A stretch of DNA of 64,000 nucleotides from Bacteroidales bacterium (GTDB lineage Bacteria > Bacteroidota > Bacteroidia > Bacteroidales > UBA1402), in NCBI GenBank assembly GCA_028709215.1, contig JAQVXI010000001.1, positions 60,537 through 124,536 on the forward strand, given 5' to 3'. The notes beneath the pieces were generated by a model that was not told where the DNA came from, ran no database searches, and was given only the letters and a program-made list of their open reading frames with translations. Positions within the stretch are counted from its first letter, which is position 1. Each line of letters starts with the position of its first letter. This document shows, piece by piece, positions 1-64,000 of this stretch. Both the position numbers and the translations under genes were made by a program.

Positions 1-471
1 GCCTGCGTTGTACAAACGTTCGATGCCACCAATCCAAAGTTCAAGGTCCGGGTTGACCGGATTTTTGATAAGAATGGGCATGTCGGTGCCAGCCAGCGCA
101 TCGGCAATTTCTTGCATCGCAAACGGATTTACAGAAGTACGAGCTCCAATCCAAAGCAAGTCGACGCCGTACTTGATGGCTTCTGAGACGTGTTTGGCCG
201 TTGCGACCTCGGTTGCTGTATACATACCCAGTTCGTTCTTGACACGTTTTAACCAGGTTAGTCCAACGGTTCCGATTCCTTCGAAGGCGCCCGGACGTGT
301 GCGGGGTTTCCAGATGCCGGCGCGAAAGATTTTGACGCCTCTATCTTTGAGTTGTTTGGCTGTCGTCATTACTTGTTCTTCGGTTTCAGCAGAACAAGGA
401 CCTGCGATGACAATGGGGCGTTTTGCCTCGATGCCGGGCAGCAAGATGGATTCAAATTGCATGGTTTCCAT
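1..471 (-). CDS. 3-deoxy-7-phosphoheptulonate (DAHP) synthase, N-terminal part; gene continues past the window start
   Basis: Open to the window edge, so absent from the ORF track. Minus-strand translation from ATG at 471 gives METMQFESILLPGIEAKRPIVIAGPCSAETEEQVMTTAKQLKDRGVKIFRAGIWKPRTRPGAFEGIG... This is the IAGPCS / FRAG.WKPRT pattern of type I-beta DAHP/KDO8P-family synthases. It lies 12 nt after the aminotransferase stop in an aromatic operon. Alternative ATG at 462. Confidence 0.8.
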   Translation of the reverse strand, partial: METMQFESILLPGIEAKRPIVIAGPCSAETEEQVMTTAKQLKDRGVKIFRAGIWKPRTRPGAFEGIGTVGLTWLKRVKNELGMYTATEVATAKHVSEAIKYGVDLLWIGARTSVNPFAMQEIADALAGTDMPILIKNPVNPDLELWIGGIERLYNAG

Positions 472-483
472 AAAAATGTTGTA

Positions 484-1647
484 TTATAATGTTTGTATTC
501 GTTGTAGTGCTTCGCGTAGTTTTTCTTCTGTACAGCACAGCGAAAGGCGTACGTACCGATTGCCGTTGCTGCCAAAAATAAAGCCGGGTGTGATAAAGAC
601 ATTGGCGTCATAAAGAACCCGATCGGCCAACGTTCCTGCGTCCTTCATGTTGTCGGGGATGCGTCCCCATAAGAAAAGTCCGCTTTGTTTGGGATCCCAG
701 CTGCAGTTGAGTTGATTCAAGATTTTTTCAGCGACAGTTCTGCGTTTGCTGTACACCTGATTCATGTGTGTATACCAGTCTTCGTTGGCCTGCAACGCTT
801 TGATGGCTGCTTTCAGCATCGGTTTAAACTGACCCGAATCGACGTTGCTTTTGACATTGATGATCCATTGAAGGAAGGCTGGATTGGTAGCCAGCATTCC
901 AATGCGCCATCCCGGCATGTTGTGCGATTTGCTCATTGAGTTGAGCTCAATGCAAATGTCTTTTGCTCCATCGACTTGCAGAATACTGACGTATTCTGTA
1001 CTGAGAATGAAGCTATAGGGATTGTCGTTGCATACGACGATGTTGTGCTTCTTTCCAAAAGCCACCAATCGTTCAAATAGATCCCTTGCCGGTCTGGCAC
1101 CGGTTGGCATGTTGGGGTAATTGACCCACATGAGTTTTACTCCTGAGAGATCCTGCTTTTCCAACGCCTCCAAATCGGGTTGCCACCCATTGTCTTCGGT
1201 TAGATCGTATTCGATCACGTTTGCTTGCACCAATTTGCTTACGGAAGCATAGGTGGGGTATCCCGGATTGGGCACCAATACACGGTCACCCGGATTGAGG
1301 AAAGCCATGGATATGTGCATGATGCCTTCTTTCGATCCTATCAGAGGTAGGATTTCGTTTTGTGGGTTGAGGGAAACTCCATACCATCGCTGATACCAAT
1401 TTGAAAAGGCTTCCCGCAATTCCGGTATTCCATTGTACGATTGATATCCATGTGTATCCGTCTGTTTTGCCTGCGCACACAATTCAGTAATGGTTGCTTC
1501 GGAGGGGGGCAAATCCGGGCTTCCGATTCCCAAGCTGATGATGTTTTTGCCTGCAGCATTCAGTGCGGCAATTTCTTTCAACTTGGTGGAGAAATAATAT
1601 TCGCTGACATTTTTTAGCCGATCGGCTGGCTGTATGTGACTGTTCAT
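484..1647 (-). CDS. Class I/II pyridoxal-phosphate-dependent aminotransferase (aromatic operon member)
   Basis: 387-aa ORF. Motifs VNYPNMPTG and the PLP-lysine motif SMSKSHNMPGWRIG. Packed between pheA (2-nt gap) and DAHP synthase on the same strand. Confidence 0.85.
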   Translation of the reverse strand: MNSHIQPADRLKNVSEYYFSTKLKEIAALNAAGKNIISLGIGSPDLPPSEATITELCAQAKQTDTHGYQSYNGIPELREAFSNWYQRWYGVSLNPQNEILPLIGSKEGIMHISMAFLNPGDRVLVPNPGYPTYASVSKLVQANVIEYDLTEDNGWQPDLEALEKQDLSGVKLMWVNYPNMPTGARPARDLFERLVAFGKKHNIVVCNDNPYSFILSTEYVSILQVDGAKDICIELNSMSKSHNMPGWRIGMLATNPAFLQWIINVKSNVDSGQFKPMLKAAIKALQANEDWYTHMNQVYSKRRTVAEKILNQLNCSWDPKQSGLFLWGRIPDNMKDAGTLADRVLYDANVFITPGFIFGSNGNRYVRLSLCCTEEKLREALQRIQTL

Positions 1648-1649
1648 GC

Positions 1650-2492
1650 TTAAATTTTTTGTTTGCCTTGTTTGTATTCACCCAAAATCTTTAGATTTTT
1701 GGTTAGCGGACGGATGGCATCGAGGCTTTGCTTGTATTTCATATAATCCTCGAACGTCAGGTCTATGTAAAACAGATATTCCCATTCGTGCCCCATGATG
1801 GGCATGGACTGAATTTTGCTCAGGTTGTTTTGGAAGTAGGATAAAACCGATAGAACCTGCGCCAAGGCGCCTGAGGTATGCTGAGTGGTTAAGACAATGG
1901 ATGCCTTGTTGATTTCTGAGGTTGTGTTGTACTGCTCTGCATTCCAACGATCGGATAAAATCAAAAAGCGGGTAAAATTTCGTTTATTGGTTTCGATGCC
2001 CGGAGACAAAACGTCGAGGTTGTACACTTCTGCCGCTAAACTGCTACAGATGGCAGCGCGACCCATGATTTTGCCTTCTTGAATATCTTTCGCACTCCAT
2101 GCCGTGTCTTCGCTTTCAACCACTTTCCAATCCGGGTGTTCCGCAAGAAAATCTTCGCACTGCATCAGGGCGATCGGATGGGAGTGCACCTCCCGAATGT
2201 CTTCTAATTTTTGACCGGGCATTGCAGCCAGATTGTGGCTGATGCGCAATTTGTATTCACCGATGATGCTTGTATCACTTTCACGCAACAAATTGTGGTT
2301 TTGCAGCAAGCTACCTGCAATGGTGTTCTCAATGGCAATAATGCCCAGTGTATTGTTGTCCTTGCGTAGGGTTGCAAAGACTTCTTTGAACGAATGGCAA
2401 CCGATAATCTCAATGTCTTCTCCTTCGAAAAATGAACGGGCGGCAATGTCGTGGTAAGCTCCTGCGATTCCCTGAATGGCTACGTGTTTCAT
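1650..2492 (-). CDS. pheA: Prephenate dehydratase
   Basis: 280-aa ORF. PDT domain with NFTRFLILS, plus a C-terminal ACT-like segment (SGALAQVLSVLS). First gene of the minus-strand aromatic operon. Confidence 0.9.
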   Translation of the reverse strand: MKHVAIQGIAGAYHDIAARSFFEGEDIEIIGCHSFKEVFATLRKDNNTLGIIAIENTIAGSLLQNHNLLRESDTSIIGEYKLRISHNLAAMPGQKLEDIREVHSHPIALMQCEDFLAEHPDWKVVESEDTAWSAKDIQEGKIMGRAAICSSLAAEVYNLDVLSPGIETNKRNFTRFLILSDRWNAEQYNTTSEINKASIVLTTQHTSGALAQVLSVLSYFQNNLSKIQSMPIMGHEWEYLFYIDLTFEDYMKYKQSLDAIRPLTKNLKILGEYKQGKQKI

Positions 2493-2508
2493 AAGTTTGC
2501 GTTTGAGT

Positions 2509-2542
2509 AAAAAAAAGGTCCCGACTATTTCTAGCGGGACCC
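2509..2542 (-). terminator. Intrinsic terminator (attenuator) 16 nt upstream of the pheA start codon
   Basis: Minus strand reads GGGTCCCG-CTAGAAATAGT-CGGGACC followed by TTTTTTTT. Stem 2517-2523 / 2535-2541, 11-nt loop, U-tract from the A-run at 2509-2516. It sits between a leader ORF and pheA. Confidence 0.65.
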
Positions 2543-2562
2543 TTCTATTTTATTTTGTTCGA

Positions 2563-2640
2563 TTAAGCACACAAAATCCCGCTCTTACTTGTGTTAAAGT
2601 AAAAGTAAAAATAAAAGTATGCAAAACCTCTTTGGTTCAT
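2563..2640 (-). CDS. Putative Phe/Tyr-rich leader peptide of the pheA operon (25 aa)
   Basis: Hand translation of the minus strand: ATG AAC CAA AGA GGT TTT GCA TAC TTT TAT TTT TAC TTT TAC TTT AAC ACA AGT AAG AGC GGG ATT TTG TGT GCT TAA = MNQRGFAYFYFYFYFNTSKSGILCA. That is 5 Phe and 4 Tyr codons within 10 positions. Below the ORF-track size cutoff. Confidence 0.55.
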   Translation of the reverse strand: MNQRGFAYFYFYFYFNTSKSGILCA

Positions 2641-2658
2641 AATTGTTTCTATTTGCTG

Positions 2659-2666
2659 CAAAAATA
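2659..2666 (-). promoter_or_regulatory. Bacteroides-type -7 promoter motif (TATTTTTG) upstream of the leader ORF
   Basis: Plus strand CAAAAATA = minus strand TATTTTTG, matching TAnnTTTG. It ends 18 nt upstream of the leader ATG. Confidence 0.4.
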
Positions 2667-2760
2667 CAACATTTTTTTATAAATGAAGCCGGATTGAGAA
2701 AAAAAACGTACAATTCATAAAAATTGTGCTACCTTCAACCGGAATTGAAAAACAAAGACC

Positions 2761-3417
2761 ATGCATGCATTGATCATTGGAGCGACTGGGGCGACAGGCC
2801 GAGCGCTATTGGAACAACTGTTGGATGATGCTTCCGTAGAACGTGTAACGGTTTTTATACGCAACAAATGGGTGCTGTATCACAAAAAATTAACGGCTCA
2901 TGTCGTTGATTTTAATCAGCTGGATTCTTGGAAGCATTTAATCGTCGGGGATGTTTTGTTTTCCTGTTTGGGAACAACACGCAAGGCTGCCGGCAGTAAA
3001 GCCGGTCAGTGGTTGGTTGATTATACCTATCAAGCTGAATGTGCACGGATTGCCTCTGAGAATCAGGTCTCGGCTTATGTTTTGGTTTCTTCGGTGAATG
3101 CCTCGGAAGCGTCTTCCTTTTTTTATTCCAGAATGAAGGGACAGTTGGAAACATACATACAAACCCTGTCCTTTGCCAAAGTCCTTGTTTTTAGACCGCC
3201 CATTCTCATTCGAAAGAACAGTGATCGAAGACTGGAAGTTTTGAGTGTATCGCTTTTAAAAACACTGAACTCTATTGGCTTGTTACGCACTCAAGCTCCA
3301 CTGGCAACCGAATCGCTGGCTACTGCAATGATTCGGTCGCTTCAAGCGCATTCGGTGGGTTTTTATCTTTTCAATCCGACGGATATTCAAAAAATCATTT
3401 CGCCGATTGAGGAATGA
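2761..3417 (+). CDS. NAD(P)H-binding (Rossmann, atypical SDR-like) protein
   Basis: 218-aa ORF. N-terminal dinucleotide-binding motif IIGATGATGRALL. No more specific function is recognisable. Confidence 0.6.
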   Translation: MHALIIGATGATGRALLEQLLDDASVERVTVFIRNKWVLYHKKLTAHVVDFNQLDSWKHLIVGDVLFSCLGTTRKAAGSKAGQWLVDYTYQAECARIASENQVSAYVLVSSVNASEASSFFYSRMKGQLETYIQTLSFAKVLVFRPPILIRKNSDRRLEVLSVSLLKTLNSIGLLRTQAPLATESLATAMIRSLQAHSVGFYLFNPTDIQKIISPIEE

Positions 3418-4681
3418 AATCCAACGCTTGTTGGAGGTCGCTAAGGATGTCGTCAATGTGTTCGATCCCAACAGAAAAGCGAATTAGGTCGGGTTGCACA
3501 CCCGCTTCAACCAGTTGTTTGTCGGTCAGTTGTCGATGGGTATGGCTCGCCGGGTGCAGTACGCTGGTGCGCGCATCTGCTACATGGGTGACAATGGCGG
3601 CAAGCTTGAGTCGATCCATCAATTGAATAGAGGCTTCTCGTCCTCCCTTAAGACCAAACGTTACGACACCACAGGATCCCATCGGTAAATATTTTTGTGC
3701 CAGTGCATAATACGGATCGTTCTTCAAGCCGGAATAATGCACCCAAGCGACTTTTGGTTGCGCCTGAAGGTAGTTGGCCACGTGTAGGGCATTTTGGCTG
3801 TGACGTTCCATGCGAAGGTGTAACGTTTCCAGACCGAGATTGATGAGAAACGCGTTCTGTGGGGACTGTGTTGCACCCAAATCCCGCATCAATTGTACCG
3901 TAGCCTTGGTTAGATAGGCCGTATTTCCAAATTTTTGAGTGTACACAATGCCATGATAGGAGGGGTCTGGGCTTGTGAGGCCGGGATATCGATCACTGTG
4001 TTTGTCCCAGTCAAAACGACCACCATCTACGATCACTCCGCCGACGCTGCTGGCGTGACCATCCATGTATTTTGTAGTGGAATGAATCACAATGTCGGCA
4101 CCCCATTCCAACGGTCGACACAAAAGAGGTGTTGCAAAGGTGTTATCGACGATGAGCGGGACTCCATGTTTGTGCGCAATGCGCGCAATTCGCTCAATGT
4201 CAAGTACTGCCAGGCTTGGATTGGCGATGGTTTCGGCAAAAAACGCTTTTGTATTGGGTTTGAAGGCTAAATCAATGCATTCTTCGGATGCCTCTTGATC
4301 AATAAAACTGACTTCAATGCCAAGCCGAGCCAGTGTAATGGAGAAGAGGTTAAAGGTGCCTCCATAGATGGCAGATGTACTGATGACGTGATCTCCTGCT
4401 GAACAAATGTTGAATATAGAATAAAAGGTGGCGGCTTGACCGGAAGCCGTGAGCATGGCCGCTGTCCCTCCTTCGAGTTCGGCGATTTTTGAGGCTACGG
4501 CATCGTTTGTCGGATTTTGAAGCCGGGTGTAAAAATACCCATTGTCCTCAAGGTCAAAAAGCTTGCCCATCTGTTCACTGGTATCGTATTTGAATGTAGT
4601 ACTTTGATAGATGGGTAAAACCCTGGGTGCCCCGTTGCCGGGTTTCCAGCCCGCCTGAATGCACGTTGTTTCTAGTTTCAT
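3395..4681 (-). CDS. metY: O-acetylhomoserine aminocarboxypropyltransferase / sulfhydrylase (Cys/Met-metabolism PLP enzyme)
   Basis: 428-aa ORF. PLP-lysine motif HSTTKYMDGHASSVGG. The N-terminal QAGWKP...YQSTTF pattern is typical of OAH sulfhydrylases. Confidence 0.85.
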   Translation of the reverse strand: MKLETTCIQAGWKPGNGAPRVLPIYQSTTFKYDTSEQMGKLFDLEDNGYFYTRLQNPTNDAVASKIAELEGGTAAMLTASGQAATFYSIFNICSAGDHVISTSAIYGGTFNLFSITLARLGIEVSFIDQEASEECIDLAFKPNTKAFFAETIANPSLAVLDIERIARIAHKHGVPLIVDNTFATPLLCRPLEWGADIVIHSTTKYMDGHASSVGGVIVDGGRFDWDKHSDRYPGLTSPDPSYHGIVYTQKFGNTAYLTKATVQLMRDLGATQSPQNAFLINLGLETLHLRMERHSQNALHVANYLQAQPKVAWVHYSGLKNDPYYALAQKYLPMGSCGVVTFGLKGGREASIQLMDRLKLAAIVTHVADARTSVLHPASHTHRQLTDKQLVEAGVQPDLIRFSVGIEHIDDILSDLQQALDFIPQSAK

Positions 4682-4780
4682 TGTTTTTATTGAATGATGG
4701 TTTCAGTATAATTGACTAGACAAAGTTCGCATAAAAAGAAATAACATATTGTTGGTATGGAGTATAATAGAAAATATAAC

Positions 4781-4788
4781 TATATTTG
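4781..4788 (+). promoter_or_regulatory. -7 promoter motif TATATTTG upstream of the Lrp/AsnC gene
   Basis: Exact TAnnTTTG match 68 nt upstream of ATG 4857, in the AT-rich divergent intergenic region. Confidence 0.35.
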
Positions 4789-4856
4789 GCCGATGTGCAT
4801 GATTAAAGATCTTTTTTGAACTAGGAATGGATCGAATAAACGAAAAATAAACTGAA

Positions 4857-5324
4857 ATGCATTTGGATGACATTGATCGAACCTTGTTAAAATTGCTTCA
4901 GGAGGATGCTTCAAGAACAACCAAGGAATTGGCTGCTTTGGTAAATTTGTCCGTCACACCGGTATTTGAACGTGTGAAGCGACTCGAAAAAAATGGTGTA
5001 ATCAAGAAGTATACGGCAATCGTCGATTCTGAGCAAATCAGTAAAGGTTTTGTTGTGTTTTGTCACATTCGCTTAAAACAACATTCCCGTATGTTGGGGC
5101 AGGCGTTTAGGGATTCGATTCTGGAGTTTGAAGAAATTACAGAATGCTATAGCATCTCAGGATCGTATGATTTTATTGCAAAAATATATGTAAAAAGCAT
5201 GCGGCATTATCAAGACTTTGTATTGAATAAGTTGGGCGTATTGGAAAGTATTGGGCAGATACAAAGTGATTTTGTCATGGGCGTTTTAAAAGAAACCCAT
5301 GCACTTCCGATATCGGACGACTAA
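4857..5324 (+). CDS. Lrp/AsnC family transcriptional regulator
   Basis: 155-aa ORF. N-terminal wHTH ([43 protein letters not shown]) and a C-terminal RAM/AsnC_trans_reg-like half. Divergent from metY. Confidence 0.85.
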
Positions 5325-7234
5325 TTTTTTTTTGAAAGGACAAAAAGTTGTTTTTCGGCATCAAAACGAATCCTATTCGTGTCGCATAGGTGCCGTAGGA
5401 TTTCCAAGGCAACACGTTCAGGCAAATCAATATTTTGCAGCAACTCTTCATGACTGCAATCTTTTTCAGACAAGCATTGCAAAAAGTGTTCTTTGCATGC
5501 GGTGTATTGGTGGTGTCGAATGCCCTGACTCGTTTTGGAAAGACAGACATCGCAATGACCGCAAGGGTCGCTTTTTTTCTCGCCAAAGTAGGCTAAAAGC
5601 AATCGACTTCGACAAATCGTGGTCGATTGAGCATATTGTAGCATGGATTGAATGCGTTTTACACTTCGTTCCAGTCGATCTTCCCATACCGAACGAGGGA
5701 GTGCTACCCGTTCTGTTTCCACGCGATCGATGCGATAGATTACATACGGTGTTTTTTTTCTAGGCACATATTGAAGTACGCCTGCCTTTGAAAGATGAAG
5801 GAGCATTTGATAGATCTCCTGTTGACTGCAGCGGAGTTGTTCGGCCAGTTCCGATTCCTGGATGGGGATATAATCGGCAAACAACCCGGTATACCGACGC
5901 AAAATAAGTTGTATTAGCTGCTCTTGTTTGGGGTTGGATGTCTGAATTCGATACAATTGCTCACGAAGGAGCGTAAATTTTATCCGTGACGGATTGTCCA
6001 ATTCTTCCGTGAGCTCAATGTAGCCGGCTTGTTCCAGAATTTTTAATGCGTAATAGGCTTGGTTGTAATTGTATTTGAAGCGGTGGCAGAAATCCATCAA
6101 CTCAAAGGGTAACATGCTGTTGCAGCCCATTCCTACCCCTATTTGATAGTAGTAGGCCAAGGATGCATATACCGTACGAATGGATTCTTTGGAAGGAAAG
6201 CGATCGGAGTTGTTTTTCTTGAGACGGCTTGCGTCGGATGGATGGTACAGCAGCACAGCGTAGGCTTTTTTGCCATCCCGGCCTGCTCGACCGGCTTCCT
6301 GAAAATAGGCTTCCATGGAGTCCGGGACATCCATGTGGATGACGACACGTACGTCGGCTTTATCGATGCCCATCCCAAATGCATTGGTTGCAACAATGAT
6401 GCGTGTCTCATCGTTTTGCCACGCACGTTGCTTTTTTGTCTTGATTTCGTGACTGAGTCCGGCATGGAAATGGTCGGCCGATAGCCCGTTTTTTGTGAGA
6501 AAATCGGCCGTTTCCTTTACCCCTTTCCGGCTTCGTGCATAAACGACTGCGGTTCCGGGTGTTTTGTTCAGGATGTTCAGCAGAGCTTTGTTTTTATCCT
6601 CCGTTGCCCGTACTACGTAAGCCAGATTCTTTCGCTCAAAACTCATGCGAAAGACGTTGCTTTGTTTGAACCGAAGGTTGCGTTGAATGTCCTCAACCAC
6701 TTCGGGTGTAGCCGTTGCCGTCAAGGCCAAAACAGGCACTTCAGGCAAGATGTCACGGATCTCCGCAATATTTAAGTAGGAGGGTCTAAAGTCGTATCCC
6801 CACTGTGAAATGCAATGCGCCTCGTCCACGGCAATCATGCTGATCTGCATCTGTACCAGACGTTGCCGAAACAAATCGGTACCCAGACGCTCGGGAGAAA
6901 TGTATAAAAACTTAAAATCTCCGTAGTGGCAGTTATCCAAGGTAAGAATGATCTCGGCGCGCGTCATGCCTGCGTGCAGCGATGCCGCTCGAATGCCACG
7001 CTTTTTTAGATTGTCCACCTGATCCTTCATCAAGGCAATCAGCGGGGTTACAACAATACACGTGCCCTCTTTTGCCAATGCCGGCACCTGAAAGGTGAGT
7101 GATTTTCCACCACCCGTCGGCATCAGCGCCAGTGTGTCCCGACCCTCAGCAATCGATTGTATAATGTCTTCCTGAAGCGGTCGAAAGGCATCGTACCCCC
7201 AGTATTGTTTCAGTATGGCATGAAAAGGACTCAT
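5321..7234 (-). CDS. recQ: RecQ-family ATP-dependent DNA helicase
   Basis: 637-aa ORF. Walker A PTGGGKS, DEAH box [25 protein letters not shown], and zinc motif CGHCDVC. Its ATG overlaps the recJ stop (ATGA, 4 nt). Confidence 0.9.
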
Positions 7235-8958
7235 TCATTCTCTACTTGAATGTCTTTGATCAACAACTGTGTATTGGATGTTCCGTTGTAATTATTCTCC
7301 TCAATTGAGTACGCGATATCAAACGTCTGCTGTGATTTTACGTGGTTGTTGAACGCCGCTTGTCCAAACGCAATCCCATTCATGATGCATCTGGAGGTGG
7401 TGTCGACCAACTCCAGTTTGATGTGCTCCTGGTCTCTGCCGACCAAGCGACTGGTCCCGTAATCCTTCACGTTTCGGGTACAAAAAAACGGTTTGTAATT
7501 TTCGGGGCCGAAAGGATTGAACTGTTTCAGTACTTTAACAAACTTGGGCGTGATGTCTTGAAAACACAATTCGGCATCGATGTCGATGGTTGGGATCAAC
7601 TGTTCCGGTCGGATGTTGTCCGCCACATAGGCTTCAAACTTTTTGATAAACGCATCCACGTTTTCAACCTTCATGGAGAGCCCTGCAGCATAGGTGTGTC
7701 CGCCAAAGTTTTCCAGCAAATCCCGACAATGGTCAATCGCTTTGTAAATATCAAATCCGGGAACAGATCGAGCCGAGCCGGTAGCCATATCATCCGTTCG
7801 GGTCAAAACAATGGCCGGTCGATAGTATTCTTCGGTCAAACGTGAGGCAACAATTCCGATGACCCCTTTGTGCCAGTTTTCATCGTAGACCACAATGCCT
7901 TTTTTATCCGCCAGATCACTAAATTTCTGAATGGCGGAGTTGGCTTCTTCCGTCATGTTCTTGTCCAGATCTTTGCGGGTTTGATTGTACTGATTGATTT
8001 CGTCGCTTTTGCGTCTGGCATCCTCCCTATCTTTGGTCGTGAGCAATTCGACCGATTCGTTGCCCGATTGGATGCGTCCCGATGCATTGATGCGCGGGCC
8101 GATTTTGAATACAATGTCGCTGATGGTGATGTCCTTGCCCGTCAATCCACAGGTGTCAATGATGGCCTGCAGTCCTACACTTGGGTTGGCGTTGAGCTGT
8201 TTCAAACCGTGATACGCTAGAATGCGATTTTCACCGCTGATGGGCACGATGTCTGAAGCGATGCTGACAGCGACCAGATCCAAGTAGGGGATCAGGCTTG
8301 AAAACTCAATCTTATTACTTTGTGCAAAGGCCTGCATAAATTTAAACCCGACACCGCATCCGGACAATTGGTCGTACGGATAGGTTGAATCCCCCCGTTT
8401 GGCATCCAGCACAGCGACCGCATCCGGCAGCACATCATCCGGGACGTGGTGGTCACAAATGATGAAGTCGATGCCCAGACTTTTGGCATAGCGTACTTTT
8501 TCTACCGCTTTAATGCCGCAATCCAGTGCGATAATCAGGCTGCACCCACTTTTTTTTGCCGCATCTATTCCGGTAACGGATATGCCGTAACCTTCCTTGT
8601 ACCGATCCGGAATGTAATATTCGATGTTTGATGTATATCCGGAAAGTAAGAACTTGTAGACCAAAGCAACGGCGGTTGTTCCGTCTACATCGTAATCTCC
8701 GTATACCATGATGCGCTCTTTATCACCCACAGCCTTCTCGAGTCGGGCTACGGCCTTATCCATATCCTTCATCAGGAATGGGTCGTGTAGGTCTTTTAAT
8801 TGTGGTCTGAAAAATTTCTTAGCGCTGTCAAAGTTTGTGATTCCCCTCTGAACCAGAAGCTGTGACAAGATGGGATGGATGCCCAGCTGGTCCGCCAAAT
8901 CCTCCTTCTGTTTTTCTTGCTCCGGTGTTAAGGTGAGTAAATTCCATTTGTTTGTCAT
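7231..8958 (-). CDS. recJ: Single-stranded-DNA-specific exonuclease RecJ
   Basis: 575-aa ORF. DHH motifs ([16 protein letters not shown]) and DHHA1 motif GGHTYAAG. Confidence 0.9.
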
Positions 8959-9118
8959 TTATAGTGTTTTTTCTTATATGCGATCCAGTGAGGCCTCAGG
9001 GCCCTGTGTTTCTCTTACTCCGCTCAGGCGGAGCCGATATGAATGGGTAAAGGTAGCTGTTTTTTTTTGATATTTTTGATGCGAATTCTGCTGTTTTTGT
9101 GATGTGAATTGGAAAGTC

Positions 9119-9126
9119 TATTTTTG
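9119..9126 (+). promoter_or_regulatory. -7 promoter motif TATTTTTG upstream of tsaC
   Basis: Exact TAnnTTTG match ending 20 nt before ATG 9147. Confidence 0.4.
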
Positions 9127-9146
9127 TAATCGAAAAGCCAAAAACT

Positions 9147-9710
9147 ATGAAAGAAGATCTTGAAAAGGCAATCGAAGTTTTGAATCGGGGTGGATTGATT
9201 TTGTATCCTACCGATACGATTTGGGGAATTGGTTGTGATGCAACCAATCCGGAGGCGGTAAAGCGTGTGTATGCGTTAAAAAATCGCGTGGATAACAAAG
9301 CCTTGCTGTTGCTGGTCGACAGCCCGGTAAAGATCTCCTTCTATGTGGATCCTGTGCCCGAAGTCGCCTGGGATTTGATTGAGCTCAGCGAGAAGCCGCT
9401 CACCATTATTTACAGCGGGGCCCGAAACCTTGCAGCCAATCTGCTGGCCGAGGACGGAAGTGTGGGCATTCGAGTGACCCGCGAATCATTCTCACATCAA
9501 CTGTGTCAACGTTTTCGAAAAGCACTTGTATCCACTTCGGCCAATGTGAGCGGAAAACCCGCTCCAACCTGCTTTGCGGACATTGATCCTGAAATCATTG
9601 AAGGCGTGGATTATGTCGTGAAATACCGTCAGGAAGACATTCAGCCGTCAAAACCGTCTTCAATCATCAAGTTGGAATCGAGCGGAATCGTACAGGTTAT
9701 CCGACCCTAA
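9147..9710 (+). CDS. tsaC: L-threonylcarbamoyladenylate synthase (YrdC/Sua5 family)
   Basis: 187-aa ORF. YrdC-domain motif LILYPTDTIWGIGCDA and STSANVSG. Confidence 0.85.
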   Translation: MKEDLEKAIEVLNRGGLILYPTDTIWGIGCDATNPEAVKRVYALKNRVDNKALLLLVDSPVKISFYVDPVPEVAWDLIELSEKPLTIIYSGARNLAANLLAEDGSVGIRVTRESFSHQLCQRFRKALVSTSANVSGKPAPTCFADIDPEIIEGVDYVVKYRQEDIQPSKPSSIIKLESSGIVQVIRP

Positions 9711-9745
9711 GTATACGAAATGAGAGATTTTGACGTTTTGATGGT

Positions 9746-11182
9746 ATGATGTTGGAAAAAGATCATCGGAAAGCCGATCGTATGCAATTGCTCCGGTATG
9801 CCGCAGTAGACAGCTTGTCTGCATGGGGAAGCTGGCAGTTGTTTAACGTGGTGCGTTTTTATGCGTTTAAAAGCACCACCGGATTTCAGCAGTTAAATCG
9901 TTTTTTGTGGAACGAAAAAGCGTTGACTGTCTCCGCATTGGTGGTCGTTTTCTGGTTAATTCTCTATACCCTTTCCGGTTATTACCACCAACCGCGTCGT
10001 AAAACCAATTTGGGTGATCTCCTTCAAACCTTTTTTACCACCCTTATTGGGAGTCTTTGCCTGTTTTTTCTCGTTTTAATCGATGATTATCCGGAGTCTC
10101 CTGAATTGTATTATTCAATCCTATTGAGCATCGCCGGCATTCACTTCGGTGTCACCTGGTTTTTCCGTCTCCTTCAAACCGCACCCATGGTTGTGCGACA
10201 GTCCAAAGGCTATTGCAACGTACCCGTGATGGTGATTGGTGCAGGTGCGGAGGCGGCGCGTTTAAAAGCCGATTTCAATCCAAATCAGAGCAACTCCATT
10301 TATAAACTGATCGGATTTATTCACCTCGAAGAAATCGAAACGACCTTGCCTGCCCATGAAGTATTGGGAGGACTGGACGATTTGCCGAGTCTGATCAAAA
10401 AACATCAGATAGAGGAACTGATACTAGCGACCGATCGAAGCCAACTTGCTTTAAACCAAACGCTGTTGAATCGTTTGTACCCGTTGAGACTTCCCGTAAA
10501 AGCCGTTGCTTCGACTCAGGATTTGCTCTCCGGAAAGGTCTCCTTGTTTTCACTTTTTGGTATACCGCTGGTTGGGTTGACGCCGGATCGTATGCCTTTC
10601 TGGCAGCAGCAGGTGAAACACTTACTGGACCGCATCTTGTCCGGATTTGCCCTCCTTTTGTTGTCTCCTTTGTTTGTGTATTTGATTGTACGCGTTCGCT
10701 TTGACTCCCCGGGTAGTGTTTGGTATTGTCAGCAGCGGTTGGGCCGGGATGGCAAACCGTTTAATATGTATAAATTTCGAACCATGCGGGAACAGGCAGA
10801 AGCGTTGGGACCTCAGCTTTCGTTTGTCAACGATCCGAGGGTGACGTCGTATGGACGATTTATGCGAAGGTATCGACTCGATGAATTGCCCCAGTTTTGG
10901 AATGTTCTTAAGGGTGATATGTCCTTGGTTGGACCCCGTCCCGAACGTCAATATTTTGTCGATCAGATCGTTAAGACCGCACCTCATTATTATTTGTTGC
11001 AGCAAGTAAAGCCCGGAATAACTTCTTGGGGTATGGTCAAGTATGGGTATGCCGGAACGGTTGAAGCGATGGTGCGGCGTTTGCAATACGATGTTTTGTA
11101 CTTGGAAAACCAAAGTTTGCTGATTGATTTGAAGATACTGGCATTTACTTTAAAACCACTTTTGACCGGTAAAGGGGTTTAA
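9746..11182 (+). CDS. Polyprenyl glycosylphosphotransferase (bacterial sugar transferase, WbaP/EpsB-like)
   Basis: 478-aa ORF. Several N-terminal TM segments. C-terminal sugar-transferase motif DELPQFWNVLKGDMSLVGPRP. Confidence 0.85.
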   Translation: MMLEKDHRKADRMQLLRYAAVDSLSAWGSWQLFNVVRFYAFKSTTGFQQLNRFLWNEKALTVSALVVVFWLILYTLSGYYHQPRRKTNLGDLLQTFFTTLIGSLCLFFLVLIDDYPESPELYYSILLSIAGIHFGVTWFFRLLQTAPMVVRQSKGYCNVPVMVIGAGAEAARLKADFNPNQSNSIYKLIGFIHLEEIETTLPAHEVLGGLDDLPSLIKKHQIEELILATDRSQLALNQTLLNRLYPLRLPVKAVASTQDLLSGKVSLFSLFGIPLVGLTPDRMPFWQQQVKHLLDRILSGFALLLLSPLFVYLIVRVRFDSPGSVWYCQQRLGRDGKPFNMYKFRTMREQAEALGPQLSFVNDPRVTSYGRFMRRYRLDELPQFWNVLKGDMSLVGPRPERQYFVDQIVKTAPHYYLLQQVKPGITSWGMVKYGYAGTVEAMVRRLQYDVLYLENQSLLIDLKILAFTLKPLLTGKGV

Positions 11183-11252
11183 AGGGGGTTTTTCATTTGG
11201 AACAAAGTAAAAAAATGTTGTTCTTTGCCGACAGCTAATTATTGTAGGTGTT

Positions 11253-13031
11253 ATGAATAGAGAAGATCGCTATCTGGCTTTGATCCATTGGCGAGAAAAG
11301 CATATCAAAGAATCCAATTTTGTACTGATCCTAAGTTTTGTTGTAGGTATTCTTACATCATTGGCTGCGTTGCTGCTAAAAAAACTGATTCATTTGGTCG
11401 AGCACGTTCTGACATCCACTTTTTCTGTAAGTGAAGCGAATTATTTGTATTTGGTGTATCCGGCGATCGGTATTTTTCTAACGTTGTTGTATGTACGATA
11501 TGTTGTGAAAGACGACATTGGACACGGTGTGACAAAAATTCTATACGCCATATCCAGAAGACAGGGCCGAATCAAACGGCATAATACTTGGACTTCGTTG
11601 ATTGCCAGTTCGTTGACGATAGGTATGGGCGGTTCGGTTGGAGCAGAGGCACCCATCGTTCTGACCGGTTCTGCCATTGGCTCCAATCTGGGCAGTTTTT
11701 TTAAGATGAACCACAAAACACTGATGCTACTCATTGGTTGTGGTGCTGCCGGTGCCATTTCGGGCATTTTTAAAGCGCCCATTGCAGGCATGTTGTTTAC
11801 GATTGAGGTGTTGATGCTGGATTTGACTGCGGCATCGGTTATGCCGCTACTGATTGCTTCTGTTACAGCGGCATCGTTGTCTTATTTTATTACCGGAAGT
11901 GATGCGATGTTCCATTTTGCCATGGAGGGAGCATTTGATATGCACCGAATCCCTTGGGTGATCGTGCTTGGCGTTGCCTGTGGATTGGTGTCACTCTACC
12001 TTGTACGAGGGATGAATCTGGTGGAAGGTTGGTATAAGCGCATGAAAAATGTGTGGATTAAGTGGGGCAGCGGGGCGGTCATTCTGGGTTTGTTGATTTT
12101 TCTTTTTCCTCCTTTATACGGCGAAGGCTACACGTCTATAACCGCATTGATCAACGGAAGTCCCGAGCAACTGGCGCAGGGTAGTATTTTCTATATGTTT
12201 AAGGATAATCTTTGGTTGATGATTCTGTACGTCTCCCTCATTGTCCTGTTTAAAATTGTAGCCACCGCTTCGACCAATGGTTCGGGTGGCGTTGGGGGAG
12301 TCTTTGCTCCCAGCTTGTTTGTGGGAAGTTTGACCGGTTTTGTCGTTGCCACGTTGATCAATATGACGGGCATTTATCCCGTTTCAGCGGAAAATTTTGC
12401 CTTGATGGGCATGGCCGGACTGATGTCAGCCGTGATGCATGCACCACTTACGGGCGTCTTTCTCATTGCCGAATTGACGGGAGGCTACGAATTGTTTTTG
12501 CCTTTGTTGATTGTTTCGGGAATGTCGTATCTGACGATTTATTTGTTTGAAGAGCACAGTATTTATTCCATGCGACTCGCACAGAAAGGGGAGCTTCTGA
12601 CACATCACAAGGATAAGGCTGTTTTGACGTTGATGAAAGTGGAGAATGTAATCGAGAAGGATTTTGATGTGGTCCGTCCGGAAATGCCCTTGGGTGAACT
12701 GGTGAAGGTGATTTCTACTGCCAAACGGAATATTTTTCCGGTGGTAGACGAGCAAGGTGTCATGCAGGGCATCGTCTTATTGGATGATATCCGAAACATT
12801 ATGTTCCGAACCGAGTTGTATACTCGATTCCGGGTTGCAAAGCTTATGATCTCTCCGCCGGCCATGATCTCTGTTCAGGATACCATGGAAAAAGTAATGA
12901 AGGTGTTTGATGATACAAATGCATGGAACTTACCGGTGGTGGACGAATCCAATCGTTACATCGGTTTTGTTTCCAAGTCCAAGATTTTTAATACCTACCG
13001 ACAGGTGTTGGTGCACTTTTCGGATGAATAG
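11253..13031 (+). CDS. ClC-family chloride channel/antiporter with C-terminal CBS pair
   Basis: 592-aa polytopic ORF. ClC-like motifs GSVGAEAP, GIFKAPIAG, GVFAPSLF. The C-terminal ~140 aa look like two CBS repeats. Confidence 0.85.
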   Translation: MNREDRYLALIHWREKHIKESNFVLILSFVVGILTSLAALLLKKLIHLVEHVLTSTFSVSEANYLYLVYPAIGIFLTLLYVRYVVKDDIGHGVTKILYAISRRQGRIKRHNTWTSLIASSLTIGMGGSVGAEAPIVLTGSAIGSNLGSFFKMNHKTLMLLIGCGAAGAISGIFKAPIAGMLFTIEVLMLDLTAASVMPLLIASVTAASLSYFITGSDAMFHFAMEGAFDMHRIPWVIVLGVACGLVSLYLVRGMNLVEGWYKRMKNVWIKWGSGAVILGLLIFLFPPLYGEGYTSITALINGSPEQLAQGSIFYMFKDNLWLMILYVSLIVLFKIVATASTNGSGGVGGVFAPSLFVGSLTGFVVATLINMTGIYPVSAENFALMGMAGLMSAVMHAPLTGVFLIAELTGGYELFLPLLIVSGMSYLTIYLFEEHSIYSMRLAQKGELLTHHKDKAVLTLMKVENVIEKDFDVVRPEMPLGELVKVISTAKRNIFPVVDEQGVMQGIVLLDDIRNIMFRTELYTRFRVAKLMISPPAMISVQDTMEKVMKVFDDTNAWNLPVVDESNRYIGFVSKSKIFNTYRQVLVHFSDE

Positions 13032-13811
13032 TTAGTCAACCATGTTTACGTTGATTTGACCAATGCCTCCATTGATGTCGATATACAAGGTTGAGGCCGT
13101 TTTTCCATACAAATCATTGGTATACGTGCGTCCGTTGCGATTAAAAAACGGAATGTTGATTTCTCCCAGCAGACCGGAAACCGTAATGCGTACCCCGGTT
13201 TCGTACGGTACCAATACATTGAGCTCACCCACACCTCCTTTGATGGTCGCGTGTAAATCATTGTCCCATTTGCCTGATACGTCAAGATGAGCGGATCCTG
13301 TCATTAGTTGCATGTTTATTTCGGGAATGGATGAGTTGCTTAAATTGACGTGGGCTTCCCCGGCCATCATTCGGAATGCAAAGTGTTTTAATTGAGAGGA
13401 AGCCAGATCCAAACGTGCCGTTCCGGCTTTTAGGTTGACAGACAGTTGATGGGTCTGCTTGCCATTTAAGGATATATACCATTTATTATCTTTCCCCAGG
13501 CGATCCAATTCCTTGTTGCGTATCGATTCGGATTGGATGCTTGCGTAGCCCGTTTCTCCTTGTTCGTGGTAAGTCATGATGGGCTTGATGTAATCGGCCT
13601 TATATCCGTAATGGCAAACGGCAACCGCTTCTTCTTCCGTTGCATTCACAAACAATTCACCGGCAAAAAAATCCAAGTCGGTTTTGTACGAATGGGCCTT
13701 TTCTGACTGAATGGTTTGTTTCAGGTAGCTTTTCGTCTGTGCCATGGAGTGTTGCAAAGACTGTACACTTATGAATAGGAGGATGAGCGCACCGAGTAGA
13801 ATTTGTTTCAT
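13032..13811 (-). CDS. Secreted protein of unknown function with a repetitive beta-strand ('toast-rack'/DUF2154-DUF4097-like) C-terminal half
   Basis: 259-aa ORF. Signal peptide MKQILLGALILLFISVQSLQHSMA. Periodic strands AHVNLS / AHLDVSG / GELNVLVP / GEINIP / GQINVNM. The family assignment is from memory only. Its stop codon abuts the ClC stop with zero spacer. Confidence 0.45.
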   Translation of the reverse strand: MKQILLGALILLFISVQSLQHSMAQTKSYLKQTIQSEKAHSYKTDLDFFAGELFVNATEEEAVAVCHYGYKADYIKPIMTYHEQGETGYASIQSESIRNKELDRLGKDNKWYISLNGKQTHQLSVNLKAGTARLDLASSQLKHFAFRMMAGEAHVNLSNSSIPEINMQLMTGSAHLDVSGKWDNDLHATIKGGVGELNVLVPYETGVRITVSGLLGEINIPFFNRNGRTYTNDLYGKTASTLYIDINGGIGQINVNMVD

Positions 13812-13919
13812 GTGGTCTTTGATGTAATGTGTTTCTTATTGAGAAGACGAATGCCGAGCTTAATTGTTACAGACTCGGTAAGTTTTTTGTACTTTAGCAG
13901 TCTTTTTAACGTTTAGTCT

Positions 13920-14885
13920 ATGGAACAAGCAGCGATTCGAATTGTGTATATGGGGACCCCTGAGTTTGCGGTTGAGCCGCTGAAGGCCTTGGTGCAAGGT
14001 GGCTTCAGGGTTGTGGCCGTGGTTACCATGCCGGATAAGCCGGCAGGCCGAGGCATGAAAATGCAGGCTTCTCCTGTCAAAAATTTCGCCTTAGAACATT
14101 CCATACCGGTTTTGCAACCGGAAAAACTGAAGGATCCCGCCTTTATAATGAATCTGCGCGCTTATCAGGCAGATTTGCAGATTGTTGTTGCGTTTCGGAT
14201 GTTGCCCGAGGTCGTCTGGAATATGCCGCCAATGGGCACATTCAATTTGCATGCATCACTACTGCCGGCTTATCGTGGGGCAGCGCCCATTCATTGGGCA
14301 GTGATCAACGGTGAACGAAGGACGGGGGCAACCACTTTTTTTCTACAGCACGAGATCGATACGGGCGATGTGCTTTTGCAGCGTTCCATTGAGATCGCTC
14401 CGCAAGAATCTACGGGGGAGGTGCACAATCGACTCATGCAGTTGGGTGCCGATTTGGTCGTAGAAACGGTCACGGGATTGATTCAAGGAAGTCTAAAACC
14501 GACACCACAAAGAGAATTGCATGATGGGGTTGTCACTTTTGCCCCAAAGCTGTTTCGCGAAAATACGAGAATCGATTGGCAAAAACCGGTTTCTGCGATC
14601 TTTAATTTTGTCCGTGGTTTGTGTCCGTATCCCGCTGCATGGACCGAGTGGCACGTCTCAGACGGCAAGGTTCTTTTTGTGAAAATCCTTGAAGTTGAAG
14701 TGGTAGAGGCGGTCTGTACCCAATCCATTGGACGCATTCAGACGGATGGCAAGCAATTTTTTCGCATCGCCTGCGCTGATGGTTGGGTTTATTTAAAACG
14801 CATTCAAGTACCGGGAAAGAAAGTGATGTCGATTGAAGATTATCTTCGTGGAAACAGTCCGGATACGAACGGACTGTTTTGTTGA
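13920..14885 (+). CDS. fmt: Methionyl-tRNA formyltransferase
   Basis: 321-aa ORF. IVYMGTPEFAV start and HASLLPAYRGAAPI motif. Confidence 0.9.
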   Translation: MEQAAIRIVYMGTPEFAVEPLKALVQGGFRVVAVVTMPDKPAGRGMKMQASPVKNFALEHSIPVLQPEKLKDPAFIMNLRAYQADLQIVVAFRMLPEVVWNMPPMGTFNLHASLLPAYRGAAPIHWAVINGERRTGATTFFLQHEIDTGDVLLQRSIEIAPQESTGEVHNRLMQLGADLVVETVTGLIQGSLKPTPQRELHDGVVTFAPKLFRENTRIDWQKPVSAIFNFVRGLCPYPAAWTEWHVSDGKVLFVKILEVEVVEAVCTQSIGRIQTDGKQFFRIACADGWVYLKRIQVPGKKVMSIEDYLRGNSPDTNGLFC

Positions 14886-15004
14886 GTCGTCCTTTTTTGA
14901 TGAAATGTTTGGTAATTACAAGAAAATACGTTTAATTTGCGACGTAACCCCTAAATCTATTTGCCTATCGATTGAGATCTACGCTGAGCCTAAACACAAA
15001 AGCA

Positions 15005-15598
15005 ATGGACAAATTGAAATCGATGACGGACGAAGTTCTCATCCGTACGTTTGCAAATGGAGACAATCAAGCATTTGATATTTTATTGAACCGACACAAA
15101 AATCGGGTCTTTACGTATATATTGTTGGTGGTACGCAACCGCGATCTGGCAGAGGATATCTTTCAGGAAGCTTTCATGAAGGTGATTGTAACCCTCAAGG
15201 AGGGCCGTTATACCGAAAATGGAAAGTTTTATGCCTTTGTGACGCGCATCGCGCACAATCTGATTATTGATCACTATCGACGGGAACGCAACGAAAATAC
15301 CATAAGCAACGATGCTTTTACGGATGTCGATCTGTTTAATAACGCGAAATTGAGTGATGAGACCATCGTGGACCACATGGTGCGTAATCAGGTACACATG
15401 GATGTGCGCAATTTGATGCAGCACTTGCCTGAGAACCAATTGGAGGTTGTTCGTATGCGGTTTTACGAGGATCTAAGTTTTAAGGAAATCGCCGATCGTA
15501 CCGGCGTAAGCATCAATACCGCTTTGGGCCGTATGCGTTATGCCTTACTGAACATGCGACGCATGGCTCAGGAGAATCATTTGTCACTTGTGTACTAA
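15005..15598 (+). CDS. ECF-type sigma-70 family RNA polymerase sigma factor
   Basis: The ORF-track ORF is 14972-15598. I prefer the internal ATG at 15005 (MDKLKSMTDEV..., 197 aa) on size grounds. Region 2 (EDIFQEAFMKV...HNLIIDHYRR) and region 4 HTH (LSFKEIADRTGVSINTALGRMRYAL). Confidence 0.85.
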   Translation: MDKLKSMTDEVLIRTFANGDNQAFDILLNRHKNRVFTYILLVVRNRDLAEDIFQEAFMKVIVTLKEGRYTENGKFYAFVTRIAHNLIIDHYRRERNENTISNDAFTDVDLFNNAKLSDETIVDHMVRNQVHMDVRNLMQHLPENQLEVVRMRFYEDLSFKEIADRTGVSINTALGRMRYALLNMRRMAQENHLSLVY

Positions 15599-15696
15599 CT
15601 CTTTGAATAAAAGGCATTTTTTTTAAAAAAATAATCACTTGTTTGCATACGATAAAACGGAGTTTTTCGTTTTATCTATGAACGCAAGAAAAAATA

Positions 15697-15864
15697 ATGC
15701 CTATGCCTCAAGATTCTACTCCATCCAATTCGTCTCCTCGAACCGTTAAGAAGTTTATGGCTCGGCCCTCTGAGGATACGGTCGCTTTTCTTATGCAGTT
15801 TGCACGCGCGTACGTCCCCAAAAAACAAACAAGGATCGACAAAGAGAAAACTCATTTAAATTAG
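15697..15864 (+). CDS. Possible small ORF (55 aa) downstream of the ECF sigma gene
   Basis: Hand translation: MPMPQDSTPSNSSPRTVKKFMARPSEDTVAFLMQFARAYVPKKQTRIDKEKTHLN. It is below the ORF-track cutoff, fills an otherwise empty 300-nt gap, and has no recognisable domain or TM segment. Confidence 0.25.
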   Translation: MPMPQDSTPSNSSPRTVKKFMARPSEDTVAFLMQFARAYVPKKQTRIDKEKTHLN

Positions 15865-15875
15865 CCTTTTTTTGT

Positions 15876-15883
15876 TACCTTTG
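15876..15883 (+). promoter_or_regulatory. -7 promoter motif TACCTTTG upstream of rpe
   Basis: Exact TAnnTTTG match ending 19 nt before ATG 15903. Confidence 0.45.
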
Positions 15884-15902
15884 TGTGTAAACAACATAGG
15901 TT

Positions 15903-16553
15903 ATGAAACGAGTTGCTCCTTCTTTGCTGGCTGCAGATTTTTGTCACCTGCATCGTGATCTGGTCATGATTAATGAGAGTCAGGCCGACTGGTTGCATCT
16001 GGATGTAATGGACGGTGTTTTTGTCCCAAATATATCGTTTGGTTTCCCCGTTTTGGAGCACGTTGCGAAGGTGTGTACCAAACCCTTGGATGTGCATTTG
16101 ATGATTGTTGAACCACAGAAGTTTATTCCGGAAGTAAAGGCCTTGGGAGCGCATGTAATGAATGTACACTACGAAGCCTGTATGCATCTGGATCGTACGG
16201 TTCACGCCATTAAACAGCAGGATATGTTGGCTGGTGTAACGCTCAATCCACATACCTCCGTTTCGTTTTTGGATGACATTCTTCCGGAGTTGGATCTGGT
16301 TCTGTTGATGTCTGTCAATCCGGGTTTTGGTGGACAGACGTTTATTGAGAATACGTATCGTCGCATTGATCAACTACGCAATTTGATTGAAAAGCGCAAC
16401 AGCAAAGCCTTGATTCAGGTCGATGGAGGTGTTACGGATGAGAATGCTGCGAAACTGTATGCGACCGGCGCCGATGTTTTAGTCGCTGGAAGTTACGTGT
16501 TTAAGTCGTCTGACCCCAAAAATGCAATCCTTCGATTGAAAACAATATCGTAA
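15903..16553 (+). CDS. rpe: Ribulose-phosphate 3-epimerase
   Basis: 216-aa ORF. Motifs PSLLAADF, HLDVMDGVFVPNISFG, MSVNPGFGGQ, VDGGV. Confidence 0.92.
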   Translation: MKRVAPSLLAADFCHLHRDLVMINESQADWLHLDVMDGVFVPNISFGFPVLEHVAKVCTKPLDVHLMIVEPQKFIPEVKALGAHVMNVHYEACMHLDRTVHAIKQQDMLAGVTLNPHTSVSFLDDILPELDLVLLMSVNPGFGGQTFIENTYRRIDQLRNLIEKRNSKALIQVDGGVTDENAAKLYATGADVLVAGSYVFKSSDPKNAILRLKTIS

Positions 16554-16578
16554 TCATAAGAAAACAAAATAAAAAGGG

Positions 16579-16586
16579 TATATTTG
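16579..16586 (+). promoter_or_regulatory. -7 promoter motif TATATTTG upstream of the ComEC-like gene
   Basis: Exact TAnnTTTG match ending 14 nt before ATG 16601. Confidence 0.4.
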
Positions 16587-16600
16587 CATAAAAAGCATAT

Positions 16601-18178
16601 ATGTCCTTTTCGTCGTTGCGTACAATTCTTATTCCATTGACGGCCTACGTTGCGGGATATGTTCTATCTCCGGCTACGTTGCATGTTGTCCTGTCCTTCG
16701 TGGGTTTGGCGGTAGGTGGTGTGGTGTATTGGCTTTTTTTTGTGAAGCATTTATCAAATGTTTGGTCGGTTCGTTTTTTGCCTGGTTTTTCCTTTTTCCT
16801 TTTTTGGGTTGCCATGGGAATGGCTGCCTCCATCGTAGATGGTCTGCGATTAAAGCGTCCAGTGGGTGATCAGGTGTCTGATGTCACGGTTGAAATATTG
16901 GATCAGCCCCAACGCAAAACGAAGTCCATGCAGACTCGCCTGATTATACGGAGTGAGTCTTCCGGAAAATGGAATGGAAAAAAGGTGATGTCGTATTGGC
17001 CGGTTGCCTATGAAAAAGATGCGTCCTTTAAGATGGGAACACGCTGGACGATTTCATTTTCTTGTCTGAGTGATGCTCCTATGGACTGGTTGCATCGGGA
17101 GTCTTGTTGTGCTACTGTCTGGGTCGATGCCCGAACGTCGAAGTGTGTTCGATTGCCCTCGTGTTGGAATATTCGTGCACGCGCAGCGTCAATTCAAGCG
17201 GATTTGCTGGATCGTTATCAGTCGATGGGGTTGGAGGATTTATCCGTTGATTTGGTTGCTGCGATGTGTTTGGGCGATAAGAAAACATTGGATGTGGAAA
17301 CAAGGCAGCATTTTTCCGCTACCGGTCTGGCGCATCTCCTGGCGGTTAGTGGTATGCATGTGGGTTTGTTGTTTGCCTTGCTTCAGTTTTTTATGCGTCC
17401 GTTTGCCGTAGGAAGTATCTATTGGAAAGCAGGAATCGTGCTTTCAATCTTATTGTTGCTGATGTATGCACTGGTTACCGGATTGAGTGCTTCGGTATGC
17501 CGATCGGTGCTTATGTTTGTTCTTGTCCTGTTTGGCCAATTGTATCGGCATCGGAATGCGTCTGTTTATACCGTTTTGTTATCGGCATTTATTCTGCTTC
17601 TGTGGCATCCGGGGTTTTTATACGATTTGGGTTTTCAATTGAGCTATATTGCCGTACTGGGTATTTTGTTGGGGCAAAAAAGACTACTGGAGCTTTTTGA
17701 ACAACGATTTCATATTCCATCCCCCATTGCATCCGTTCTTTGTATTTCTTTGTTGGCCCAATTGGCTACATCACCGTTGACCGTTTACTATTTTCACCAG
17801 TTTCCCCGCTGGTTTCTATTGAGTAATCTATTGATGGCCCCACTTGCTGCATTGTTGTTGTATTCGGGCGTTTTTGCCTTGCTTTTGGCCGATATTCCTT
17901 TTTTGAGTGTATTCAGCGCTTATCTGTTAAATCTCATCTGTAAAAGTATGCTGGGACTGACTGCATGGATGTCCGACTGGCCGGGAGCCTTGTTGATTCT
18001 GAAACCCTTTTCACAGGGATGGATCTATTTATTTTATGTATTGTTTGGATTGATGCTCAATTTGTGGTATCGAAAACGTTGGACGGGACTCTTGCTCGTC
18101 TTACTGACCCTTGTTTTGATGCAAATTATCTATTTAATGGATAAATTTCAAATTTCTAACATTTTTACGGCCTTGTGA
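16601..18178 (+). CDS. ComEC/Rec2-family membrane protein (Competence domain; no metallo-beta-lactamase domain seen)
   Basis: 525-aa polytopic ORF. Competence-domain motif TGLAHLLAVSGMHVG. No HxHxDH motif is present. Confidence 0.75.
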   Translation: MSFSSLRTILIPLTAYVAGYVLSPATLHVVLSFVGLAVGGVVYWLFFVKHLSNVWSVRFLPGFSFFLFWVAMGMAASIVDGLRLKRPVGDQVSDVTVEILDQPQRKTKSMQTRLIIRSESSGKWNGKKVMSYWPVAYEKDASFKMGTRWTISFSCLSDAPMDWLHRESCCATVWVDARTSKCVRLPSCWNIRARAASIQADLLDRYQSMGLEDLSVDLVAAMCLGDKKTLDVETRQHFSATGLAHLLAVSGMHVGLLFALLQFFMRPFAVGSIYWKAGIVLSILLLLMYALVTGLSASVCRSVLMFVLVLFGQLYRHRNASVYTVLLSAFILLLWHPGFLYDLGFQLSYIAVLGILLGQKRLLELFEQRFHIPSPIASVLCISLLAQLATSPLTVYYFHQFPRWFLLSNLLMAPLAALLLYSGVFALLLADIPFLSVFSAYLLNLICKSMLGLTAWMSDWPGALLILKPFSQGWIYLFYVLFGLMLNLWYRKRWTGLLLVLLTLVLMQIIYLMDKFQISNIFTAL

Positions 18179-18217
18179 GATGCTATGAAAACAGTATCTT
18201 TGCAAAAAAACATACGT

Positions 18218-19234
18218 ATGCTAAGCAAGGTCATTGACGAAGCGTTGGTACAAAAGGCAAAACACATACTGAATCATGCCAAACACCCTGTGCTGATTTC
18301 CCATATGGGTCCTGATGGAGATGCGATGGGATCCAGTCTGGGCTTGGCTGACTTTTTGAGGGAGCAGGGCAAGCAGGTTCAGGTCTTATATCCGGATGCA
18401 CCTCCGGCTTTTTTGAATTGGATGCCCGGAGTGGAGTCAGCCATTCATTTTACCCATTCACCGGAAGCTTGTATTGCTGCCATTGAAGCAGCGGATGCCT
18501 TGGTTTTATTGGATTTTAATACCTCCAAACGTATGGCCGGATTGGCCCCGTATGTGTTGGAGTCTCGTGCCAAAAAGATCTTGATCGATCACCATCCGGG
18601 TCCGGATGATTTTGCCGATGTCATCCTATCTTACCCCAACATCTCGTCAACCAGTGAATTGGTGTTTCGTTATATCTGCAGAGCCGGTTGTTTTGATGAA
18701 ATGTCTTTGTCTACAGCAGAATGTTTGTATACGGGAATGATGACCGACACAGGGGCGTTTACGTATAACTCCAACGGTGAAGAAATTTACTTTATTATTT
18801 CACAGTTGATTCGTAAAGGGGTTAAAAAAGATAGGATTTACGATCGGGTCTTCAATACCTATTCTGCGGATCGTATGCGTTTGATGGGATTTGTATTGCA
18901 CAGTCGCATGCGCATTTTGGATGCTTGTCATTCAGCCATCATCCACCTATCGACGGATGATCTGAAGGGTTTTGACTACCAGGTAGGCGATACCGAGGGC
19001 TTTGTAAACTTACCGTTGAGTATTTCAGGCATCTATATATCGATTTTTGCCCGTCAGGAAGAAAACCGCATTCGTCTATCCTTTCGTTCAAAAGGTTCGT
19101 ATCCGGTCAATCAATTGGCTGCCGAACTTTTTGGTGGTGGTGGACACGTCAATGCAGCCGGAGCAGAGTTCTCTGGATCGATGGAAGAGGCCATTGCACG
19201 CATTGAAGCGGCTTTGCCGGATTATCTTGTTTAG
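18218..19234 (+). CDS. nrnA: DHH/DHHA1 phosphoesterase (NrnA-like oligoribonuclease / pAp phosphatase)
   Basis: The ORF-track ORF starts at 18185. A TATCTTTG -7 motif at 18195-18202 lies inside that extension, so I prefer ATG 18218 (MLSKVIDEAL...). Motifs GPDGDAMGSSLGL, IDHHPG, GGGGHVNAAGA. Confidence 0.8.
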   Translation: MLSKVIDEALVQKAKHILNHAKHPVLISHMGPDGDAMGSSLGLADFLREQGKQVQVLYPDAPPAFLNWMPGVESAIHFTHSPEACIAAIEAADALVLLDFNTSKRMAGLAPYVLESRAKKILIDHHPGPDDFADVILSYPNISSTSELVFRYICRAGCFDEMSLSTAECLYTGMMTDTGAFTYNSNGEEIYFIISQLIRKGVKKDRIYDRVFNTYSADRMRLMGFVLHSRMRILDACHSAIIHLSTDDLKGFDYQVGDTEGFVNLPLSISGIYISIFARQEENRIRLSFRSKGSYPVNQLAAELFGGGGHVNAAGAEFSGSMEEAIARIEAALPDYLV

Positions 19235-19254
19235 AAATTAATGATTCGAAGAAT

Positions 19255-19803
19255 ATGAAATGTATTAAACCGCTGGGTTTGTTTTTATGTATGCTGATGG
19301 TTGGACTTTCGGCATGTGATGATACCAAAACGTATGCCGAACAGTTGGCCGATGAAAAAGAATCCATTCAGGTTTTTATGGAAAACCGTGGCTATACGGT
19401 AAGCCGGGACGAACCCGAAACGGTACCCTATCCCGAAGGTGTTTTCTATTTAACGGAATCGGGCTTGTACATCCACGTGTTAGATACAGGTGCGTTGGTT
19501 GAGACCCCTCTGGAAACCAATCGAGAATTTACCGTACGATTTTACGAAGTCAGCATGGATGGAGATACCATTTATCAGGACATGGCGGGTTCGAGCCAAC
19601 CGTATAAATTATACTATAATACCGTGCAGTCAGCCAGAAGTCACGGAGACTGTCTCGCTTGGCACGAGCCTTTGTCGTACGTAGGAGATGGTGGACATGT
19701 GTACATCATTGCGCCCACAAAGTTGGGGATGAGTAGGTATACCTCGTCGTCTACGGTTCTGACACCTCGATTCTATGAATTGCGCTATACGTTTGTACCT
19801 TAA
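19255..19803 (+). CDS. Lipoprotein of unknown function (possibly DUF4827 family)
   Basis: 182-aa ORF. Lipobox LMVGLSAC. The family name is recalled from the usual Bacteroides position upstream of glmM and has not been checked. Confidence 0.45.
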   Translation: MKCIKPLGLFLCMLMVGLSACDDTKTYAEQLADEKESIQVFMENRGYTVSRDEPETVPYPEGVFYLTESGLYIHVLDTGALVETPLETNREFTVRFYEVSMDGDTIYQDMAGSSQPYKLYYNTVQSARSHGDCLAWHEPLSYVGDGGHVYIIAPTKLGMSRYTSSSTVLTPRFYELRYTFVP

Positions 19804-19815
19804 CCATACAAGTAA

Positions 19816-21210
19816 ATGAGTTTAATTAAATCGATTTCCGGCATTCGTGGCACCATTGGTGGCCCGGTCGGAGAAGGACTGACCCCGTTGGATCTGGTTC
19901 GCTTTACTTCAGCCTATGCCCATTGGGTTGAACAACACGCAACGCGTAAGTCGAAAAAAATAGTTGTGGGTCGTGATGCCCGAATTTCCGGGGATATGGT
20001 CTTTCAATTGGTTTCCGGCACGTTGATGGGAATGGGTTTTGATGTCGTTGATTTGGGCTTGGCTACAACGCCTACCACAGAACTATCGGTTGTACAATTA
20101 AAAGCCGATGGTGGGATTATTTTAACGGCAAGCCACAATCCAAAACAATGGAACGCCCTTAAGTTGCTGAATGAACAGGGAGAGTTCTTGAATGCAAAAG
20201 AAGGTCAATACGTCTTGGACTTGGCTGCTTCCGATGAGTTTTCGTATGCAGAGGTTGATTGCTTGGGGTCTATGCATCACGATGCATTGGCCTTGAAGCG
20301 GCACATTGAAGCCGTTCTTGCGTTGAATCTCGTGGATGTTCAAGCCATTCGTGATGCGCAGTTTCGTGTCGTTCTGGATACGGTCAACTCCGTTGGAGGA
20401 ATTGTTTTGCCCGAATTGTTGAAAGCCTTGGGGGTAACCGATATCCTGGTGTTGAATGGGGAAGCAAACGGCCGGTTTGCACATAACCCGGAACCATTGC
20501 CGGAACATTTGACTGAAATTGCGGCCAAGGTTGCCGAGGAAAAAGCACATGTAGGTTTTGTTGTTGATCCGGATGTCGATCGTCTGGCCATCGTTTGTGA
20601 AGACGGCCGTCTTTTTGGAGAAGAATATACATTGGTTGCCGTTGCAGATTATGTCTTATCCAAAACGGTCGGAAATACGGTGTCCAACTTGAGTTCTACG
20701 CGTGCCTTGCGTGATGTGACCCAAAAATATGGAGCAAACTACACCGCAGCTGCCGTGGGAGAAGTCAACGTTGTTGCGGCAATGAAAGCCAGTAATGCTG
20801 TGATTGGAGGAGAAGGTAACGGAGGGGTGATTTATCCGGAAAGTCATTACGGACGGGATGCGTTGGTTGGAATTGCCTTGTTTCTGACGCTGATGGCCAA
20901 GTCCGGTAAAACAGTCTCCGAGATCAAGGCGCAGTATCCTGCGTATTATATTGACAAGCAGAAGATGGAACTCAGTCCGAGCATGGATGTGGACGCTGTA
21001 TTAAAAGCCGTCCAAGAGGCGTTTGCCACCGAAGAAGTGTCAACCATTGATGGCGTAAAAATCGACTTTTCAGATAAATGGGTGCACTTGCGTAAATCCA
21101 ATACCGAGCCGATCATTCGCATCTACGCAGAGGCGATCAACCAAGAAGCGGCCGAGGCGTTGTCCAATCAAATTCGTACGGTTATCCAACGTGTGATTCA
21201 GACGATATAA
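19816..21210 (+). CDS. glmM: Phosphoglucosamine mutase
   Basis: 464-aa ORF. Motifs GIRGT, the active-site serine loop TASHNPKQWNALK, and GGEGNGG. Confidence 0.88.
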   Translation: MSLIKSISGIRGTIGGPVGEGLTPLDLVRFTSAYAHWVEQHATRKSKKIVVGRDARISGDMVFQLVSGTLMGMGFDVVDLGLATTPTTELSVVQLKADGGIILTASHNPKQWNALKLLNEQGEFLNAKEGQYVLDLAASDEFSYAEVDCLGSMHHDALALKRHIEAVLALNLVDVQAIRDAQFRVVLDTVNSVGGIVLPELLKALGVTDILVLNGEANGRFAHNPEPLPEHLTEIAAKVAEEKAHVGFVVDPDVDRLAIVCEDGRLFGEEYTLVAVADYVLSKTVGNTVSNLSSTRALRDVTQKYGANYTAAAVGEVNVVAAMKASNAVIGGEGNGGVIYPESHYGRDALVGIALFLTLMAKSGKTVSEIKAQYPAYYIDKQKMELSPSMDVDAVLKAVQEAFATEEVSTIDGVKIDFSDKWVHLRKSNTEPIIRIYAEAINQEAAEALSNQIRTVIQRVIQTI

Positions 21211-21225
21211 ACCATAAGGAAATAG

Positions 21226-21263
21226 ACATGTGGGTTTAGAACATAAAGTTCAAACCCACATGT
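21226..21263. terminator. 12-bp perfect inverted repeat at the convergent glmM / barrel-gene junction
   Basis: ACATGTGGGTTT (21226-21237) pairs with AAACCCACATGT (21252-21263), with a 14-nt loop. The right arm lies in the last codons of the minus-strand gene. No clean U-tract on either side. Confidence 0.4.
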
Positions 21264-22648
21264 CCGTTAAAGTATGCATTGTTGATGGGGAGACCTTGAG
21301 GCGTGATGCTTGCTGGGATGTAATCGGCTGCAGCAAAAATATTGAGAAATAAGAGCTTCATGTTGACGGCCGCTCCAAATGAACTGAGTTCACCGTGCAA
21401 TAACGAATAGGTAAATGCCGTTTGGATCAAGCTTCCGGGCTTGAAATTGGCCGACAGCATCAAATCTTGAAAGTCCCCATAGTCGGTAAACGTAGTCTGT
21501 GAAAGTACACCCAAACTCATTTTGTTCTCAATAATTCCCGCTTCTGCACCCAAGTTTAATTTGCTGTTGAGTCTGCTACGATAGGATCGATAATCCTGGA
21601 CTTTTTCAAATCGAAGCAGGTCTTTTACTTCTTCTTGAATGGAATTCTCCTCCGTTTCGGACGCATTCAGATTCATTCCATCATAGGTGAAATGTCCATC
21701 CGAGGCCGCCTTTTGTATGTGTTTGCTGTTCCAACGGATGGATCCGATATCGGTCAGGGATGCCGATAACTTCAGAAAGGAGACCGGTTTAATCAAAACA
21801 CCCAAATCAAAGGAAAAACCGGATCCGGCATTTGGCAATGCGTTTACAATCGAGGAGAGATTTTGTCCTACCGAGTTGCTGTATTTTTGTTCGAATCCGT
21901 CCAAATACCCGTCTTCGTCGTAACGAAAATCAATTTGATCCGGACCGGCCATTTGTAGATAGCCTTTACTGTAGACATCCCATTGTTCTTCTGAAGCATC
22001 GATTCGTAACTCGTCAAAGCCCATACGAATATCGGATAGGCCTCTTAAATAATTGATGTTTGCCCCGACAATCACTTTCTCACCAAAATTGCTGGAAAAA
22101 CCCATTCCACTGATGGAGTAGGCACTGATATCAAATTGCGTTTGAGTCAAATCAAACGAGGTCACGGAAGCGTTTGCATCCATTCCATCGATGATCATTC
22201 GAAACAAGTCTTTGGGGATTCCCGCATTGGTTTCTATCGACAAACCGCTGTGAAATCGAAGATACCCTTTATCACCCAATTTGATCCCGAGACTAAAGTA
22301 ATCGATGTGCATTCCGGATCGAAACTGTGTTTGGGATTCGATGGATTCCAAGAAAACGTTGCGATCTGCATCCGGATTTAAAAACCAACGTGTTTGTCCA
22401 TCAGGCCCAACTTGTATCAGTTGATTTAAAGCCAAATCCGATTGAACATAAATGGAGAGACTACTGATTCCGATCCCAAAACCGGAATATGATGGATTTA
22501 TGGCCGGATTGGATCGGGCTATTCCGGGTGATTGTTCCAGAAAATACAGAGAATTCGCTTTTTGAGCCTGTAGCGTGCCGAATGAGACAGCAACCGCACA
22601 CAGGATGCAAAGACGATGAATGATTCTTTTCATGTTTAATGGGGTCAT
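21236..22648 (-). CDS. Putative outer-membrane beta-barrel protein of unknown function
   Basis: 470-aa ORF. Signal peptide (MKRIIHRLCILCAVAVSFGTLQA). Many short alternating-hydrophobic strands. The C-terminus GHVGLNFMF ends in Phe, as in OM barrels. It starts 8 nt after the upstream lipoprotein gene. Confidence 0.5.
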   Translation of the reverse strand: MTPLNMKRIIHRLCILCAVAVSFGTLQAQKANSLYFLEQSPGIARSNPAINPSYSGFGIGISSLSIYVQSDLALNQLIQVGPDGQTRWFLNPDADRNVFLESIESQTQFRSGMHIDYFSLGIKLGDKGYLRFHSGLSIETNAGIPKDLFRMIIDGMDANASVTSFDLTQTQFDISAYSISGMGFSSNFGEKVIVGANINYLRGLSDIRMGFDELRIDASEEQWDVYSKGYLQMAGPDQIDFRYDEDGYLDGFEQKYSNSVGQNLSSIVNALPNAGSGFSFDLGVLIKPVSFLKLSASLTDIGSIRWNSKHIQKAASDGHFTYDGMNLNASETEENSIQEEVKDLLRFEKVQDYRSYRSRLNSKLNLGAEAGIIENKMSLGVLSQTTFTDYGDFQDLMLSANFKPGSLIQTAFTYSLLHGELSSFGAAVNMKLLFLNIFAAADYIPASITPQGLPINNAYFNGHVGLNFMF

Positions 22649-22655
22649 GTCTGTT

Positions 22656-24299
22656 TCAAGGGTTTAAATCCAATCGAACGCCACCAGATAGCTTGGCCGT
22701 AATGCTCAAGTGGAGGTAATCTTCGGGTTGTATGCTGACAAAGGCATGATCTCGATGGTTGTCTACGATAAAGCAAACCTTAAAATGCTGTGTGTATCGA
22801 AGTAAATCGATTTGCTCCTTACTTAATTCAATGTTTGTCACGGTTTCGGTTGCACCCAAAGCAAATCCGGTGAGCGGATCAATGGGGCTGGCGGCTTCTA
22901 TGTTGCCCGACGTTACCGTAAATAGATCCAGACTATCGGAGTCCAATGCGGTAAGCTGAACACGCAATCGGAGTGGAATACGGTTTGAAAGAGACAAATG
23001 CAAACTCGCGTCCAAGTCTTCTTGTTCAGTCAGGGCTTTTAAATCGCCCAATGGGCTGTCCAACACCTTATTCATATGCAGAAGAAGATCGGATTTGAAC
23101 TGGAGAGGGATGTCTATGCCGTACTGAATGTGTAGCTGATTCTCTTTTCTCAGTACGTGTGGGATGCTCGGTGTGGTTTGGCTGCTTATATCATAAGCGA
23201 GTGTGAGCTGATCCGGGTTGATGCGAAAGAGTCGGTCCGTTCCCTGTGTACGATTCAGTTCGTGGCGCGTCGTTTCAGGAGCGGTTGAAGCCGCTGCCGG
23301 AAAAATTAGTTGTTGCGTTTCCAATTGAGCCGTAGCATGGGTTTGCTGGTTGATGCTGTTCAATTGCAAATTCATCCGGAAAGGGATCCCCACATTACTT
23401 GTCGTTTGAACGTAGATTTTTGGGTCGTACAAACTGAGTGTATCCGATGCCTGGATAAATGAATGCAGGGCATCCAGTGAGATGGAAGCGTACTGACTTT
23501 GTTGGCTAAACGTAGATTGGCCCCATATCATACGATAATCCACCGCTTCCGGATATGAAACCAGAAGTTGCACATACGTTTGTTGCGCATCGGTGATGAG
23601 GATGTCACCGGAGGACGTAACATCCACAAAAATATCCACGTCAAAGGCAATTCGATTGAGACCATCGTTTAGCCGAAGGCGTTCGCACAGTACGTCGGTT
23701 GGGGTCGCAGGAAGTACGTTCCAAGAATGAATGGTCTGACCGGATTGTGTAAAAAGTGCCTTGTCGTTTTGAGGCTGTACGTGTACTCGGATGTTTGTGT
23801 TGTGTTTGGGTCCCCCCAATCCAATGGTGTTGACTTCAAAACGCAACAGCGAATGCGTCAATTGAACGCTATCTACATCAAAACGATTCGAATCAAAATC
23901 GGGTAAATTCATGTAAACGGTTCCTGAATATCGATATTGGTTGATGGGAAGTGCATAAGGAAGGTTGGTTTCTCCTGTTGCATTGTAAACAGGAATGCTG
24001 CTTTGAAAGGGGTCTAAATGAGGGAAGTCGTAGCCATTCAATGAGTCAAGTAAACCTTCCGGTTCAATTTCTCCCGTGTAACGTAGGGTATACACTCCAT
24101 TTTCAACGACCAACAGTCCACTATCCAGATCCAGCCCTTTCATGAGGCTATCCATGCGAATGGTGGCCGTGCCAATGGGTGCACGTAAGCCCGCTTGAAA
24201 CAGCTCGATCTCGCTGGATAGCTTGCCGGTATCGTATGCATCGTTGATGCAAGCCGTAAATAGAAGAATGATGGAAAGAATCAGAATATGGCGTTTCAT
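22656..24299 (-). CDS. Lipoprotein of unknown function (547 aa)
   Basis: Lipobox SIILLFTAC. Long, beta-rich, Cys-poor sequence with no motif I recognise. Confidence 0.45.
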   Translation of the reverse strand: MKRHILILSIILLFTACINDAYDTGKLSSEIELFQAGLRAPIGTATIRMDSLMKGLDLDSGLLVVENGVYTLRYTGEIEPEGLLDSLNGYDFPHLDPFQSSIPVYNATGETNLPYALPINQYRYSGTVYMNLPDFDSNRFDVDSVQLTHSLLRFEVNTIGLGGPKHNTNIRVHVQPQNDKALFTQSGQTIHSWNVLPATPTDVLCERLRLNDGLNRIAFDVDIFVDVTSSGDILITDAQQTYVQLLVSYPEAVDYRMIWGQSTFSQQSQYASISLDALHSFIQASDTLSLYDPKIYVQTTSNVGIPFRMNLQLNSINQQTHATAQLETQQLIFPAAASTAPETTRHELNRTQGTDRLFRINPDQLTLAYDISSQTTPSIPHVLRKENQLHIQYGIDIPLQFKSDLLLHMNKVLDSPLGDLKALTEQEDLDASLHLSLSNRIPLRLRVQLTALDSDSLDLFTVTSGNIEAASPIDPLTGFALGATETVTNIELSKEQIDLLRYTQHFKVCFIVDNHRDHAFVSIQPEDYLHLSITAKLSGGVRLDLNP

Positions 24300-24350
24300 A
24301 TTTTTCTACGTTTGAAGGGGCAATAATACGAATTTATCCCCGAATCTCAT

Positions 24351-24386
24351 AAAAAGAGGCCGTCCATTTTGTGTTGGACGGCCTCT
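24351..24386 (-). terminator. Intrinsic terminator after mutB
   Basis: Minus strand: AGAGGCCGTCCA-ACACAAAA-TGGACGGCCTCT followed by TTTTT. 12-bp stem (24355-24366 / 24375-24386), 18 nt after the mutB stop. Confidence 0.75.
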
Positions 24387-24404
24387 GTAGTGGATTGAGA
24401 AGAA

Positions 24405-26549
24405 TTACTCGTTGTCCTGAAGTAATATTTCCATAATGGTACAGGCTGCTTTGGAGACCGAGGTACCCGGTCCGAAAATACCGGCTACACCTGCTTTGTA
24501 CAGGTAATCGTAATCCTGTGCAGGAATAACCCCACCTGCAATGACCAAAATATCTTCACGACCCAGTTGCTTGAGTTCTTCGATGACCTGAGGTACGAGC
24601 GTTTTGTGCCCGGCGGCCAACGAGGATACACCTAGGATATTCACATCGTTTTCGACTGCTTGTTTTGCCGCTTCTGCCGGAGTCTGAAATAAGGGACCCA
24701 TGTCGACATCAAAGCCACAATCGGCATATCCGGTAGCGACTACTTTTGCACCGCGATCGTGACCATCCTGGCCCATCTTTGCGATCATAATACGGGGTTG
24801 ACGACCTTCCTTTTGAGCAAATGTCTCAACCAGCGAGCAGGCTTTCTGAAAGTCTGCATCCCCTTTGGTTTCGGATGAATACACGCCTGAAATGGTTCTG
24901 ATTACTGCTTTATAACGTCCAACGATCTTTTCACAGGCATAGGAGATTTCTCCCAGGCTTGCACGAACACGAGCGGCCTCTACAGCCAACTCCAATAGGT
25001 TGCCCTGCTTGGTTTCAACACAGCGTGTAATTGCATCCAATGCCTCTTGCACGGCTTTTTCGTCTCGATTGGCTTTTAATTGATTCAGTCGATCGATTTG
25101 TTGCAAGCGCACGGCTGTGTTGTCGATTTCCAAGATGTCAATCGGATCTTCTTTTTCCAAACGGTACTTGTTGACGCCTACAATCACTTGATTACTGGAA
25201 TCAATGCGTGCTTGTGCACGAGCTGCAGCCTCTTCAATACGCATTTTCGGAATGCCGGTTTCGATGGCTTTGGCCATCCCTCCAAGGCTTTCCACTTCCT
25301 CGATCAAGGCCCATGCCTTTTCAGCCAATTCTTTTGTTAAATTTTCTACATAATAAGAACCGGCCCATGGATCCACTTCCCGACAGATATGAGTCTCCTC
25401 CTGGATGTAAATTTGCGTATTTCTGGCAATGCGCGCAGAAAAATCGGTCGGCAAGGCGATGGCTTCATCCAACGCATTGGTATGCAGTGATTGAGTGTGC
25501 CCCAGTGCAGCGCCCATGGCTTCAATACACGTACGTCCGATGTTGTTGAAGGGATCTTGTTCGGTCAACGACCAACCGGAGGTTTGACTATGCGTGCGCA
25601 AAGCCAGTGATTTTGGATTTTTGGGATTGAATTTTTTAACAATCTTTGCCCACAACATACGTGCTGCACGCATCTTGGCAATTTCCATAAAATGGTTCAT
25701 TCCGATGGCCCAGAAGAACGAAAGACGTGGTGCAAACGAGTCGATATCCATGCCTGCATTGACACCTGCTCTCAAATATTCCAGTCCATCTGCCAAGGTA
25801 TATGCCAATTCAATATCCGCTGTAGCACCAGCCTCTTGCATGTGATAACCGGATATGGATATGGAATTAAACTTCGGCATTTTTTTGGAAGTGTATTCAA
25901 AAATATCGGCAATGATTTTCATCGAAAATTCGGGTGGGTAGATGTAGGTATTCCGCACCATGAATTCTTTCAAAATATCGTTTTGAATGGTACCTGCCAT
26001 TTCCTCCAAATTGGCTCCCTGTTCGAGTCCTGCATTGATGTAAAAGGCCAGGATGGGAAGCACTGCACCATTCATGGTCATTGAAACAGACATTTTATTC
26101 AACGGGATGCCGTCAAACAAGACCTTCATATCTTCGACGGAACAGATGGAAACGCCGGCTTTACCCACGTCGCCTACAACGCGTTCGTGGTCTGCATCGT
26201 AACCGCGATGGGTTGCTAAATCAAACGCAACGGAAAGCCCTTTTTGACCTGCGGCCAGATTACGACGGTAGAAGGCATTGGATTCTTCGGCCGTAGAGAA
26301 ACCGGCATATTGTCGAACGGTCCAAGGACGCATCGCATACATTACACTATACGGTCCTCTCAAAAACGGTGCCACGCCGGCTGCATAATTTAGGTGCTCC
26401 ATGCCCGCTAGATCGGCCATGCTGTATACGGATTTTACCTCAATGTGCTCCGGCGTTTTCCAGTCGGAAACGGGTCCCATCGCAGTCTCTTCGCCTTTTG
26501 GAGTAGAAACGAGGTTGTTTAGTTCTATTTTTTTGAAATCTGGTTTCAT
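24405..26549 (-). CDS. mutB: Methylmalonyl-CoA mutase, large (catalytic, B12-binding) subunit
   Basis: 714-aa ORF. RIARNTQ motif. C-terminal cobalamin-binding DxHxxG motif ([12 protein letters not shown]). Confidence 0.92.
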
Positions 26550-26559
26550 ACGAATTCGC

Positions 26560-28413
26560 TTATTGGATTCCTACTAATTGGTTGAACTGTTGCAAGGTTT
26601 GCAACACGTTTGAACGAACGTTGATAAAGTGTTTTATGCCTTGCTCTTGCAATTCGGCCTGACAAGCGGGTGCGCCTGCGATGACCAGAATCTCTTTTCC
26701 CGAACCAATCGCTTGTAGGGCTTCTGGGCCAAAGGTTGCATATTCCTCGTCTCCGGAGCAGAGCACAACGATGTCGGCATTTGCACGTCTGGCTGCATGA
26801 ATCCCTTCTTCTATGGTTTTGAAACCAAGATTGTCAACAATTTCATATCCGGCACAAGCGAAGAAATTGCTGGAGAATTGAGCTCTTGCCAAGCGCATGT
26901 TTAATGGCCCAATGGTCAACATAAATGCAGTAGGACGCTTCGCTGCTTTTTCTGTGGACAAACGCAGTGCTTCAAATTCGGTAGCGGCTCGTTTTGTCTC
27001 CAATGTGTGCACCTGAGTCGAGTTGTCTGCTTGTACGGGTGTTTGGATTTTTGCGGAAGCGGTTTCGTTGAAATTCGGATACTGGTTGGTACCGAGTAGC
27101 ACTTCCTTGCGGGACGAAACAGCAAAGCGTCGCTTGCTCCCTGTTTCATTGATGTCCTGTTGGATGCTGCCTTGTTCAACGGCAGCAGCAAAGCCACCTT
27201 GATCATCGGTTGTAAGGAATATTTTCCAAGCGGCTTCTGCCAGCATTTGAGTCAGATTCTCGATATAATAGGAACCTCCGGCTGCATCCGCTACCTTGTC
27301 AAAATGTGCTTCTTCTTTTAGGAGTAATTGTTGATTGCGTGCAATGCGTTCTGAGAATGCATCCGATGCTTTGTAGGGTTGATCAAAGGGAAGTACTGTG
27401 ATGGAATCAACGCTTGCGATGGACGCAGACATGGCTTCGGTTTGTGTCCTCAGTAAATTTACGTGTGCATCGTAAACGGTCAAATTCCATTCGCTGGTAA
27501 ACGCATGCTGACGCATCTTTGCGGCATCTGTATGAATGGCCTCCGGTGCCCAGGCTTGTACAATTTTAGCCCAAAGTAGTCGTGCGGCTCTAAATTTTGC
27601 GATTTCCATAAAGTAGTTGGAACCGATGCCAAAATTAAATTTGATCATCCCTGCCGATTGAGCGGGTGTGAGGCCGGCATTGACTCCCTGCTGGATGTAC
27701 TCATTTCCCCATGCCAGTGCGTAGCCCAATTCTTGGCTTGCTGTTGCGCCTGCATTGTTGAAGATTTGGGCGTTCACACCCAGCACTCGTAGTTTAGGGA
27801 GTATTTTGCATACATCCAATAAGCCTTTGAGGGTCGCCTCCATCTCGATGTTTGGCTTTTTACCCGATGTCAATTGTGATTTATACGGATCAAAATTGAT
27901 GGATGCCTCGATGCGACCAGCATCCAAGTTGTTTGATTGAACGAAGTCTGCGAGTATGCGGGCTGTGTTTAATGCATAGGAATAGCAGGTACGAAAATTT
28001 AACTCGATGCATTCCAAACAAATTCCATTCAACAAGACTTTCAGAAAATCGGTGTCGATTTCATTTCCGGACAAAACGAAGCAAATCGAATCGGCTCCCT
28101 TGTTGAGGATGTCCAATGCTTTTGTATTGGCAACACGCGCGTCATTTGCGTCAATTTCTTGACGTACATACCAGTGATTTTGAGTCTTGCATCCTCGAAC
28201 GTATGGAAATTGTCCGGGTAAGGATGCAACGTTTTGGTTGCCTTGCAGATCCTCTGCTCGGTAAAAAGGCTTCACGGAAAATCCCTCCAGGGTTTTCCAC
28301 ATGAGTTTCTTTTCGAAATCGGCTCCCTTCAGGTCGGCGACGATTTTGTCCATCCATTCTCCGGTACTGACCGGAGGGAATTCCGAAAATAACTGTTCTT
28401 TACTATCTGCCAT
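26560..28413 (-). CDS. mutA: Methylmalonyl-CoA mutase, small subunit
   Basis: The ORF-track ORF extends to 28455. I prefer ATG 28413 ([16 protein letters not shown]...), the usual N-terminus of Bacteroidales MutA. Mutase fold ([10 protein letters not shown]) but no DxHxxG motif. 10-nt gap to mutB. Confidence 0.88.
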
Positions 28414-28480
28414 AGTGTAAGCGTTATGGGTTGATTTAACGGTTGAGAGTAACATTGCCGGCTTGCGCCAAAAGCAGTCA

Positions 28481-28488
28481 CAAAGATA
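28481..28488 (-). promoter_or_regulatory. -7 promoter motif (TATCTTTG on the minus strand) upstream of mutA
   Basis: Plus-strand CAAAGATA = minus-strand TATCTTTG, in the divergent intergenic region. Confidence 0.4.
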
Positions 28489-28537
28489 CCTTTTTCATTA
28501 GTATCCGGCAAAACAAGTTGAGAATTAAATAAATGTG

Positions 28538-28545
28538 TATCTTTG
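28538..28545 (+). promoter_or_regulatory. -7 promoter motif TATCTTTG upstream of the HPPK-like gene
   Basis: Exact TAnnTTTG match ending 16 nt before ATG 28562. Confidence 0.4.
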
Positions 28546-28561
28546 AAAAAAGACGATCCAT

Positions 28562-28954
28562 ATGCATTTCTGTACCGTATTATTGGGGTCGAATGTACCC
28601 GATGCCACCGATTTGATTGATGCTGTCAGTGTACAGATTTTGGGCAAGCTCTTGCAAGAAGCCAAGTGTTCGGACATTCTCAAAAGTGCCGATCAATCAC
28701 AAGGCGTACCACCGGATGCACCCCTATACAGCAATCGTATCATTCAGGGGCGTACAAAGCATACACGTGCCTACCTAGAATCACAATTAAAAGCCATTGA
28801 AGACCAGTGTGGTCGACGACGTGGCCCCGAAGCCAATGGGTGGGTTGCGATGGATTTGGACTTAGTTGAATGGGATGGGTTGCTCTTGAGACCGAAAGAC
28901 GCTTCGAGAAGCTACTTCATCGAGTGCATGAAATCGTTGCAATCCAATCGTTAG
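28562..28954 (+). CDS. HPPK-like protein (2-amino-4-hydroxy-6-hydroxymethyldihydropteridine diphosphokinase family, divergent)
   Basis: 130-aa ORF. LLGSN near the N-terminus, and IEDQCGRRRGPEANGWVAMDLDLV resembling the HPPK loop-3 region GR.R....WGPRTLDLDI. It is shorter and lacks the Arg after Trp. Confidence 0.4.
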   Translation: MHFCTVLLGSNVPDATDLIDAVSVQILGKLLQEAKCSDILKSADQSQGVPPDAPLYSNRIIQGRTKHTRAYLESQLKAIEDQCGRRRGPEANGWVAMDLDLVEWDGLLLRPKDASRSYFIECMKSLQSNR

Positions 28955-29670
28955 TTCGTTTTGTTTGTATTCTTCTCAAGCGCATTTGTTAAATTCTGAA
29001 GTTCGTTGCGATTGGCGGTGCTTGTTTTCAGATAAATGCTTTTGGCATGGCTTTTGACCGTATTGAGGGATATGTATAAGTGTTCGGCGATGTTCAGATA
29101 GCGCTCGCCTTGAATCAACCAATCGAGTGCTTCTGTTTCACGCGTTGTCAATCCGTACAGTTGTTGTATGCGATGGGCAACGGATTGTTCGTTTCGAATC
29201 GGGTACAACATGATCAAGAAATAGACCACATGCAAGTGTGCATTCTTTAACGGATGTAGGTTGATACGGATGTCTACACTGCTTTTTGACGGGGTGCATG
29301 CCTGCACGATTAAGTTGCTGGTTTCTTCCTGACCGGCAGAAAGCAGGAGCATGTGTTGTCTGATGTCTGAGCTGGAAAGGAAAAGGGCCTCCAGCGTGTG
29401 CTGTTCCATATCGGAACGGGTCAGGCCATTGCATAAAAATCGATGTTTGTTTACAGAAATAATCATGCCGTCGGTCGAAAGAAGCATGCTTTCTGTTGGT
29501 ACAAAGTGAGTAATGTGGCTGAGTAGTCGATGGGTATTCATCCGTTCCGGTTGATATTTTAAAACGGATACAACAATGCCAGCCAATGCCAGTGAACCCA
29601 GATTGTTGAGGTCCATTTCCATGGGGATCGTCCAAATGCCACCGGCAATCCAGAGAAGTACAAGAAGCAA
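28951..29670 (-). CDS. LuxR/GerE-family transcriptional regulator with hydrophobic N-terminus
   Basis: 239-aa ORF. C-terminal HTH LTTRETEALDWLIQGERYLNIAEHLYISLNTVKSHAKSIYLKT. Two N-terminal hydrophobic segments (MLLVLLWIAGGIWTI, LGSLALAGIVVSVL). An in-frame stop 39 nt upstream fixes the start. Confidence 0.75.
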   Translation of the reverse strand: MLLVLLWIAGGIWTIPMEMDLNNLGSLALAGIVVSVLKYQPERMNTHRLLSHITHFVPTESMLLSTDGMIISVNKHRFLCNGLTRSDMEQHTLEALFLSSSDIRQHMLLLSAGQEETSNLIVQACTPSKSSVDIRINLHPLKNAHLHVVYFLIMLYPIRNEQSVAHRIQQLYGLTTRETEALDWLIQGERYLNIAEHLYISLNTVKSHAKSIYLKTSTANRNELQNLTNALEKNTNKTN

Positions 29671-29802
29671 ACCTCCTAGAGAATACAGACAGAATATGGC
29701 ACCCGTTCAGATGGAACGGTATCGACTTGTATCGGAAGGATTCTCGATGGATGTATTGTCGAAAAGCGATCAATCCTGGCATACGCTCGTGTTTGTACGC
29801 CT

Positions 29803-30708
29803 TTAAATGGGATCATTCAATCCCCAGAGGTACGAATACACGGCATCGAAATCGCTTGGATGGAACCAGTGGTATTCCGGATCTTTTCGAAACCAAGTGA
29901 GTTGTTTACGAGCATATTTGTGGCTGTTGAACTGAATGCGTTGAACAGCCTCGTCCAAGGATAGTGCTCCATCAAAATAGGCAAACATTTCCTTGAATCC
30001 AACGGTGTTTAATGCGTTGAGATGCCGGTATGGGTACACTGCTTTTGCCTCAGCTTCCAGTCCATCCTCAAGCATTTGGGCTACGCGCAGATCGATGCGT
30101 TGGTAGAGTTCGGTACGATCTCGATTGAGCGCAATTTTACAGATGCGAAAAGGACGTTTTTTGGGCGTTTTGTTACGAAACGAGGAAAAGGGCTTGCCCG
30201 TCTGAATGCAAATTTCCAATCCGTGGATCACTCGTTTTGGATTTTGACGATCGACCTCTTCGTAATAGGTCGGATCCAGTTTTTTCAATAAATGCAGCTG
30301 TTCTTCAAACCGTCCCGATGCAAACTGATGCTGAAGTTCGCTGCGAATCGCAGGTTCTACATCCGGCATATCGTCAATGCCTTTGCAAACGGCATCGATG
30401 TAGAGCATGGATCCCCCAGTCATCAAGACATACTCCCGATGGGCAAAATGCACATCCAAACGCTTTAAAACATCCAGCTCATATTTTGCTGCACTGTAGT
30501 TTTCGTGTATCGAGTGTGTTCCGATAAATTCATGGGGCACTCGGGCGAGTTGAGTCGAATCGGGGGCAGCCGTCCCGATGGGAATCTCTCTGTAAAGCTG
30601 TCTTGAGTCACAGGATAAAATGGGAGAACTCAGTTCTTCGGCAAGCCGAAGACTGAGTTCTGTTTTTCCTACACCGGTCGGTCCGGTTAAGATCACCAGT
30701 GTTTTCAT
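29803..30708 (-). CDS. miaA: tRNA dimethylallyltransferase
   Basis: 301-aa ORF. P-loop LTGPTGVGKTELS and SCDSRQLYREIPIGTA. Confidence 0.9.
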   Translation of the reverse strand: MKTLVILTGPTGVGKTELSLRLAEELSSPILSCDSRQLYREIPIGTAAPDSTQLARVPHEFIGTHSIHENYSAAKYELDVLKRLDVHFAHREYVLMTGGSMLYIDAVCKGIDDMPDVEPAIRSELQHQFASGRFEEQLHLLKKLDPTYYEEVDRQNPKRVIHGLEICIQTGKPFSSFRNKTPKKRPFRICKIALNRDRTELYQRIDLRVAQMLEDGLEAEAKAVYPYRHLNALNTVGFKEMFAYFDGALSLDEAVQRIQFNSHKYARKQLTWFRKDPEYHWFHPSDFDAVYSYLWGLNDPI

Positions 30709-30713
30709 TGTAT

Positions 30714-31271
30714 TTAAAATTCTCGATCGGAAGAAGGGTCGGGGATATCATCCAAACCAGAGAATCCCTCAGCGTCCAATTCATTGATGTCGAAATCCTG
30801 ATCATCCGAAAAAATATCGTCTATGTTTGTTTTTAATGCAGTATCCAAACCAACGTCGTTTAGGTCGCTTTGTTGAATGGGTGGTTCCCCTTCAGAAAGT
30901 AGACATTTTGCATTTTTTAGTTCCCGATTGGGGATCAATTGAAACAATTCGATAAATAAAGCACGTTCTGTTAAATAGTCAAAAACATACAGCAACTTTT
31001 GTCCTTCGTCATCAACCAATTCGCTCAAACGGGTTTCGGACATGATCCAACTGTCTACTTCGGGGTTGTTGTCCATTTCAATGAGCGTCACTTCGGTTTC
31101 TTTTTCCCAATCGTCGTTGCAAATGAAAAAAGAACACATTTGGTCAGCAGAAAACTGTGTACAGTCCAGAATGGCTTGATGCAGATCCAGAAAGAGCGCA
31201 TCCGAATCAATAGCGATCTCTCGTACAAAATTGTCGACTTCGTCGGATAAGATGCGAAACTTGTATACCAT
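30714..31271 (-). CDS. Acidic protein resembling the plasmid pRiA4b ORF-3-like family
   Basis: 185-aa ORF. The N-terminal pattern YKFRILSDEVDNFVREIAIDSDALFLDLHQAI fits that family as I remember it. Very acidic C-terminal tail (DDQDFDINELDAEGFSGLDDIPDPSSD). Confidence 0.45.
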   Translation of the reverse strand: MVYKFRILSDEVDNFVREIAIDSDALFLDLHQAILDCTQFSADQMCSFFICNDDWEKETEVTLIEMDNNPEVDSWIMSETRLSELVDDEGQKLLYVFDYLTERALFIELFQLIPNRELKNAKCLLSEGEPPIQQSDLNDVGLDTALKTNIDDIFSDDQDFDINELDAEGFSGLDDIPDPSSDREF

Positions 31272-31290
31272 GAGTTTTTAGGCAAATGAA

Positions 31291-32067
31291 TTAAAAATAT
31301 CCTTTGATGATGCCACGAGGAGAATTCTTTACAAACAGAATAATCTCATCGCGTTCTTTTGTTGCAGGAAGCTCAGCCTCAATGCGTTCGACGGCGTCAC
31401 TGTTGTTGAGTCCCGATTGATAAAGGTAACGATAAATTTCTTGAATATCACGAATCTGTTCGTTGGAAAAACTTCTTCTTCTCAAACCAATGGAGTTGAT
31501 TCCGCAGTATGCGATGGGTTCGCGTGCCGCTTTGATGAAGGGTGGGACATCTTTGTTGATTTTTGAACCACCCTGAATCATCACGTGTGAACCGATGTGT
31601 GAGAATTGATGAATCAACGTACCGCCTCCGATGATGGCGTGATCGTCAACAACCACTTCACCGGCCAATTGAACCGAGTTTGACATGATTACGTTGTTTC
31701 CAACAATACAATCGTGGGCGACGTGACAGTAGGCCATGATTAGGCAGTTGTTGCCAACGGCCGTTTTGTTTCGTGCAGCCGTACCTCGGTTGATGGTTAC
31801 GTACTCTCGTATCGTGGTATTGTCTCCAATTTCAACGGTGGTATCTTCTCCCGAAAATTTTAAATCCTGGGGCACGGCACCAATGACAGCACCCGGAAAG
31901 ATTACACAATTTTTACCGATTCGGGTTCCTTCGAGTATCGTCACATTCGATCCGATGCGCGTTCCTTCACCAATCACAACGTTTCGATCAATGGTCACAA
32001 ATGGCTCTATGACAACACTGGGTGCAATCTTTGCATCCGGATGAACGTAGGCTAGGGGTTGTCTCAT
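31291..32067 (-). CDS. lpxA: Acyl-ACP--UDP-N-acetylglucosamine O-acyltransferase
   Basis: 258-aa ORF. Left-handed beta-helix hexapeptide repeats plus a helical C-terminal domain. Adjacent to lpxC-fabZ and lpxD. Confidence 0.9.
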   Translation of the reverse strand: MRQPLAYVHPDAKIAPSVVIEPFVTIDRNVVIGEGTRIGSNVTILEGTRIGKNCVIFPGAVIGAVPQDLKFSGEDTTVEIGDNTTIREYVTINRGTAARNKTAVGNNCLIMAYCHVAHDCIVGNNVIMSNSVQLAGEVVVDDHAIIGGGTLIHQFSHIGSHVMIQGGSKINKDVPPFIKAAREPIAYCGINSIGLRRRSFSNEQIRDIQEIYRYLYQSGLNNSDAVERIEAELPATKERDEIILFVKNSPRGIIKGYF

Positions 32068-32077
32068 ATAGGTTTGA

Positions 32078-33463
32078 TTACTTGTTTTTTACGACTTGAG
32101 CCATAAATTCGGCTTCTGTCACGATTTTATCTGCTACAAATGCATATCCCTTCATGCTGACAATGCCTCGGCGAATCTCTGAAATCAAATCCAAACGGAA
32201 AATGAGTGTATCTCCGGGAACCACTTTTTGTCGGAATTTTACATTATCAATCTTAAGAAAATAAGTTGAATATCGTTCGGGCTCGTCCACGTTGTTGAGA
32301 ACCAGTAACCCTCCGGTTTGAGCCATTGCTTCGATTTGGAGCACACCGGGCATGACGGGTTCGTCCGGAAAGTGTCCCATAAAAATTTCCTCGTTGCCTG
32401 TTACATTTTTTAAACCGACAATATGTCTGTCGCTCAGTTCGATGATTTTGTCAACCATCTGAATGGGCCAACGGTGTGGCAGCAATTGCTTGATGCGCAC
32501 GTTGTCCATAATGGGAGGGACCTCGGGATTGTAGTTGGGTGCCTGAACCTCCTGGCGTTTGAGTTCTTTACGAATCAGTTTGGCCATTTTGTTGTTGATG
32601 CCGTGTCCGGGGCGGGTGGCAATGATGTGTCCCTTGATGGGCTTTCCAATCAATGCGATGTCACCGATCAAATCCATCAATTTATGACGTGCAGGCTCGT
32701 TGTCAAAGAGTAGGGGGCGATTGTTGATGTATCCCAGTTCGTTCACCGGTTTGTGGGCGATGCCCATCATATCGGCCAACGTATTCAATCGGTCTTGTGT
32801 AAGTACCTGGTCGTAAATAACCAGTGCATTATCCAAATCACCTCCTTTAATCAGGTTGTGTTCCAAGAGTTGTTCCACTTCCCGCACAAAAACAAAAGTC
32901 CTGCTGGGGGCAATCTCCGTTTCAAAATCGGCCATGCTGTTCAGGCGGGCAAATTGATTGTTCAGGATGGGGGAGTCGTAACTCACCAAGGTGGTGATGC
33001 TAAATCCATCGTAGGGAAGAATGATGATGGATGAGCCGGTTTGCGGATCTTCCACTTCAATTCGATTGCGTACGATGTAGTATTGACGATCAAAAGGCTG
33101 TGTTTCTGTGCCTGCCTCTTTGATTTTTTGTACGAATTCAATGGCACTTCCATCAAGAATGGGCATTTCCGGTCCGGCAATTTCAATCCGGCAATTGTCT
33201 ATGCGGGCAGCATAGAGTGCGGCCATTGCGTGTTCAATGGTGCTGATTACAACCCCGTTTTTATTTAATACCGTTCCTCGTTCGGTCTGTTTGACGTATT
33301 CTGCAAGTGCTTCGATTTCCGGTTTGCCTTCCAGGTCGGTACGAACAAAACGGTAGCCGGTATTTGCCTCGGCGGGTTGAAAGGTTGCAGTAATCTTGAG
33401 TCCGGTGTGAAGTCCTTTCCCTTGTACGGAAAACGGTTTCTTTAGCGTGAGTTGATTTGACAT
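32078..33463 (-). CDS. lpxC/fabZ: Bifunctional UDP-3-O-acyl-GlcNAc deacetylase / 3-hydroxyacyl-ACP dehydratase
   Basis: 461-aa ORF. The N-terminal LpxC half is followed by a FabZ hot-dog half (LPHRWPIQMVDKI, GHFPDEPVMPGVL). This fusion is typical of Bacteroidota. Confidence 0.92.
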   Translation of the reverse strand: MSNQLTLKKPFSVQGKGLHTGLKITATFQPAEANTGYRFVRTDLEGKPEIEALAEYVKQTERGTVLNKNGVVISTIEHAMAALYAARIDNCRIEIAGPEMPILDGSAIEFVQKIKEAGTETQPFDRQYYIVRNRIEVEDPQTGSSIIILPYDGFSITTLVSYDSPILNNQFARLNSMADFETEIAPSRTFVFVREVEQLLEHNLIKGGDLDNALVIYDQVLTQDRLNTLADMMGIAHKPVNELGYINNRPLLFDNEPARHKLMDLIGDIALIGKPIKGHIIATRPGHGINNKMAKLIRKELKRQEVQAPNYNPEVPPIMDNVRIKQLLPHRWPIQMVDKIIELSDRHIVGLKNVTGNEEIFMGHFPDEPVMPGVLQIEAMAQTGGLLVLNNVDEPERYSTYFLKIDNVKFRQKVVPGDTLIFRLDLISEIRRGIVSMKGYAFVADKIVTEAEFMAQVVKNK

Positions 33464-33483
33464 ATCGTTCTTCTTATACGGAT

Positions 33484-34509
33484 TTATTTGTTTCGTTCTC
33501 TAATCAGGTGGCTGATTTCCGGATACAACTCCGGTAGTTTCTTAAATACGGTATAGGCTTTTGCGTATTGTTTGGCTTCTATGGCCGGTGTACCCATGTA
33601 GGCGGATTTGGACGATTTCAGATTGTTGGCCACCCCGGTCTGAGCTGCAATGTGCACTCCATCCGCTATTTGAATGTGACCGGCGATGCCCACTTGTCCT
33701 CCGATCATGCAATTGGCGCCAATTTTCGTGGATCCGGCGATGCCGACTTGAGCAGCCATCACGGTATTTTCACCGATGACAACGTTGTGTGCCACCTGAA
33801 TCAAATTATCCAGTTTCACTCCTTTGTGTAGGATGGTCGATCCCATGGTTGCCCGATCAATGGTGGTGTTGGCTCCCAATTCAACGTCTGATTCCAGAAT
33901 GACGTTTCCGATTTGTGGGATTTTTTGGTAGTCACCTGCCGCTTGTGGGGCAAAACCAAAACCATCCCCACCGATGACACAGCCGGCCTGTAAGACGCAG
34001 CGGTCTCCGATGATGCAGTCATCCAGGATTTTAACTCCAGGATAGAGGACGCAGTCCTCTCCAATGTTGACTCGGTTTCCTATATACACTTGAGGATAGA
34101 TGCGAGAACGGTCTCCAACGCTACTATTTTCTCCAATATAACTGAAAGCTCCCAAATAGATGTCCGATCCTAAGGACGCCGAGTCCGCAACCGAAACCGG
34201 CGATTCGATGCCTGTTTTGTTGGGGCGGGTGGAGGCAACCAGTTGAAGGAGTTTTGCCAGACATTCGTACGCATTCTCGACACGAATCAACGTTGCCTGA
34301 ACGGGTTGCTCCAACGCGTAGTCTTTGTTTAATAAAACAATGCTTGCGTTCGTGGTGTACAAGAAGGGTGCGTACTTTGGGTTTGACAAAAAGGTCAACG
34401 TGCCCGGAACACCTTCTTCTATTTTTGATACGTTGTCAACTTCTACCTGTGCATCGCCCTCGACGATGCCGGATAAATAGGCTGCTATTTGGGAGGCCGT
34501 AAATTTCAT
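33484..34509 (-). CDS. lpxD: UDP-3-O-(3-hydroxyacyl)glucosamine N-acyltransferase
   Basis: The ORF-track ORF extends to 34536. I prefer ATG 34509 ([12 protein letters not shown]...). Hexapeptide-repeat core. Confidence 0.9.
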
Positions 34510-34576
34510 TCCAGAAAAATTTGGGCAAAAATACAAAATAATCGGGAAAAACCCGCAGTTTGTGCTTTGCAGATGA

Positions 34577-35809
34577 TTAAGCGTGTTTGTAGCGATTCAA
34601 ACGAATGTAGCAATAGGCATGTTTCTGAACTTGCTTCGATAAAACATCCATGTTGAGCATGACCGATGCCGATGTGATTGGACAGGTGCTTCCATCGTTG
34701 TACAAGATGTCGATGCTGTCGTCCGTCGGAGAATACATGTTGGTTGAGACGCAGCTTAAGGCCGTAAAATAGGCGGCTTCCTCCTCCGGTATGGAAAAGT
34801 GAGCAGCAATTTGCCGTATGTCCTCATGGATACGGGTTTCCAACGGAGCTTTCGGAGACATTTCTGTTTTGAACAGGATGCGTTCAACCAACGCGGTACT
34901 CAGGGTCGACAGAACAAAGTCTTCGTGCTGTTGCCAGGTTTTGATGGCTGACCAGACATCGTTGTCATCCAGCATTTGGAAATGATCGAGTGAAACATCA
35001 TCCATGACGCCATGCACTTGTTTGCCGGATAAAAAATGATAAAAGGCTTCTGTTGCCGGCAAGTGTATGCCGGATTGGCACAGTTGTTTCGCACGTTTCA
35101 ATAGATTTTGAAGCATATTCTCCGCAGCCATCGAAGTTTTGTGCAGGTAAACCTGCCAATACATCAGGGTACGTGACATTAAGTAATTCTCAATGGAATA
35201 GATGCCTTTGGCTTCAACGACCAAACGATCATCCTGAACATTCAACATTTTTATGATGCGAGCCGATCCAATGTTGCCTTCCGTAACTCCGGTAAAAAAA
35301 CTGTCCCGACGCAAGTAATCCAAGCGATCCATATCCAGGTTGCCGGAGACCAATTGGTGTAAAAATTTTTTTGGGTACTCGTCTTTAAAAATACGAATGG
35401 CCGTTTCCAATCTTCCTCCAAAGTCACGATTCATGCGCTCCATGAGTAAGATAGATATGGATTCGTGGTGCACACCTTGTATGATGCTGTGTTCAAGCAC
35501 GTGCGAAAAGGGACCGTGTCCGATGTCGTGCAAAAGAATCGCGGCGATAACACCTTCTGACTCCTCCTCGGTGATGTCGTGCCCTTTCATTCGAAGATGT
35601 TGAACGGCTTCCATCATCAGATACATGGCTCCAACCGTGTGCTGGAATCGGGTATGCTGTGCGCCCGGGTATACAAAGGAGGACATCCCCAATTGCTTGA
35701 TGCGTGTCAAGCGGTGCAAGTAAGGATGTTGAAATACATCAAATAAGAAACCTGTTGGCAAATTGATAAAGCCAAATACAGGATCGTTTATGATTTTTCG
35801 TTTTTCCAC
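34577..35809 (-). CDS. HD-domain metal-dependent phosphohydrolase (dNTPase/SAMHD1-like)
   Basis: 410-aa ORF. Motifs [11 protein letters not shown] and [12 protein letters not shown]. First gene of the lpxD cluster. Confidence 0.75.
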
Positions 35810-35824
35810 GGCGCAATGTTTGGT

Positions 35825-36637
35825 TTAAAGATAGGAAGCCATTTCTTCGTGAAGTTTCTGCGCTTCTTTTTGGGCGGCCAGGGCAAAATCCATGCCCTTG
35901 GATGCGTAAAGTATTTGTCTGGACGAATTGACCAAAAGTCCGCAATCCGGAGTCATTCCGTAACGAACCACCTCCGCCAGGCTGCCTCCTTGCGCACCTA
36001 CCCCCGGGACCAATAGGAAATGATTGGGGGCAATTTTTCGGATGTCTGCAAACATGGATCCTTGTGTTGCTCCCACCACAAACATCATGCGTTCTTCATC
36101 CGCCCAGGTTTTTGCCGTGCGGATAACTTTTTCAAACAGGCGTTCCCCGTTCGCATCCTGAGTCAATTGAAAATCGGCAGAACCTTTGTTGGATGTCAGT
36201 GCAAGCAGAACCACCCATTTGTCCGGATAGGTAAGGAACGGTTTTACACTATCTTCGCCCATATAGGGTGCGACGGTGACTGCATCAAAGGGCAAATCTT
36301 CAAAGAAACTTTGTGCATACATTTCAGAGGTATTTCCTATGTCTCCCCGTTTGGCATCGGCCAGAATAAACTGTTCCGGGTAATGACGACGTATGTACTG
36401 AACCGTTTTTTCCAACGCCATCCAGCCTTTGAGGCCGGCACATTCGTAAAAAGCCAAATTGGGCTTGTAGCAAACGCAGTGCGCAGCAGTTGCGTCGATG
36501 ATGGCTTTGTTGAACGCAAACATCGGATCTTCTTCCTCCAACAAGTGCGCGGGGATTTTTTTTAGATCGGTGTCAAGTCCGACACACAAAAAACTCTTTT
36601 TTTGACGAATCTGCTGGATAAGTGCTTCTCTTTTCAT
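35825..36637 (-). CDS. pyrF: Orotidine-5'-phosphate decarboxylase (long, type 2 form)
   Basis: 270-aa ORF. Motifs FLCVGLD and [12 protein letters not shown]. Confidence 0.88.
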
Positions 36638-36647
36638 ATTGAATTGC

Positions 36648-37733
36648 TTATAGACTGGCCTCTTTCAAACGTTCGGCATTTTCAGCGACAATCAGTTGAT
36701 CGATGACCGGTTGGATGTCTCCATTCATAAAGAAGGAGAGGTTATATAGGGTTAGATTGATGCGATGGTCTGTAACACGCCCTTGAGGAAAATTGTACGT
36801 TCGAATCTTTGCCGATCGATCTCCGGTCGAAACCATGGTTTTGCGGTGTGCGGCGATTTCATCGATGTATTTTTGATATTCCATATTGTAAATACGCGTA
36901 CGCAATTCAATCATGGCTTTGGCCTTGTTTTTGAGCTGAGACTTCTCGTCTTGGCATTGTACCGTGATTCCGGTGGGTAAATGAACCAGTCGAATCGCTG
37001 AATAGGTCGTGTTGACCGACTGACCTCCGTGACCGGAAGCACAGAAAGTATCGACCCGTATGTCGGAATCTTTTAATTCGATGTCAAATTCTTCTGCTTC
37101 GGGTAATACGGCTACCGTTGCTGCCGAGGTATGTACCCTTCCTTGTGTTTCGGTTGCCGGGATTCGTTGTACCCGATGTACCCCCGATTCGTATTTTAGA
37201 ATGCCATAGACGTTGTCTCCGCTGACGGCGAAGATGATTTCCTTGTAGCCGCCAGAACTACCTTCGTTGACCGAGGTTACTTCTACTTTCCATCCCTTAT
37301 TTTCACAAAAACGCGTGTACATCCGAAACAGATCTCCTGCAAAAATGGCCGCTTCGTCACCACCGGTTCCGCCACGAATTTCAACAATGGCATTTTTGGA
37401 ATCTTCCGGGTCTGCCGGGACAAGCAGCAGTTTGATGTTTTCTTCCAATTGAGGCAGTTGACGCTGGCTGTCATCCAATTCCTGTCTTGCCATGTCTCGG
37501 ATTTCCGCATCCGATTCGGTTTCCAGCAATTCTTTGGCATCGCGTATGTTTTGCAGGATGACCTCGTATTTTTTACGAGCCTGTAAGAGCTTCTCGAGTT
37601 CCCGATACTCTTTGCTAAGCTTTACATAGCGTTTCATATCGGACATGACCGCCGGATCTGTAATCAAAACGCTGATTTCCTCAAATCGGTGGGTTAATCC
37701 GTCCAAACGTTGTAATAAGACGTTTTCGGTCAT
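36648..37733 (-). CDS. prfA: Peptide chain release factor 1
   Basis: The ORF-track ORF extends to 37757. ATG 37733 ([13 protein letters not shown]...) lies 1 nt after the purM stop and fits usual RF1 N-termini. GGQ motif [11 protein letters not shown] and the RF1-type PAT tripeptide ([10 protein letters not shown]). Confidence 0.9.
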
Positions 37734-37734
37734 A

Positions 37735-38904
37735 TTATTCGTACAAAAAGGTTCCAAATGGGCTGACCAAAGTCAGTTTCTTTTGAGCAGCGGCTTCGGT
37801 GCGACCGATGATTTGAGCATCCAAGCCCAGATCCTGGGCCAGCTGTATTACCTTCTGAGCTTCCGATGCCTCCAGGTAAACTTCCAGACGATGTCCCATA
37901 TTAAAGACTTTATACATTTCTTTCCAATCGGTACCGGAGGCTTCCTGAATTAAGTTGAACAGTGGCGGGATTGGGAAAAGTTGATCTTTGATGATGTGCA
38001 GGTCGTCAACAAAATGCAGTATTTTGGTTTGAGCGCCTCCCGAACAATGCACCATGCCGTGCACCGATGCACGCATTTGATCCAACAAGCGTTTTACAAA
38101 CGGTGCGTAGGTACGAGTCGGGGATAATACCAGCTTTCCGGCATCCAACGGGCTGTTTTCTACGGCATCTGTGAGTTTTTTGTATCCGGAGTAGACTAAG
38201 TCGTCCGGAATGTTTGGGTCAAAGCTTTCCGGGTATTTTTCAGCCAGGTAGTGCGCAAAAACATCGTGTCGGGCGGAGGTTAAGCCGTTGCTTCCCATGC
38301 CTCCGTTGTATGTTGTTTCGTAGTTGGATTGACCGTACGAAGCAATGCCTACGATGACGTCTCCCGGTCGAATGTTTCCGTTGTCAATGACTTCACTGCG
38401 TTTCATACGACAGGTAACGGTGCTGTCAACGATGATGGTGCGTACCAAGTCTCCGACGTCAGCGGTTTCTCCTCCAGTGGCATAGACGCCAATGCCCATC
38501 GCACGCAATTCAGCAAGCAATTCATCCGTACCGTTTATGATGGCAGAAATGACTTCGCCGGGAATAAGGTGTTTGTTGCGACCAATCGTTGAGGATACAA
38601 GGATGTTGTCCGTGGCACCCACACAAATCAAATCATCGATGTTCATGATCAGCGCATCTTGAGCAATGCCTTTCCATACACTGACGTCGCCGGTTTCTTT
38701 CCAATACAGGTAGGCCAGTGCCGATTTTGTACCGGCTCCATCGGCATGCATGATGTTGCAATACTCAGGGTCACCTCCCAGGATGTCGGGTATTATTTTA
38801 CAAAAGGCTTTTGGAAAGATACCTTTGTCGATGTTTTTTAATGCGTTGTGCACGTCTTCTTTAGAGGCTGAGACACCTCTTCTCATGTATCGTTGGTCGC
38901 TCAT
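37735..38904 (-). CDS. purM: Phosphoribosylformylglycinamidine cyclo-ligase (AIR synthase)
   Basis: 389-aa ORF. Motif HADGAGTKS and overall AIRS N/C domain organisation. Confidence 0.85.
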   Translation of the reverse strand: MSDQRYMRRGVSASKEDVHNALKNIDKGIFPKAFCKIIPDILGGDPEYCNIMHADGAGTKSALAYLYWKETGDVSVWKGIAQDALIMNIDDLICVGATDNILVSSTIGRNKHLIPGEVISAIINGTDELLAELRAMGIGVYATGGETADVGDLVRTIIVDSTVTCRMKRSEVIDNGNIRPGDVIVGIASYGQSNYETTYNGGMGSNGLTSARHDVFAHYLAEKYPESFDPNIPDDLVYSGYKKLTDAVENSPLDAGKLVLSPTRTYAPFVKRLLDQMRASVHGMVHCSGGAQTKILHFVDDLHIIKDQLFPIPPLFNLIQEASGTDWKEMYKVFNMGHRLEVYLEASEAQKVIQLAQDLGLDAQIIGRTEAAAQKKLTLVSPFGTFLYE

Positions 38905-38958
38905 GTGATGAAATTAATAATGCGCCAAAGATAAGCATTAAAAATGACTGTAAGGGTC

Positions 38959-38993
38959 AAAAAAATCCCCGAACTCGTGCAAAGTCCGGGGAT
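38959..38993 (-). terminator. Intrinsic terminator after purC
   Basis: Minus strand: ATCCCCG-(15-nt loop)-CGGGGAT followed by TTTTTT, 19 nt after the purC stop. Confidence 0.6.
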
Positions 38994-39011
38994 AAAGTAT
39001 GGGGCGGAAAC

Positions 39012-39959
39012 TCAGCGTTTCAACAAATATTGAGTGACATTTGCTTCGATTCGAGCTTCTAATTGCTTCAAATCCGCCTTTACAAAAGGCTCTCCAACGA
39101 TCTTTTCGTACAGCTCAATGTAGCGTTCGGATACACTTAGGCAGTATGCTTCGCTCATGTATGGAACGGTTTGTCCGTCTTTGCCTTGAAATCCGTTTTC
39201 GATCAACCATTGGCGGACAAATTCTTTCGAGAGTTGTCTTTGTGGCAGACCTTTGGCCAGATTTTCCTCGTACCCTTCTTTGTAAAAATAACGGGACGAA
39301 TCGGGCGTATGAATTTCATCCATAAGAAGAATTTTTCCGTCGCGTTTGCCAAATTCATACTTCGTGTCAACCAGAATCAAACCCATTTGGTCGGCTATCT
39401 CTGTGCCCCGTTTGAAAATGGCCTGTGTATAGGCTTCCAATTGTTCGTATTCTTCACGACTGACCAGGCCTTGCGCAATGATTTCTTCTTTTGAGATGTC
39501 TTCGTCGTGTCCTTCCTTGGCTTTGGTGGTCGGTGTGATGATGGGTGTTTCAAACTTTTGATTTTCAACCATACCTTCCGGTAAAGCAACGCCACAGAGC
39601 ATGCGCTTTCCTGCTTTGTATTCGCGCCAGGCGTGTCCGGTAAGGTAACCGCGAATAACCATTTCTACTTCATACGGTTCGCATCGGATGCCAACAGTGA
39701 CCATGGGATCCGGAGTGGCTAATTTCCAGTTCGGAACGATGTCCCGGGTTGCGTCCAGAAACTTCGCCGCAATTTGATTGAGTACTTGGCCTTTGTAAGG
39801 AATTCCTTCGGGTAAAATGACGTCGAATGCAGAAATGCGATCACTTACAATCATGACCAGCAAATCATCGTTGATGTTGTAAACATCACGCACTTTTCCG
39901 TGATAGACCGATTTTTGACCCGGAAAACTGAAGTTGGTTTTTGTCAGAGATTGGCTCAT
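39012..39959 (-). CDS. purC: Phosphoribosylaminoimidazole-succinocarboxamide (SAICAR) synthase
   Basis: The ORF-track ORF extends to 40019 and would overlap phoH by 56 nt. ATG 39959 ([10 protein letters not shown]...) starts 4 nt after the phoH stop. Motifs YHGKVRDVY and [11 protein letters not shown]. Confidence 0.9.
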
Positions 39960-39963
39960 ACAG

Positions 39964-40929
39964 TTAATTATTTGAATTGTTTTCGTCTCGTTCTTTTTGT
40001 TGGTGTTTTTCGTAGGCATCTACAATTCGTTTGACCAGTTTGTGTCGTACAATATCCTCGCGGGCAAACTCGATGCGTGCGATCCCTTTGACATCCTCCA
40101 GGATCGACATGGCGTGAATCAGTCCGGATTGGGTTTTTGACGGCAAATCAATTTGTGTTCGATCGCCTGTAACAATCATTTTGGCATGGATGCCCAATCG
40201 GGTCAAAAACATCTTGATTTGTTGTGTGGTCGTGTTTTGCGCTTCGTCAAGTATAATGACTGCATCGTTGAGTGTTCTTCCACGCATAAACGCAAGGGGG
40301 GCAATTTGGATGATCTTATGTTCAATGTATTCCTTCAGTTTTGCTGCAGGAATCATGTCTTCAAGCGCATCGTACAGGGGTTGCAGGTACGGATCAATTT
40401 TTTCTTTCATGTCACCGGGTAAGAAACCCAGCTTTTCACCGGCTTCGACGGCGGGACGACAGAGGATGATCTTTTTAACTTCTCGGTTTTTGAGCGCGCG
40501 CACCGCCAAGGCAATGGCTGTATAGGTTTTGCCAGAGCCGGCAGGCCCGATGGCAAACATCAGATCGTTTTCATCGTATGCTTTTACCAGTCGTTGTTGG
40601 TTTTTGGTACGCGCCATGATGGTTTTGCCGTTCATCCCGTGGAGGATGAGGTGTTCCTGTCGTACGATCAAGGGCTGCATTCCTTTGGCAATATCGCGAA
40701 TCATGGCTTCGTTGAGTTCGTTAAATTCCGTACAGTATTTTTCCATGGCCTCAAATGCGCCTGCAAATCGATTCAGGTCATCTGCTTCACCAAGTACCTT
40801 CAACGTGTTGCCTCTGGATGTAAAACGCAGGGTAGGGTATAAAACCTTTATCAATTGTATGTTGGTGCTGTTGACTCCATTGAAAACGATGGGGTCGGCT
40901 TGTTCAATGACAAAAAGGCGTTCGTTCAT
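39964..40929 (-). CDS. phoH: PhoH-family ATPase
   Basis: 321-aa ORF. Walker [12 protein letters not shown] and Walker [10 protein letters not shown]. Confidence 0.9.
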
Positions 40930-41015
40930 GCAGGATCATTTTACCTACAAAAATAGTCATTTTGACGTAATTCAGCGGATTTTTTTGTACTATTGCAGGA
41001 TAAAATACCCTTGTA

Positions 41016-42416
41016 ATGCAAATGATGAAACCATGGATGAAGGCTGGAGCCGGTCTTGGGCTGTTAACGCTTCATCCGACTCAATCGGTTGAGGCCAAAA
41101 AGATTCAACAAGAAGTGTCTCCCAATATCGTCTTCATATTAGCCGATGATATGGGTTACGGTGACTTGGGTTGTTACGGGAATCAAGTGATTCAAACACC
41201 GGTTATCGACGGATTGGCAGAAGAAGGGCTGCGATTTACACAATTCTATGCCGGTGCCAGCGTTTCGTCTCCTTCAAGAGCTTGCTTAATGACCGGTTTG
41301 CATACCGGGCACGCACGTATTCGCGGCAATATGTGTCGGGCGGGTGGTATTGAAGGAACACGGGAGGGGATGGTAGGAACGGTTCGTCGAACCAGTCTAC
41401 AGCCCGAGGATGTAACCATCGCTGCTGCACTGAAAGAAAAGGATTACTATAGTTGTTTGGTGAATAAGTGGCATCTGGATGGCTTTGATACAACCGCCGG
41501 GCCGTTGGATCGCGGATTTGACGAGTTTTACGGTTGGACGATTCACGAACCCAGAAGTCATAATTTTTATCCGGATGTACGTTGGCGCAACCGCGAGCGA
41601 TATGAAATTCCTCTCAACCAGGATGGATCCCGTGCCGATCACAACACCGATCGTTCTACTGCCGAAGCCCTAGACTTTTTACGACGTGCCGCTCAAAAAG
41701 AGCAACCTTTTTATTTGTATCTGGCGTATAATGCACCGCATGTTCCGTTGGATGCCAAAGAAACGCATTTATACGATGATTCCGGTTTGCCGGATACCGA
41801 TCGACGTTATGCCGCATTGATTTCTCATATGGATGCCTGTATTGGACAGGTTCTCTCCACCTTAGACTCTTTGGGCTTGACTCAGGAAACGATCGTGGTG
41901 TTTGCCTCCGACAACGGAGGAGCCAAAGCGGCTGCCGTAGAGCAGTTGGATTTGAACGGAGGCCTGAGGGGTTGGAAAGGAGAGTTGTATGAAGGAGGCA
42001 TTCGTGTTCCGGTTATTGTACGTTGGCCGGGTTTTGTCGAAGCGGGAACGACTTCACACGTTCCAGCCTATTTTCCGGATTTTTTTAATACGTTTTTGGA
42101 TGTAGCTGATTTGGAGCATGCCTATACCGAAGATGGCGTCAGTTTGCTTCCTGTTTTACTCAAGGGGAAAAAGTCGTTGGGGAATCGATTCCTGTACTGG
42201 GAGCAATTTCCTCGTACGGGAATCAGTCAAGCGGTCCGGTACGGGAAGTGGAAGGCGATTCGCATGCAAAGAGATCAAGATTGGGTTTTGTATGATCTGG
42301 AATCGGATCCGACGGAACTTCATAATGTTGCGGAGAAGCATCCGCGCATTTTAAAACGGATCGAACGTTTTATTGCTTCCAATCGGACGGAATCAGAAAA
42401 CTGGCCCATCGAATAA
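41016..42416 (+). CDS. Sulfatase (arylsulfatase A family), Ser-type active site
   Basis: 466-aa ORF with a signal peptide. Motif ILADDMGYGDLGCYG. The formylglycine motif reads S-S-P-S-R (SSPSRACLMTG), i.e. serine at the modified position. Confidence 0.88.
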   Translation: MQMMKPWMKAGAGLGLLTLHPTQSVEAKKIQQEVSPNIVFILADDMGYGDLGCYGNQVIQTPVIDGLAEEGLRFTQFYAGASVSSPSRACLMTGLHTGHARIRGNMCRAGGIEGTREGMVGTVRRTSLQPEDVTIAAALKEKDYYSCLVNKWHLDGFDTTAGPLDRGFDEFYGWTIHEPRSHNFYPDVRWRNRERYEIPLNQDGSRADHNTDRSTAEALDFLRRAAQKEQPFYLYLAYNAPHVPLDAKETHLYDDSGLPDTDRRYAALISHMDACIGQVLSTLDSLGLTQETIVVFASDNGGAKAAAVEQLDLNGGLRGWKGELYEGGIRVPVIVRWPGFVEAGTTSHVPAYFPDFFNTFLDVADLEHAYTEDGVSLLPVLLKGKKSLGNRFLYWEQFPRTGISQAVRYGKWKAIRMQRDQDWVLYDLESDPTELHNVAEKHPRILKRIERFIASNRTESENWPIE

Positions 42417-42423
42417 CGATCTT

Positions 42424-43191
42424 ATGCCACGATATTTCTTGAAATTTTCGTATGACGGTACGGCTTATCACGGTTGGCAAATCCAGCCCAATCAGGTGTC
42501 GGTTCAGGAATCGATGACAAAGGTGCTGGCTCGTTTGTTTGGTTCGGAGGTCGAATTGACTGGAGCAGGACGTACGGATGCCGGCGTGCATGCCCGCTGT
42601 ATGTTTGCGCATTTTGACAGTCCTTTTGCCCTCATTGATTGTATGGCGATGGCACGTAAGCTCAATCACATGATGCCGTTTGACATCGCTGTGCATGCGT
42701 TGTATTTGGTTGGTCCAAAAGCACATGCTCGATTTGATGCCCATTCAAGAACCTACGAGTATCACCTATGTGCGTCAAAGGATCCGTTTCGACGGGCGTA
42801 CAGTATGTACATGAACTTTCCGCTGGATGTGGCTGCGATGAATCGTGCTGCGGCTTGTCTATTTGATTATCAGGATTTTACCAGTTTTAGTAAATTGCAT
42901 ACCGATGTGAAAACCAACCATTGCCGCATACGGCAAGCGTATTGGGCGTATCGGGATGGGGTGCTGGTATTTACCATTCAGGCCGATCGCTTTCTGAGAA
43001 ATATGGTGCGCGCCATTGTGGGTACACTGCTGTTGGTGGGACGAGGCAAATTGGATGAGGCTGGTTTTCGGGCTGTGATTGAAGCGAGAGATCGCTGTAA
43101 GGCGGGTGGCTCTGTTGAAGCAAAGGGATTATTTTTGGTGGATGTAGAATATCCGTATTATTTTAATACCGAACGATATGTGGTTGATTAG
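42424..43191 (+). CDS. truA: tRNA pseudouridine(38-40) synthase
   Basis: The ORF-track ORF starts at 42373, overlapping the sulfatase. I prefer ATG 42424 (MPRYFLKFSYDGTAYHGWQIQ). Catalytic Asp motif GAGRTDAGVHA. Confidence 0.9.
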   Translation: MPRYFLKFSYDGTAYHGWQIQPNQVSVQESMTKVLARLFGSEVELTGAGRTDAGVHARCMFAHFDSPFALIDCMAMARKLNHMMPFDIAVHALYLVGPKAHARFDAHSRTYEYHLCASKDPFRRAYSMYMNFPLDVAAMNRAAACLFDYQDFTSFSKLHTDVKTNHCRIRQAYWAYRDGVLVFTIQADRFLRNMVRAIVGTLLLVGRGKLDEAGFRAVIEARDRCKAGGSVEAKGLFLVDVEYPYYFNTERYVVD

Positions 43192-44077
43192 TGCGTTTGC
43201 ATCGGCGTTGTTTTTGGGGCTGTATGATGTGAACAAAAAGTTGGGCTTGCGTGAGAATGCAGTACTGCCTGTTCTATTTCTTAATACAGTTTTCTGTTCT
43301 TTGTTTTTTCTCCCTACCTTATTGATATCCAGATGGGCGCCTCAATGGTTGGAAGGTGGGCTTTTTTATGTCGCTCCGGTTGATTTGCGTACCCATGGTT
43401 TTATTTTACTGAAATCGTTGATTGTACTGATTTCGTGGGGCTCTGCCTATGTTGCCATCAAACATCTGCCCATAACGCTGGTTGGTCCCATCAAGGCGCT
43501 TCAACCTTCTTTGGTCTTATTTGGTGCGTTGCTTATTTTTGGAGAACGTTTGAACCTTTGGCAGTGGTTAGGGATTCTGGTGGCACTCATCTGTTTTTTT
43601 CTTTACGCCATGGTGGGCAAAAAGGAGGGGGTTTCGTTTTTAAAAAACAAGTGGGTCTGGTTTTTATTTCTTGCGGTCGTAACGGGAGCGATGAGTGGCT
43701 TATACGATAAGTTTTTAATGCGTTCGTTTGACCGAATGGCCGTACAGGTTTGGTATACCATTTATCAAATTTTTATGATGCTGCCCGTTCTCTTGATTTT
43801 TTGGTTGCCTCGCAGACATACTTCGGCCGCTTTCGAATTTCGTTGGTCCATTGTGGGGATTGCTTTTTTTCTTTGTTTGTCTGATTTTCTGTACTTTTAT
43901 GCGTTGAGTTTGCCCGACTCCATGATATCGGTGGTATCGGTGGTACGGCGATCCGGCATCGTCATTTCGTTTCTGGCTGGAGCCTTCTTTTTCAAAGAAC
44001 GTTACATTCGTTCCAAGGCACTCATACTGATCGGTGTTTTGTTGGGTATGTTCTTATTATATTTGGGGTCTGTTTAA
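43178..44077 (+). CDS. EamA/DMT-superfamily transporter
   Basis: 299-aa ORF with about 10 TM segments in two repeated halves. Overlaps the truA end by 14 nt. Confidence 0.75.
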   Translation: MWLISAFASALFLGLYDVNKKLGLRENAVLPVLFLNTVFCSLFFLPTLLISRWAPQWLEGGLFYVAPVDLRTHGFILLKSLIVLISWGSAYVAIKHLPITLVGPIKALQPSLVLFGALLIFGERLNLWQWLGILVALICFFLYAMVGKKEGVSFLKNKWVWFLFLAVVTGAMSGLYDKFLMRSFDRMAVQVWYTIYQIFMMLPVLLIFWLPRRHTSAAFEFRWSIVGIAFFLCLSDFLYFYALSLPDSMISVVSVVRRSGIVISFLAGAFFFKERYIRSKALILIGVLLGMFLLYLGSV

Positions 44078-44089
44078 ATAACCGAAGAA

Positions 44090-44695
44090 ATGGTAAAAAG
44101 AGTCTGTTTGTCTGTTCTGTGTTGCTTGATGGCTGTTCCATTTATGGCTGCGGGTATGGATTCTTGTTTTTTTCAGATGCCTCAGGCACTGTTGCCGGGT
44201 ATATCGGTCAATACCCGAAAAGATATGGTCGATTTTTTTACACACAACCGGCCGGCTGTAGGAAGAACGGCATTTGCCGCAGAAACCGAACTCACGGCTT
44301 TTTCAGCCGATCTTTTAACCCTGAAAACGTCGGCTTCTTCGCAGATTCAGGTGAAGCGTCTTACGATCGGAACAAAGGAAGTCTTTGCATGGATTCACAC
44401 GGTTTTTGGCCCCTATCCCAACAGTGTTCTCTCTTTTTATCATACGGATTGGACACCATGTACGGACGTTGAAATGCAGAAGCCAACCTGTCTGGACTTT
44501 TTTGATGAACAGGCTGCCGGTGAGATATTAGCCAAGCGGTTTGAAGCAGAATGCACCCGGTTGTTTGTTGAAATGTGGTTTGAATCGGGGCAAAAGGTAT
44601 TGCATCTGCGAAGTAATATGCTCTCCGACTTACCGGATGAATGGTTAAGCCCTTTTTTACCCTTTATTAAGACCGAAATCACCAAGGAATTCTAA
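44090..44695 (+). CDS. Secreted protein of unknown function (possibly DUF3256 family)
   Basis: 201-aa ORF with a signal peptide. The early motif FFQMPQALLPGISVNTRKDMVDFF resembles DUF3256 as I recall it; not verified. Confidence 0.4.
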   Translation: MVKRVCLSVLCCLMAVPFMAAGMDSCFFQMPQALLPGISVNTRKDMVDFFTHNRPAVGRTAFAAETELTAFSADLLTLKTSASSQIQVKRLTIGTKEVFAWIHTVFGPYPNSVLSFYHTDWTPCTDVEMQKPTCLDFFDEQAAGEILAKRFEAECTRLFVEMWFESGQKVLHLRSNMLSDLPDEWLSPFLPFIKTEITKEF

Positions 44696-44707
44696 GCCCC
44701 TTTTAGT

Positions 44708-46141
44708 ATGGAAAACACGGTTCATGAAATGTTTGCTTTGATGGTCGATTTTTTACGCAGTTTTTTATTTTGGGACCCGTTTGCCGCTGTTGGTCTTTCG
44801 TTGGGGGTAGAAGTGCCGTTTATCGTGGTTTGGTTATTGATCGGTGCCTTGTTTTTTACGGTTTATTTTCGGTTTATCAATGTAAGAGGTTTTAAGCATG
44901 CCTTACAATTGGTATCCGGAAGACATACGCGTCATAAAGGAAAGGGAGAAACGTCCCCTTTTCAGGCAGTAGCCACTGCATTGTCCTCGACGGTTGGTTT
45001 AGGAAATATTGCAGGGGTAGCCATTGCCATTTCGATGGGAGGGCCTGGGGCTACGTTTTGGATGATTCTAGCGGGTTTTCTGGGTATGTCCAGCAAATTC
45101 GCCGAATGTACATTGGGCGTAAAATACCGAACCATCGATGCAAACGGGATGGTCTCCGGTGGCCCGATGTATTATTTAAAACGCGGATTGGCCAAACGGG
45201 GCATGCCGGTGTTGGGTAAATTTTTGGCCGGTACGTTTGCTTTAATAATCGCTTTCTCCACCTTTGGGATCGGAAATATGTTTCAGGCCAATCAGATACA
45301 GGCTCAACTTTCTTTGGTTTTTCCGATGCTTGAACCTTATGCGGTTTGGGTAGGACTTGTATTGGCCGGTATGACCGGTTTGGTCATCTTGGGTGGAATT
45401 AAACGCATTGCTTCTACGTGTTCGAGGTTGTTCCCTTTTATGGCATTGTTGTACGTCGGCTTGTGTTTGTTGATTGTTCTGATGAATATTTCACACGTTG
45501 GGCGTGCCTTTATTCTAATTTGGGATGGAGCCTTCCATGCCGATGCCGTGCACGGAGGTTTTGTTGGAGTGATGATTATGGGCTTGCGTCGGGCTGTTTT
45601 TTCAAACGAGGCAGGGATTGGATCGTCGGCCATTGCCCATGCGACGGTCAAAACGAAACAGGCGATTACGGAAGGATACGTCGCCTTGCTTGAGCCGTTT
45701 ATTGATACCGTAGTGATTTGTACGCTAACGGCATTGACGTTGATTGTTACGGGCTTGTATCAAAACCCGGATCAGCTGGAAGGTGCACAGCTTACATCGG
45801 CTGCATTTGCAACGTTGGGAAGTTGGGCGCCTTATGTCTTGTTGTTGTGTATGCTGTTATTTGTCTATTCTACGCTCATCGGTTGGTCTTACTATGGGGT
45901 GAAAGGTTTCGATTACCTTTTTGGAGGTTTGTCAGAACGGCTGACCGGAAGCCGAAAAACAGCCGAAAAGTTTTATCAGGTTGTCTTTTTGATGGTGATC
46001 GTGTTGGGTACGACCACGCCATTGGCACTTATCATCGATTTTTCCGACATGTTGGTTCTGGCCATGTCTTTACCCAATTTGATTGGTTTGTATCTGATGG
46101 CTCCTGAGATCAAACGCGATTTGTTGCGTTACAAACCCTAA
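44708..46141 (+). CDS. Alanine/glycine:cation symporter (AGCS family)
   Basis: 477-aa polytopic ORF. Family motif GGPGATFWM and SSTVGLGNIAGVA. Confidence 0.88.
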   Translation: MENTVHEMFALMVDFLRSFLFWDPFAAVGLSLGVEVPFIVVWLLIGALFFTVYFRFINVRGFKHALQLVSGRHTRHKGKGETSPFQAVATALSSTVGLGNIAGVAIAISMGGPGATFWMILAGFLGMSSKFAECTLGVKYRTIDANGMVSGGPMYYLKRGLAKRGMPVLGKFLAGTFALIIAFSTFGIGNMFQANQIQAQLSLVFPMLEPYAVWVGLVLAGMTGLVILGGIKRIASTCSRLFPFMALLYVGLCLLIVLMNISHVGRAFILIWDGAFHADAVHGGFVGVMIMGLRRAVFSNEAGIGSSAIAHATVKTKQAITEGYVALLEPFIDTVVICTLTALTLIVTGLYQNPDQLEGAQLTSAAFATLGSWAPYVLLLCMLLFVYSTLIGWSYYGVKGFDYLFGGLSERLTGSRKTAEKFYQVVFLMVIVLGTTTPLALIIDFSDMLVLAMSLPNLIGLYLMAPEIKRDLLRYKP

Positions 46142-46178
46142 TTCTTGTTATGACATTTGTTGATTTCAAAAAATCGAT

Positions 46179-46186
46179 TACCTTTG
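46179..46186 (+). promoter_or_regulatory. -7 promoter motif TACCTTTG (with -33-like TTTG at 46156-46159) for tRNA-Val
   Basis: Exact TAnnTTTG match ending 11 nt before the tRNA 5' end. A TTTG lies 19 nt upstream, matching the Bacteroides -33/-7 spacing. Confidence 0.55.
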
Positions 46187-46197
46187 CATCCGCTTTC

Positions 46198-46272
46198 GAG
46201 CTGTTAGCTCAGTTGGTTTAGAGCACTACCTTGACAGGGTAGGGGTCACTGGTTCGAATCCAGTACAGCTCA
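46198..46272 (+). tRNA. tRNA-Val (anticodon GAC)
   Basis: Hand-folded cloverleaf: acceptor GAGCTGT/ACAGCTC, D arm GCTC-AGTTGGTTTA-GAGC, anticodon arm CTACC-TTGACAG-GGTAG, variable loop GGGTC, T arm ACTGG-TTCGAAT-CCAGT, discriminator A. CCA is not encoded. Confidence 0.93.
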
Positions 46273-46273
46273 C

Positions 46274-46307
46274 AAAAAAAAGACGGTTTTTGACCGTCTT
46301 TTTTTTA
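46274..46307. terminator. Bidirectional intrinsic terminator between tRNA-Val and the convergent minus-strand gene
   Basis: AAAAAAAAGACGGT-TTTTG-ACCGTCTTTTTTTT: a GC core stem flanked by an A-run and a T-run. Confidence 0.75.
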
Positions 46308-47369
46308 TTCGTAGGCTGCCTGAATCAGTTGACCGGTTTCTGTACACAATTGGACCGTTTTGCTCATGGATTCAGGCAAACTACGCACCTGTCCAAATTG
46401 TGGTATTTCAAATGTTTTCTCAAACCAGACCTGTTGATTGGCATCGGTCAGTTGAACGAAGGTAGAGGCCGGTTTGCGGTAATAGATGCCTACCGGTTCG
46501 GGTTTGGATTTACTTTCATACGTAGTCGGTAATTGGGTAGGAGTGATGTCCATCTGTAAGTAATAGGGTTGACCGCTCAGGTCGGCTTTATCCACGAGGC
46601 CTTGTTGAGGAGAAAAGCGGAATAAGATGGGATCTTTGATGGTTTCAGGATCGATACGGATCTGCTTTTGTTCGTGATATAGGACTTTTTTGCCCAAAAA
46701 AAGCTCCATGTACGCCATTTCCATGGCGTTCAGTTCTTCCAGTACAATGCGATAGGATGTGCCGTCCTGTGGGGTTTGTTCGGAATCCTGTGCCAGCAAA
46801 TGCATGCGTGCGTTTCGGATGTTAAAGATCTCGGTGGCGGCAAGTTCTGCCATTCGAGCGGTCGAGCTGGCTTGCTGCATGTCGCGCGTAATTAAGTCTG
46901 CTTCTGTGTACCGTTTTGCTGTTTGTTTCTTGATCCTTTTTCTGCCGGAATCTTTGATTGGGACACTTGTTACCGTTGATAAAGTCGTTCCGATGGATTG
47001 CAAACAGCCCTTTGCATCCAGCTGAATCGCTTGCCTTGTTTTGGATTTTCCACTCGGATGTAGTGCGAATTGTTGTTCCGGATCGGCGATGGATTGGGCT
47101 TGTATTCGGACGCTTTTCAATGCATAGCTGGTGTGAGCCGTTTTTGCCACTTCATGAATGCCCAGAAAGCGCTCCGCATACAGATAATACGGACCGGGGG
47201 TGATTTCGGTTTTGATGGCCTCAATGTGTACAAGGAACTGAGTCTTTGGCAGATTGTACACAATCCCTTCGCTTGGATTGGGACTCTCGTTGACCGGATA
47301 CGAACGGTGTTGTGCTCCCGATGAGAAGGCGAAGAGTACGAGGGCACCGATAATGAAAATGCGTTTCAT
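46305..47369 (-). CDS. Secreted protein of unknown function (possibly DUF4831 family)
   Basis: 354-aa ORF. Signal peptide MKRIFIIGALVLFAFSSGAQ. The family name is recalled, not verified. Confidence 0.4.
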   Translation of the reverse strand: MKRIFIIGALVLFAFSSGAQHRSYPVNESPNPSEGIVYNLPKTQFLVHIEAIKTEITPGPYYLYAERFLGIHEVAKTAHTSYALKSVRIQAQSIADPEQQFALHPSGKSKTRQAIQLDAKGCLQSIGTTLSTVTSVPIKDSGRKRIKKQTAKRYTEADLITRDMQQASSTARMAELAATEIFNIRNARMHLLAQDSEQTPQDGTSYRIVLEELNAMEMAYMELFLGKKVLYHEQKQIRIDPETIKDPILFRFSPQQGLVDKADLSGQPYYLQMDITPTQLPTTYESKSKPEPVGIYYRKPASTFVQLTDANQQVWFEKTFEIPQFGQVRSLPESMSKTVQLCTETGQLIQAAYE

Positions 47370-47380
47370 AGATGGAACGG

Positions 47381-48892
47381 TTAATGATTGCTGCGTAAAT
47401 AGTGAAAGGCGCTTCCAAGCATGGACGGGATGTCTCCCGCCAACAGGCTTTCAACCGATTGTGTTTCCAATGCCAGATCGGCAGCCAATCCGTGAAGGTA
47501 GCAGCCCAATTGGCAAGCCTCGGTTTGAGAATACCCTTGTCCCAGCAAAGATACAATTATTCCGCTTAAAACATCACCACTTCCCCCTGTTGCCATGCCT
47601 GGATTTCCGGTAGAATTGAAATGTACGTTGCCGTCGGGCAAAATGCATGCCGTATAAGCGCCTTTAAGCACCACATACACTTGATATTTTGCAGCAAAGG
47701 CCCGTGCCGTTTGAAGGCGTTCGTATCCGCTGGTGGGTTTGGACTGACTGAGTCGGTCGAATTCACCCGGGTGTGGCGTAAGGATGCTGCCGTGTGGCAG
47801 CAATTGCAGCAATACGGGATCTTCTGCCAACATATTGAGTGCGTCGGCATCCAGTAAAAGTCGCTGCGGCTTATGTTTGAGCAATTGAGCAAATGCCTTT
47901 TTCTTCGTTGGTGTACAACCCAGTCCGGGTCCGATTCCAACGGCTGTAAACGCATGCATCATTTCATCGCTAACAAAAGATTCGGCTTGAAAGGTTTTAC
48001 ACATGGCTTCGGCTACGGCCGATTGAATGCTTGGCAAGCAAACGGATTCGGTCGCAACCGTAAGTAGGCCACAACCGCTTCGTAAGGCGCCCCGTGCGGA
48101 TAAGATGGCTGCACCAGCCATGCCTTCACTTCCGGCAATCATCAGAATACGACCCATTTGACCCTTGTGTACAAAGGTTGAACGTTGTTTTAATAGGGTC
48201 TGAATGTCTTCCTTTTCGGTCAGGTGATACGGTGATTCGGTCGTTTCCAGTACCTGTTTGCTGAGTCCGATGGATACCGCATCCCAGGATCGAACGTACG
48301 TTTCGTTTTCAGGCAATAGGCATGCGATTCGAGGCATTTCCAGGCAGATGCAATGGCTGTTGCGTACGATGCTATCGGCATCGTTTGATGCATTATTCTC
48401 ACCAAAAAGGCCACTGGGTACATCGATGGAATAGATCGGTTTGTTTTGTAGATTGATCCACTGTACCACCTCGGCAAATTGTCCGGTAAGCGGTCGGTTG
48501 AGTCCGGATCCGAACAGACCATCCACCATAAGGTCAAAGGATGATTGATCGGGAGGTTCTGATGCCCATATCTTGATCGTAGGAGCAGCCAAAACGCGCA
48601 GTCGATCCAGTTGAATGCGTGCATCGGCAGACATCGGTTTGCCAAAAGTGCATAGCAGTACAGTCACCGGCTGGCCCCTTTTAATGAGCCGTATGGCAAC
48701 GGCCAACGCGTCTCCTCCATTGTTGCCCGGTCCGGCAAGGATTAGGCAACGTAGAGAAGGCGTGAGGTGCTTGAATAGGTGCGATGTAAGGGCGTCTGCT
48801 GCCCGATCCATCAGTTCAACGGAGGCGATGTGCTCCTCCTCAAGGGTGGCCCGATCCAGGTCGCGGATTTGCCCGGTCAAAAACAATTTCAT
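47381..48892 (-). CDS. nnr: Bifunctional NAD(P)H-hydrate epimerase / ADP-dependent dehydratase
   Basis: 503-aa ORF. YjeF_N motif GPGNNGGDA and carbohydrate-kinase motif GGSGDVLSG. Confidence 0.88.
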   Translation of the reverse strand: MKLFLTGQIRDLDRATLEEEHIASVELMDRAADALTSHLFKHLTPSLRCLILAGPGNNGGDALAVAIRLIKRGQPVTVLLCTFGKPMSADARIQLDRLRVLAAPTIKIWASEPPDQSSFDLMVDGLFGSGLNRPLTGQFAEVVQWINLQNKPIYSIDVPSGLFGENNASNDADSIVRNSHCICLEMPRIACLLPENETYVRSWDAVSIGLSKQVLETTESPYHLTEKEDIQTLLKQRSTFVHKGQMGRILMIAGSEGMAGAAILSARGALRSGCGLLTVATESVCLPSIQSAVAEAMCKTFQAESFVSDEMMHAFTAVGIGPGLGCTPTKKKAFAQLLKHKPQRLLLDADALNMLAEDPVLLQLLPHGSILTPHPGEFDRLSQSKPTSGYERLQTARAFAAKYQVYVVLKGAYTACILPDGNVHFNSTGNPGMATGGSGDVLSGIIVSLLGQGYSQTEACQLGCYLHGLAADLALETQSVESLLAGDIPSMLGSAFHYLRSNH

Positions 48893-49482
48893 TCCGATTC
48901 GGTTTCAAAGATGAGCTTTGCGTCTTTTATAATGGGTTTGCATCCGGGAAAGCCCTGATCGATTAGGGCATTGAGTTCGCCCGGTTCAAATTCAAATCGG
49001 GCTCTTGGCCCACAGTCCCAGAGCTCAATAAATGGATCACAATCTAAGATGTGCTTTCTTAACGTCGCTGTATCCGGTGCTTGCTCCAATGCTGCATATT
49101 CTTCGTAGCTGTAATCGGTAAATGCGATGTTGGGTCCGATGCCTCGATTGTCCAGCCAATACTCCTTGCGCAATGGGGTTGGACAGGCCAGTTTCCCTCT
49201 AAAAAACAAATCTTTTGGATGCGGGTACGATAGAATGCCCGATCGATCGGCTCGCATTAGAATGGGGACGTTTTTTGAATAATCTTTTTTGGTTTTGTAG
49301 ACAAGTGCCGAAGGCAGTTCGGCCATTTGCTGCGTACTTCTGGCCGGATCCAACAATACGGGTTTTGTATTGGAGTCGGGGACGGATGTAGAACCGGTCG
49401 TAGCGCTTGAAGAAGCGCAAGCGGTCAGTCCGAGTGCGAGCACGAAAGACAATAGATAAGGAAATAGACGATTTGTACTCAT
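48889..49482 (-). CDS. Lipoprotein of unknown function (197 aa)
   Basis: Lipobox ALGLTAC followed by a Ser/Thr-rich linker. It starts 11 nt after the C10 protease gene and overlaps the nnr start by 4 nt. Confidence 0.5.
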   Translation of the reverse strand: MSTNRLFPYLLSFVLALGLTACASSSATTGSTSVPDSNTKPVLLDPARSTQQMAELPSALVYKTKKDYSKNVPILMRADRSGILSYPHPKDLFFRGKLACPTPLRKEYWLDNRGIGPNIAFTDYSYEEYAALEQAPDTATLRKHILDCDPFIELWDCGPRARFEFEPGELNALIDQGFPGCKPIIKDAKLIFETESE

Positions 49483-49493
49483 GGCTCTGAAGG

Positions 49494-51242
49494 TTAAGGT
49501 TTATAAAATTTGGATGTTTGTTCTCCTTTAATGGTACGGGTTCGCAATAGGTAAAAGCCGGTAGGAAGGCGGTCAATGCGCAAGTGTTCCGGATCAGAAG
49601 CCTGCAAAAGCCTTTTTCCCGTTAGGTCGTACACTTCTGCCTGAGTGGGTCTTGTGTTTTGTGTTATGGTAGTCAACTGCGTTAGGGAGTCGTTTGATGA
49701 AGTCGGTGTTTCGATGGTTGCTGTGTTGCCTAGAAAGGTGACCATTAAATGATTGTTGAGGCTGTCCCGGGTGTAAAACGGTGTTTTTATGCCGTTCTCT
49801 TCAAAATACAGACGCATTTCGTAGCTGCCATCTGCAAGGCCTTTGTTTAATGAGATCGTTTTTGAATAGCGTTGATAGCCGTATCCCGGCAATAGACTAC
49901 CTACGGATTGTGCAAAGAGGGAAGTAACGAGCAGATTATCCTTAAATAGTCCCAAACCCAACGAACCGCCAAAGGTATGCAGACCGTAATTAAGAAATCC
50001 ATACTGAACCGTTATGTATCCTTCTTTTCGGAGGTTGCTGATGTAATTGGTATCACTGCGAATCCCCTCATTATACATCCCGATGTAGTATTCCGGGTGC
50101 ACGGGGCTGTTGTCCGGTTGTTGAATGCCAATAAGGGCCGTGTGGTTGTAGTAATAGCCGCCATCGCCTCCACCCACTCCGGTTGCTGTTGGATCCAAGG
50201 CATTCATTTGGTAATATCCATTGGCGTAACCACCCCAACCCCAATTGATGTGAAGGAATCCGTTTGAATCGAACCCGTCCATAACAAAAGCATGTCCAAC
50301 GCCTGAATCCGCAATTCCCGAATAGAGAATTGGACGTTTGTTTCTTAATTCCTGCAGGATGCGTTCGGTCCAATCGTCGGAATCAAAATGCATCCGGTGT
50401 ATTAGATGTAGAGCATCGTCGTAGTTGAAGTGATTCAATAGTCCCAAACCGGCGTTGCGTACCGATGCCCCGCTTCCGCCTTGCGATGCGATGCCGTAGT
50501 TCATTTCGGCAGCGACGCCACAATGGTACATCAATTTGGCCACTGCAGCCTGTTGGATTGCGGTTTGAGTACCGTTGTAATGGTTCTGCATGTTTGCCCA
50601 ATCGTAAAAAGTTCCGTCAAAGATTTCCGATATCGTTGTATCGGTTTCGGTAATGGTTAGGGAATACGATTTTTGACCGACGCCCTCGGGAGGCCATTCG
50701 TAATACTTCATGATTTGTGCCATAGCGGTGGCGACACAGCCGGTTGCACAACGTTCCTGATACGTGCTGCTGATCGGGCAATCGTTGTTGTAGGGTGCAA
50801 GCTGGTTCCATTGAATGGCTTCCATGACCGGAAGAATTGAATCGCTTGCATTCCAAGTGAAGGCCTCGGACGCGTGGTCACCGGCTCGGTAACCGAGTAG
50901 CCAGTGGCTGAGATTTTCCGGCAGTGCTTCCTCCGGAATACGACCGTTTGTGCTATATCCAAGAATTTCAGGAAGGGCGTCATCCGAACGAACCAATACA
51001 AAGCCGTCTGAGTCACCGAAATTGTACGCATAACAAACCTCAACGGCATCGATGGTGTCGTTCGTTCGGGTGATGAGTTTGGGGAAGGTCTGCTTTAATG
51101 CGCTTGCACTCCTGCGTGCATCCGGACGCAATTGTGAATAAAAGCGCTGTGCAATCGCTTGAGCGATATCTGAAGACCTGTTGGCAGGTTGGGCCGCAGT
51201 GGGGATCAGAGCCAGAAGAAAGAGGATGTGTTTTATCTTCAT
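49494..51242 (-). CDS. C10-family (streptopain-like) cysteine protease with N-terminal Spi-like prodomain and T9SS C-terminal sorting domain
   Basis: 582-aa ORF with a signal peptide. Prodomain pattern YAYNFGDSDGFVLVRSDDALPEILGYS. Catalytic Cys motif GCVATAMAQIMKYY and catalytic His motif VGHAFVMDGF. The last ~70 aa (AEVYDLTGKRLL...LPTGFYLLRTRT...) look like a Por/T9SS CTD. Confidence 0.85.
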   Translation of the reverse strand: MKIKHILFLLALIPTAAQPANRSSDIAQAIAQRFYSQLRPDARRSASALKQTFPKLITRTNDTIDAVEVCYAYNFGDSDGFVLVRSDDALPEILGYSTNGRIPEEALPENLSHWLLGYRAGDHASEAFTWNASDSILPVMEAIQWNQLAPYNNDCPISSTYQERCATGCVATAMAQIMKYYEWPPEGVGQKSYSLTITETDTTISEIFDGTFYDWANMQNHYNGTQTAIQQAAVAKLMYHCGVAAEMNYGIASQGGSGASVRNAGLGLLNHFNYDDALHLIHRMHFDSDDWTERILQELRNKRPILYSGIADSGVGHAFVMDGFDSNGFLHINWGWGGYANGYYQMNALDPTATGVGGGDGGYYYNHTALIGIQQPDNSPVHPEYYIGMYNEGIRSDTNYISNLRKEGYITVQYGFLNYGLHTFGGSLGLGLFKDNLLVTSLFAQSVGSLLPGYGYQRYSKTISLNKGLADGSYEMRLYFEENGIKTPFYTRDSLNNHLMVTFLGNTATIETPTSSNDSLTQLTTITQNTRPTQAEVYDLTGKRLLQASDPEHLRIDRLPTGFYLLRTRTIKGEQTSKFYKP

Positions 51243-51316
51243 TTGTAATGGTATTCTCTTGTGTAGAACAATTGAAAACTATGCTTCGTTCATCAGGTAA
51301 TCCCGAAAAAAAAACC

Positions 51317-51324
51317 TACCTTTG
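51317..51324 (+). promoter_or_regulatory. -7 promoter motif TACCTTTG upstream of hpt
   Basis: Exact TAnnTTTG match ending 38 nt before ATG 51363. Confidence 0.45.
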
Positions 51325-51362
51325 CGCACTCATTTCAGTAGGAACAAAAAAAGAGTACGGAT

Positions 51363-51905
51363 ATGGAAAGCGTCCGGGTCAAAGATAAGGATTTTGGCAT
51401 CTTATTGTCAAAAGAAAGAATTAAAGAAGCCGTCAATCGTGTGGCAGCAAGCATTAATCAGGAATTGAAGGATGAGAATCCAATGTTCCTGGCCGTATTG
51501 AACGGTTCGTTCATGTTTGCAGCCGACTTGATGAAGGCCATCACCATTCCCTGTGAAATCAGTTTTGTGAAATTGGCTTCCTATGAAGGAATGCAGAGTG
51601 GTGGTAAAGTAAAAGAGGTTTTTGGTTTGTCGGAACGCATTGACGGACGAACGGTGATTATTTTGGAAGATATCGTCGACTCAGGACGTACCATGCAGCA
51701 GTTGCTGGATTCGTTGTCTTCACGCAATCCCAAAGAAATTCGTATCGCTACCTTTTTGTTTAAGCCGGAGGCGTTGATTTGCCCCATTAAGCTGGATTAC
51801 GTTGCGTTTGAGATTCCGAATGATTTTGTCGTAGGTTACGGTTTGGATTACGATGGTTACGGACGCAATCTGGATGCCGTGTATTCGTTGATCGAATCGA
51901 ATTAA
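51363..51905 (+). CDS. hpt: Hypoxanthine phosphoribosyltransferase
   Basis: 180-aa ORF. PRPP-binding motif VIILEDIVDSGRT. Confidence 0.9.
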   Translation: MESVRVKDKDFGILLSKERIKEAVNRVAASINQELKDENPMFLAVLNGSFMFAADLMKAITIPCEISFVKLASYEGMQSGGKVKEVFGLSERIDGRTVIILEDIVDSGRTMQQLLDSLSSRNPKEIRIATFLFKPEALICPIKLDYVAFEIPNDFVVGYGLDYDGYGRNLDAVYSLIESN

Positions 51906-51930
51906 TTTCAATAGGTAAAAGGTATAGGTA

Positions 51931-52503
51931 ATGTCGTTAAATGTAGTAATTTTCGGTGCTCCCGGATCCGGTAAAGGAACGCAGAGCATCATGATTGCCG
52001 AAAAATTCGGCTTAAAACACTTGTCAACAGGTGATTTGCTTCGTGCGGAACAAGAAAAAGGAAGTGAACTGGGTCAGAAAATAGCCGGTTTTACCAGTCA
52101 GGGTAATTTGGTTCCCGATGCGTTGATCATCGATATGTTGGCCAATGTATTGGATGAACAACCGGCGGATACGGGCTTTATTTTTGATGGATTTCCTCGT
52201 ACGGTCGCTCAGGCACAAGCATTGAAAGAAATGTTGGCCAAACGCAACAAAGGTGTTTCCATTATGCTGGATTTGATGGTAGACGAAAAAGAATTGGTGG
52301 AGCGTTTGCTCAATCGTGGCTTGACTTCCGGTAGAGCCGATGATAACGAAGAAACCATTCAACGTCGCATACAGGTCTATCACAGCAAAACAGCACCGGT
52401 TAAAGATTTTTACAAACAGGAAGGATTGTCTACGGACATCGCTGGTTCGGGAGCCATTGACGAGATCTTTGCGCGCATTTGCGCTGCCATCGAGACCGTT
52501 TAA
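51931..52503 (+). CDS. adk: Adenylate kinase
   Basis: 190-aa ORF. P-loop [10 protein letters not shown]. Short LID region (no zinc-finger cysteines). Confidence 0.92.
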
Positions 52504-52541
52504 TCGCAAACAATCAACGTCTTCCACAAATACCAAACTAC

Positions 52542-53708
52542 ATGGCAGAAAGTAATTTTGTCGATTATGTCAAGATTTATTGCCGGTCGGGTAATGGAGG
52601 ACGAGGTTCCACACATTACCACCGGGAAAAATATATTCCCAAAGGCGGCCCGGATGGAGGCGACGGAGGTCACGGCGGACACGTTATTTTACGTGCCGAT
52701 CCCAACTATTGGACACTGATTCACCTTCGGTATGCACGTCACGTGTTTGCGGAACATGGTGAAAGTGGGAGTGGCGCACGCAAAACCGGAAGATCCGGTT
52801 CGGATGTCTATATTGATGTGCCTGTAGGAACGGTGGTTTACGATGCAGAAACCGGTGAGTTTTTGTGTGATGTTAGTGAACCCGGTCAAGAGGTGATCTT
52901 GTTGAAAGGTGGTAGAGGCGGTCTTGGGAATTGGAACTTCCGTACGGCAACCAATCAAACACCCCGTTTTTCACAACCGGGTGAACCGCTCGAGGAGCGT
53001 ACCATCATCATGGAGTTGAAACTTCTGGCCGATGTAGGTTTGGTTGGTTTTCCCAATGCAGGCAAATCGACGCTGTTGTCGGTTGTCTCTGCGGCAAAAC
53101 CCAAAATCGCCGATTATGCCTTTACAACACTCGAACCCAATTTGGGTATTGTCTCGTATCGTGACGGGCGTTCGTTTGTAATGGCAGACATTCCCGGCAT
53201 CATTGAGGGTGCTTCTCAGGGTAAAGGTCTGGGTTTGCGTTTTCTGCGTCATATTGAACGCAATGCGGTGTTATTATTTATGGTGCCGGCCGATAGTGAC
53301 GATATTCACAACGAATACAAGGTGCTGCTCCATGAATTGGCTGAATACAATCCGGAGCTGCTGGATAAACAGCGTATTCTCGCGATCAGCAAATCCGATA
53401 TGCTGGATGAGGAGTTGATGGCAGAGATTCGACTCGATTTGCCGGAGATTCCGGTTGTGTTCATCTCTTCGGTGGTCGGTACGGGTTTGACGGAATTAAA
53501 GGATCGATTGTGGGAGGTATTGAACGATGCTTCCAACCAACCGACAGCCATCACACATCGGGATATGATTATCCCGGTTCGCACGATTCCGGAAGATGAA
53601 TTGAACGATGATGAGGACTTGATGCCCAAAACGGAGGAATACATGGATGAGGAAGAGGTTGTGGATCCGTTTGATTACGAAGGAGACTTGGAAGATTTTC
53701 AAGAATAG
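52542..53708 (+). CDS. obg: GTPase Obg/CgtA
   Basis: The ORF-track ORF starts at 52479, overlapping adk. I prefer ATG 52542 ([13 protein letters not shown]...). Glycine-rich Obg fold ([14 protein letters not shown]), G1 [10 protein letters not shown]3 ADIPGII, and an acidic C-terminal tail. Confidence 0.9.
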
Positions 53709-53744
53709 TCTAAATTACATATAGGACGTTTGGCGTCCAATGGG

Positions 53745-53783
53745 TGGATTTGCTTCTTTTTAGGGAGTAAATCCATTTTTTTT
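53745..53783 (+). terminator. Intrinsic terminator after obg
   Basis: TGGATTT...AAATCCA stem (53745-53751 / 53769-53775) with extra inner pairs (CTTC/GGAG), followed by TTTTTTTT. Confidence 0.7.
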
Positions 53784-53787
53784 ATAA

Positions 53788-53795
53788 TAACTTTG
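53788..53795 (+). promoter_or_regulatory. -7 promoter motif TAACTTTG upstream of the MACPF gene
   Basis: Exact TAnnTTTG match immediately after the obg terminator and 93 nt before ATG 53889. Confidence 0.4.
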
Positions 53796-53888
53796 TGGTA
53801 TCGAAAAATCAGATTTCAATAGATGTCAGTGAGGAACGATCGTTGAATAAATGTGAGTAATGTAAAAACATGAATTCTAATTAGTAAA

Positions 53889-55340
53889 TTGATGAGAAAG
53901 ATTTTAATGATTTTCTTTTGTGTCCCATTTATGTTTTCATGTGTTGAGGTCGATTTGTTGGATTCATCTGAGCTAAATCCCGCTATTGAAGCTGTGGATA
54001 CAGTAACAACTGTTCATTCGAGTTCAGATGGAGCAGGTTTTTATAGTTTTCTTGGATTCGGGTATGATGCAACAAAAACTTATTTTAATGGATCAAAAAA
54101 CACGAGGCGAATGGTTGTTGATGTGAATCGTATTGCATGCTCAAATCCATGTCGAATTACAATCAATAAATCTCAAGGTCAATTTTCAAATTATGAAGTT
54201 GGGACAACGTGTACTGATCTGCTTAAATCATTATCTTCTGATTTTGATGTTCATGTAAATTATAGAGATGCTTCGTATGGATGTAAGTTCGAAGGTGAGA
54301 TAGAATCTTCATATGGTTCTTCAAAACTTATCTCTACCAGGAATTCTTATGCTTTTTATGAAAGGCTTTTTTTAAAGAAGTCGATTACACTGAATTATAC
54401 TGTAGACTCATTAGTAAACTATCTGACGACGAACTTTAAAGAGGATATTGCCGTTTTGACTGGTGATCAAATAGTATCATTATATGGTACACATGTGCTA
54501 ACTAGTATTAAGATAGGAGGGAAAGTTAAGATTAATTACAAGTCTACTGTCTTATCATCAAATAAGACTGAGACTGTAACAGCGGGTCTTTCAGCAAGTA
54601 TTGCGAAAGTGATATCAGGTATTTCAGCGAATATTATTAGCTCTTCATCACTAGCAGAAAATAATTCAAAAGAGTATTTGCATTTTAAATTAATCGGAGG
54701 AGATAGTCTGTTGCATGTTGAGGAGGCATATGATATGTCTAAGATTTCTAATCCTATGATTAATCTATCTTCTTGGATATCAACTATTGATGAGAATCCA
54801 GTATTGATTGGATCTGGGGAAATTTTAATTCCAATTTATGAATTCATAACTGATCCACAAAAAAAAATAGAAGTAAGAAATTCGTTCAATTCTTATTTCG
54901 AAACTAGTAGAATTTATGATGTAGATCCTCTTTACCATTATCACAAAACGAATGGTCATCATTTTTTTACAACTGATTGGACAGAGCTAGGCAATGGTAT
55001 GTCGGGTTGGAATTACGAAGGTGTTTCCTGTTTTGTGTTGCCTGTTGAATCTACATTTGGCACTTCTGGCATTCCTTTATATAGATATTATAAGCCTAAT
55101 ACAGGAGATCATTATTTGACAACCAATTGGGGTGAATTAGGAAATGGGGCCTCTGGGTATCGATTTGAAAAAGTACAATGCAATGTATTGCCTAATCAAT
55201 TGCAAGGATCAGTTCCTTTATATAGATATTGGTCAAATAATAAACACGATCATTTTTATACCCTTTCGAAAAGAGATTATAACGATTATGCTTATGAGTG
55301 TATTGTAGGCTATGTTTTTGATCCTTCTGGAGTGAACTAG
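53889..55340 (+). CDS. Lipoprotein with MACPF (membrane attack complex/perforin) domain and three C-terminal DUF5648-like repeats; candidate BSAP-type pore-forming toxin
   Basis: 483-aa ORF. Lipobox FMFSC (Cys18). LGFGYD entry motif. YGTHVLTSIKIGG (aa 199-211) fits the MACPF signature (Y/W)G(T/S)H(F/Y)x6GG except for Val at the F/Y position. Amphipathic TVTAGLSASIAKVISGISANIISSSS follows. Three ~40-aa repeats occupy aa 346-479. G+C is clearly lower than in the flanks. Confidence 0.8.
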   Translation: MMRKILMIFFCVPFMFSCVEVDLLDSSELNPAIEAVDTVTTVHSSSDGAGFYSFLGFGYDATKTYFNGSKNTRRMVVDVNRIACSNPCRITINKSQGQFSNYEVGTTCTDLLKSLSSDFDVHVNYRDASYGCKFEGEIESSYGSSKLISTRNSYAFYERLFLKKSITLNYTVDSLVNYLTTNFKEDIAVLTGDQIVSLYGTHVLTSIKIGGKVKINYKSTVLSSNKTETVTAGLSASIAKVISGISANIISSSSLAENNSKEYLHFKLIGGDSLLHVEEAYDMSKISNPMINLSSWISTIDENPVLIGSGEILIPIYEFITDPQKKIEVRNSFNSYFETSRIYDVDPLYHYHKTNGHHFFTTDWTELGNGMSGWNYEGVSCFVLPVESTFGTSGIPLYRYYKPNTGDHYLTTNWGELGNGASGYRFEKVQCNVLPNQLQGSVPLYRYWSNNKHDHFYTLSKRDYNDYAYECIVGYVFDPSGVN

Positions 55341-55365
55341 GTAGACTCGAATAATAATATGAATT

Positions 55366-55397
55366 GGGGGTTCAATCGTTCTACGAATTGAACCCCC
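55366..55397. terminator. 11-bp hairpin shared by the convergent MACPF gene and carB
   Basis: GGGGGTTCAAT-(10-nt loop)-ATTGAACCCCC followed by GTTTGTTTT on the plus strand. It lies 8 nt from the carB stop. Confidence 0.7.
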
Positions 55398-55404
55398 GTT
55401 TGTT

Positions 55405-58400
55405 TTAGAATTCCTGCCAGCTTCTGATCTGAATATCTTCCAGGCTCATGTTGCAGAATGCCTCAATAAAAGCACTGGCTAGGCGTGAGTTGGTAATCAA
55501 TGGGATGTTGTAGTCGATGGCTGCACGGCGTATTTTGTACCCGTTGGTCAATTCCCGTTTGGACATATTCTTAGGAATGTTTACGATGAGATCAAATGCG
55601 TGATTGGCAATCAAATCCAGGATGTTGTTTTCATCCTCGTTTTCATCCGGCCAGCTGACCTTTTTGGCTTGAACGCCATTTTCTTCCAGGAATTTGCAGG
55701 TACCACCGGTTGCATATACGGTATATCCCTTATCCTGCAAAAGGCGGGCGCTGTCCAATAAGTCCACTTTTGATTTGACGGGTCCCGAAGAAAGCATGAT
55801 GCCTTTTTCTTTGGAGGGAATGTCAAATCCGGTTGAAATCATGGCCGAAAGAAGGGCTTCGTTAAAATCGCTTCCGATGCAACCCACTTCACCGGTCGAT
55901 GACATGTCTACACCCAATACCGGATCTGCCTTGTGAAGGCGGGAAAATGAAAATTGTGAGGCTTTTACACCGATGCGTTCCAAATCGTCAATGGAATTGT
56001 CCGGTTTTTCAAACGGTGCGTCCAGCATGATGCGGGTTGCGGTATCGATGAAGTTTTGTTTGAGCACCTTGGATACAAACGGGAAACTTCTGGATGCCCG
56101 TAGGTTGCATTCAATAACTTTGACTTCGTTGTTTCGTGCCAAAAATTGAATGTTGAACGGTCCGCTGATGTTGAGTTCTTTTGCGATTTTGTAACTGATC
56201 TTTTTGATGCGTCTTGCCGTCTCAAAATAGATCTTCTGTACGGGAAAGACCAACGTTGCGTCACCGGAGTGCACCCCGGCAAATTCGATGTGTTCCGAAA
56301 GTGCGTATTGAACCACTTCACCGTTTTGAGCCACCGCATCAAACTCGATTTCCTTGGCGTTTTGCAAAAAGCGGGATACAACTACCGGATATTCCTTGGA
56401 AACTTTGCTGGCTTTTTCCAAGAATTCTTTCAATTCTTCGTCGTTGTAACAGACATTCATTGCTGCACCGGAGAGTACGTAAGAAGGACGAACCAGAACG
56501 GGGAAACCGACTTGTTCAATGAAACGGTCGATGTCCTCCAAGCTGCTTAATTCCTTCCACTCCGGTTGGTCTATGCCCAGTTGATCCAACATGCTTGAGA
56601 ATTTATGTCGGTTCTCTGCACGGTCAATGGAAATGGGAGAGGTTCCCAAAATGGGTATGCTTTGACGATGCAATTTCATGGCCAAATTGTTGGGGATTTG
56701 TCCGCCCACGGATACAATTACGCCTCTGGCTTGTTCCAGGTCTTCAACATCCAACACGCGTTCAAAGGTGAGCTCATCAAAGTACAAGCGGTCACACATG
56801 TCGTAGTCTGTTGACACGGTTTCCGGATTGTAATTGATCATGATGGATTTGTACCCCAGCTTGCGAGCCGTTTGAATGGCATTTACGCTGCACCAGTCGA
56901 ATTCGACGGAACTTCCGATGCGGTAGGCTCCCGATCCGAGAACGATTACGGATTTTTCGTTTTTGTAATAGGGTACATCGTGTTCGCTGCCGTCGTAGGT
57001 CATGTACAGGTAATTGGTCAGTTCCGGATGTTCCGAAGCAACGGTATGGATGCGTTTGACGCTGGGAAGAACCTGAAGACGTTTGCGTTTACTGCGTACG
57101 CGCAACAATTCTTTTTCCATGTTGGTTTTTGGATCTTCAACCAAACGTGCAATCTGAAAATCGGAAAAGCCCAATCTTTTTGCTTCCCAAAGCGTATCCG
57201 AATCCAGATCTTCAATGCTTGAAAAACCTTTTAGTTGGAGCGAGAAGTCATAGATGTTTTTGAGTTTGCCCAGGAACCACGGGTCGATTTTGGTCAAATC
57301 ATGAATGCGTTCGATCGTATATTCTTGTTCAAACGCTTTGGCGATGGCATACATACGCAGGTCGGTCGGTTTGGAGAGTTCCTGATCCAGGTTCTCAAAA
57401 ACGAGTCCGTCGTTGGCTACAAAACCGTGCATGCCCTGACCGATCATGCGTAAACCCTTTTGAATGATTTCTTCAAACGTTTTACCGATCGACATGATTT
57501 CTCCCACCGATTTCATGGAAGAGCCAATTTCACGCGATACACCAAAGAATTTGGTTAAATCCCAACGGGGGATTTTACAAATCATGTAATCCAATTGGGG
57601 TGCCTTGTAAGCTGAATTGGTGGTTCCCATCTCGCCAATTTCATCCAGTCCGTAACCCAAAGCCAATTTGGCTGCCACAAAGGCAAGGGGGTAACCGGTT
57701 GCTTTGGATGCCAATGCGGAGGAACGGCTTAATCGAGCATTGACTTCGATGACACGATAGTCGTCGGTTTCAGAGTTGAACGCAAACTGAATGTTACACT
57801 CTCCTACAATGCCCAAATGGCGTACACACGTGGTGGATACATTGACCAATAAGTCGATTTCGGTTTGATCGAGCGAACAGGTTGGTGCTACGACGATGGA
57901 TTCACCGGTGTGGATGCCTAGCGGGTCGAAGTTTTCCATGTTTGCCACCGTAAAGCAATGGTCATTTTTGTCGCGGATGACTTCAAACTCAATTTCCTTC
58001 CATCCTTTCAGCGATTCTTCAACCAGAACTTGAGGTGCGTAAGCAAATGAATTCTTGACTAAAACCAAAAATTCGTCCATGTTTTCTGCAATGCCGCTAC
58101 CCATTCCGCCCAAGACGTAAGCGGAGCGAACCATTACCGGGAATCCGATGGTTTCAGCTGCTTGAATGGCTTCTTTTAGGTTGTTGCAGGCCTGGCTTAC
58201 CGGGGTTTTAATGTCTTTTTCGGATAGTTTTTTAACAAACAGATCCCGGTCTTCTGTGTACATGATGGCCTCGACGGATGTGCCCAAAACACGTACGCCG
58301 TACTTTTCTAACGTACCCGCCTGGTATAGTTCTGTACCGCAGTTCAGTGCGGTTTGACCACCAAAAGCAAGAAAGATACCGTCCGGTTTTTCTTTTTTGA

Positions 58401-58626
58401 TGACTTCTTCCACGAAGTAAGCAGAAATCGGGAGGAAATACACAACATCGGCAATGCCTTCGGATGTTTGAATGGTTGCGATGTTGGGGTTGATCAGAAC
58501 GGATTGAATGCCTTCTTCACGGAGCGCTTTTAGTGCTTGTGAACCGGAATAGTCGAATTCACCGGCTTGTCCGATTTTTAATGCACCCGATCCTAAGACC
58601 AGGACTTTTTTAATGTCAGTCTGCAT
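55405..58626 (-). CDS. carB: Carbamoyl-phosphate synthase, large subunit
   Basis: 1073-aa ORF with duplicated ATP-grasp halves and a C-terminal MGS-like domain. The N-terminus KKVLVLGSGALKIGQAGEFDYSGSQA is diagnostic. Confidence 0.93.
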   Translation of the reverse strand: MQTDIKKVLVLGSGALKIGQAGEFDYSGSQALKALREEGIQSVLINPNIATIQTSEGIADVVYFLPISAYFVEEVIKKEKPDGIFLAFGGQTALNCGTELYQAGTLEKYGVRVLGTSVEAIMYTEDRDLFVKKLSEKDIKTPVSQACNNLKEAIQAAETIGFPVMVRSAYVLGGMGSGIAENMDEFLVLVKNSFAYAPQVLVEESLKGWKEIEFEVIRDKNDHCFTVANMENFDPLGIHTGESIVVAPTCSLDQTEIDLLVNVSTTCVRHLGIVGECNIQFAFNSETDDYRVIEVNARLSRSSALASKATGYPLAFVAAKLALGYGLDEIGEMGTTNSAYKAPQLDYMICKIPRWDLTKFFGVSREIGSSMKSVGEIMSIGKTFEEIIQKGLRMIGQGMHGFVANDGLVFENLDQELSKPTDLRMYAIAKAFEQEYTIERIHDLTKIDPWFLGKLKNIYDFSLQLKGFSSIEDLDSDTLWEAKRLGFSDFQIARLVEDPKTNMEKELLRVRSKRKRLQVLPSVKRIHTVASEHPELTNYLYMTYDGSEHDVPYYKNEKSVIVLGSGAYRIGSSVEFDWCSVNAIQTARKLGYKSIMINYNPETVSTDYDMCDRLYFDELTFERVLDVEDLEQARGVIVSVGGQIPNNLAMKLHRQSIPILGTSPISIDRAENRHKFSSMLDQLGIDQPEWKELSSLEDIDRFIEQVGFPVLVRPSYVLSGAAMNVCYNDEELKEFLEKASKVSKEYPVVVSRFLQNAKEIEFDAVAQNGEVVQYALSEHIEFAGVHSGDATLVFPVQKIYFETARRIKKISYKIAKELNISGPFNIQFLARNNEVKVIECNLRASRSFPFVSKVLKQNFIDTATRIMLDAPFEKPDNSIDDLERIGVKASQFSFSRLHKADPVLGVDMSSTGEVGCIGSDFNEALLSAMISTGFDIPSKEKGIMLSSGPVKSKVDLLDSARLLQDKGYTVYATGGTCKFLEENGVQAKKVSWPDENEDENNILDLIANHAFDLIVNIPKNMSKRELTNGYKIRRAAIDYNIPLITNSRLASAFIEAFCNMSLEDIQIRSWQEF

Positions 58627-58674
58627 AAATATAGATGGTTTTTTGAGGTCAGAATTCAGAACGCAAAGTAACCA

Positions 58675-58682
58675 TATTTTTG
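58675..58682 (+). promoter_or_regulatory. -7 promoter motif TATTTTTG upstream of the TIGR02757-like gene
   Basis: Exact TAnnTTTG match ending 62 nt before ATG 58745. Confidence 0.35.
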
Positions 58683-58744
58683 TGTCATTTCAAAGTGAAC
58701 AATCGCTCTTGTCCGCTGTTTTTTAGGTTCTAATCACAGGTTAA

Positions 58745-59494
58745 ATGGAGTTTACAAAAGAGCTACTGGATGAATGGGTGGAAAAAATAAATGTTCCGGA
58801 ATACGTAGAATCGGATCCGGTGCAGTTTCCACGTCGGTTTTCCCGTCAGGAAGATGTTGAAATTGTGGCCTTTTTGGCAGCGATCCTTGCATGGGGCAAG
58901 CGATCCCTTATACTCAAATCAGCGGAAGGGATGTTTGAACGCATGGGGGACAGTCCATATGAATATATTTTGTCGGAGGGCTATTTGAATTTGGGTACAA
59001 AGAATATCCATCGCACTTTTTTTGAGCGGGACCTGCTGTATTTTTGTAAGGGTTTTGCGTATATTTATCAGAAATATGGCCATTTGGAACTTCTTTTTGC
59101 CAATCGTGCAACGGTGTGGGAGGGGATGGATCTGTTTCGAGACGAAATGGCAAAGGCCAACGAGGGATTGTATAGTAAACACATCAGTCATGCCGGTGCC
59201 GGGTCCGCTTGTAAGCGCCTGAATTTGGCCTTGAAATGGTTGGTTCGCAGCAAGGGGCCGGTGGATCTGGGTGTCTGGACTCGATTGGATACAGCACAGC
59301 TCATGATTCCCTTGGATGTACACGTCGGGCGGGTATCCAGAGCGCTGGGTTTGCTACAACGCAGGCAAAATGATCGAAAAGCGGTTGAAGAGCTGACTGC
59401 GAAATTGCGGGGTTTTGACCCGTCTGATCCGGTTCGCTATGATTTTGCGTTGTTTGGGTTGGGGCTGGCTGGGATTACGGGGGGTAAAAAATAA
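58745..59494 (+). CDS. Conserved hypothetical protein (TIGR02757/DUF2400-like)
   Basis: 249-aa ORF. The family assignment is from memory of the N-terminal pattern (YVESDPVQFPRRF...EIVAFLAAILAWGKR); not verified. Confidence 0.45.
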   Translation: MEFTKELLDEWVEKINVPEYVESDPVQFPRRFSRQEDVEIVAFLAAILAWGKRSLILKSAEGMFERMGDSPYEYILSEGYLNLGTKNIHRTFFERDLLYFCKGFAYIYQKYGHLELLFANRATVWEGMDLFRDEMAKANEGLYSKHISHAGAGSACKRLNLALKWLVRSKGPVDLGVWTRLDTAQLMIPLDVHVGRVSRALGLLQRRQNDRKAVEELTAKLRGFDPSDPVRYDFALFGLGLAGITGGKK

Positions 59495-59515
59495 AAGCCA
59501 CCTTGCGGTGGCCTT
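59486..59515 (-). terminator. Minus-strand-oriented intrinsic terminator (second of a tandem pair)
   Basis: Minus strand: AAGGCCACC-GCAA-GGTGGCTTT followed by TATTTTTT. On the plus strand the hairpin is followed by an A-run instead. Confidence 0.45.
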
Positions 59516-59544
59516 AAAAAAAAGAAGGTTGTCTCACGACAACC
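59516..59544 (-). terminator. Minus-strand-oriented intrinsic terminator (first of a tandem pair)
   Basis: Minus strand: GGTTGTC-GTGA-GACAACC followed by TTCTTTTTTTT. Confidence 0.45.
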
Positions 59545-59587
59545 AATCTTCCTTAACCTTAAATCTAATACCATGAAAAACACAGTG

Positions 59588-59595
59588 CAAATATA
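59588..59595 (-). promoter_or_regulatory. Orphan -7 promoter motif (TATATTTG on the minus strand) with no downstream gene
   Basis: Plus-strand CAAATATA = minus-strand TATATTTG. It lies about 45 nt upstream of the first minus-strand terminator. Both flanking genes are on the plus strand. Confidence 0.35.
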
Positions 59596-59671
59596 CGGGC
59601 GGTTTTTGGAATAAAAAAATATATGAACCAAAAAATATGTTTTTTAACATGTTTTTGCAGAAAAATGGAAT

Positions 59672-60340
59672 ATGAAACAGGTTTTGACCTTTTTAAACGA
59701 ATTGCAGAAGAATAATAGTAAGGAGTGGTTTGATGCGCATCGGTCTCATTATGAGTCTGTTCGGCTGACGTTTTCAAGCTTTGTGCAGCAACTGATTGAC
59801 GGACTTTCCGTGTTGGATCCATCCGTTCGGGGATTGCGTGTGCAAGATTGTATGTTTCGCTTGAATCGGGATCTTCGATTTTCTCCGGATAAGCGACCGT
59901 ATAAAACGCATATGAGTGCTTTTATCGCTCCCTTTGGACGAAAGTCCGGCTATGCAGGCTATTATTTTCATTTAGAGGCAAGTGACGGTCGTTATTTGAT
60001 GGGACATCAGTTGGATTCAGGAATATACGGACCGGATCCAGCGATTTTGAAAAGTGTTCGAGAAGCCATTTTGATGGATGGGGCGGGTTTTGAAGCGGTT
60101 GTTCACAAGGCTGGCGGATTCCAATTAGAAACCGAAGCTTCGTTAAAGCGCGTGCCGAGAGGTTTTCCGGTCGATAGTCCATGGGCGGAATACCTAAAAA
60201 TGCGTCACTTTATTCTAAATAAGCCGTTGAGGGAGGAAGCGGTGTTGGCGGATGATTTGTTGGAGCAGACGATGACTTCCTTTGCAAAAACGGTGGAATT
60301 CAACAACTGGTTAAATAAAGCAGTGGCGTATGCACGATGA
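59672..60340 (+). CDS. DUF2461 (TIGR02453) family protein
   Basis: 222-aa ORF. Family pattern NNSKEWFDAH...FRLNRDLRFSPDKRPYKTH. Confidence 0.7.
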   Translation: MKQVLTFLNELQKNNSKEWFDAHRSHYESVRLTFSSFVQQLIDGLSVLDPSVRGLRVQDCMFRLNRDLRFSPDKRPYKTHMSAFIAPFGRKSGYAGYYFHLEASDGRYLMGHQLDSGIYGPDPAILKSVREAILMDGAGFEAVVHKAGGFQLETEASLKRVPRGFPVDSPWAEYLKMRHFILNKPLREEAVLADDLLEQTMTSFAKTVEFNNWLNKAVAYAR

Positions 60341-60347
60341 AGTGAAT

Positions 60348-60386
60348 AAAAAAAATCCCATGGATGCGTAGCGCAATCCATGGGAT
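60348..60386 (-). terminator. Intrinsic terminator of ssrA
   Basis: Minus strand: ATCCCATGGAT-(10-nt loop)-ATCCATGGGAT followed by TTTTTTT. It begins 2 nt after the tmRNA 3' end. Confidence 0.75.
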
Positions 60387-60388
60387 TC

Positions 60389-60785
60389 GGTGGAGATGGA
60401 GGGAGTCGAACCCTCGTCCAAACAGTAAACCAATACGCTTTCTACATGCTTATCTTCGCCTAAATTTTCGAGTCGAAACCGGACCGAAGCCACCTATTGC
60501 GACCTTATTCCATTTATTTCAGAAACAACCCTGGACCTGCTGCTTCCTATTCCCGATATTACTGCACCACCGATTCCATTCAGCTTCAGGACGTGAGCTT
60601 GGGGTGATGTGACGTCCCCGCAACTGTTGCAGGGATTAAGCTTAAATCTACTGTGATTCGATTAAGCAGCGAGAGCGTAATTGTTTTCGCCAGTTATGGT
60701 TCTGGTTCTGATATTAAAGTGCGTATAACCAAAGCACTGCATGCTTACATACCTGTTCTAACCGCTGTCAAAACCAAACATCCCC
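60389..60785 (-). ncRNA. ssrA: tmRNA (transfer-messenger RNA)
   Basis: The minus-strand 5' end GGGGATGTTTGGTTTTGACAGCGG pairs with the 3' end CATCTCC-A-CC, including the G3:U pair. T arm CGAGGGTTCGACTCCCTCC. Tag reading frame GGC GAA AAC AAT TAC GCT CTC GCT GCT TAA = GENNYALAA at 60691-60662. About 397 nt. The terminal A of CCA is not encoded. Confidence 0.93.
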
Positions 60786-60797
60786 TAAAATAAAGAT

Positions 60798-60826
60798 GCC
60801 GTTGAACGCTGAAGGCGAACAACGGC
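60798..60826 (-). terminator. Hairpin between the rny stop and the ssrA 5' end (possible rny terminator or pre-tmRNA leader structure)
   Basis: Minus strand: GCCGTTG-(15-nt loop)-CAACGGC followed by ATCTTTATTTTA. A TATATTTG -7 motif (60835-60828) sits just upstream, so the roles are ambiguous. Confidence 0.35.
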
Positions 60827-60848
60827 ACAAATATACGAAAAATTCGTG

Positions 60849-62378
60849 TTATTTCGCGTAACTTACGGCTCTAGTTTCACGGATTACCGTAATTTTTACT
60901 TGACCGGGATACGTCATCTCGTCTTGGATTTTTTTCGCAATGTCGTTAGACAAGCGTTCGGTATCTTTGTCGTCAATCTTATCCGCTCCTACAATGACAC
61001 GCAGTTCGCGTCCGGCTTGAATGGCGTAGGTTTTTAATACGCCGGGATAAGACATGGCCATTTGCTCCAAGTCATTCAAACGTTTGATGTAGGCTTCAAC
61101 GATTTCGCGACGAGCGCCGGGGCGAGCGCCGGATATGGCGTCACATACCTGCACAATGGGAGCCAGAAGCGAAGTCATTTCGCATTCGTCGTGGTGCGCA
61201 CCGATGGCGTTGCAAATCTCGGGTTTTTCCTTGTATTTTTCTGCCAGCTTCATGCCGAGCAGTGCGTGGGGCAATTCCGGTTCGTCGTCGGGCACTTTGC
61301 CGATGTCGTGTAGCAGCCCTGCACGTCGTGCTTTCTTGGGATTCAGTCCCAGTTCTGAGGCCATGGTTGCACACAGATTGGCTGTTTCTCTGGCATGCTG
61401 AAGGAGGTTTTGACCGTAGCTGGAGCGGTATTTCATACGTCCAATCATACGAATGAGTTCCGGGTGTAAGCCGTGGATACCCAAATCAATGGTGGTTCGT
61501 TTTCCGGTTTCGAGGATTTCTTCTTCTACTTGCTTGCGCACTTTGGTGACGACTTCTTCGATGCGGGCAGGGTGAATGCGTCCGTCGGTGACCAATTGGT
61601 GTAAGGCCAGGCGGGCAATCTCACGGCGTACAGGGTCGAATCCGGAAAGAACGATGGCTTCCGGAGTATCGTCAACAATGATTTCAATCCCGGTTGCTGC
61701 TTCAAGGGCACGGATGTTTCTGCCTTCCCGTCCGATGATGCGTCCTTTGATTTCATCGGAGTCGATGTGGAACACCGTAACGGCATTTTCGATGGCCGTT
61801 TCAGTCGCAACACGTTGTATGGTTTGAACCACAATGCGTTTGGCTTCTTTGTTGGCCTGCATTTTGGCATCGTCCATGATCTCGTTGATGTAGGAGGCTG
61901 CTTGCGTTTTGGCTTCTTCTTTGAGTGATTCAACCAAACGCTCCTTGGCTTCGTCTGCCGAAAGCCCGGATAGTATCTCCAGTTTTTCAACAGCCTGTTT
62001 GTGGATTTTGTCCAGCTCTGCCTGACGTTTTTCAAGCATTTCCTTTTGACTATCCAGATTGTCGCGCAACGAAGTAAGTTCATTCTTTTTGCGTTGAATC
62101 TCGTCGTTGCGTTGATTCAACTGCATCTCGCGTTGTTTTAATTTGGACTCGGTTGCCTGAATTTTTGCATTGCGTTGATTTACTTGTTTCTCAAGATCGG
62201 CTTTGAGTGAAAGGAATTTTTCTTTCACCTCCAGCATTTTGTTTTTCTTGATTACTTCAGATTCAGCTTCGGCTTCCTTTATCCGGTTGCGGTAGTGGGC
62301 ATTGAAAACAAAGCGTGTACCGATCCAGGTCAAAAGACCTCCCAGTACAAACAGCCCTACGTACAGTATCCATTGCAT
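60849..62378 (-). CDS. rny: Ribonuclease Y
   Basis: The ORF-track ORF extends to 62429. I prefer ATG 62378 ([14 protein letters not shown]..., N-terminal TM helix). Coiled-coil region, KH domain ([15 protein letters not shown]) and HD domain (GLLHDIGK). Confidence 0.92.
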
Positions 62379-62479
62379 GTTGTTACGTTTTAATTGTATA
62401 TATAAAAAAAGAACACACGTATCATTCAATTGGAATGACCCAATTGGATTTTGTGCGTTCTGATTCCTCTTTTACAAGA

Positions 62480-62779
62480 CTATCGTCTCAAAAAAGCTTC
62501 CAATTCTTCATCCAGCCGTTCTACACATTCCTGGTAGGGACTGCTGTCAGACACATCCTCGGCTTTTAGAGCCATAAGGGCTATCTGGCATGCTGCCATG
62601 GCTAGTAGGTCCTTGGTCTCCAATCCGGAGGTTTCCATGTTGAAACGGTTCCGGTATTGAGCTATTCTGTCGTTGATCAATCGTGCAGCTTTGCGTACCA
62701 ATTCCTCTTCCGATCGTTTGATCTTCAAAGGGTAATACTTGTCTGCTATCAGTAGATTGATCGTAAATGTATGATCCAT
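62480..62779 (-). CDS. zapA: Cell division protein ZapA
   Basis: 99-aa ORF. ZapA-like N-terminal pattern (INLLIADKYYPLKIKRSEEELVRKAARLINDRI). Conserved position upstream of rny. Confidence 0.7.
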   Translation of the reverse strand: MDHTFTINLLIADKYYPLKIKRSEEELVRKAARLINDRIAQYRNRFNMETSGLETKDLLAMAACQIALMALKAEDVSDSSPYQECVERLDEELEAFLRR

Positions 62780-62784
62780 TGTCC

Positions 62785-63078
62785 TTAATTTTTCATAAGT
62801 TCAATGCATTTGTCTATCTCCCGCACTAATCCCGAAAGCCTGCGCTGAGCCGTTTGTACATCTGTCCTTTCAAAGGAGAGCATTTTGGCTAGTTTTAGAC
62901 TTTCGAATTTGGCGCTCGCTTCCTGAATCTGCCTTTCAGCATCAAGCAATGCACGTCTGTTTGCTTCCAATTCCTTGGTAAGCAACTGGTTGTCTTTTTT
63001 TAAATCCTCACACAGCAACATTAATTGCCGTACGCGGGTTTCAAACTTTGACAATGATTTGCGTTGCTCCTCCGTCAT
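62785..63078 (-). CDS. Small coiled-coil protein of unknown function (possible division-associated partner of ZapA)
   Basis: The ORF-track ORF extends to 63099, but a minus-strand TATTTTTG -7 motif (63104-63097) overlaps that ATG. I therefore prefer ATG 63078 (MTEEQRKSL...). Heptad-rich and charged. 5-nt gap to zapA. Confidence 0.5.
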   Translation of the reverse strand: MTEEQRKSLSKFETRVRQLMLLCEDLKKDNQLLTKELEANRRALLDAERQIQEASAKFESLKLAKMLSFERTDVQTAQRRLSGLVREIDKCIELMKN

Positions 63079-63144
63079 TTTGCGCCAATTTGTAGACAAA
63101 AATACATTTTTGTTTTGCTAAAAACAAATGAAATCCATCAAAAA

Positions 63145-64000
63145 CTAGGATTCTGTCGGAGTCTCAAGTTTTCGTACCAAAACTTTGTCAATACGGGCTG
63201 CATCCATATCCATGATTTCCATCTCGAAGTTTTGCCATTGCAACTTCTCTGTTTCAACGGGGATATGCTCTAGGATGTCCAGAATGAGTCCGCTTAGGGT
63301 GTTGAAGTCATGTTCCGGATAGTATTCTTCCATATCGAAGTAGGCCAGAAAATCGTAGAACGAATACTGCCCGTCTACCAGCCAGGTTCCGTCTTCGCGT
63401 TCGAGGATTTGTTCGTCGTGTTCGTCGGGTTCAACGATGGTACCCAGCAGGGCTTCCATAAGGTCGTTGATGGTGATGATGCCCTGGACGCTGCCGAATT
63501 CATCGGTTACAATGGCGTAAAAAAGCTGTGTTCTACGAAACAAATCCAACGCATTGTAGGCACTCATGGATTCGGGAACAAATTGAGCCGGTTTTACGTA
63601 ATTGCGTATATTGAAGTCTGGTTGATTGAAATCTGCAAAAAAATCTTTGAGAAAAACAACGCCGTTGATTTCATCAATCTGCTCCATTGCCACCGGGTAT
63701 ACGATGTGCACATGTTCGGTGATGATCTTTCGGATTTCGTCGATGGAGTCTTCCAAATCCAACCAAACCAAATCGTTGCGATGGGTCATCAGGGAATTGA
63801 CATCCCGATCGCCCAGATTGAAGACGCGTTCTACTATATCGTGTTCAACAATTTGTATTTCGCCGTCGTTGGTTCCATCTTGCAGCAGGGCCTTAATCTC
63901 TTCTTCCGTGACTTTGGACGGTATTTTCCCATCGATGCCAAAGAGTTTCATGACGCCTTGGGTGCTGGTAGAAAGCAACCAGACAAATGGTGTTGCAATC
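63145..64000 (-). CDS. CNNM/TlyC-CorC-family protein (CBS pair + CorC_HlyC domain), C-terminal part; N-terminal DUF21 membrane domain lies beyond the window end
   Basis: The reading frame stays open to position 64000 (upstream codons read ...IATPFVWLLSTSTQG). CBS-pair region (IVERVFNLGDRDVNSLMTHRNDLVWLD...) and a C-terminal transporter-associated domain. Confidence 0.8.
   Translation of the reverse strand, partial: IATPFVWLLSTSTQGVMKLFGIDGKIPSKVTEEEIKALLQDGTNDGEIQIVEHDIVERVFNLGDRDVNSLMTHRNDLVWLDLEDSIDEIRKIITEHVHIVYPVAMEQIDEINGVVFLKDFFADFNQPDFNIRNYVKPAQFVPESMSAYNALDLFRRTQLFYAIVTDEFGSVQGIITINDLMEALLGTIVEPDEHDEQILEREDGTWLVDGQYSFYDFLAYFDMEEYYPEHDFNTLSGLILDILEHIPVETEKLQWQNFEMEIMDMDAARIDKVLVRKLETPTES

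Follow-up and report, generated by a model that had tools for sequence, protein, structure and literature searches.

Directly upstream of pheA, on the minus strand of a 64-kb stretch of DNA from an uncultured Bacteroidales bacterium (the whole stretch is referred to here as the window), lies an element that is very probably a four-region, ribosome-mediated transcription attenuator of the classical type, controlling an operon for the biosynthesis of Phe and Tyr. The anatomy and geometry of this element recur upstream of pheA in other Bacteroidales, and all three of its helices covary. Conserved throughout the order, it is of a kind already known and has a described relative in the same phylum. 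Conceptually it adds nothing new to attenuation. It is, however, a well-supported cis-regulatory element for the Phe/Tyr pathway of Bacteroidales, the dominant gut order, and it is missing from both Rfam and genome annotation.

Organization of the leader and the operon

The first structural gene of the operon is pheA (1650..2492, minus strand), encoding a prephenate dehydratase of 280 aa (Pfam PDT, 3.7e-55); PheA homologues are likewise 280 aa, with full coverage. Identical PheA proteins were found in metagenomes only, and the next relatives are ~80% identical. A class I/II aminotransferase gene (484..1647, minus strand; Pfam Aminotran_1_2, 6.2e-59) is the second gene, and translation identifies the third (1..462, minus strand) as the 5′ part of a DAHP synthase/chorismate mutase fusion truncated by the window edge. 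These three assignments agree with those of a first-pass annotation of the window. On longer contigs of the same organism (L081 and L082), DAHP_synth_1 plus CM_2 and then PDH_N follow the aminotransferase, tightly packed, and a prephenate dehydrogenase gene lies beyond the window edge, after the DAHP synthase/chorismate mutase gene. As read from its genes, the operon comprises pheA, the aminotransferase, the DAHP synthase/chorismate mutase, and prephenate dehydrogenase and would make both Phe and Tyr. Joint sensing of the two amino acids makes sense because prephenate dehydrogenase is among these genes.

Positions 2900 to 2300 of the minus strand were read base by base. A −7 promoter motif of the Bacteroidota type TAnnTTTG, TATTTTTG (2666-2659), is located 18 nt ahead of the ATG of a leader open reading frame (ORF); the transcription start site (TSS) in the window would fall at ~2653 and leave a 5′ UTR of ~13 nt. 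The leader ORF (2563..2640, minus strand) begins at 2640 and encodes MNQRGFAYFYFYFYFNTSKSGILCA in 25 codons followed by TAA (2565-2563). Its putative regulatory run occupies codons 6 to 15 (2625-2596) and reads TTT GCA TAC TTT TAT TTT TAC TTT TAC TTT, that is, five Phe codons (TTT), four Tyr codons (TAC or TAT), and one Ala codon, which makes F/Y codons of 9 of 10 consecutive positions. We rejected the reading of the mini-ORF as a chance ORF: a stretch with at least 8 F/Y in 10 codons occurs once in the six frames of the 64-kb window, whereas 100 first-order Markov resamples contain 0.01 on average.

The ORF is followed by an intrinsic terminator. The hairpin pairs GGGTCCCG (2542-2535) with CGGGACC (2523-2517), has an energy of −18.6 kcal/mol, and is followed by T8 (2516-2509), from which 16 nt (2508-2493) separate the pheA ATG (2492). 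Because the upstream neighbor gene (2761-3417) is transcribed divergently, from the plus strand, the hairpin sits between the promoter and its own gene; for the same reason, the possibility that it is the terminator of the upstream gene was ruled out. The first-pass annotation had placed the promoter motif, the 25-codon ORF with its codon counts, the hairpin, the U8 tract, and the 16-nt gap on the minus strand, and all of its coordinates were exact. A consensus promoter/terminator scanner called neither a promoter nor a terminator. It missed the hairpin only because the loop of 11 nt (6 nt with a bulge) exceeds its 3- to 8-nt rule, and its promoter search is designed for sigma-70 hexamers, whereas promoters of this phylum are of another type.

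Four pairing regions can be drawn on this transcript. Region 1 (2622-2597) lies within the F/Y run and is the partner of region 2 in the minimum free energy (MFE) structure. Region 2 (2567..2590) has as its core the antiterminator strand AGCGGGAUUUU (2583-2573), and the segments on either side of it, AAGUAAGAG and GUGUGC, form pairs with the F/Y codons and with GCAUAC (2622-2617). This leader-internal 1:2 helix, which joins F/Y codons to the antiterminator strand, had been missed in the first-pass annotation. Region 3 (2533..2544) is the terminator 5′ arm, AAGGGUCCCGCU, and has region 2 and region 4 as alternative partners, whereas region 4 (2509..2526) consists of the terminator 3′ arm, AGUCGGGACC (2526-2517), and the U8 tract. 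The possible antiterminator noted earlier, in which AGCGGGA (2583-2577) would pair with TCCCGCT (2539-2533), involves exact complements; with U-G and U-A pairs it extends to 11 bp (2583-2573 with 2543-2533), and the duplex has an energy of −17.0 kcal/mol (z = −4.5 versus a shuffled partner). Folding of the whole leader gave −40.3 kcal/mol (z = −4.76), a value matched by 0 of 200 dinucleotide shuffles, and the window MFE contains the 1:2 helix plus the terminator. There is no second copy of the element in the 64-kb window, and a crude search of the same sequence for other leader ORFs with amino acid runs gave nothing convincing.

Conservation and covariation upstream of pheA

A scan with one genome per species yielded 80 pheA loci, from Bacteroides, Phocaeicola, Parabacteroides, Tannerella, Paludibacter, Dysgonomonas, Proteiniphilum, Barnesiella, Paraprevotella, Prevotellaceae, Azobacteroides, and Saccharicrinis. 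The first screen required a mini-ORF that starts with ATG, has 7 or more F/Y in 10 codons, and lies no more than 400 nt upstream of pheA; 74 of the 80 loci passed it. Three further loci carry the mini-ORF, one with a GTG start (L073) and two cut by a contig end (L030 and L061); two loci have no upstream sequence, and a single assessable locus (L049) truly lacks the element. The F/Y mini-ORF thus precedes pheA in 77 of 78 assessable Bacteroidales/Marinilabiliales loci, and the element spans the Bacteroidaceae, Tannerellaceae, Prevotellaceae, Paludibacteraceae, Dysgonomonadaceae, Barnesiellaceae, and Saccharicrinis. With the U-tract defined strictly, 73 of 75 loci have a hairpin with a U-tract; in the remaining two, the hairpin has a weaker U-tract. 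Each of the comparative checks proposed in the first-pass annotation, for a conserved F/Y ORF, a terminator, and covarying pairs, gave a positive result. In 72 of 75 loci, the motif TAnnTTTG occurs no more than 80 nt ahead of the leader ATG, compared with 2.4% of 4,721 control windows. Two genomes (L016 and L058) have tandem double leaders.

The leader peptides are 16 to 34 aa long, each with 4 to 9 Phe and 2 to 6 Tyr codons. In all 77 element-bearing loci, the start codon, an intact frame, and the stop codon are kept, and indels inside the F/Y run are multiples of three. The stop codon is located 1 to 4 nt ahead of region 2 in 19 loci; elsewhere it falls 15 to 43 nt beyond the point at which region 2 begins. 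The end of the peptide (..KSGILCA) is, on the evidence of the alignment, conserved as RNA and not as peptide, because the stop codon precedes it in those 19 loci and the nucleotides of region 2 are conserved there nonetheless. This bears on the idea that the mini-ORF encodes a functional small hydrophobic protein, with the hairpin ending its own short transcript and pheA being expressed independently. The peptide does look conserved, including its ..K.G..C. tail, and the ORF is among 409 small ORF (sORF) candidates of Bacteroides thetaiotaomicron, with no role assigned. However, the tail nucleotides that go untranslated in 19 loci also covary with the terminator, the peptides of 16 to 34 aa have no conserved features beyond the F/Y run, and the element is always 10 to 57 nt upstream of pheA, the upstream copy of the two tandem pairs excepted. 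We consider a small-protein function very improbable.

Pairing was scored on an alignment of 75 sequences. Counted per sequence, and not per evolutionary event, 96.3% of the cells of the terminator (3:4) are paired (slid controls, 37 to 58%); 8 of its 10 pairs are compensatory, and 0 of 500 shuffles were as good. The antiterminator (2:3) is present at a fixed position in 73 of 73 loci, with a median duplex ΔG of −15.9 and a z score of −3.9, and has 85.3% of cells paired, compared with 33 to 53% in slid controls. Its strand in region 3 is the terminator arm, with which it covaries: pair 93/192 is GC in 46 sequences and AU in 28 and is unpaired in none, pair 90/195 is AU in 43 and GC in 26, and pair 91/194 is GC in 64 and AU in 9. 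For the 1:2 helix, 83.6% of cells are paired across the 75 sequences, and pair 63/91 is CG in 63 and UA in 9; covariation is modest here, as the U-rich strand pairs promiscuously and slid controls reach up to 63%. RNAalifold on the alignment recovers the terminator only, not the 1:2 helix or the antiterminator.

Columns 63, 91, 194, and 214, which belong to regions 1, 2, 3, and 4, respectively, are C-G-C-G in 58 sequences; 8 others have T-A-T-G or T-A-T-A. Thus, a synonymous change of a Tyr codon from UAC to UAU in region 1 tracks changes in regions 2, 3, and 4. Such concerted change across three helices is the mark that selection leaves on mutually exclusive structures.

The same columns speak to the possibility that the attenuator responds to Phe only and that the Tyr codons are kept for their UAC bases, which pair with GUA of region 2. 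The core UUUUACUUUUACUUU is almost invariant in nucleotides and lies inside the 1:2 helix, and 85% of the leader Phe codons are UUU, versus 42% in the pheA genes, which suggests a constraint at the RNA level. Nevertheless, Tyr is kept through synonymous changes (212 UAC and 135 UAU), and where UAC has become UAU the partner base changes as well. Every leader has its 2 to 6 Tyr codons, with F and Y positions swapping freely between lineages. In addition, prephenate dehydrogenase belongs to the operon, and any slow codon of the run would halt the ribosome at the same place. A response to Phe alone is accordingly regarded as quite unlikely, and a joint response to Phe and Tyr is the reading followed here.

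A covariance model (R1) was built from 64 other loci, with the window left out. It matches the window over its full length at 2508-2652 on the minus strand with 110 bits (E = 9.6e-22), compared with 81 to 135 bits at other loci, and it detects the element ahead of pheA at all loci that carry it. The alignment and the model are ready for a new Rfam family. At gathering thresholds, no Rfam family was found in the window or in 12 loci of cultured species. The Phe_leader family (RF01859) reaches 30.0 bits in the window (E = 0.0054; 2508-2630, minus strand) and 19.4 bits in B. thetaiotaomicron, short of its gathering score of 55. The Rfam matches below threshold, to Phe_leader, Thr_leader, and sRNA families, are driven by the U-rich run and the terminator.

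It could still be asked whether the terminated leader, of ~145 nt, acts mainly as an sRNA in trans, with control of pheA as a by-product. Small RNAs derived from 5′ UTRs occur in Bacteroides, and the leader has a weak likeness to several sRNA models, although this is below threshold and is driven by the terminator. Against such a role, neither the window nor any of the 12 cultured-species loci has a match to an sRNA family at threshold, and no sRNA is listed at the B. thetaiotaomicron coordinates in the searchable supplementary files. The linkage to pheA is strict, and the conserved parts are exactly those that switching in cis needs. A main function as an sRNA therefore seems extremely improbable.

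Geometry and proposed switching

The first antiterminator pair is located 7 to 15 nt (mostly 11 to 12 nt; 12 nt in the window) past the last F/Y codon in all 73 loci. A ribosome protects about that distance beyond its A site. Unlike this spacing, the position of the stop codon is not constant; it ranges from immediately ahead of region 2 to 43 nt past its start.

From this arrangement, we infer that the leader is translated, that ribosomes stall within it, that transcription ends prematurely, and that the outcome depends on both amino acids. Transcription would start a few nucleotides past TATTTTTG, and the 25-codon leader would be translated while being made. When charged tRNA-Phe or tRNA-Tyr is scarce, the ribosome would stall in the F/Y run (2625-2596) and cover region 1 plus ~10 nt, leaving AGCGGGAUUUU (2583-2573) free from 12 nt past the last F codon onward. 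Once transcribed, AGGGUCCCGCU (2543-2533) could then pair with the free strand, no terminator would form, and RNA polymerase would enter pheA. When both tRNAs are charged, the ribosome would reach the UAA (2565-2563) and cover region 2, whereupon regions 3 and 4 would form the GC-rich hairpin with U8 and transcription would end at ~2509. In a transcript that carries no ribosome, the F/Y codons would pair with region 2 before region 3 exists, which would make termination the default.

Folding of the predicted states used transcripts cut just before region 4, a 28-nt mask to represent the ribosome, and equilibrium folds. When the mask sits on the last F/Y codon, the antiterminator is predicted to form in 70 of 73 loci. 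When the mask is moved to the stop codon, the prediction is a blocked antiterminator in the window and in each of the 19 short-peptide loci; among the 54 long-peptide loci, the model has it blocked in 23 and unmasked in 31. The latter are of the Bacteroides type, with the stop codon ~25 nt past the start of region 2. According to the model, the off state in these 31 loci would have to involve either passage of the ribosome through region 2 or re-formation of the 1:2 helix.

When no mask is applied to the transcripts cut before region 4, the MFE structure is the antiterminator, not the 1:2 helix, in 57 of 73 loci, including the window. In the full window leader, the fold with the 1:2 helix and the terminator has −40.3 kcal/mol, versus −27.8 kcal/mol with the antiterminator enforced, and the 1:2 domain has −19.3 kcal/mol and can form before region 3 is transcribed. 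These calculations make termination by default plausible. Because the equilibrium fold favors the antiterminator in 57 of 73 loci, the default-off state would rest on the order of folding, which is kinetic, and not on thermodynamics.

That ribosome-free folding often favors the antiterminator, and that the alternative helices could switch by themselves, would also suit an RNA switch independent of translation, for example, a T-box-like element or a riboswitch that binds a metabolite or a protein, with the ORF being incidental. Such a switch has only a very slim chance of being the explanation. It would not account for start codons, frames, and stop codons kept in all 77 loci or for indels in multiples of three within the run, and the fixed spacing from the last F/Y codon to the antiterminator fits a ribosome footprint. 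Riboswitch and T-box families have no match in region 2300-2900 even at E ≤ 10. There is no conserved structured ligand pocket either, and the linker between regions 2 and 3 is variable in both length and sequence.

Returning to ribosome-mediated attenuation, we know of no demonstration of tight transcription-translation coupling in Bacteroidota. A further and rather unlikely refinement is that the near-invariant, interleaved F-Y-F-Y-F core (UUU UAC UUU UAC UUU) itself slows the ribosome, through either the nascent aromatic peptide or its U-rich slippery codons. If such peptide-assisted slowing were true, the element would be a two-input sensor whose gain is set unlike that of proteobacterial attenuators. 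On this reading, its order-wide conservation would also be the first strong evidence of tight coupling between ribosome and RNA polymerase in this phylum, in a setting where initiation is not led by a Shine-Dalgarno sequence.

Relatives of the element in Bacteroidota and beyond

The pheL-pheA attenuator of E. coli and other Gammaproteobacteria (RF01859) has the same logic and layout as the Bacteroidales element: a short ORF with Phe codons, 1:2, 2:3, and 3:4 helices, and a terminator before pheA. However, no homology is detectable at the Phe_leader scores given above, and the two belong to different phyla. The codons of pheL are Phe only, whereas the Bacteroidales leader alternates Phe and Tyr and its operon also makes Tyr through prephenate dehydrogenase. 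The Bacteroidales element further differs in its TAnnTTTG promoter and in an A-rich leader that lacks a Shine-Dalgarno sequence.

Multivalent attenuators are familiar from enterobacteria, in which the thr leader carries Thr and Ile codons and the ilvGMEDA leader carries Ile, Leu, and Val codons. As proposed for the leader described here, each of these senses the charging of at least two tRNA species with a single peptide, since its operon supplies at least two amino acids. They concern other amino acids in another phylum, and the two codon types of the Bacteroidales leader strictly interleave. Within Bacteroidota, the Bacteroid-trp motif (RF01692; Weinberg et al. 2010) is also a leader-peptide attenuator of an aromatic operon, but its codons are for Trp and its target is the trp operon, and it is absent from the 14 Rfam matches with E ≤ 10 in region 2300-2900. 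The only entries of this sort in Weinberg et al. 2010 are Bacteroid-trp and an actinobacterial pheA motif. A survey of gammaproteobacterial pheL and an actinobacterial study make no mention of mixed F/Y leaders.

The first-pass annotation knew of no described mixed Phe/Tyr leader in Bacteroidota; this does not hold, as two publications contain one. In Flavobacterium psychrophilum, a mixed F/Y/W pheA leader, MNTNNTFYSNNSFYFYWNIGRDCYMVI, is annotated as an attenuator (Guerin et al. 2021, ISME Commun, PMC9723704, SI D9, Table S7), with a mapped TSS 20 nt upstream of the ATG and condition-dependent read-through that is seen in nutrient-poor media; its authors note that Rfam has no match to it. In our analysis of the published sequence, the antiterminator GGGAUUGU/ACAAUCCC starts 10 nt past the last aromatic codon. 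This leader shares with the Bacteroidales element its phylum, the gene order pheA-aminotransferase, mixed aromatic codons, and the terminator core UCCCG. It belongs to another class (Flavobacteriia), however, with fewer and less regular F/Y codons plus one Trp codon, and it is described in a supplement only, without covariation analysis.

The second instance is the orthologous element itself. In B. thetaiotaomicron VPI-5482, sORF_00347 is listed with a TSS at 5111397(−) of NC_004663.1, placed by differential RNA-seq (dRNA-seq) 34 nt upstream of the ATG, and a weak automatic Phe_leader match is tabulated at 5111192-5111338 (Ryan et al. 2020, Nat Commun, PMC7366714, supplementary data). Its peptide is MKSFSYAYYFFFYFYFSQKVEREFVCIK, and its antiterminator strand, GAGCGGGAG, is as in the window. 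It is an uninterpreted candidate in a table, and the text of that paper has no attenuator, terminator, or link to pheA. The attenuator would account for this orphan sORF and for the long 5′ UTR in B. thetaiotaomicron.

We found no description of the element in Bacteroides/Bacteroidales in the literature, where Lopatovskaya, Seliverstov, and Lyubetsky 2010 (Mol Biol 44:128) may predict Bacteroidetes attenuators; a search for the peptide string FYFYF returned unrelated papers only. Together with Bacteroid-trp and the Flavobacterium leaders, the element suggests that leader-peptide attenuation is used throughout the phylum with unusual translation initiation and, if so, that transcription-translation coupling is therefore used there too. 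It may also serve as a compact candidate part responsive to Phe/Tyr for Bacteroides engineering.

A pattern combining the F-Y-F-Y-F core with the antiterminator core matched 120 metagenomic stretches, 103 of which have enough downstream sequence; pheA follows in 96 of these 103. Six of the seven matches not followed by pheA were set aside as chance, with neither a start codon nor a terminator. The seventh (L187), from an organism with 34% GC, is a genuine variant with a mini-ORF, MNIKLVLKFYFYFYPA, an antiterminator, and a terminator, and it precedes genes for DAHP synthase, 3-dehydroquinate synthase, and further shikimate-pathway-like functions.

Leader architecture and downstream genes

The F/Y leader (a mini-ORF with a run of Phe and Tyr codons, followed by an antiterminator and a terminator) is also found upstream of genes other than pheA. 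A metagenomic pattern match, L187, encodes the leader peptide MNIKLVLKFYFYFYPA on its minus strand (ATG at 626 of the reverse complement), along with its own antiterminator and terminator (GGCGGGA ... CCCCGCacaaGCGGGG-UUUUU), in an organism with a GC content of 34%. In place of pheA, this leader is followed by genes for DAHP synthase and 3-dehydroquinate synthase and then by approximately 10 more ORFs, which look like shikimate or other aromatic pathway genes. Since these genes, and not pheA, lie downstream, use of the F/Y sensor design is not restricted to pheA.

At pheA itself, the complete leader-terminator unit is doubled in tandem in two genomes (L016, 2163-2315 and 2324-2468; L058, 2140-2287 and 2325-2458), an arrangement of attenuators that would multiply the regulatory range. 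Among the assessable loci, the leader is absent upstream of pheA only in L049, a Dysgonamonadaceae MAG, in which a coding region lies immediately 5′ of pheA (at 2501). This arrangement points to a possible rearrangement of the operon, or to its possible fusion with a different transcription unit.

Peptide length and codon use

Some loci have long leader peptides, among them L078, L080, and L066 (Bacteroides), with a stop codon approximately 25 nt past the start of region 2, whose core is the antiterminator strand. A simple footprint model predicts that a ribosome at the stop codon leaves the antiterminator unmasked in 31 of the 54 long forms; the textbook scheme does not account for the way in which these forms are turned off.

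Codon use was compared between the leaders (2563-2640 on the minus strand of the window and 74 orthologs) and the pheA genes that they precede. TTT accounts for 85% of Phe codons in the leaders versus 42% in pheA, and TAC accounts for 61% of Tyr codons versus 50%. This skew could reflect pairing constraints of the helix between region 1 (the F/Y codons) and region 2, or it could reflect selection for the less-preferred Phe codon, which would sharpen the sensor.

Weak model matches and other RNA genes

The covariance model built from 64 loci, excluding the window, has a weak match in another pheA locus (L033:4602-4690, plus strand; 29 bits, E = 0.0016), 3′ of the aminotransferase gene and 5′ of the next gene in the operon, which may be due to chance or to an internal terminator-like element. 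Automatic annotation of Bacteroides thetaiotaomicron (NC_004663.1) with Phe_leader (RF01859) includes several other weak matches, at 2857676, 3020797, and 4878340, with scores close to that of the true pheA leader (Ryan et al. 2020, supplementary file 4, PMC7366714). Most sub-threshold Phe_leader matches in Bacteroides genomes, which are AT-rich, are thus noise, and a match of this kind cannot by itself identify a pheA F/Y leader.

The window also contains a FopS-family Bacteroidetes sRNA (RF04319, 78.7 bits; 59514-59583) and a neighboring tmRNA gene (60388-60785), both on the minus strand, and a tRNA on the plus strand (46198-46272), all unrelated to the pheA leader.

Follow-up and report, generated by a model that had tools for sequence, protein, structure and literature searches.

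The question raised by this locus is what a low-GC gene standing alone between obg and carB encodes, and whether its position is tied to its function. A sequence-only reading had proposed a horizontally acquired, probably strain-variable MACPF lipoprotein of the BSAP toxin type, dropped as an insertion into a housekeeping junction. We examined the gene, its product and its strain variants in the whole stretch of 64,000 nt (the window) and in related sequences. The features are collected in Table 1.

Table 1. Features of the obg-carB junction and of the encoded protein
Feature	Position	Strand or length	Basis or remark
obg (GTPase ObgE), left flank	52542..53708	+	last gene of hpt-adk-obg block
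obg terminator, hairpin and T run	53742..53783 (hairpin 53742-53778)	+	terminator scan; DNA common to both alleles
Candidate shared promoter TAACTTTG	53788..53795	+	regex match to TAnnTTTG; 19 nt upstream of breakpoint
Swapped cassette, allele A	53815..55404	.	1590 bp, GC 0.335; blastn breakpoints 53814 and 55405
MACPF-DUF5648 lipoprotein CDS	53892..55340	+	482 aa, stop codon counted in the coordinates
Predicted signal peptide and lipobox to Cys17 (MRKILMIFFCVPFMFS|C)	53892..53942	+	Cys17 invariant in 31 homologues; S/A/G at -1
Predicted disordered tether, residues 18-48	53943..54035	+	pLDDT below 50 for residues 5-48
MACPF pore-forming domain, residues ~49-338	54036..54905	+	Pfam, AF2 model, Foldseek
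Predicted TMH1 helical cluster, residues ~105-145	54204..54326	+	model helices 107-122 and 135-141 flanking central sheet
MACPF signature YGTHVLTSIKIGG, residues 198-210	54483..54521	+	read from sequence
Predicted TMH2 cluster, residues ~222-257, SSNKTETVTAGLSASIAKVISGISANIISSSSL	54555..54662	+	model helices 225-240 and 252-255
C-terminal DUF5648 domain, residues ~339-478	54906..55325	+	three beta-alpha blades
GC-rich hairpin, 12 pairs, between convergent MACPF gene and carB	55366..55397	.	terminator scan
carB, right flank	55405..58626	-	allele homology restarts exactly at carB stop codon
Alternative cassette	L087 7274-8226	953 bp	carries PF11316 glycosyltransferase gene

A low-GC gene in a slot with two alleles

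The junction held one plus-strand ORF, which encodes 483 aa if read from the TTG at 53889 and 482 aa from the ATG at 53892, the start used in the public annotation. P0001, 'MAC/perforin domain-containing protein [Bacteroidales bacterium]', has the same sequence as the 482-aa product, and this protein is annotated in two NCBI MAGs, both named 'Bacteroidales bacterium'. The nearest matches of the genes flanking the slot were Bacteroidales genes, so the host falls within the Bacteroidota/Bacteroidales, as expected of a BSAP carrier. The lineage itself is uncultured and deep-branching; its closest relative outside the species is 85% identical in Obg. We found no second MACPF or DUF5648 gene within the window, and no PF11316 gene at all.

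The composition of the gene differed sharply from that of its surroundings. GC content in 300-nt windows was 0.30-0.37 across 53700-55350, compared with 0.45-0.50 in the flanks. The 1590-bp island, at 0.335, stood against 0.461 +/- 0.018 in all other 1.5-kb windows (z = -7.2), which makes it the strongest compositional outlier in the window, in agreement with the hand counts from which a low-GC single gene had first been suggested. The GC3 of the gene, 0.236, was the lowest of all (0.487 +/- 0.047 for 53 ORFs). The two hairpins that had been read as bounding the gene, the obg terminator and the one shared with carB, were both recovered by the terminator scan.

Overall, 16 contigs of the same species could be compared across the slot. 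Ten carried the MACPF gene, with its ORF intact in every one, and six carried instead a gene for a 293-aa PF11316 glycosyltransferase with host-like codon usage, at identical boundaries and between flanks that were ~99.6% identical. No contig among the 16 held both genes and none had an empty slot; the two cassettes showed no sequence homology to each other. The locus is thus an allelic swap: the position between obg and carB was read correctly, whereas a plain insertion does not describe it. Because the MACPF gene is either carried or absent in such nearly identical flanks, and because its composition is strongly foreign, its horizontal acquisition and strain variability, both suspected earlier, are supported. 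Among the contigs there was no signal of diversifying selection (N:S 6:6 in the MACPF gene versus 14:25 in the flanking genes, p = 0.50).

Regarding the route of entry, an island borne by an integrase or an insertion element was considered and rejected. The MACPF gene is the sole gene inside the cassette, which contains no integrase or transposase; no meaningful direct or inverted repeats were found at the cassette edges, 53815 and 55404; and no tRNA lies near the slot, the closest being at 46198. As to which allele came first, GC3 was 0.236 for the toxin gene, 0.456 for the transferase gene and 0.48-0.52 for host genes, and this single criterion hints that the transferase is the older resident. 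An outgroup look-up in sister lineages (Obg 83-85% identical) found neither allele in the slot, and P0114, also tried as an outgroup, had an unrelated genomic context.

The DNA upstream of the slot is shared by the two alleles. Positions 53709-53814 had no mismatch in 15 of the 16 strain contigs and one mismatch in L098. This segment includes TAACTTTG, which fits TAnnTTTG, the -7 promoter consensus of Bacteroidetes; the motif was also present at L087 7247, in a strain with the glycosyltransferase allele. By its sequence and position, it could serve as the promoter of either allele. On the downstream side, the hairpin next to carB lies inside the MACPF cassette, and the glycosyltransferase allele has another hairpin, ATGGATTCCCTTC...GAAGGGAATCCAT, in the equivalent position; therefore, each allele supplies its own carB terminator.

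Domain plan of the MACPF protein

The N-terminus has the marks of a lipoprotein, as had been proposed: Cys17 is invariant, small residues precede it, and acidic residues follow it both here (+2, +4 and +7, in VEVDLLD) and throughout the family. From the description of BSAPs (PMC12853789), these acidic residues are a candidate lipoprotein export signal. At the level of motifs, then, the protein shares with BSAPs a predicted lipoprotein signal and an export signal within a disordered tether. Neither the Pfam search nor the AF2 model gave a BACON or other structured N-terminal domain.

Two checks were run on the proposed MACPF assignment, and both bore it out. PF01823 matched residues 144-336 at 49.6 bits (gathering score 21.5). 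The AF2 model of the 482-aa protein (pLDDT 81.3, pTM 0.78) was aligned by Foldseek to GNIP1Aa, Plu-MACPF (2QP2) and BT_3439 (3KK7) with E values of 7e-17 to 7e-16, and to perforin, C9, MPEG-1 and pleurotolysin B with probability 1.00. We had also searched the PDB by sequence, where the sole match was perforin-1 with an E value of 0.37; the fold search took its place as confirmation. GNIP1Aa, the top structural match, and Mpf2Ba1 are MACPF proteins that we take to be insecticidal.

The short motifs noticed earlier were located in the alignment of 31 family members. LGFGYD occupies residues 54-59 and is conserved across them, and YGTHVLTSIKIGG had been placed at its exact coordinates. We tested the latter against the MACPF/CDC signature (Y/W)-G-(T/S)-H-(F/Y)-x6-G-G. 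It reads YGTHV-LTSIKI-GG, with Val in place of Phe/Tyr; Val202 is nearly invariant in the family, and Y198, G199, T200, H201 and G209 are likewise invariant or nearly so. The amphipathic Ser/Ala/Ile stretch that had been seen after the signature corresponds to the predicted TMH2 cluster. In the model, helical clusters at 107-141 and 225-255 flank long strands at 151-167 and 205-220; the first cluster is predicted to be TMH1 by analogy with the MACPF fold. Taken together, the signature with its Val variant and the modelled fold place the protein in the MACPF/CDC pore-forming superfamily.

The triple repeat reported earlier was identified as well. It consists of three PLYRY...HFYT units, visible in the alignment of family members, that make up a DUF5648 domain (PF18885, 85.7 bits against a cutoff of 25, residues 351-469), and the model folds this region into three repeated strand-strand-helix-strand units. 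By analogy with described proteins, DUF5648 is a putative glycan-binding domain that would set receptor specificity (PMC12853789). The same domain is also found joined to many secreted proteases, CHAP domains and GH70 enzymes.

Comparison with BSAPs and other MACPF proteins

The sequence-only reading could not match this combination of lipoprotein signal, MACPF domain and triple repeat to a described BSAP. That claim has to be withdrawn: a lipoprotein with a MACPF domain and a three-bladed DUF5648 propeller is the architecture of group 1, the largest BSAP class, which includes BSAP-2, BSAP-3 and M068_0191 (Borgini et al. 2025, PMC12853789). By its predicted domain architecture the present protein fits this class. 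These three characterised members all target O-antigen glycans (PMC12853789), and sensitivity to BSAP-2 tracks the set of O-antigen glycosyltransferases (PMC4999547). In the group-1 literature, only whole O-antigen loci were implicated; we found neither a sugar epitope that had been defined nor any individual transferase named as responsible.

The protein shares with BSAP-2 (Bacteroides uniformis) and BSAP-3 (Phocaeicola vulgatus/dorei) the plan of lipoprotein and export signal, tether, MACPF domain and three-bladed DUF5648 domain. The likeness lies in this domain plan; the nearest named Bacteroides protein among the matches, from B. congonensis, is only 26% identical. As with BSAP-2 and BSAP-3, the gene varies between strains of a species and is tied genomically to glycosyltransferase genes, and the strain variability goes along with a locus-linked difference in surface molecules (10 carrier contigs versus 6 with PF11316), as is the case for BSAPs. 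On the other hand, it sits in a one-gene slot amid housekeeping genes and not at the edge of a multi-gene O-antigen/LPS locus, it has no replacement transferase alongside, and its host is not a cultured Bacteroides or Phocaeicola species.

BSAP-1 of Bacteroides fragilis is a surface-exposed MACPF lipoprotein, as the present protein is predicted to be; it forms an oligomeric beta-barrel pore, and its C-terminal domain (CTD) sets receptor specificity. Its producer and sensitive strains differ at the locus adjoining the toxin gene, a feature comparable to the allelic difference seen here (PMC12853789; bioRxiv 2026.08.05.742979). By contrast, the BSAP-1 CTD is short and unstructured and binds an outer-membrane protein, whereas the present protein has a DUF5648 propeller. 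In BSAP-1, moreover, a fragipain-family protease cleaves a regulatory domain at the N-terminus; our protein shows no counterpart to it other than the disordered tether. The sole NCBIfam match was NF053771 (BSAP5a family pore-forming toxin), in which residues 42-341 aligned to model positions 62-378 at 51.7 bits, far below the cutoff of 500. Only the MACPF region aligned, leaving the C-terminal third of the 549-position model unmatched, so the protein is not a member of that family. We found no paper on BSAP-5.

The same MACPF fold was recovered in BT_3439 and Plu-MACPF (Foldseek E values of 7e-16 and 2e-16, probability 1.00), at a sequence identity of only 12-15% and with C-terminal domains that differ from that of our protein. 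The resemblance to a protein presumed insecticidal, together with the occurrence of DUF5648 on many secreted proteases and CHAP domains, as if it were a generic module for anchoring to carbohydrate, could point to a surface MACPF lipoprotein without an antibacterial role, one that acts on eukaryotic or protist membranes, handles surface glycans or has no lytic activity. BT_3439, whose CTD consists of the D2/D3 domains of group 2 and whose receptor is not known (PMC12853789), has no demonstrated antibacterial activity, and BACUNI_00959, a Bacteroides MACPF gene next to an O-antigen locus, showed no antimicrobial activity (PMC4999547). However, every functionally characterised protein of the exact architecture found here is antibacterial (PMC12853789), BSAP loci typically show such an either/or polymorphism involving a surface-glycan gene (PMC4999547), and the pore-forming motifs are conserved. 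We regard a non-antibacterial role as improbable.

The transferase and the proposed toxin

Given an antibacterial toxin, we considered what the transferase in the same slot has to do with it. The closest homologue of the MACPF protein, P0002 (MAG GCA_023251375.1, locus L005), is 44% identical overall; its CTD is 60% identical and its MACPF domain only 37%. In that unrelated genome the P0002 gene directly adjoins a PF11316 transferase gene whose product shares 64% identity with the transferase of our alternative allele. Thus L005, like the present species, links a single low-GC MACPF-DUF5648 gene to the PF11316 orthologue. The two genes coexist there, as divergent neighbours with a two-component system on one side and a Mg-chelatase-like gene on the other, whereas in our species they are mutually exclusive alleles.

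A general association of PF11316 with the MACPF-DUF5648 family was looked for and discarded: there was no match in 80 more distant metagenome loci of the family, so the link is confined to the closest homologue pair and rests on two lineages. Glycosyltransferases of various kinds were among the commonest neighbours of the family. P0004, for instance, lies beside four glycosyltransferase genes, and in a Pfam scan of 130 neighbouring genes, which is descriptive and has no matched control, various glycosyltransferases, SusC-like receptors, tandem MACPF paralogs and integrases were common. Integrases adjoin the relatives P0007 and L099. Hardly anything has been published on which sugar PF11316 enzymes transfer.

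The swap might have been coincidental, with the 3' side of obg acting as a recombination hot spot for the exchange of small, unrelated accessory cassettes and the receptor and immunity of a BSAP-type toxin encoded elsewhere. The order hpt-adk-obg was kept in most of 80 Bacteroidota loci and broke on the 3' side of the block; carB was downstream of obg in none of them. An obg-anchored scan of species-representative genomes for presence or absence of the insert was also tried and set aside, the best relatives being 63-77% identical and none having carB downstream. Across every related lineage examined, the sequence 3' of obg varied, being DUF2400 directly, a 722-aa unknown gene plus an epimerase, or carB. 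Recombination mosaics in L097 and L098 ended at or near the slot. These observations, and the absence of PF11316 near the 80 other family members, would suit a coincidence. By contrast, the 64%-identical transferase stands right beside the closest MACPF homologue, the CTDs of the two proteins are unusually similar in comparison with their MACPF domains, and PF11316 had no match in 80 control loci (1.4 Mb), which makes a chance adjacency unlikely. A coincidental swap thus has, in our estimate, a low probability.

Most likely, the protein is a glycan-targeted antibacterial toxin to which sensitivity or immunity is set by the transferase, and the link could run in either direction. The explanation that we favour overall, at somewhat better than even chance, is a horizontally acquired BSAP-type toxin whose recognised sugar is added by the slot transferase. 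Its steps, from surface export through glycan binding to killing, and the direction of the relationship between transferase and toxin, are what we infer from the comparisons above. The horizontally transferred gene in its one-gene slot downstream of obg would be transcribed from the promoter in the shared intergenic DNA. The protein would be made as a lipoprotein and lipidated at Cys17, and its acidic export signal would flip it to the cell surface and then probably onto outer-membrane vesicles. The DUF5648 propeller would bind a surface glycan (LPS/LOS or another glycoconjugate) on competitors of the same or closely related species; the MACPF domain would then oligomerise, and its two helical clusters would unfurl into beta-hairpins, forming a pore in the target outer membrane. 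Since the PF11316 transferase would add the sugar recognised by the toxin, transferase-carrying strains would be the targets, and producers would be immune because the toxin gene displaced the transferase gene.

The arrangement at L005 is awkward for this role of the transferase as a receptor builder. The coexistence of the two genes fits better with the published pattern of co-acquired resistance, in which BSAP genes adjoin genes that replace their target and were acquired together with them (PMC4999547; PMC13245386). Accordingly, the transferase could travel in one cassette with the toxin gene, as for BSAP-2 and BSAP-3, and be a resistance determinant that modifies the glycan and thereby prevents toxin binding; the two alleles would then derive from a two-gene cassette such as that in L005, either as complementary remnants of it or through its partial import, and strains with only the transferase would be resistant non-producers. 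That the adjacent, divergent transferase and MACPF genes of L005 are both below the genome GC (0.284 and 0.33 versus 0.41) suggests that they were acquired jointly. In our species, however, the two genes occur together in none of the 16 contigs, producers lack the transferase and would need another source of immunity, and the alleles have no sequence in common. Moreover, the host-like GC3 of the transferase, in comparison with that of the toxin gene, argues against a recent joint acquisition. We think it unlikely that the transferase confers resistance in this way.

The favoured reading, with the transferase making the recognised sugar, can be carried further to immunity by displacement. In this form, the single orphan transferase gene that made the toxin's own glycan receptor would have been replaced by the toxin gene, exactly to the base and with its promoter kept, and PF11316 and DUF5648 would be a co-evolving, recurring pair of receptor maker and receptor reader. 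We put this forward tentatively, as a possibility with clearly less than an even chance. No replacement-target gene is visible beside the toxin in the slot, unlike in published BSAP producers, where the target is replaced, not deleted (PMC4999547). If immunity by displacement is true, a single recombination event would make a sensitive strain both a producer and immune, leaving nothing in place of the lost target. That would depart from the 'replaced rather than deleted' rule of BSAP-1 and BSAP-2, and for DUF5648 domains it would be the first case in which a glycosyltransferase and its epitope are defined as a pair.

Through BSAPs, the set of strains that can live side by side within one Bacteroidales species is shaped. 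A one-gene slot that holds either a predicted toxin gene or a transferase gene in near-identical backgrounds is an unusually clean natural experiment, and a second lineage links the same pair. The transferase is therefore a candidate, open to testing, for the enzyme that produces the toxin's target or hides it; if it sets sensitivity, it would lead straight to the glycan that a DUF5648 domain binds. If the link to the transferase is coincidental, the gene is one more predicted BSAP. As a predicted BSAP locus, it would carry antagonism of this type beyond the human-gut Bacteroides models, to a distant and uncultured lineage of Bacteroidales.

Two alleles of one slot between obg and carB

The composition of the gene between obg and carB departed clearly from its surroundings. 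In 300-nt windows, GC was 0.30-0.37 across 53700-55350 versus 0.45-0.50 on either side, and the 1590-bp island as a whole had a GC of 0.335 versus 0.461 ± 0.018 in all other 1.5-kb windows (z = -7.2). The GC3 of this putative toxin gene, which in the public annotation starts at the ATG at 53892 and encodes 482 aa, was the lowest at 0.236 (mean of the 53 window ORFs, 0.487 ± 0.047). The single low-GC gene described by the sequence-only reading was thus borne out, and a terminator scan recovered both hairpins that it had named. Elsewhere, a small GC dip at 59400-59850 is partly explained by a FopS-family sRNA.

Features of the toxin locus and its surroundings
Feature	Position	Strand	Remark
tRNA (one)	46198-46272	+	Rfam
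Peptidase_C10 gene	about 49494-51242	-	upstream of hpt; streptopain-like, Inhibitor_I69 prodomain
obg	52542-53708	+	left flank of toxin gene
Hairpin and T run	53742-53778		terminator scan
TAACTTTG	53788-53795		shared DNA, 19 nt 5' of breakpoint
Toxin ORF	53889/53892-55340	+	sole ORF between obg and carB
LGFGYD motif	residues 54-59		conserved in family
YGTHVLTSIKIGG motif	residues 198-210 (nt 54483-54521)		conserved in family
Hairpin	55366-55397		terminator scan
carB	55405-58626	-	right flank of toxin gene
FopS-family Bacteroidetes sRNA	59514-59583	-	Rfam, 78.7 bits
tmRNA	60388-60785	-	Rfam, 141 bits

At this junction, the identical protein was also encoded in two Logan assemblies and in two MAGs from NCBI ('Bacteroidales bacterium', GCA_050252875.1 and GCA_028681535.1). 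The species-representative genomes found with Obg as the query were too remote to serve as a comparison set (63-77% identity, carB never downstream); the informative contigs were found via Obg variants at 97-99% identity in the protein collection. When the obg-carB junction was scored across contigs of this species, 10 contigs carried the MACPF-DUF5648 allele (L001-L004, L089, L092-L094, L097 and L098), and six (L087, L088, L090, L091, L095 and L096) carried a 293-aa gene matching Pfam PF11316 ('putative rhamnosyl transferase', 94.9 bits). The flanking DNA was about 99.6% identical between contigs of both allele types. Homology between the alleles stopped after ...GAAAAATCAGAT (window 53814) and picked up at 55405, precisely with the stop codon of carB. 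The alleles measured 1590 bp (toxin) versus 953 bp (transferase). No sequence in common was found between the two, each had a separate hairpin facing carB, and among the 16 contigs neither an empty slot nor one bearing both genes was seen. The locus is an allelic swap, not a plain insertion: the strain variability and foreign composition proposed earlier hold, and simple insertion does not, since a PF11316 gene is exchanged at the same boundaries.

The GC3 of the transferase (0.456) was near that of the host (0.48-0.52), versus 0.236 for the toxin gene, hinting that the transferase may be the older resident of the slot. The element TAACTTTG, whose sequence fits the -7 promoter box of Bacteroidetes, was found in both allele types, so that one promoter could serve whichever gene is present.

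Exchange and history of the slot

No repeats, integrase or tRNA were found at the cassette edges, and homologous recombination in the flanks is therefore the simplest route of exchange. The toxin-carrying contig L097 was about 5% divergent from the window from 50500 to about 53700 (hpt-adk-obg) and under 0.3% divergent thereafter; this boundary coincides with the toxin slot, as would fit allele exchange by homologous recombination. Other recombination mosaics showed as divergent patches in L098, confined to obg (52500-53100), and in L001 and L004, in hpt (window 50900-51900).

Neither allele was present in the sister lineages (L182-L187, Obg 83-85% identical), from which the ancestral state of the slot cannot be polarised. 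In one of them DUF2400 comes straight after obg and overlaps its end, and in another a 722-aa protein without a Pfam match comes next and then an aldose epimerase; among the related lineages compared, carB lay 3' of obg only in the window's species. Gene order after obg is different in each related lineage, which makes the region 3' of this gene a recurrent rearrangement point. That the exchange of toxin for transferase is a coincidence at such a recombination hot spot seems to us improbable. A further locus (L188 8001-9395) encodes a 464-aa Obg-like protein, P0114, in a context without hpt-adk, with the MMR_HSR1/FeoB_N GTPase region matched twice. The G domain may have been duplicated in this Obg, or the double match may reflect an error in assembly or gene calling.

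Within the species, the toxin gene was intact in all 10 carrier contigs. It had 12 polymorphic sites in 1449 nt versus 23 in 3222 nt for carB, a diversity resembling that of the flanks, and it is therefore not a very recent arrival. Its N:S ratio (6:6) did not differ significantly from that of the flanking genes (14:25; p = 0.50).

Domains, fold and relatives of the putative toxin

Only two Pfam matches were obtained: PF01823 (MACPF; residues 144-336, 49.6 bits, cutoff 21.5) and PF18885 (DUF5648; residues 351-469, 85.7 bits, cutoff 25). A sequence search of the PDB reached only perforin-1 (E 0.37), and an AlphaFold2 model was therefore built from the family alignment of 31 sequences (mean pLDDT 81.3, pTM 0.78, disorder at residues 5-48). 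The model resembled MACPF structures of both bacterial and eukaryotic origin. Its best Foldseek matches were GNIP1Aa (6FBM, E 7e-17), Plu-MACPF (2QP2, E 2e-16), BT_3439 (3KK7, E 7e-16) and Mpf2Ba1 (E about 1e-15), followed by perforin, MPEG-1, C9 and pleurotolysin B, all at probability 1.00. The MACPF assignment made from the sequence is upheld by both the Pfam and the BT_3439 comparisons, and the two motifs cited for it lie where they had been placed. Alongside long central strands, the model has two helical clusters (residues 107-141 and 225-255), the predicted TMH1 and TMH2 expected of MACPF; the second corresponds to the Ser/Ala/Ile stretch singled out before.

The N-terminus reads MRKILMIFFCVPFMFS|CVEVDLLD. 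Cys17 is invariant among 31 homologues, preceded by S/A/G and followed within a few positions by acidic residues, a pattern that points to surface display as a lipoprotein through an export signal of the Bacteroidetes kind. The last 140 residues are built of three PLYRY...HFYT repeats, which the model folds as strand-strand-helix-strand. Of six amino-acid polymorphisms among carriers, three fall in the DUF5648 domain, although the numbers are small: T353M and H356P (54948-54950 and 54957-54959) in the first blade, and G390R (55059-55061) between blades 1 and 2. Only L001-L004 share the T353/H356 variant of the window.

[quoted passage not shown] Structural clustering placed 103 of 214 Bacteroidota MACPF representatives in 'group 1', which has a three-bladed DUF5648 propeller at the C-terminus, lacks a structured N-terminal domain and includes BSAP-2, BSAP-3 and M068_0191, all targeting O-antigen glycans (PMC12853789). 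The toxin matches group 1, as described, on each feature; therefore the earlier statement that this combination could not be matched to a described BSAP does not hold, the design being the commonest among BSAPs (PMC12853789). By architecture we class the protein as a group-1 BSAP from an uncultured Bacteroidales lineage, with killing predicted. The only NCBIfam match, 'BSAP5a family pore-forming toxin', scored 51.7 bits (cutoff 500) and covered the MACPF region alone, so that the toxin is related to that family and not a member of it.

The same architecture is widespread in Bacteroidota at 24-44% identity, including Mucilaginibacter, Pedobacter, Filimonas, Dysgonomonas, Paludibacter and Bacteroides congonensis. 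DUF5648 is also joined to many subtilases, C1A proteases, metalloproteases and CHAP domains, a distribution that suits a carbohydrate-binding targeting module. Some homologues about 35% identical (P0007 on L180 and L181, and that of L099) directly adjoin tyrosine-integrase genes; in L180 the gene is preceded by those for a 1211-aa protein and a DUF5675 protein, a phage-like context. Therefore, at least part of the MACPF-DUF5648 family rides mobile elements.

A possible transferase link and a candidate killing mechanism

The closest homologue, P0002 (MAG GCA_023251375.1, locus L005; 44% identical), lies in an unrelated genomic context, and its gene directly adjoins a divergently transcribed PF11316 gene that is 64% identical to the transferase allele. 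With GC of 0.284 (PF11316 gene) and 0.33 (MACPF-DUF5648 gene) versus 0.41 for the genome, the pair (L005 4731-7283) looks like a two-gene cassette that was acquired jointly. Toxin and P0002 are 37% identical in the MACPF region and 60% in DUF5648, versus 27-43% in DUF5648 for other relatives, so that the two lineages have in common an orthologous transferase and a putative receptor-reading domain of similar sequence. P0227, a 58%-identical transferase, lies by a Mg-chelatase fragment and a shikimate kinase gene on a 2.5-kb contig without a MACPF gene. The link did not reach beyond this pair of lineages: none of 80 more distantly related members of the family had a PF11316 homologue within 8 kb, and none was found at 80 control loci. 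The homologue P0004 adjoins four glycosyltransferase genes, and, as a descriptive count, about a dozen of 130 neighbour genes at 38 de-duplicated loci encode glycosyltransferases (families 1, 2, 4, 6 and 8).

Sensitivity to BSAP-2 tracks the O-antigen glycosyltransferase set of the B. uniformis strain, and BSAP genes adjoin those by which their target is replaced (Roelofs et al., mBio 2016, PMC4999547); the slot described here resembles a one-gene version of this theme. With moderate confidence, we propose that the toxin is a BSAP directed at a glycan. After export to the cell surface or onto vesicles, its DUF5648 domain would bind the target glycan, and the MACPF domain would kill by pore formation, as has been shown structurally for the 13-subunit pore of BSAP-1 (bioRxiv 2026.08.05.742979). 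There is a small chance that the protein is not antibacterial, for which BACUNI_00959, without activity, is a precedent (PMC4999547).

The Peptidase_C10 gene, which codes for a secreted or surface protein and lies 3 kb from the slot, also varies among strains, with lengths of 582, 418, 341, 314 and 181 aa across same-species strains (including L087-L098) and homology gaps at about 50566-50642 and 50854-51094. The surface cysteine protease that activates BSAP-1 belongs to another family, C11 (bioRxiv 2026.08.05.742979); a tie between the C10 gene and toxin activation would be speculation.

As for the transferase, we favour a role as receptor builder: it would make the epitope that the toxin reads, and producers would be immune since they are without it. 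The transferase might instead protect against the toxin, a direction that has the published precedent and for which the coexistence of both genes in the L005 genome argues. Each direction needs an extra assumption to explain both genomes, that of the window's species and that of L005. With this natural pair of toxin and transferase alleles, the question of what DUF5648-type BSAPs recognise as receptor becomes open to a direct test.
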